Source of the DNA: Escherichia coli
GTDB lineage: Bacteria; Pseudomonadota; Gammaproteobacteria; Enterobacterales; Enterobacteriaceae
NCBI RefSeq assembly: GCF_050320075.1
Contig: NZ_CP190018.1
Direction: 5' to 3' (one strand)
DNA: 64,000 bases
How positions within the stretch are numbered: the first letter of the stretch is position 1; the number at the start of each line of letters is the position of its first letter. The notes beneath the pieces were generated by a model, which saw only the letters and a list, made by a program, of their open reading frames with translations, had not been told where the DNA came from and ran no database searches. The position numbers and the translations under genes were made by a program. Shown piece by piece: positions 1 to 64,000 of the stretch.

Positions 1-235
1 CCCATAAAGCCGGATACGCTCATTTTGGGTGGGATTTCCACAAGCATATGGATATGATCTGCGCGGCACTCTGCTTCCAGAATCCGTACGCTTTTCCACT
101 CACACAGCTTTCTCAAAATACTGCCTATCGCCCTACGCTTCTCTCCGTAAAACGCCAGTCTTCGGTATTTCGGCGCAAAAACTATGTGATATTTACAGTT
201 CCAGCGGGTGTGCGCTAAGCTCTTTTCGTCCCCCA
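1..235 (-). CDS. tnpA: IS200 transposase TnpA (Y1/HUH), N-terminal part only; gene runs off window start
   Basis: Same sequence as the 5' half of the complete tnpA at 53143-53601; no complete ORF in track because it is truncated at nt 1. Confidence 0.7.
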
Positions 236-379
236 TTGGGACCCCCTTTTGATTTCTTGTTTGACACTTGCAGTTGCCAGACCGCAAGGTGTTTTAACAA
301 ATCAAAAGGGGTTTGAATAACTGGCTCAAAGCTGAAAGCTTTCCGGAACCCCCAGCCTAGCTGGGGGTTTTCTGTGCAC
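1..379 (-). mobile_element. IS200-like insertion sequence, copy A (partial, cut by window start)
   Basis: nt 1-379 are near-identical (3 visible mismatches) to 53367-53745 of copy B; contains the hairpin cccccagcctagctggggg (349-367) and the 5' part of tnpA. Confidence 0.8.
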
Positions 380-402
380 AAAAAAACCGGGCAATTGCCC
401 GG
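380..402 (-). terminator. Intrinsic terminator downstream of cof
   Basis: Palindrome ccgggcaattgcccgg followed on minus strand by a T-run; lies 17-40 nt past the cof stop. Confidence 0.6.
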
Positions 403-419
403 TGCTGGAAGGGATCTCG

Positions 420-1238
420 TTATTCGGGGGAATAAGGTAGATGTGGATAGTCCAGCCAGTGCGTCAAATAGTGAGAGACAGCCTGATTTCGGCAATGTCC
501 AATCACCGGTAAATGCGGGAGCTCCGCGCGCAATTGCGGCATCGCATTGCCCATAATAAATCCGCTACCGACGCAGCCTAACATTTCGCGATCGTTCATC
601 GCATCACCAAAGGCCATGCAATCGCGCAACGATAAACCTAAATGTTGGGTCAGCACCGTCAATGCAGCGCCTTTATTGCAGCCCACCGGCAGCACTTCGA
701 GGCAATCCGTAGCGGAAAAACACAAATGTGCACGCTCGCCTAATGCTTCGTATAGCTGGATCTGCAAGCGTGTAAGATCGTCGTGATCGCCACAGAAGCA
801 GATCTTGGTGACGCTGCCGAGTGGCATTTTTTTGACATCGATTATCTGATAACGAAAACCGCTATAGACAAATGCCTGCAACAACGCAGGGATCTCTTTC
901 CCGGTAAACCAACCGTCGTCATTGAAGATATGCATGCTGGCTCGGGTATCCCATTGCTGATACAGCACCAGCTCCGCGACATCCGCAGGTAAATCATCAC
1001 GATGTAAAAGTTCACCTTCCAGAGAATGCACGCGCGTTCCGTTGCCGGTAATCAAATATGCATCCAGCGATAGCGCCCCGAGAATATGCTGCATCTCCAG
1101 CGCATGACGCCCCGTGGCAAAAGTGAGGGTAATGTCGCGTTCACGCAGTCGCGCCAAAGTAGAGAGGGTTTTCTCACCTAAATGATGGTCAGGCATCAAT
1201 AAAGTGCCATCCATATCAAATGCTGCCAGACGAGCCAT
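420..1238 (-). CDS. cof: HMP-PP phosphatase Cof (HAD superfamily)
   Basis: ORF 420-1250 translation; DMDGTLL HAD motif; start trimmed to MARLAAF to give the K-12 length of 272 aa. Confidence 0.9.
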
Positions 1239-1337
1239 TTCTTTCTCCACTCTGTGACACGGTTAATGGTGATTGAGTATCACCTGATATATACGGAAGT
1301 AATAGTGAATAGTTAAATAATATTGTTCCGGGTTTAT

Positions 1338-3038
1338 ATGCGACTGCTCAACCGTCTTAACCAGTATCAACGTCTGTGGCAACCTTCCGCCGGAAAGCCG
1401 CAAACCGTCACCGTCAGCGAACTGGCCGAACGCTGTTTTTGCAGCGAACGCCATGTTCGTACGCTGTTACGCCAGGCACAGGAGGCGGGATGGCTGGAGT
1501 GGCAGGCGCAGTCAGGACGCGGAAAGCGCGGGCAACTACGCTTTCTGGTCACGCCAGAATCGCTACGCAATGCGATGATGGAACAGGCGCTGGAAACCGG
1601 AAAGCAGCAAGATGTGCTGGAGCTGGCGCAACTGGCCCCAGGTGAGCTGCGCACTCTGTTACAGCCGTTTATGGGCGGACAATGGCAAAACGATACGCCC
1701 ACGTTGCGTATTCCCTACTATCGCCCGCTCGAACCGCTACAACCGGGCTTTTTGCCCGGCCGTGCCGAGCAGCATCTCGCCGGACAGATATTTTCCGGCC
1801 TGACCCGCTTCGATAATAATACCCAGCGCCCGATTGGCGATTTAGCGCATCACTGGGAAACCTCTGCTGACGGGTTACGCTGGGACTTTTATCTTCGTTC
1901 AACCCTACACTGGCATAACGGCGATGCAGTAAAAGCCTCACACTTACACCAGCGATTATTGATGCTGTTACAACTGCCAGCACTGGATCAATTATTTATT
2001 AGCGTGAAGCGTATTGAAGTCACCCATCCGCAGTGTCTGACCTTCTTTTTACATCGCCCCGATTACTGGCTTGCGCACCGGCTGGCGAGCTATTGCAGCC
2101 ATCTGGCGCATCCGCAATTCCCCCTGATCGGCACTGGTCCTTTTCGCTTAACACAATTCACAGTGGAACTGGTGCGCCTGGAGAGTCATGATTATTACCA
2201 TTTACGTCATCCGCTGCTTAAAGCGGTTGAGTACTGGATAACTCCGCCGCTTTTCGAAAAAGATTTGGGAACCAGTTGTCGGCATCCCGTGCAAATCACT
2301 ATCGGCAAACCGGAGGAGTTGCAACGGGTCAGCCAGGTCAGTAGTGGCATCAGTTTAGGTTTTTGCTATTTAACGTTGCGCAAAAGTCCCCGACTGTCCC
2401 TCTGGCAGGCGCGAAAAGTGATCTCCATTATTCATCAATCCGGTTTATTACAAACGTTAGAAGTCGGAGAAAACCTGATCACCGCCAGTCATGCATTACT
2501 GCCAGGCTGGACTATTCCGCAATGGCAAGTACCGGATGAGGTCAAACTACCGAAAACCTTGACACTGGTTTATCACCTACCGATAGAACTTCATACCATG
2601 GCAGAACGTCTACAGGCGACACTGGCAGCGGAAGGCTGTGAACTCACAATTATTTTTCATAACGCAAAAAACTGGGACGACACGACCCTACTGGCACACG
2701 CAGACCTCATGATGGGCGACAGATTAATTGGCGAAGCACCGGAATATACCCTGGAGCAATGGCTGCGTTGCGATCCACTATGGCCACATGTTTTCGACGC
2801 TCCAGCATATGCACATTTGCAATCGACACTGGACGCGGTGCAAGTAATGCCTGATGAGGAAAACCGATTTAATGCCCTAAAAGCGGTTTTTAGCCAGTTA
2901 ATGGCAGACGCGACGCTGACGCCGCTATTCAACTATCACTATCGCATTAGTGCCCCTCCCGGCGTGAACGGTGTGCGACTGACACCGCGCGGCTGGTTTG
3001 AATTTACCGAAGCCTGGCTTCCCGCGCCGTCGCAATGA
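1338..3038 (+). CDS. ybaE: YbaE, SgrR-family regulator / solute-binding-like protein
   Basis: ORF 1323-3038 translation; start placed at second Met (MRLLNRLNQ) for ~566 aa; synteny next to cof. Confidence 0.8.
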   Translation: MRLLNRLNQYQRLWQPSAGKPQTVTVSELAERCFCSERHVRTLLRQAQEAGWLEWQAQSGRGKRGQLRFLVTPESLRNAMMEQALETGKQQDVLELAQLAPGELRTLLQPFMGGQWQNDTPTLRIPYYRPLEPLQPGFLPGRAEQHLAGQIFSGLTRFDNNTQRPIGDLAHHWETSADGLRWDFYLRSTLHWHNGDAVKASHLHQRLLMLLQLPALDQLFISVKRIEVTHPQCLTFFLHRPDYWLAHRLASYCSHLAHPQFPLIGTGPFRLTQFTVELVRLESHDYYHLRHPLLKAVEYWITPPLFEKDLGTSCRHPVQITIGKPEELQRVSQVSSGISLGFCYLTLRKSPRLSLWQARKVISIIHQSGLLQTLEVGENLITASHALLPGWTIPQWQVPDEVKLPKTLTLVYHLPIELHTMAERLQATLAAEGCELTIIFHNAKNWDDTTLLAHADLMMGDRLIGEAPEYTLEQWLRCDPLWPHVFDAPAYAHLQSTLDAVQVMPDEENRFNALKAVFSQLMADATLTPLFNYHYRISAPPGVNGVRLTPRGWFEFTEAWLPAPSQ

Positions 3039-3102
3039 ATAGCTGGTCCGGGTTAATCGCAGGCGTTACCATAACGCTTTTATTGTTCAAGCAGGATTAT
3101 CT

Positions 3103-3798
3103 ATGAAACGTGCTGTCGTTGTGTTCAGTGGAGGCCAGGATTCCACCACCTGTCTGGTGCAGGCATTACAACAATATGATGAAGTCCATTGCGTGACGTT
3201 CGATTACGGTCAGCGGCATCGCGCAGAAATCGACGTGGCACGCGAACTGGCGCTGAAACTGGGGGCACGCGCGCATAAGGTGCTGGATGTCACCCTGCTC
3301 AACGAGCTGGCGGTCAGTAGCCTGACGCGTGACAGCATTCCGGTGCCTGATTATGAACCTGAAGCTGATGGCATCCCGAATACGTTTGTCCCTGGGCGTA
3401 ATATTTTGTTCCTGACGCTGGCGGCAATATATGCGTATCAGGTAAAAGCAGAAGCGGTGATTACCGGCGTCTGTGAAACGGATTTCTCCGGCTACCCGGA
3501 TTGCCGCGATGAGTTTGTGAAAGCACTAAACCATGCCGTCAGTTTGGGCATGGCGAAAGATATTCGTTTTGAAACGCCGCTGATGTGGATTGATAAAGCG
3601 GAAACCTGGGCGCTGGCAGATTATTACGGCAAACTGGATTTAGTCCGTAACGAAACGTTGACCTGCTATAACGGCATTAAAGGCGACGGTTGCGGTCATT
3701 GTGCGGCATGTAATTTACGCGCCAACGGTTTGAATCATTATCTGGCCGATAAACCGACGGTGATGGCAGCGATGAAGCAGAAAACCGGGTTGAGGTAA
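3103..3798 (+). CDS. queC: 7-cyano-7-deazaguanine synthase QueC
   Basis: 231-aa ORF with SGGQDS PP-loop and C-terminal Cys cluster (CGHCAAC). Confidence 0.92.
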
Positions 3799-3849
3799 TT
3801 ATTCCGGGTGTCGCCGGATGCGGCTTGAGCATCCGGCACCACAAAACGT

Positions 3850-4248
3850 TTACTTAACCATCTGCTCGAGCTTTTCGCGCAATTCCCCTTCCAGAGCTAA
3901 CGCTTTCTGCGTTTTAAGATCAATACAAACAAACGTAATAAGCGCATCCGCTACCACCTGCCCTTCCGGCTCCAGTGTAATGACCTGGCTTAAGATGCCG
4001 CTTTTACCGTTTAATTGCTGCAACTGACTGGTAATGGTTAACAGGTCGCTTAATACCGCCGGGCGACGATAGTTAATATTGATATTGACCACGACGAAGG
4101 CGATGTTATGGGCCGTCATCCACTGAAAACTGTCGCTATTTTCCAACCCATCCCAGCGGGCTTCTTCGAGAAACTCCAGATAGCGAGCGTTGTTTACGTG
4201 CTGGTAAACGTCGAGATGATATCCACGAACTTTGATTTGTGTTTGCAT
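3850..4248 (-). CDS. fadM: Long-chain acyl-CoA thioesterase III (FadM/YbaW)
   Basis: 132-aa hotdog-fold-sized ORF at the conserved position between queC and ybaV. Confidence 0.85.
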   Translation of the reverse strand: MQTQIKVRGYHLDVYQHVNNARYLEFLEEARWDGLENSDSFQWMTAHNIAFVVVNININYRRPAVLSDLLTITSQLQQLNGKSGILSQVITLEPEGQVVADALITFVCIDLKTQKALALEGELREKLEQMVK

Positions 4249-4301
4249 AGCGCAATAACCTTACGTTGTTTTTATAAAAACTGTTATAAGTACAGAGGCC
4301 A

Positions 4302-6747
<2,446 letters not shown>

Positions 6748-6938
6748 GGTGTAACAACACTCCGCTGTAGATGACTGTGTACCTCACGCAACGTATCGAT
6801 GCGCGCAAAGGCCTATTGTGACAAGAAACGGGGGCAATTGTCAGCCCACAAGACGCAGAAAGTCACCGAATACAAATAAAAAAGGCACATCAGTAGATGC
6901 GCCCTTGAACTTCGTCACATCCCCACTGGGGACAACGC

Positions 6939-7211
6939 TTAGTTTACCGCGTCTTTCAGTGCTTTACCTGCACGGAAGCTCGGTACTTTAGCGGCAGCGA
7001 TGGTGATCTCTTTACCGGTCTGCGGGTTGCGGCCAGTACGGGCAGCACGCTCTTTAACGGCAAAAGTACCAAAACCTACCAGTGCTACATCATCCCCTTC
7101 TTTCAGAGATTCAGTTACGGAAGCAATAATAGCATCTAACGCACGGCCAGCCGCAGCTTTAGAGATATCAGCCCCTGCAGCAATCTTGTCGATCAATTGA
7201 GATTTATTCAC
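6939..7211 (-). CDS. hupB: DNA-binding protein HU-beta
   Basis: 90-aa [30 protein letters not shown]...; canonical HU sequence. Confidence 0.95.
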
Positions 7212-7350
7212 TCTTCTCTTCCTCTTTATAATTTATATCGCACTTGAATCCTTCAAGGTACGAACGCGCAGCAGTTATATCAGGCCAGCCATCCCCTTAC
7301 AACACCCCTTAATAAGGGCAAGCCCGATCCGCCATCTAACTTAGCGAGAC

Positions 7351-7397
7351 AAAAAAAGGCTGGCAAGCCCGAATTAGCCTGCCAGCCCTGTTTTTAT
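7351..7397 (-). terminator. Intrinsic terminator downstream of lon (bidirectional-looking)
   Basis: Hairpin ggctggca...tgccagcc flanked by an A-run on one side and T-run on the other, just past the lon stop. Confidence 0.6.
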
Positions 7398-7419
7398 TAG
7401 TGCATTTTGCGCGAGGTCA

Positions 7420-9774
7420 CTATTTTGCAGTCACAACCTGCATGCCAGACGGTTCATTTTGCAGCGCCAGAGTCAGAACTTCCTCAATGCGTTTCACAGG
7501 ATGAATGTCCAGATCGGCAATTACGTTGTCAGGAATCTCTTCCAGATCGCGTTTATTTTCGAACGGAATTAACACTGTTTTAATCCCGCCGCGATGCGCT
7601 GCCAGTAGTTTTTCTTTCAAACCACCGATAGGCAGTACCTGACCACGCAGAGTGATCTCACCGGTCATTGCCACATCGGCACGAACCGGGTTACCGGTCA
7701 GGCAAGAAACCAGCGCGGTGCACATAGCAATACCGGCACTCGGACCATCTTTCGGCGTCGCACCTTCCGGTACGTGGACGTGGATGTCGCGTTTTTCGTA
7801 AAAATCAGGGTTGATCCCCAGTTTTTCCGCACGCGCACGAACCACCGTTAACGCCGCCTGAATGGACTCCTGCATCACTTCACCGAGCGAACCGGTATAG
7901 GTCAGTTTGCCTTTCCCCGGAACACATGCGGTTTCAATGGTCAGCAAGTCACCGCCCACTTCCGTCCACGCCAGACCGGTTACCTGACCGACACGGTTTT
8001 CGTTATCAGCGCGTCCATAGTCGAAACGCTGAACACCGAGGTAGTCATGCAGGTTATCACCGTTAATTTCGATATGTTTTAATGACTTATCGAGCAGTAA
8101 CTGCTTAACCGCTTTGCGACACAGTTTGGAGATTTCACGCTCCAGACCACGCACGCCCGCCTCACGGGTGTAATAACGAATAATGCCGATAATGGCGCTA
8201 TCGTCGACGGTCAGCTCACCTTTTTTCAGTGCATTACGTTCAATCTGCTTCGGCAGCAGGTGACGTTTGGCGATGTTCAGTTTTTCATCTTCGGTATAAC
8301 CGGAGAGGCGAATCACTTCCATACGATCCAGCAGCGGTGCCGGAATGTTCATGGAGTTCGACGTCGCGACAAACATCACGTCGCTGAGATCGTAATCCAC
8401 TTCCAGGTAGTGGTCGCTGAACGCTACGTTCTGCTCTGGATCCAGCACTTCAAGCAGTGCGGAGGCCGGATCGCCACGCATGTCAGAAGACATTTTGTCG
8501 ATCTCATCAAGCAGGAACAGCGGGTTTTTCACGCCCACTTTCGCCATTTTCTGGATCAGTTTACCCGGCATAGAACCGATGTAAGTACGGCGGTGACCAC
8601 GGATTTCCGCTTCATCACGCACGCCGCCCAGCGCCATACGGACATATTTACGCCCGGTTGCTTTGGCGATGGACTGACCCAGGGAGGTTTTACCTACCCC
8701 CGGCGGCCCTACCAGGCAGAGGATCGGTCCCTTGATTTTGTTGACACGGCTTTGAACCGCAAGATACTCAAGGATGCGATCTTTCACGCGCTCCAGACCA
8801 TAATGGTCGGTATCAAGGATTTCCTGCGCCTGACGCAGGTCTTTTTTGACCTTGCTACGCGCATTCCACGGCACCTGTACCATCCAGTCGATATAACCAC
8901 GCACTACGGTCGCTTCTGCCGACATCGGAGACATCATTTTCAGCTTCTGCAACTCTGCTTCCGCTTTCTCTTTTGCCTCTTTCGGCATTTTCGCCGCGTC
9001 GATTTTGCGCTTCAGGGCTTCGTTTTCGTCCGGCGCGTCGTCCATTTCACCGAGTTCTTTCTGAATAGCTTTCATTTGCTCGTTCAGATAGTACTCACGC
9101 TGGGATTTCTCCATCTGCTTTTTAACGCGGTTGCGAATGCGTTTCTCAACCTGCAGCAGATCGATTTCCGATTCCATCATTGCCATCAGATATTCCAGAC
9201 GTTCGTTAACGTCGGACATCTCCAGAACGGACTGTTTGTCAGCCAGTTTCAGCGGCATATGTGCAGCAATGGTATCCGCCAGACGCGCCGGGTCGTCGAT
9301 GCTATTCAGCGACGTCAGCACTTCTGGTGGGATTTTTTTGTTCAGCTTGATGTAGCCTTCGAACTGGCTGATTGCAGTACGCACCAGCACTTCCTGTTCC
9401 CGCTCATCAATGGTCGGCGACTCCAGATACTCCGCCTTCGCAGAAAAGTGTTCGCCATTGTCAGAGAGCGCAGAAATACGCGCGCGCTGTAACCCCTCGA
9501 CCAGCACTTTGACGGTGCCGTCAGGCAGTTTCAGCATCTGCAATATAGAGGCCACGGTCCCGACGGTGAAAAGATCGTTTACACCCGGCTCATCCGTTGA
9601 AGCTTCTTTCTGCGCGACCAGCATAATTTTTTTATCATGGTCCATCGCCGCTTCCAGACAACGGATAGATTTTTCCCGCCCGACAAATAAGGGGATGACC
9701 ATGTGCGGATAAACCACCACATCGCGCAGCGGCAATACGGGGATTTCAATGCGTTCAGAACGCTCAGGATTCAT
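7420..9774 (-). CDS. lon: ATP-dependent Lon protease
   Basis: ORF 7420-9819; true start taken at [24 protein letters not shown] (784 aa); Walker [10 protein letters not shown]; Ser protease domain. Confidence 0.95.
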
Positions 9775-9856
9775 AGAGCTCTCTCTTAGTTTAATTTCCG
9801 CCAGGTAATCAGATGACACGACTGTGCTTCACGCCATCTATTAACATGTACGTCAG

Positions 9857-9885
9857 TATATGGGGATGTTTCCCCCACATTCAAC
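9857..9885 (-). promoter_or_regulatory. Probable sigma32 heat-shock promoter of lon
   Basis: Minus strand reads TTGAAT - 12 nt - CCCCATAT, matching the sigma32 -35/-10 consensus, about 90 nt upstream of the lon start. Confidence 0.5.
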
Positions 9886-9961
9886 GCCGAGAATAGAGGA
9901 AAAATTAAAGGGGAGATAAAATCCCCCCTTTTTGGTTAACTAATTGTATGGGAATGGTTAA

Positions 9962-11236
9962 TTATTCACCAGATGCCTGTTGCGCTTCCGGCTTGCCATA
10001 AATCAGCAACGGCTTGCTTTGACCATCAATTACCGATTCGTCGATAACCACTTTTTCGACGTCTTCCATGGACGGCAGATCGTACATGGTATCGAGCAGT
10101 GCGGCTTCTACGATGGAACGCAGGCCACGGGCACCGGTTTTACGCGCCATCGCTTTCTTAGCGATAGCATCCAGCGCCTCGTCACGGAATTCCAGATCCA
10201 CGCCTTCCAGATTAAACAGCGCCTGATACTGCTTGGTCAGGGCGTTTTTCGGCTCTTTGAGGATCTGAATCAGAGCTTCTTCGCTCAGTTCATTCAACGT
10301 TGCGACAACCGGCAGACGACCAATAAACTCAGGGATAAGACCAAACTTGATCAGATCTTCCGGTTCAACCTGCGCCAGCAGCTCGCCTTCGCTTGCTTTG
10401 TCGGACTTCGCTTTTACCGTCGCGCCAAAACCAATGCCGGAGCCGGTTTCTACACGATGGGAAATCACTTTATCCAGACCGGCAAACGCACCGCCACAAA
10501 TAAACAGGATCTTAGAGGTATCAACCTGCAAGAATTCCTGCTGCGGATGTTTACGCCCACCTTGCGGCGGAACAGCAGCTACCGTACCTTCGATCAGTTT
10601 CAACAGTGCCTGCTGTACGCCTTCACCGGAAACGTCTCGGGTAATGGACGGGTTGTCTGACTTACGAGAAATCTTGTCGATTTCATCGATGTAGACAATC
10701 CCGCGCTGCGCTTTCTGTACGTCGTAATCGCACTTCTGCAACAGCTTCTGAATGATGTTTTCAACGTCTTCGCCCACATAACCGGCTTCGGTCAGCGTGG
10801 TTGCGTCGGCCATGGTGAACGGGACGTCCAGCAGGCGCGCCAGCGTTTCGGCCAGCAGCGTTTTACCGGAACCGGTCGGACCGATCAGCAGAATGTTACT
10901 TTTGCCCAACTCGACACCATTGCTGGTATCGCCGTTGCGCAGACGTTTGTAGTGGTTGTATACCGCGACCGCCAGCACTTTTTTCGCCTGTTCCTGGCCG
11001 ATAACGTAATCGTCCAGGTGGTTACGAATTTCATGCGGCGTCGGTAGCGCACTGCGTTCACGATGCGGTGCAACTTCTTTAATCTCTTCGCGAATGATGT
11101 CGTTACATAAATCAACACATTCGTCGCAGATATACACGGATGGACCGGCAATCAGCTTGCGCACTTCATGCTGGCTTTTGCCGCAAAAAGAGCAATACAG
11201 CAATTTGCCTGAGCCATCTTTGCGTTTATCTGTCAT
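9962..11236 (-). CDS. clpX: ATP-dependent Clp protease ATP-binding subunit ClpX
   Basis: 424-aa ORF; N-terminal zinc-binding CSFCGK...CDEC; Walker A GPTGSGKT. Confidence 0.95.
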
Positions 11237-11361
11237 GGGTCAAAACCTCTTCTTTGTTCTTTGTGCCGCACACGACGACGCAAATGCCATTCTCAGGCGC
11301 AAGCCGCTTACAGCGTTGTGCCGCCCTGGATAAGTATAGCGGCACAGTTGCGCCTCTGGCA

Positions 11362-11985
11362 TCAATTACGATGGGTCAGAATCGAATCGACCAGACCGTA
11401 TTCCACCGCTTCAGGGGCGGAAAGGAAGCGATCGCGCTCGGTATCACGTTCAATCTGTTCTAATGATTGACCCGTATGAAGCGCCATAAGTTCATTCATG
11501 CGTCCTTTAACTTTCAGAATTTCACGGGCATGAATTTCGATATCGGTCGCCTGGCCCTGGTAGCCGCCCAACGGCTGGTGAATCATCACGCGCGAATTCG
11601 GCAGGCAGAAACGTTTACCTTTTGCCCCTGCAGTCAGCAAGAAAGCGCCCATCGAAGCCGCCTGGCCCATACAGATGGTGCTGACATCAGGCTTGATAAA
11701 CTGCATGGTGTCATAGATAGACATCCCGGCAGTAATCACCCCGCCTGGGGAGTTGATGTACAGATAGATATCTTTTTCTGGGTTTTCTGCTTCCAGGAAC
11801 AGCATCTGCGCCACAATCAGGTTAGCCATGTGGTCTTCAACCTGGCCAGTCAGAAAAATGACGCGTTCCTTAAGTAGACGAGAATAGATATCAAAAGAGC
11901 GCTCACCACGTGAGGTCTGTTCAATGACCATCGGCACCAGCGCCATATGGGGTGCAAAGTTATCTCGTTCGCCGCTGTATGACAT
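11362..11985 (-). CDS. clpP: ATP-dependent Clp protease proteolytic subunit ClpP
   Basis: 207-aa [41 protein letters not shown]... Confidence 0.95.
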
Positions 11986-12164
11986 TTCCGTCTCCTGGAT
12001 AAAATTGAAAAAACCTGCTGTACCGATTGTAACCTTATGGACGGATTATCAGCTAGTCCCTGTGTTATGGGTACGGCATCACCATATTTCAAGCATAACA
12101 ATCTTTTGTTGTTACGCTAACACCGAAAGAGGCTTTTCGCACGGTTCCATGCAAAATTCATGAC

Positions 12165-12197
12165 AAAAAAAAAGCCCACCACCTGGCGGTGACGGGC
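12165..12197 (-). terminator. Intrinsic terminator downstream of tig
   Basis: Imperfect GC-rich hairpin followed on minus strand by a 9-nt T-run, about 35 nt past the tig stop. Confidence 0.6.
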
Positions 12198-12231
12198 CTT
12201 TGTGCGAATTTAGCGCGTTATGCTGCGTAAA

Positions 12232-13539
<1,308 letters not shown>

Positions 13540-13873
13540 TCAAAAAATCACAGTGCTCGGTCAACTCTTACCCCGCAAGCACAGGTTGTTGGCTTCGCGG
13601 AACCGGGATGTTCTTATAATCAATCACATTCCCTGTTACCAGAATCATCCCGAAAGCATTCAAATAGGACGCGGCATTATAGCGGCATCACTTTTATGAG
13701 TCGAGAACGGTTATTGCGCGCTGTCGCGTATTTTTTCACAATTCCCGGGCAATTTTCGTCTGAATGCTGGGCAAAAAGCGCAAAATCCAGACAAAACAAA
13801 ACGGCCCGCAGGCCGTTTTTCATAAAATCTTTAGCAACATACTGGAAAAGCGCCGACAGTTGCAAATGCGTTT

Positions 13874-14191
13874 TTACGCGATGCTTCCTGCTCCACGACA
13901 GGGAGGAGAGGCAAAGACGGTGTCCTGCAACCCTTCCCACTCCTTAATAGTGTAAGTATGCAGAGCCAGCGCATGAACGGTAGTAGAGAGTTCCTCCGCT
14001 AAAGTACTGTAAATCATTCGATGACGATTCAGAAAACGTTCACCCGTAAAACGATCGCTGACCAGCACAACTTTAAAATGGCTTTCAGAGCCGGCTGGGA
14101 CATTGTGACGATAGCTTTCATCCACTACTTCGAGGAATACGGGTTGGAACGCCGCCCTTAATTTTTCTTCTATCCGCTCACGTATCATCAT
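13874..14191 (-). CDS. bolA: Transcriptional regulator BolA
   Basis: ORF 13874-14224 trimmed to [11 protein letters not shown] (105 aa); BolA fold-sized. Confidence 0.9.
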
Positions 14192-14495
14192 GAAATATCT
14201 CCTCCGACAACGCTGAGATGTCATCCATCCCTTTAAATACTAGCCGCTTTTACCGTTTCCATTGCAGCTTAACAACAAATATTTAGGTTTCGTCCTGGTT
14301 TTTCTGTCAAGCGTATGAAGTTTACTGATTTAAAGATTGAAACACAGGCCTCGCATCAGCGTTTCTTTTACCAGGGGCGATTATTTCGTCAACATGATGA
14401 ATTTACATGCCTTACCCACTTCCCCTCGCCGTTGGCAATGTTATGATGGCGGGAATTTTTACCAAACACGCTTAAGAGTCTCTGAGAGCCCGAAC

Positions 14496-15074
14496 ATGTT
14501 CAAAAAAATCCTCTTCCCGTTAGTTGCTCTGTTTATGCTTGCAGGATGCGCAAAACCGCCAACAACTATTGAAGTTTCCCCGACGATGACACTGCCACAG
14601 CAGGATCCAAGCCTGATGGGCGTCACCGTAAGCATTAATGGTGCCGATCAGCGTACCGATCAGGCGCTGGCAAAAGTCACCCGCGATAATCAAATCGTTA
14701 CCCTGACCGCCTCCCGCGATCTGCGTTTCCTGCTGCAAGAAGTGCTGGAAAAACAGATGACCGCGCGTGGTTACATGGTCGGTCCGAATGGCCCGGTTAA
14801 TCTGCAAATCATCGTTAGCCAACTGTATGCTGATGTGTCCCAGGGCAACGTGCGCTATAACATCGCGACCAAAGCGGATATCGCCATCATCGCTACCGCG
14901 CAGAATGGCAACAAAATGACCAAGAACTATCGTGCCAGCTACAACATTGAAGGTGCGTTCCAGGCCTCCAACAAAAATATCGCCGATGCGGTTAACAGTG
15001 TGCTGACCGATACCATCGCTGATATGTCTCAGGACACCAGCATCCACGAATTCATCAAGCAGAACGCGCGTTAA
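14496..15074 (+). CDS. yajG: Lipoprotein YajG
   Basis: Start placed at MFKKILFPLVALFMLAGC (lipobox LAGC) inside ORF 14337-15074; 192 aa. Confidence 0.88.
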   Translation: MFKKILFPLVALFMLAGCAKPPTTIEVSPTMTLPQQDPSLMGVTVSINGADQRTDQALAKVTRDNQIVTLTASRDLRFLLQEVLEKQMTARGYMVGPNGPVNLQIIVSQLYADVSQGNVRYNIATKADIAIIATAQNGNKMTKNYRASYNIEGAFQASNKNIADAVNSVLTDTIADMSQDTSIHEFIKQNAR

Positions 15075-15117
15075 TTTCTGCCCTCTGGCCCGGTGCAAGC
15101 CGGGCCTGTAGACGCCC

Positions 15118-16593
15118 ATGTCCAGTCAATATTTACGTATTTTTCAACAGCCGCGTTCAGCCATATTGCTGATCCTGGGTTTTGCTTCCGGGCTACCGCT
15201 CGCCCTGACATCCGGCACCTTACAGGCCTGGATGACGGTCGAGAATATCGACCTCAAAACCATTGGTTTCTTCTCGCTGGTAGGCCAGGCTTACGTTTTT
15301 AAATTCCTCTGGTCACCGCTGATGGACCGCTACACGCCCCCATTTTTTGGGCGGCGGCGCGGTTGGCTGCTCGCCACGCAAATCCTGTTATTAGTCGCCA
15401 TTGCGGCGATGGGTTTTCTCGAACCTGGCACCCAACTCCGCTGGATGGCGGCACTGGCAGTGGTGATCGCTTTTTGCTCTGCCTCCCAGGATATTGTCTT
15501 CGATGCGTGGAAAACCGATGTGCTCCCGGCAGAAGAACGTGGCGCGGGCGCGGCAATCAGCGTGCTGGGTTACCGTTTAGGGATGCTGGTTTCCGGCGGC
15601 TTAGCCCTATGGCTGGCAGATAAATGGCTGGGCTGGCAGGGCATGTACTGGTTGATGGCGGCGCTGTTGATCCCCTGTATTATCGCGACGTTGCTTGCAC
15701 CAGAACCAACCGACACCATTCCTGTGCCAAAAACGCTGGAACAAGCGGTTGTTGCACCTCTGCGAGATTTCTTTGGTCGCAATAATGCCTGGCTTATTTT
15801 GCTTCTTATCGTGCTGTATAAGCTGGGCGACGCATTCGCCATGAGCCTGACAACCACGTTTTTGATTCGTGGCGTCGGGTTTGATGCGGGTGAAGTAGGC
15901 GTGGTTAACAAAACGCTTGGCTTACTGGCGACCATTGTTGGCGCATTGTACGGTGGGATTTTGATGCAGCGCCTGTCACTGTTCCGGGCGCTGCTAATTT
16001 TCGGTATTTTACAAGGTGCGTCTAACGCCGGTTACTGGCTGCTGTCGATTACTGATAAGCATCTCTACAGCATGGGCGCAGCCGTCTTTTTCGAAAACCT
16101 CTGTGGCGGGATGGGTACATCAGCCTTTGTCGCGCTGTTAATGACGCTGTGTAATAAGTCATTTTCCGCTACTCAATTTGCCCTGCTCTCAGCGCTTTCT
16201 GCTGTAGGGCGAGTTTATGTCGGCCCCGTGGCGGGTTGGTTTGTTGAAGCACACGGCTGGTCGACATTCTATCTGTTCTCCGTCGCCGCTGCCGTACCAG
16301 GGCTTATTTTGCTGCTGGTTTGCCGCCAGACGCTTGAATATACACGAGTAAATGACAACTTTATCTCCCGTACCGAATATCCTGCAGGTTATGCCTTTGC
16401 CATGTGGACACTGGCGGCGGGCGTCAGCCTGTTGGCCGTGTGGTTACTGCTGTTGACGATGGACGCGCTGGATTTGACGCACTTCTCTTTCCTGCCTGCT
16501 CTGCTGGAAGTCGGGGTTTTAGTCGCCCTTTCTGGCGTCGTGCTTGGTGGTTTACTGGATTATCTGGCGCTACGAAAAACGCATCTGACGTAA
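15118..16593 (+). CDS. ampG: Muropeptide permease AmpG (MFS)
   Basis: 491-aa polytopic membrane ORF at the conserved yajG-ampG position. Confidence 0.92.
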   Translation: MSSQYLRIFQQPRSAILLILGFASGLPLALTSGTLQAWMTVENIDLKTIGFFSLVGQAYVFKFLWSPLMDRYTPPFFGRRRGWLLATQILLLVAIAAMGFLEPGTQLRWMAALAVVIAFCSASQDIVFDAWKTDVLPAEERGAGAAISVLGYRLGMLVSGGLALWLADKWLGWQGMYWLMAALLIPCIIATLLAPEPTDTIPVPKTLEQAVVAPLRDFFGRNNAWLILLLIVLYKLGDAFAMSLTTTFLIRGVGFDAGEVGVVNKTLGLLATIVGALYGGILMQRLSLFRALLIFGILQGASNAGYWLLSITDKHLYSMGAAVFFENLCGGMGTSAFVALLMTLCNKSFSATQFALLSALSAVGRVYVGPVAGWFVEAHGWSTFYLFSVAAAVPGLILLLVCRQTLEYTRVNDNFISRTEYPAGYAFAMWTLAAGVSLLAVWLLLLTMDALDLTHFSFLPALLEVGVLVALSGVVLGGLLDYLALRKTHLT

Positions 16594-17052
16594 TCTGTAA
16601 ATATTATTTAGCTGTAGTAATCACTCGCCGTAATTATTACGGCTAAATAAACATCAGCATCGCTTATTAATATTTGTTCTTTTGTGCGGCTTAGCGTCTG
16701 GAAATTATTGACGCCATTTATGAATTCTATTTTTCTTACACGATTCAGCTAATGAGTCTTTATTTTCTCACTACCCAGTTGTCACCTTAATGATAATTAT
16801 TTGTTAAATAATTGTTTTATTTCGCATTGGTTATACCAATTGCCCGCCCAGACTCCTTCTGCACTCCCCTTTTGTTATAACGCCCTTTTGCAACAGCTTC
16901 TTAAAATCAACCTGATATGTTTTGCAACATATGTGACCTGGAAGCCAAATCCAAGTAACAGGAATTTAATCATGTTTACAGTAATGTAACCTTCCCGTAA
17001 AATGCCCACACACTTTAAACGCCACCAGATCCCGTGGAATTGAGGTCGTTAA

Positions 17053-18000
<948 letters not shown>

Positions 18001-18009
18001 AGGGGTTGA

Positions 18010-20946
<2,937 letters not shown>

Positions 20947-20957
20947 GAGCGGCGGTT

Positions 20958-21848
20958 ATGATGTTTAAGCAATACCTGCAAGTAACGAAACCAGGCATCA
21001 TCTTTGGCAACCTGATCTCGGTGATTGGGGGATTCCTGCTGGCCTCAAAGGGCCGCATTGATTATCCCCTGTTTATCTACACGCTGGTTGGGGTGTCACT
21101 GGTTGTGGCGTCGGGTTGTGTGTTTAACAACTACATCGACAGGGATATCGACAGAAAGATGGAAAGGACGAAGAATCGGGTGCTGGTTAAAGGCCTGATC
21201 TCTCCTGCTGTCTCGCTGGTGTACGCCACCTTGCTGGGTATTGCTGGCTTTATGCTGCTGTGGTTTGGCGCGAATCCGCTGGCCTGCTGGCTGGGGGTGA
21301 TGGGCTTTGTGGTTTACGTCGGCGTTTATAGCCTGTACATGAAACGCCACTCAGTCTACGGCACATTGATTGGTTCGCTCTCCGGCGCTGCGCCGCCGGT
21401 GATCGGCTACTGTGCAGTAACCGGCGAGTTCGATAGTGGCGCAGCGATCCTGCTTGCTATCTTCAGTCTGTGGCAGATGCCTCACTCCTATGCCATCGCC
21501 ATTTTCCGCTTTAAGGATTACCAGGCGGCAAACATTCCGGTATTGCCAGTGGTAAAAGGCATTTCGGTGGCGAAGAATCACATCACGCTGTATATCATCG
21601 CCTTTGCCGTTGCCACGCTGATGCTCTCTCTTGGCGGTTACGCTGGGTATAAATATCTGGTAGTCGCCGCGGCGGTTAGCGTCTGGTGGTTAGGTATGGC
21701 CCTGCGCGGTTATAAAGTTGCTGATGACAGAATCTGGGCGCGCAAGCTGTTCGGCTTCTCTATCATCGCCATCACTGCCCTCTCGGTGATGATGTCCGTT
21801 GATTTTATGGTGCCGGATTCGCATACGCTGCTGGCTGCTGTGTGGTAA
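20958..21848 (+). CDS. cyoE: Heme O synthase (protoheme IX farnesyltransferase)
   Basis: 296-aa UbiA-family membrane ORF ending the cyo cluster. Confidence 0.95.
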
Positions 21849-21996
21849 TACAACCTCTCAGTTAAAAAGGTGCTGCGGCACCTTTTTTCTTAGCATTAGA
21901 AACATATCCCTCTCGAAATATTTACTAAAAAATCCGTATGTTTACCCCATTCGTTTGCCGCTTTACACTAGTCGCGAATTTAAAACAGAGGTGGTA

Positions 21997-23361
21997 ATGA
22001 ACGATTATAAAATGACGCCAGGTGAGCGGCGCGCGACCTGGGGTTTAGGGACCGTATTCTCGTTGCGCATGCTGGGCATGTTTATGGTTCTGCCGGTTCT
22101 GACCACGTACGGCATGGCTCTGCAAGGTGCCAGCGAAGCATTAATCGGTATTGCCATTGGTATTTATGGTCTGACTCAGGCCGTTTTTCAGATTCCGTTT
22201 GGCCTGCTTTCCGACCGCATTGGTCGCAAACCATTAATTGTCGGTGGGCTGGCAGTGTTTGCCGCCGGTAGCGTTATCGCTGCGCTCTCTGACTCCATCT
22301 GGGGAATTATTCTGGGCCGGGCGCTACAAGGCTCCGGTGCGATTGCCGCTGCCGTTATGGCGCTGCTTTCCGATCTCACGCGCGAACAAAACCGCACCAA
22401 AGCAATGGCGTTTATCGGCGTGAGCTTTGGCATTACCTTTGCCATTGCGATGGTGCTTGGCCCGATCATCACTCACAAACTTGGGCTGCACGCGCTGTTC
22501 TGGATGATCGCTATTCTGGCAACGACCGGCATTGCGTTGACCATTTGGGTTGTGCCCAACAGTAGCACTCACGTACTTAATCGTGAGTCCGGAATGGTGA
22601 AAGGCAGTTTCAGTAAAGTGCTGGCGGAACCGCGGCTGCTGAAACTCAACTTTGGCATTATGTGTCTGCATATTTTGCTGATGTCGACGTTTGTTGCCCT
22701 GCCCGGACAACTGGCTGATGCGGGGTTCCCGGCGGCTGAACACTGGAAGGTCTATCTGGCGACAATGCTAATCGCCTTTGGCTCGGTCGTGCCTTTCATT
22801 ATCTACGCTGAAGTTAAGCGCAAAATGAAGCAAGTCTTTGTCTTCTGCGTTGGGTTGATCGTGGTTGCGGAAATTGTGTTGTGGAACGCACAAACGCAGT
22901 TCTGGCAACTGGTGGTCGGCGTGCAGCTTTTCTTTGTAGCGTTTAATTTGATGGAAGCCCTTCTGCCTTCACTTATCAGTAAAGAGTCGCCAGCAGGTTA
23001 CAAAGGTACGGCGATGGGTGTTTACTCCACCAGCCAGTTTCTTGGCGTGGCGATTGGCGGTTCGCTGGGCGGCTGGATTGACGGCATGTTTGACGGTCAG
23101 GGAGTATTTCTCGCTGGCGCAATGCTGGCCGCAGTGTGGCTGGCAGTCGCCAGTACCATGAAAGAACCGCCGTATGTCAGCAGCTTGCGCATTGAAATCC
23201 CGGCGGACATTGCCGCAAACGAGGCGTTAAAAGTGCGTTTGCTGGAAACCGCGGGCGTCAAAGAAGTGTTGATTGCAGAAGAAGAACATTCAGCTTATGT
23301 GAAAATCGACAGCAAAGTGACGAATCGCTTTGAGGTTGAACAGGCAATTCGTCAGGCATAA
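21997..23361 (+). CDS. yajR: MFS transporter YajR
   Basis: Start at MNDYKMTPGERR inside ORF 21799-23361; 454 aa; 12-TM MFS plus C-terminal soluble domain. Confidence 0.88.
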   Translation: MNDYKMTPGERRATWGLGTVFSLRMLGMFMVLPVLTTYGMALQGASEALIGIAIGIYGLTQAVFQIPFGLLSDRIGRKPLIVGGLAVFAAGSVIAALSDSIWGIILGRALQGSGAIAAAVMALLSDLTREQNRTKAMAFIGVSFGITFAIAMVLGPIITHKLGLHALFWMIAILATTGIALTIWVVPNSSTHVLNRESGMVKGSFSKVLAEPRLLKLNFGIMCLHILLMSTFVALPGQLADAGFPAAEHWKVYLATMLIAFGSVVPFIIYAEVKRKMKQVFVFCVGLIVVAEIVLWNAQTQFWQLVVGVQLFFVAFNLMEALLPSLISKESPAGYKGTAMGVYSTSQFLGVAIGGSLGGWIDGMFDGQGVFLAGAMLAAVWLAVASTMKEPPYVSSLRIEIPADIAANEALKVRLLETAGVKEVLIAEEEHSAYVKIDSKVTNRFEVEQAIRQA

Positions 23362-23488
23362 AAAACGAGGCGAATTGCCTGCTGCGCTACGCTTACCAGG
23401 CCTACAAAGTTCCTGAGTTACAAATCGTTGTAGGCCGAATTAGCTGTTCATGCTGCATTCGGCATGAACAAAACGCACATTGTCGCGA

Positions 23489-23980
23489 TTAATCGCGGAA
23501 GTTTTTGAACTGGAACGGCTGACCGAGATCGCCACCACGTACCATCGCCATGACAGCCTGCAAATCATCACGAGATTTACCCGTTACGCGGATCTCATCA
23601 CCCTGAATTTGCGCCTGCACTTTCAGTTTGCTGTCTTTGATCATCTTGACGATTTTCTTCTGGGTCGCGCTCTCAATGCCCTGTTTCAGTTTCGCTTCCA
23701 CAAACCAGGTTTTACCGCTATGAACGATATTTTCCGGTACATCCAGTGAACTGCCTTCAATGCCGCGCTTCAGCAGCTTGGCACGCAGAATATCCAGCAA
23801 CTGATTGACCTGGAAATCGGACTCGCTCAACACTTTGATGGTTTTGCTGGCGTCGTTCAGCTCAAATGAGGCTTCAACATTACGGAAGTCAAAACGGGAC
23901 TCCACTTCGCGGCTCGCGTTATCGACCGCGTTACGTGCTTCCTGAAGATCAACTTCAGAGACAATATCGAAAGATGGCAT
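23489..23980 (-). CDS. yajQ: Nucleotide-binding protein YajQ
   Basis: Start at [20 protein letters not shown] inside ORF 23489-24148; 163 aa. Confidence 0.9.
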
Positions 23981-24147
23981 CTTTTCCTCTCCCTTCATTT
24001 TTGATGCGAAGCATAATACCTGCAAAGTTAAATAACCAACAGTCCTGCACCAGGACGTATCCCTTAATTGTGCATAGTCGCAACAGCATGCACAATTAAG
24101 GGATAGCCTTATTGAACACCCGGAGTGGTTGCGGGTGAGGAGGAACA

Positions 24148-25612
<1,465 letters not shown>

Positions 25613-25665
25613 TGTCGGATGCGGCAAACGTCGCATCTGACCAGATGCGACGTAAAAAACACAAA

Positions 25666-27114
25666 TTACGGGCGATATACCTTCACATTGTTAAAGCCCT
25701 GCTCGCGCAGATAGAGCGCCTGCAGGCGGCTCATCACCCCGCGCTCACACCACAGCAGCCAGGTTTTGTTCTGGTCGAGATCGCCAAATTTGGTGCTCAG
25801 TTTATAGAACGGCAGAGAAACCACATCAATCCCTTCGACTTTCAGCGGCTTATCTTCCTGTTCATCGATAGAACGGATATCGAGGATCACGTCGTTCGGG
25901 CCGAAGCCATTGACGGTTTCCACTTCCACCACTTCCTGCTCGGTCTGCTGGGCGATTTCGCGGATATCAACGTTATTCGCTTCCTCAACCACTTTATCGA
26001 GAATGCTGAAGTCGAACTTCTCTTCTTCCGCTTCAATCTTCGATTTAACCGCTTTCACCGTCGGGCTTTTGGAGATCACACCGCAATATTCGGGCATCGT
26101 GCGGGCAAAGTCTTCAGTGCCAATCTGGCGAGCCAGGTTGATGATGTGCTCTTTGTCGTAAGAAATCAGCGGACGCAGGATCAGCGTGTCGGAGACGTTA
26201 TCAATCAGGCGCAGGTTAGTCAGCGTCTGGCTGGACACCTGGCCCAGTGCTTCGCCGGTGACCAGCGCCTGTACGCCGTAACGTTCAGCCACTTTAGACG
26301 CGGCACGCACCATCATACGTTTGAGGATAACGCCCATCTGACCGTCGTCGATTTTCTCGAGAATTTCCCCGACGACCGGCTCGAAATTAATAGCGACAAA
26401 ACGCACGCGGTGGGAGCTGCCAAAGCGGTTCCACAGATAATGTGCCACCTGACGCACGCCAATTTCATGCGCCTCGCCGCCGAGGTTAAAGAAGCAGTAA
26501 TGCACGCGGCAGCCGCGACGCATCAACATATAACTGGAAACACCGGAGTCGAAACCACCGGAAATGAGCGACAGCACATCTTCCTGGGTGCCGATCGGGA
26601 AACCGCCAATACCTTCGTAGCGACCTTTAATCAGCAGGAGACGATCGTCTTCCACTTCCAGATGGACAGTCACATCCGGATTGGTCAGCTTCACGCGCGC
26701 GGATTCAATATGCTGATTTAAACCGCCGCCGACGTAACGTTCCACATCAATCGAGCTAAAATCATGTTTGCCACGGCGCTTCACGCGTACGCAGAAGGTT
26801 TTCCCTTCCAGCTGATCGCGATACTGAACCAACGCTTTCTCGAAAATATCGTGCATGTCGGTAAACGGCACGTCTTCGACTTCGAGAATATGGTGGATAC
26901 CCGGAATACGGGTCAGGGCGTCGCGAATAGCCAGACGCTGGTTTTCATCTTTTGCGCGAACCTCGATGTTATCCCAGTGGCGGACGACAGCGAGCGTCTC
27001 ATCATAGTGCTTTAAAACGTTACGAATGTTCCCGGTAAGGATTTTTATAAAGCGCAAGCGCACAGATTGGCTTTTGATGGTGATTTCCGGGAACAATTTA
27101 ATGATAAACTTCAT
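25666..27114 (-). CDS. thiI: tRNA 4-thiouridine synthase ThiI
   Basis: 482-aa [22 protein letters not shown]...; PP-loop SGGFDS; C-terminal rhodanese domain. Confidence 0.95.
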
Positions 27115-27319
27115 GGCGGCAATGGTTCGTTGGCAAGCCTTAAGCGACTTGTATAGGGAAAAATACAGCAGCCCACACCTGCGGCTGCATCCAGGCGCGG
27201 AAGTATACCACTAACATCGCTTTGCTGCGCACATCACCTTACCATTGCGCGTTATTTGCTATTTGCCCTGAGTCCGTTACCATGACGGGGCGAAAAATAT
27301 TGAGAGTCAGACATTCATT

Positions 27320-27562
27320 ATGCCGAAGAAAAATGAGGCGCCCGCCAGCTTTGAAAAGGCGCTGAGCGAGCTGGAACAGATTGTAACCCGTCTGGAAAGT
27401 GGTGACCTGCCGCTGGAAGAGGCGCTGAACGAGTTCGAACGCGGCGTGCAGCTGGCACGTCAGGGGCAGGCCAAATTACAACAAGCCGAACAGCGCGTAC
27501 AAATTCTGCTGTCTGACAATGAAGACGCCTCTCTAACCCCTTTTACACCGGACAATGAGTAA
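27320..27562 (+). CDS. xseB: Exodeoxyribonuclease VII small subunit
   Basis: 80-aa ORF; stop overlaps the ispA start. Confidence 0.93.
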
Positions 27563-28461
27563 TGGACTTTCCGCAGCAACTCGAAGCCTGCGTTAAGCAG
27601 GCCAACCAGGCGCTGAGCCGTTTTATCGCCCCACTGCCCTTTCAGAACACTCCCGTGGTCGAAACCATGCAGTATGGCGCATTATTAGGTGGTAAGCGCC
27701 TGCGACCTTTCCTGGTTTATGCCACCGGTCATATGTTCGGCGTTAGCACAAACACGCTGGACGCGCCCGCTGCCGCCGTAGAGTGTATCCACGCTTACTC
27801 ATTAATTCATGATGATTTACCGGCAATGGATGATGACGATCTGCGTCGCGGTTTGCCAACCTGCCATGTGAAGTTTGGCGAAGCAAACGCGATTCTCGCT
27901 GGTGACGCTTTACAAACGCTGGCGTTCTCGATTTTAAGCGATGCCGATATGCCGGAAGTGTCGGATCGCGACAGAATTTCGATGATTTCAGAACTGGCGA
28001 GCGCCAGCGGTATTGCCGGAATGTGCGGTGGTCAGGCATTAGATTTAGACGCGGAAGGCAAACACGTACCTCTGGACGCGCTTGAGCGTATTCATCGTCA
28101 TAAAACCGGCGCATTGATTCGCGCCGCCGTTCGCCTTGGTGCATTAAGCGCCGGAGATAAAGGACGTCGTGCTCTGCCAGTACTCGACAAGTACGCAGAG
28201 AGCATCGGCCTTGCCTTCCAGGTTCAGGATGACATCCTGGATGTGGTAGGAGATACTGCAACGTTGGGAAAACGCCAGGGTGCCGACCAGCAACTTGGTA
28301 AAAGTACCTACCCTGCACTTCTGGGTCTTGAGCAAGCCCGGAAGAAAGCCCGGGATCTGATCGACGATGCCCGTCAGTCGCTGAAACAACTGGCTGAGCA
28401 GTCACTCGATACCTCGGCACTGGAAGCGCTAGCGGACTACATCATCCAGCGTAATAAATAA
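27562..28461 (+). CDS. ispA: Farnesyl diphosphate synthase
   Basis: 299-aa ORF with two Asp-rich motifs (DDLPAMDDDDLRRG and DDILD). Confidence 0.95.
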   Translation: MDFPQQLEACVKQANQALSRFIAPLPFQNTPVVETMQYGALLGGKRLRPFLVYATGHMFGVSTNTLDAPAAAVECIHAYSLIHDDLPAMDDDDLRRGLPTCHVKFGEANAILAGDALQTLAFSILSDADMPEVSDRDRISMISELASASGIAGMCGGQALDLDAEGKHVPLDALERIHRHKTGALIRAAVRLGALSAGDKGRRALPVLDKYAESIGLAFQVQDDILDVVGDTATLGKRQGADQQLGKSTYPALLGLEQARKKARDLIDDARQSLKQLAEQSLDTSALEALADYIIQRNK

Positions 28462-28485
28462 ACAATAAGTATTAATAGGCCCCTG

Positions 28486-30348
28486 ATGAGTTTTGATATT
28501 GCCAAATACCCGACCCTGGCACTGGTCGACTCCACCCAGGAGTTACGACTGTTGCCGAAAGAGAGTTTACCGAAACTCTGCGACGAACTGCGCCGCTATT
28601 TACTCGACAGCGTGAGCCGTTCCAGCGGGCACTTCGCCTCCGGGCTGGGCACGGTCGAACTGACCGTGGCGCTGCACTATGTCTACAACACCCCGTTTGA
28701 CCAATTGATTTGGGATGTGGGGCATCAGGCTTATCCGCATAAAATTTTGACCGGACGCCGCGACAAGATCGGCACCATCCGTCAGAAAGGCGGTCTGCAC
28801 CCGTTCCCGTGGCGCGGCGAAAGCGAATATGACGTATTAAGCGTCGGGCATTCATCAACCTCCATCAGTGCCGGAATTGGTATTGCGGTCGCTGCCGAAA
28901 AAGAAGGCAAAAATCGCCGCACCGTTTGTGTGATTGGCGACGGTGCGATTACCGCTGGCATGGCGTTTGAAGCGATGAATCACGCGGGCGATATCCGTCC
29001 TGATATGCTGGTGGTTCTCAACGACAATGAAATGTCGATTTCCGAAAATGTTGGCGCGCTCAACAACCATCTGGCGCAGCTGCTTTCCGGTAAGCTTTAC
29101 TCTTCACTGCGCGAAGGCGGGAAAAAAGTTTTCTCTGGCGTGCCCCCCATTAAAGAGCTGCTCAAACGTACCGAAGAACATATTAAAGGCATGGTGGTGC
29201 CTGGCACGTTGTTTGAAGAGCTGGGCTTTAACTACATCGGCCCGGTTGACGGTCACGATGTGCTGGGGCTTATCACCACGCTTAAGAACATGCGCGACCT
29301 GAAAGGCCCGCAGTTCCTGCATATCATGACCAAAAAAGGTCGTGGTTATGAACCGGCAGAAAAAGACCCAATCACCTTCCACGCCGTGCCTAAATTTGAT
29401 CCCTCCAGCGGTTGTTTGCCGAAAAGTAGCGGCGGTTTACCAAGCTATTCAAAAATCTTTGGCGACTGGTTGTGCGAAACGGCAGCGAAAGATAACAAGC
29501 TGATGGCGATTACTCCGGCGATGCGTGAAGGTTCCGGCATGGTCGAGTTTTCACGTAAATTCCCGGATCGCTACTTCGATGTGGCAATTGCCGAGCAACA
29601 CGCAGTGACCTTTGCTGCGGGTCTGGCGATTGGTGGGTACAAACCCATTGTCGCGATCTACTCCACCTTCCTGCAACGCGCCTATGATCAGGTGCTGCAT
29701 GACGTGGCGATTCAAAAACTCCCGGTCCTGTTCGCCATCGACCGCGCGGGCATTGTTGGTGCTGATGGTCAAACCCACCAGGGCGCTTTTGATCTCTCTT
29801 ACCTGCGCTGTATTCCGGAAATGGTCATTATGACCCCGAGCGATGAAAACGAATGTCGCCAGATGCTCTATACCGGCTATCACTATAACGATGGCCCGTC
29901 AGCGGTACGCTACCCGCGTGGCAACGCGGTTGGCGTGGAACTGACGCCGCTGGAAAAACTGCCAATTGGCAAAGGCATTGTGAAGCGTCGTGGCGAGAAA
30001 CTGGCGATCCTTAACTTTGGTACGCTGATGCCAGAAGCGGCGAAAGTCGCTGAATCGCTGAACGCTACGCTGGTCGATATGCGTTTTGTGAAACCGCTTG
30101 ATGAAGCGTTAATTCTGGAAATGGCCGCCAGCCATGAAGCGCTGGTCACCGTAGAAGAAAACGCCATTATGGGCGGCGCAGGCAGCGGAGTGAACGAAGT
30201 GCTGATGGCCCATCGTAAACCAGTACCCGTGCTGAACATTGGCCTGCCTGACTTCTTTATTCCACAAGGAACACAGGAAGAAATGCGCGCCGAACTCGGC
30301 CTCGATGCCGCCGGTATGGAAGCCAAAATCAAGGCCTGGCTGGCATAA
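28486..30348 (+). CDS. dxs: 1-deoxy-D-xylulose-5-phosphate synthase
   Basis: 620-aa transketolase-like [31 protein letters not shown]. Confidence 0.95.
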
Positions 30349-30402
30349 TCCCTACTCTACTCCTGCTATGCTTAAGAAATTATTCATGGCAGGAGTGGCA
30401 GC

Positions 30403-31377
30403 ATGCAATACAACCCCTTAGGAAAAACCGACCTTCGCGTTTCCCGACTTTGCCTCGGCTGTATGACCTTTGGCGAGCCAGATCGTGGTAATCACGCATG
30501 GACACTGCCGGAAGAAAGCAGCCGTCCCATCATTAAACGCGCGCTGGAAGGCGGCATAAATTTCTTTGATACCGCCAATAGCTATTCCGATGGCAGCAGC
30601 GAAGGGATCGTTGGTCGCGCACTGCGGGATTTCGCCCGTCGTGAAGACGTGGTCGTTGCCACCAAAGTGTTCCATCGCGTTGGTGATTTGCCGGAAGGAT
30701 TATCCCGTGCGCAAATATTGCGCTCTATCGACGACAGCCTGCGCCGTCTCGGCATGGATTATGTCGATATCCTGCAAATTCATCGCTGGGATTACAACAC
30801 GCCGATCGAAGAGACGCTGGAAGCCCTCAACGACGTGGTAAAAGCCGGGAAAGCGCGTTATATCGGCGCGTCATCCATGCACGCTTCGCAGTTTGCTCAG
30901 GCACTGGAACTACAAAAACAGCACGGCTGGGCGCAGTTTGTCAGTATGCAGGATCACTACAATCTGATTTATCGAGAAGAAGAGCGCGAGATGCTGCCAC
31001 TGTGTTACCAGGAGGGCGTAGCGGTGATTCCATGGAGCCCGCTGGCGCGGGGTCGTCTGACACGTCCGTGGGGAGAAACTACCGCACGACTGGTGTCTGA
31101 TGAGGTGGGGAAAAATCTCTATAAAGAAAGCGATGAAAATGACGCGCAGATCGCAGAGCGGTTAACGGGCGTCAGTGAAGAACTGGGTGCAACACGAGCA
31201 CAAGTTGCGCTGGCCTGGTTGTTGAGTAAACCGGGCATTGCCGCACCGATTATCGGAACTTCGCGGGAAGAACAGCTTGATGAGCTGCTGAACGCGGTGG
31301 ATATCACCTTGAAGCCGGAACAGATTGCTGAACTGGAAACGCCGTATAAACCGCATCCGGTAGTAGGATTTAAGTAA
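30403..31377 (+). CDS. yajO: Aldo-keto reductase YajO
   Basis: 324-aa AKR-family ORF at the conserved position after dxs. Confidence 0.92.
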   Translation: MQYNPLGKTDLRVSRLCLGCMTFGEPDRGNHAWTLPEESSRPIIKRALEGGINFFDTANSYSDGSSEGIVGRALRDFARREDVVVATKVFHRVGDLPEGLSRAQILRSIDDSLRRLGMDYVDILQIHRWDYNTPIEETLEALNDVVKAGKARYIGASSMHASQFAQALELQKQHGWAQFVSMQDHYNLIYREEEREMLPLCYQEGVAVIPWSPLARGRLTRPWGETTARLVSDEVGKNLYKESDENDAQIAERLTGVSEELGATRAQVALAWLLSKPGIAAPIIGTSREEQLDELLNAVDITLKPEQIAELETPYKPHPVVGFK

Positions 31378-31607
31378 ATTTCGCTTTTCAGCCATTTTAT
31401 CTGCTGAATTCCCCATCGTCTGCGATGATGGGGACAACGTACCTCCCATCATCTTCTGTAACCATAATCCACCTCTGCAAGAGAAATTCTTCGTGAATGA
31501 GTTTGCAGCTATTCATCATCTTCATCCCTTTGAGCGATTTTTGATAGTTTCTCCAGGTAATACTCCCTAAAACTGTCTTATTTAGTCAACGTAAGAGGAT
31601 TACAATC

Positions 31608-64000: not shown

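Follow-up and report, generated by a model that had tools for sequence, protein, structure and literature searches.

The clpX-lon spacer of this Escherichia coli chromosome holds, with a probability that we put at about 0.95, two classical signals that follow each other on the minus strand: an intrinsic terminator for clpX, followed by the heat-shock promoter of lon. Both elements are real, strongly conserved, ordinary and already described. The stretch of DNA that we analysed (the window, 64,000 nucleotides) carries on its minus strand tig, clpP, clpX, lon, hupB and ppiD, and the spacer at 9775-9961 corresponds exactly to the 187-bp interval from the clpX stop codon to the lon ATG. The clpX coding sequence (9962..11236, minus strand, stop codon TAA at 9964-9962) was taken from the list of open reading frames and is a 100% match to annotated E. 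coli clpX. For lon (7420..9774, minus strand) the listed open reading frame begins at an in-frame GTG at 9819, upstream of the true start ATG at 9774-9772; the first 12 residues of Lon were kept in 120 loci.

The promoter couples the synthesis of Lon, the main quality-control protease of E. coli, to the heat-shock response, a coupling known for some forty years. Accounts of the lon (capR) heat-shock promoter reportedly date from the 1980s (Gayda et al. 1985; Chin et al. 1988), and lon is said to figure among the sigma-32 promoters listed by Cowing et al. (1985). The reported transcription of the lon promoter by sigma-32 in vitro also belongs to this background. A preliminary description of the region, made from the letters alone, had correctly recognised both the sigma-32 promoter and the intrinsic terminator, and the locus thus provides a clean positive control.

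The window is reverse-complemented with respect to K-12 MG1655 (MG1655 coordinate = 468662 - window coordinate). Sequence comparison showed that the 187-bp spacer is base-for-base the same in both strains, so that published K-12 mapping data can be applied to it directly. Only two differences from K-12 were found, both in synonymous-region positions inside clpX (10037 and 10013). A 351-nt query around the spacer found a match of 95-100% identity, annotated as clpX and lon, in 5424 of the 5426 complete E. coli genomes.

The lon heat-shock promoter

The preliminary description had placed upstream of lon a TTGAAT followed by a sigma-32-like -10 element. Both were found on the minus strand. The -35 element TTGAAT (9879..9884) agrees with the sigma-32 consensus TTGAAA at five of six positions, and the -10 element CCCCATAT (9858..9865) has all seven specified bases of the consensus CCCCATNT. 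They are separated by the 13-nt sequence GTGGGGGAAACAT (9866..9878), instead of the "about 12 nt" first claimed, while the estimate of "about 90 nt upstream of lon" was fair, since the distance from CCCCATAT to the lon ATG downstream is 84-91 nt. A spacing of 13 bp falls within the range of about 13-15 bp of sigma-32 promoters; in other species the spacing was also 13, rarely 12 or 14. The pattern TTGAA-N12-16-CCCCATNT occurred once in the 64 kb, against 0.07 occurrences expected from dinucleotide-preserving shuffles. In a relaxed scan the lon site scored 12 of 13 against TTGAAA/CCCCATNT, the top sigma-32-type score in the 64 kb, and sites scoring at least 12 appeared in simulated sequence at a mean of 0.2 per window. 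The motif scan proposed in the preliminary description therefore returned this very site as the best of the window. The second-best motif on the same strand, a sigma-32-like site upstream of clpP (12092-12065, 11 of 13), served as an internal control: a mapped start lies 8 nt after it, and sigma-32 is among the sigma factors assigned to it (Cho 2014, PMC3923258).

Two independent published maps place transcription starts of lon directly downstream of the motif. The lon start listed by Kim 2012 in Table S1 (458039 in NC_000913.2; PMC3415461) corresponds to window position 9847 and gives a 73-nt 5' UTR; that of Cho 2014 (458037 in NC_000913.2, 1744 reads; PMC3923258) corresponds to 9849 and was seen in stationary, glutamine (nitrogen-limited) and heat-shock samples. 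The upstream strings printed by Kim (TCTATTCTCGGCGTTGAATGTGGGGGAAACATCCCCATATACTGACGTACA) and by Cho (CCTCTATTC...GACGTA) are the same as the window sequence. The mapped starts at 9849 and 9847 (9847..9849, minus strand) thus lie 9 and 11 nt after CCCCATAT, and not elsewhere, as a misplaced promoter would have required. In the ChIP-chip data of Cho 2014, the lon transcription unit TU_Ecoli-0479 is labelled 'DH', that is sigma-70 plus sigma-32 (PMC3923258). Expression of E. coli lon has also been stated to be sigma-32-dependent, with reference to Goff 1984 and Grossman 1984 (PMC7279449).

We then examined the spacer in relatives. Orthologous loci were sampled from one-genome-per-species contigs by anchoring on the conserved Lon N-terminal coding sequence alone, to avoid bias, which yielded 120 loci. 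In 118 of these clpX lay immediately upstream of lon, with a spacer of 176-377 bp in Enterobacterales and of 115-257 bp in Vibrionaceae and Aeromonadaceae. The pattern TTGAA-N11-17-CCCCATNT was present in 111 of the 118 spacers, which cover these three groups. When 57 distinct Enterobacterales sequences were aligned, TTGAAT and CCCCAT-TA were invariant and the 13 bases between them varied freely. Invariant elements around a free spacer are what a promoter should leave as its footprint. Taken together, the start site maps, the ChIP-chip signals of sigma-32 and sigma-70, and the invariant -35 and -10 elements with their variable spacer support the identification of the minus-strand motif as the lon heat-shock promoter; its heat inducibility and rpoH dependence are taken here from the literature or inferred.

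It could be argued that the motif is a chance match and that all lon transcripts arise by read-through from the promoters of clpP-clpX. Cho 2014 indeed assigned to lon two further, weak starts within clpX (PMC3923258), and termination at the hairpin described below is not absolute. We consider this reading to be close to excluded and rejected it on the start site and conservation data: the motif is unique in the window against an expectation of 0.07, a start with 1744 reads lies 9 nt downstream of it, and its elements are invariant across three orders. In addition, insertion of IS186 between the lon -35 and -10 elements is reported to lower Lon levels (PMC4618355).

More evenly balanced is the proposal that the site is mainly a housekeeping sigma-70 promoter (TTGAAT, 18 bp, TATACT), its likeness to a sigma-32 promoter being secondary; we would give it an even chance. 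The -10 hexamer of this type, TATACT (9855..9860, minus strand), overlaps CCCCATAT and lies 18 nt from TTGAAT, which would serve both promoters; a promoter scan reported the pair with 9 of 12 matches. Sigma-70 was bound here as well as sigma-32 (Cho 2014, PMC3923258), the start at 9847 lies 8 nt after TATACT (Kim 2012, PMC3415461), and T30 of TATACT was kept in at least 90% of the 57 Enterobacterales. Such a promoter would nevertheless be weak, owing to its 18-bp spacer and to a -35 element with only four of six matches to TTGACA, and about one match of this quality is expected by chance in a 551-bp region (mean 0.9). Moreover sigma-70 has no need of the CCCC tract, yet this tract is unchanged all the way from E. 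coli to Vibrio and Aeromonas, and in Morganellaceae the hexamer decays to TATAGT, TATATT or TATAAC while CCCCATAT is retained. The binding of sigma-32 in vivo (Cho 2014, PMC3923258) also speaks against a purely secondary role of the sigma-32 elements. The sigma-70 reading is thus a complement rather than an alternative to the heat-shock promoter, as both holoenzymes may use overlapping elements.

The position of the starts bears on the same question. At 9 and 11 nt after CCCCATAT they are slightly farther away than the 7-8 nt reportedly found at dnaK P1 and groE, and the start at 9847 fits the sigma-70-type TATACT at least equally well, so that transcription from here may be due in part to each sigma factor. 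The start at 9849 was absent from the exponential-phase list of Cho 2014, though lon is expressed in that phase (PMC3923258); depth thresholds or the use of other starts may account for this absence. On the reading that we favour, RNA polymerase carrying sigma-32 (RpoH) would recognise the lon promoter about 20 bp past the clpX terminator and start at about 9849, producing a lon mRNA with a leader of 73-75 nt. A rise in sigma-32 after heat or protein-misfolding stress would then raise lon transcription. The promoter is probably also read by the sigma-70 holoenzyme, which would supply basal lon expression from the same -35 element and the overlapping TATACT (9860-9855).

Within the promoter, the G-run at 9876-9872 and the CCCC of the -10 element form a dyad (fold z = -3.3). 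This sequence, GGGGG-AAACAT-CCCC at 9876-9862, agrees with what is reportedly the consensus target of IS186 (SaiSree 2001), and insertions were observed there. The preliminary description had passed over this hot spot, which is well documented: the lon promoter is a preferred site of IS186 insertion, which is a recurrent adaptive mutation (PMC3045373, PMC11251521, PMC4618355, PMC5306230), and to which the lon deficiency of E. coli B/BL21 has been attributed (PMC5306230). Among the 5424 genomes, 55 gave no alignment across the spacer. In one of these the alignment breaks at window position 9875, in the G-run, and the gene for an IS4-family IS421/IS186 transposase lies directly upstream; the junction, between ...AAGTTAGCGCTTATG and GGGAAACATCCCCATATACTGACG, shows that the IS splits the -35 from the -10 element. 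The same orientation of the IS was found in seven genomes, including clinical isolates, and the opposite orientation, at the same site, in BL21, REL606, C41 and other B derivatives. The run of five G belongs to Escherichia alone (E. coli and E. albertii); its counterpart in Salmonella, Citrobacter and Enterobacter is GTGTGGG. That IS186 in the lon promoter makes E. coli B/BL21 lon-deficient, and turns up repeatedly, both in evolution experiments and among some clinical isolates, was already known.

The clpX terminator and the opposite strand

Upstream of the promoter, the minus strand reads AAAAA-GGGGGGAT-TTT-ATCTCCCC-TTTAATTTTT, with an A-run at 9933-9929, a G+C-rich core at 9928-9910 and a T-run at 9909-9900. 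The stem-loop as a whole, AAAGGGGGGAT-TTT-ATCTCCCCTTT (9907..9931, minus strand), includes a single G.U pair when read as clpX-sense RNA and is followed by the T-tract TTTAATTTTTCCT (9897..9909, minus strand). The G+C core comprises eight pairs and the extended stem eleven, five of them G-C, closed by a 3-nt loop and followed by AATTTTT. On the plus strand the sequence is GGGGAGATAAAATCCCCCC, as the preliminary description had quoted it, followed by TTTTT, and a terminator scan detected the hairpin on both strands. The whole hairpin folded at -15.5 kcal/mol in the clpX sense against -12.3 kcal/mol in the antisense, and the core at -11.1 against -8.3 kcal/mol, the antisense RNA containing an A-C mismatch. 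The preliminary description had proposed that this hairpin would terminate clpX transcription, and the Term-seq data of Adams 2021 bear this out: a clpX-sense 3' end, recorded in two listed growth conditions at MG1655 458758(+) (PMC7815308), corresponds to window position 9904, within the T-tract and 3-6 nt past the stem.

Of the 118 spacers, 108 had a comparable stable hairpin with a T-rich tail, located between clpX and the promoter and differing in sequence from lineage to lineage (GGGGGAT/ATCCCCC, TGAGGG/CCCTCA or GGAGG/CCTCC). The clpX-sense hairpin was the stronger of the two orientations in 61 spacers and the antisense one in 14; G.U pairs numbered 47 in sense against 7 in antisense, and the U-tract was longer in sense. 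These counts are approximate, because in about 15 of 117 spacers automated extraction took a weak helix nearby for the core; both strands are affected equally, so that the direction of the bias stands. At least six T in the 10-nt antisense tail were present in 57 of 117 spacers. These results support the identification of the hairpin as the intrinsic, Rho-independent terminator of clpX. The element is thus built primarily for clpX, though about half of the spacers, including that of the window with its five consecutive U, also provide a U-tract usable in reverse. RNA polymerase leaving clpX would thus transcribe the G+C-rich hairpin (9928-9910) and the U-tract, and most transcripts would be released with a 3' end at 9904. 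Termination is incomplete, as indicated by a bicyclomycin-sensitive (Rho) region that Adams 2021 reported at 9831, in the lon leader and within its hairpin (PMC7815308).

The same DNA is matched on the plus strand by a small RNA family, SraA (Rfam RF02029, 9846..9941), which the preliminary description had missed. The full-length model scored 106.7 bits in cmscan, against a gathering score of 56 (E = 5e-19). Other Rfam matches in the region (DapZ, L20 leader, snoRNAs) were sub-threshold, with E values of 0.3-9, and were regarded as noise. The matched sequence is the lon promoter together with the clpX terminator in reverse complement: its 3' stem-loop is the terminator reversed, and its 5' stem-loop the G-run/C-run dyad of the promoter reversed. 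SraA is said to go back to Argaman et al. (2001). It is catalogued as a small RNA of E. coli and Salmonella located between clpX and lon (PMC3384567), and RNA-seq studies report its detection, one in E. coli (PMC12266141) and another in Yersinia ruckeri (PMC12112432); an overexpression screen left it without phenotype (PMC4606813).

The model matched above its gathering threshold in 15 of the 20 genera tested, which formally makes SraA a conserved RNA family, and the conservation of the segment might accordingly be ascribed to selection on this RNA instead of on the lon promoter. We rejected this reading as very improbable. It is precisely the -35 and -10 hexamers that make up the conserved columns, while the bases of the SraA 5' stem, which fall in the promoter spacer, vary freely, and the promoter motif extends to Vibrio and Aeromonas, in which the SraA model gave no match. 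When the spacer was shuffled with the -35 and -10 elements held fixed, the dyad beat its shuffles only in the core Enterobacteriaceae clade, and there the lon-sense strand gave the stronger dyad (z of -2 to -3, against -0.1 to -1.6 for the SraA strand). Furthermore, it is a lon start and sigma-32 binding that have been mapped at the segment. We concluded that the conservation of the SraA family is largely borrowed from the lon promoter and from the terminator of clpX. All the same, SraA may exist as a genuine transcript, antisense or divergent.

A related question is whether the hairpin is a true bidirectional terminator that also ends a plus-strand SraA transcript running across the lon promoter. 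The preliminary description had called the hairpin "bidirectional-looking", which was fair in that its reverse is the 3' hairpin of the SraA model, but the element is biased towards the clpX sense. A dual function is possible, though we lean against it. It would agree with the use of the hairpin as 3' stem-loop by the RF02029 match at 9846-9941(+), with the detection of GGGGAGATAAAATCCCCCC plus TTTTT by the plus-strand terminator scan, with the T-rich antisense tail of 57 of 117 spacers, and with the listing of SraA as a small RNA and its reported RNA-seq detection (PMC3384567, PMC12266141, PMC12112432). On the other hand, the antisense hairpin is the weaker one, both in the window and across species, and the Term-seq set of Adams 2021 contains no opposite-strand 3' end at the hairpin (PMC7815308). 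Table S2 of Kim 2012 gives no sraA start by any of the methods compared there (PMC3415461), and our promoter scan found no sigma-70-like promoter upstream of 9846 on the plus strand. Symmetry of A-tract and T-tract also occurs in Vibrio and Aeromonas, where the SraA model has no match.

The lon leader

Downstream of the promoter, the lon leader contains a hairpin, AGATGGCGTGA-AGCACAG-TCGTGTCATCT (9811..9839, minus strand), of which the structure is conserved and the sequence is not. It is followed by the block ACCTGGCGGAAATTAAACTAAGAGAGAGCTCT (9775..9806, minus strand), nearly invariant in the alignment of 57 Enterobacterales, which includes the stretch CCTGGCGG (9805-9798) and a Shine-Dalgarno-like GAGAGAG (9785-9779); counted with the start codon, the nearly invariant block after the hairpin spans 35 nt (ACCTGGCGGAnnnTAAACTAAGAGAGAGCTCT-ATG). 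Hairpin and block lie outside the original finding and had been overlooked in the preliminary description.

RNAalifold applied to 17 Enterobacteriaceae leaders gave a weak consensus of -3.9 kcal/mol, because the stems lie in different registers, and it was replaced by an alignment-free shuffle test. Of 60 unique lineage sequences, 59 had a variable leader segment that folded better than dinucleotide shuffles of that segment (mean z = -1.6), and in 21 of the 60 z was below -2. This test covers lineages other than Yersinia, Serratia, Rahnella, Dickeya and Pectobacterium, in which the search pattern caught the terminator CCCCCATTT and not the promoter. Among the 17 Enterobacteriaceae, double compensatory changes were found at four pairs of the hairpin.

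A search of one literature collection returned no described bacterial lon leader or 5'-UTR element, which is weak evidence of absence. If the locus holds anything new, it would be in the leader. We tentatively propose, as a rather unlikely reading, that the leader at 9849-9775, hairpin and block together, is an undescribed element of post-transcriptional control of Lon synthesis; it could for example be a binding site for a protein or a small RNA, or control the entry of Rho or of an RNase. A weaker reading than this one is that transcription of SraA across the lon promoter modulates lon by transcriptional interference.

Comparison with known systems

The promoter is the same as the lon (capR) heat-shock promoter of E. 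coli K-12, from which it does not differ at any position of the 187-bp spacer. It shares with other sigma-32 promoters (that of clpP in the window and, reportedly, dnaK P1 and groE) a TTGAAA-like -35 element, a spacer of 13-15 bp, a CCCCATNT-like -10 element and a start 8-9 nt downstream. The lon site is nearer to the consensus than the clpP site (12 against 11 of 13), and it is set apart from other sigma-32 promoters by the G5-N6-C4 dyad in its spacer, a feature of Escherichia only. This G-run/C-run dyad (9876-9862) coincides with the reported target of IS186 but, unlike in the strains occupied by the element, the promoter of the window strain is intact and uninterrupted.

The clpX hairpin can be compared with bidirectional terminators, of which Ju et al. 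(2019) reportedly made a survey and which are recognised by the symmetry of A-tract and U-tract. It resembles them in its G+C stem, its 3-nt loop, the 3' end located in the U-tract and the upstream A-run, which gives the reverse strand a U-tract of its own. It differs from them in its setting, since clpX and lon are co-directional and no convergent gene is present; the only candidate for a reverse transcript is SraA, for which the evidence is thin. The SraA family, finally, differs from the features recognised in the preliminary description in that it belongs to the other strand, and what marks it as a family coincides, read in reverse complement, with the hexamers of the promoter and with the terminator.

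IS186 at the lon promoter

We first consider the interval between the -35 (9884-9879) and -10 (9865-9858) elements of Plon, the sigma-32-type promoter of lon. [quoted passage not shown] Junctions of the G-run with IS186/IS421 were found in one orientation in 7 genomes and in the opposite orientation in B-lineage strains (BL21, REL606, C41 and others). The clpX-lon spacer was not spanned by the alignment in 55 of the 5424 complete E. coli genomes matched.

A junction of this kind lies at 2990-3015 of the comparison record L122 (NZ_CP137697.1), a 128,814-bp sequence deposited as 'plasmid' pEcFELIX533.1. Its genes are chromosomal, in the order ybdK-hokE-IS186/IS421-lon-hupB-ppiD, and the IS lies between hokE and the lon promoter's -10 half, joining the two. 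This looks like a chromosomal segment between two IS186 copies that was circularised or translocated, or else like an assembly artefact.

Other sigma-32-type sites and the sraA match

The second-best sigma-32-type match on the minus strand, TTGAAATATGGTGATGCCGTACCCATAA (12065-12092, 11/13), is located about 80-107 nt upstream of clpP. A transcription start site has been mapped 8 nt past this motif, and sigma-32 is one of the sigma factors assigned to it (Cho 2014, PMC3923258); the site is the clpP heat-shock promoter. Among the comparison records carrying lon loci, the strict Plon motif was absent in a few lineages, including Proteus penneri (L042), a Pantoea symbiont (L058) and two Vibrio records (L025 and L079). 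The Proteus counterpart reads TTGAATGTCAGAAAAGTGCCCTTATAT, with a degenerate -10 element, CCCTTATAT.

On the plus strand, positions 9846-9941 gave a full-length match (106.7 bits) to the model of the sraA small RNA family (Rfam RF02029). This segment is the exact reverse complement of Plon plus the clpX terminator, and transcript support for sraA was thin in the published datasets examined. The family seems to owe its conservation to the terminator and to the hexamers of the promoter.

The lon leader and its insertions

In the interval 9772-9819 (minus strand), the mechanical ORF list opens lon too far upstream, at an in-frame GTG (9819) that belongs to the 5' UTR; the true start is the ATG at 9774, as established by the annotation and the conserved N-terminus. 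The same leader contains a hairpin (9811-9839, minus strand) conserved in structure and not in sequence, which folded better than its own shuffles in 59 of 60 unique enterobacterial sequences and showed some compensatory changes. A bicyclomycin (Rho-sensitive) signal at 9831 falls within it (Adams 2021, PMC7815308).

Directly 5' of the ATG, the block ACCTGGCGGAAATTAAACTAAGAGAGAGCTCT (9775-9806, minus strand; 32-35 nt), which includes the palindrome AGAGCTCT, is nearly invariant in 57 Enterobacterales, a conservation well beyond the requirements of a Shine-Dalgarno sequence. Insertions of differing lengths in the leaders of Xenorhabdus (L075), a MAG (L087) and Mangrovibacter (L034) split this block at one common point, GGCG(G/A)AA(A/G)C / (T)AAAC. 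The leader of Enterobacter sp. R1(2018) (L066) is interrupted by roughly 190 nt of inserted, strongly structured sequence that includes an ERIC/IRU-like core, TGAATCCCCAGGAGCATAGCTAATATGTGACTGGGGTG (reverse complement).
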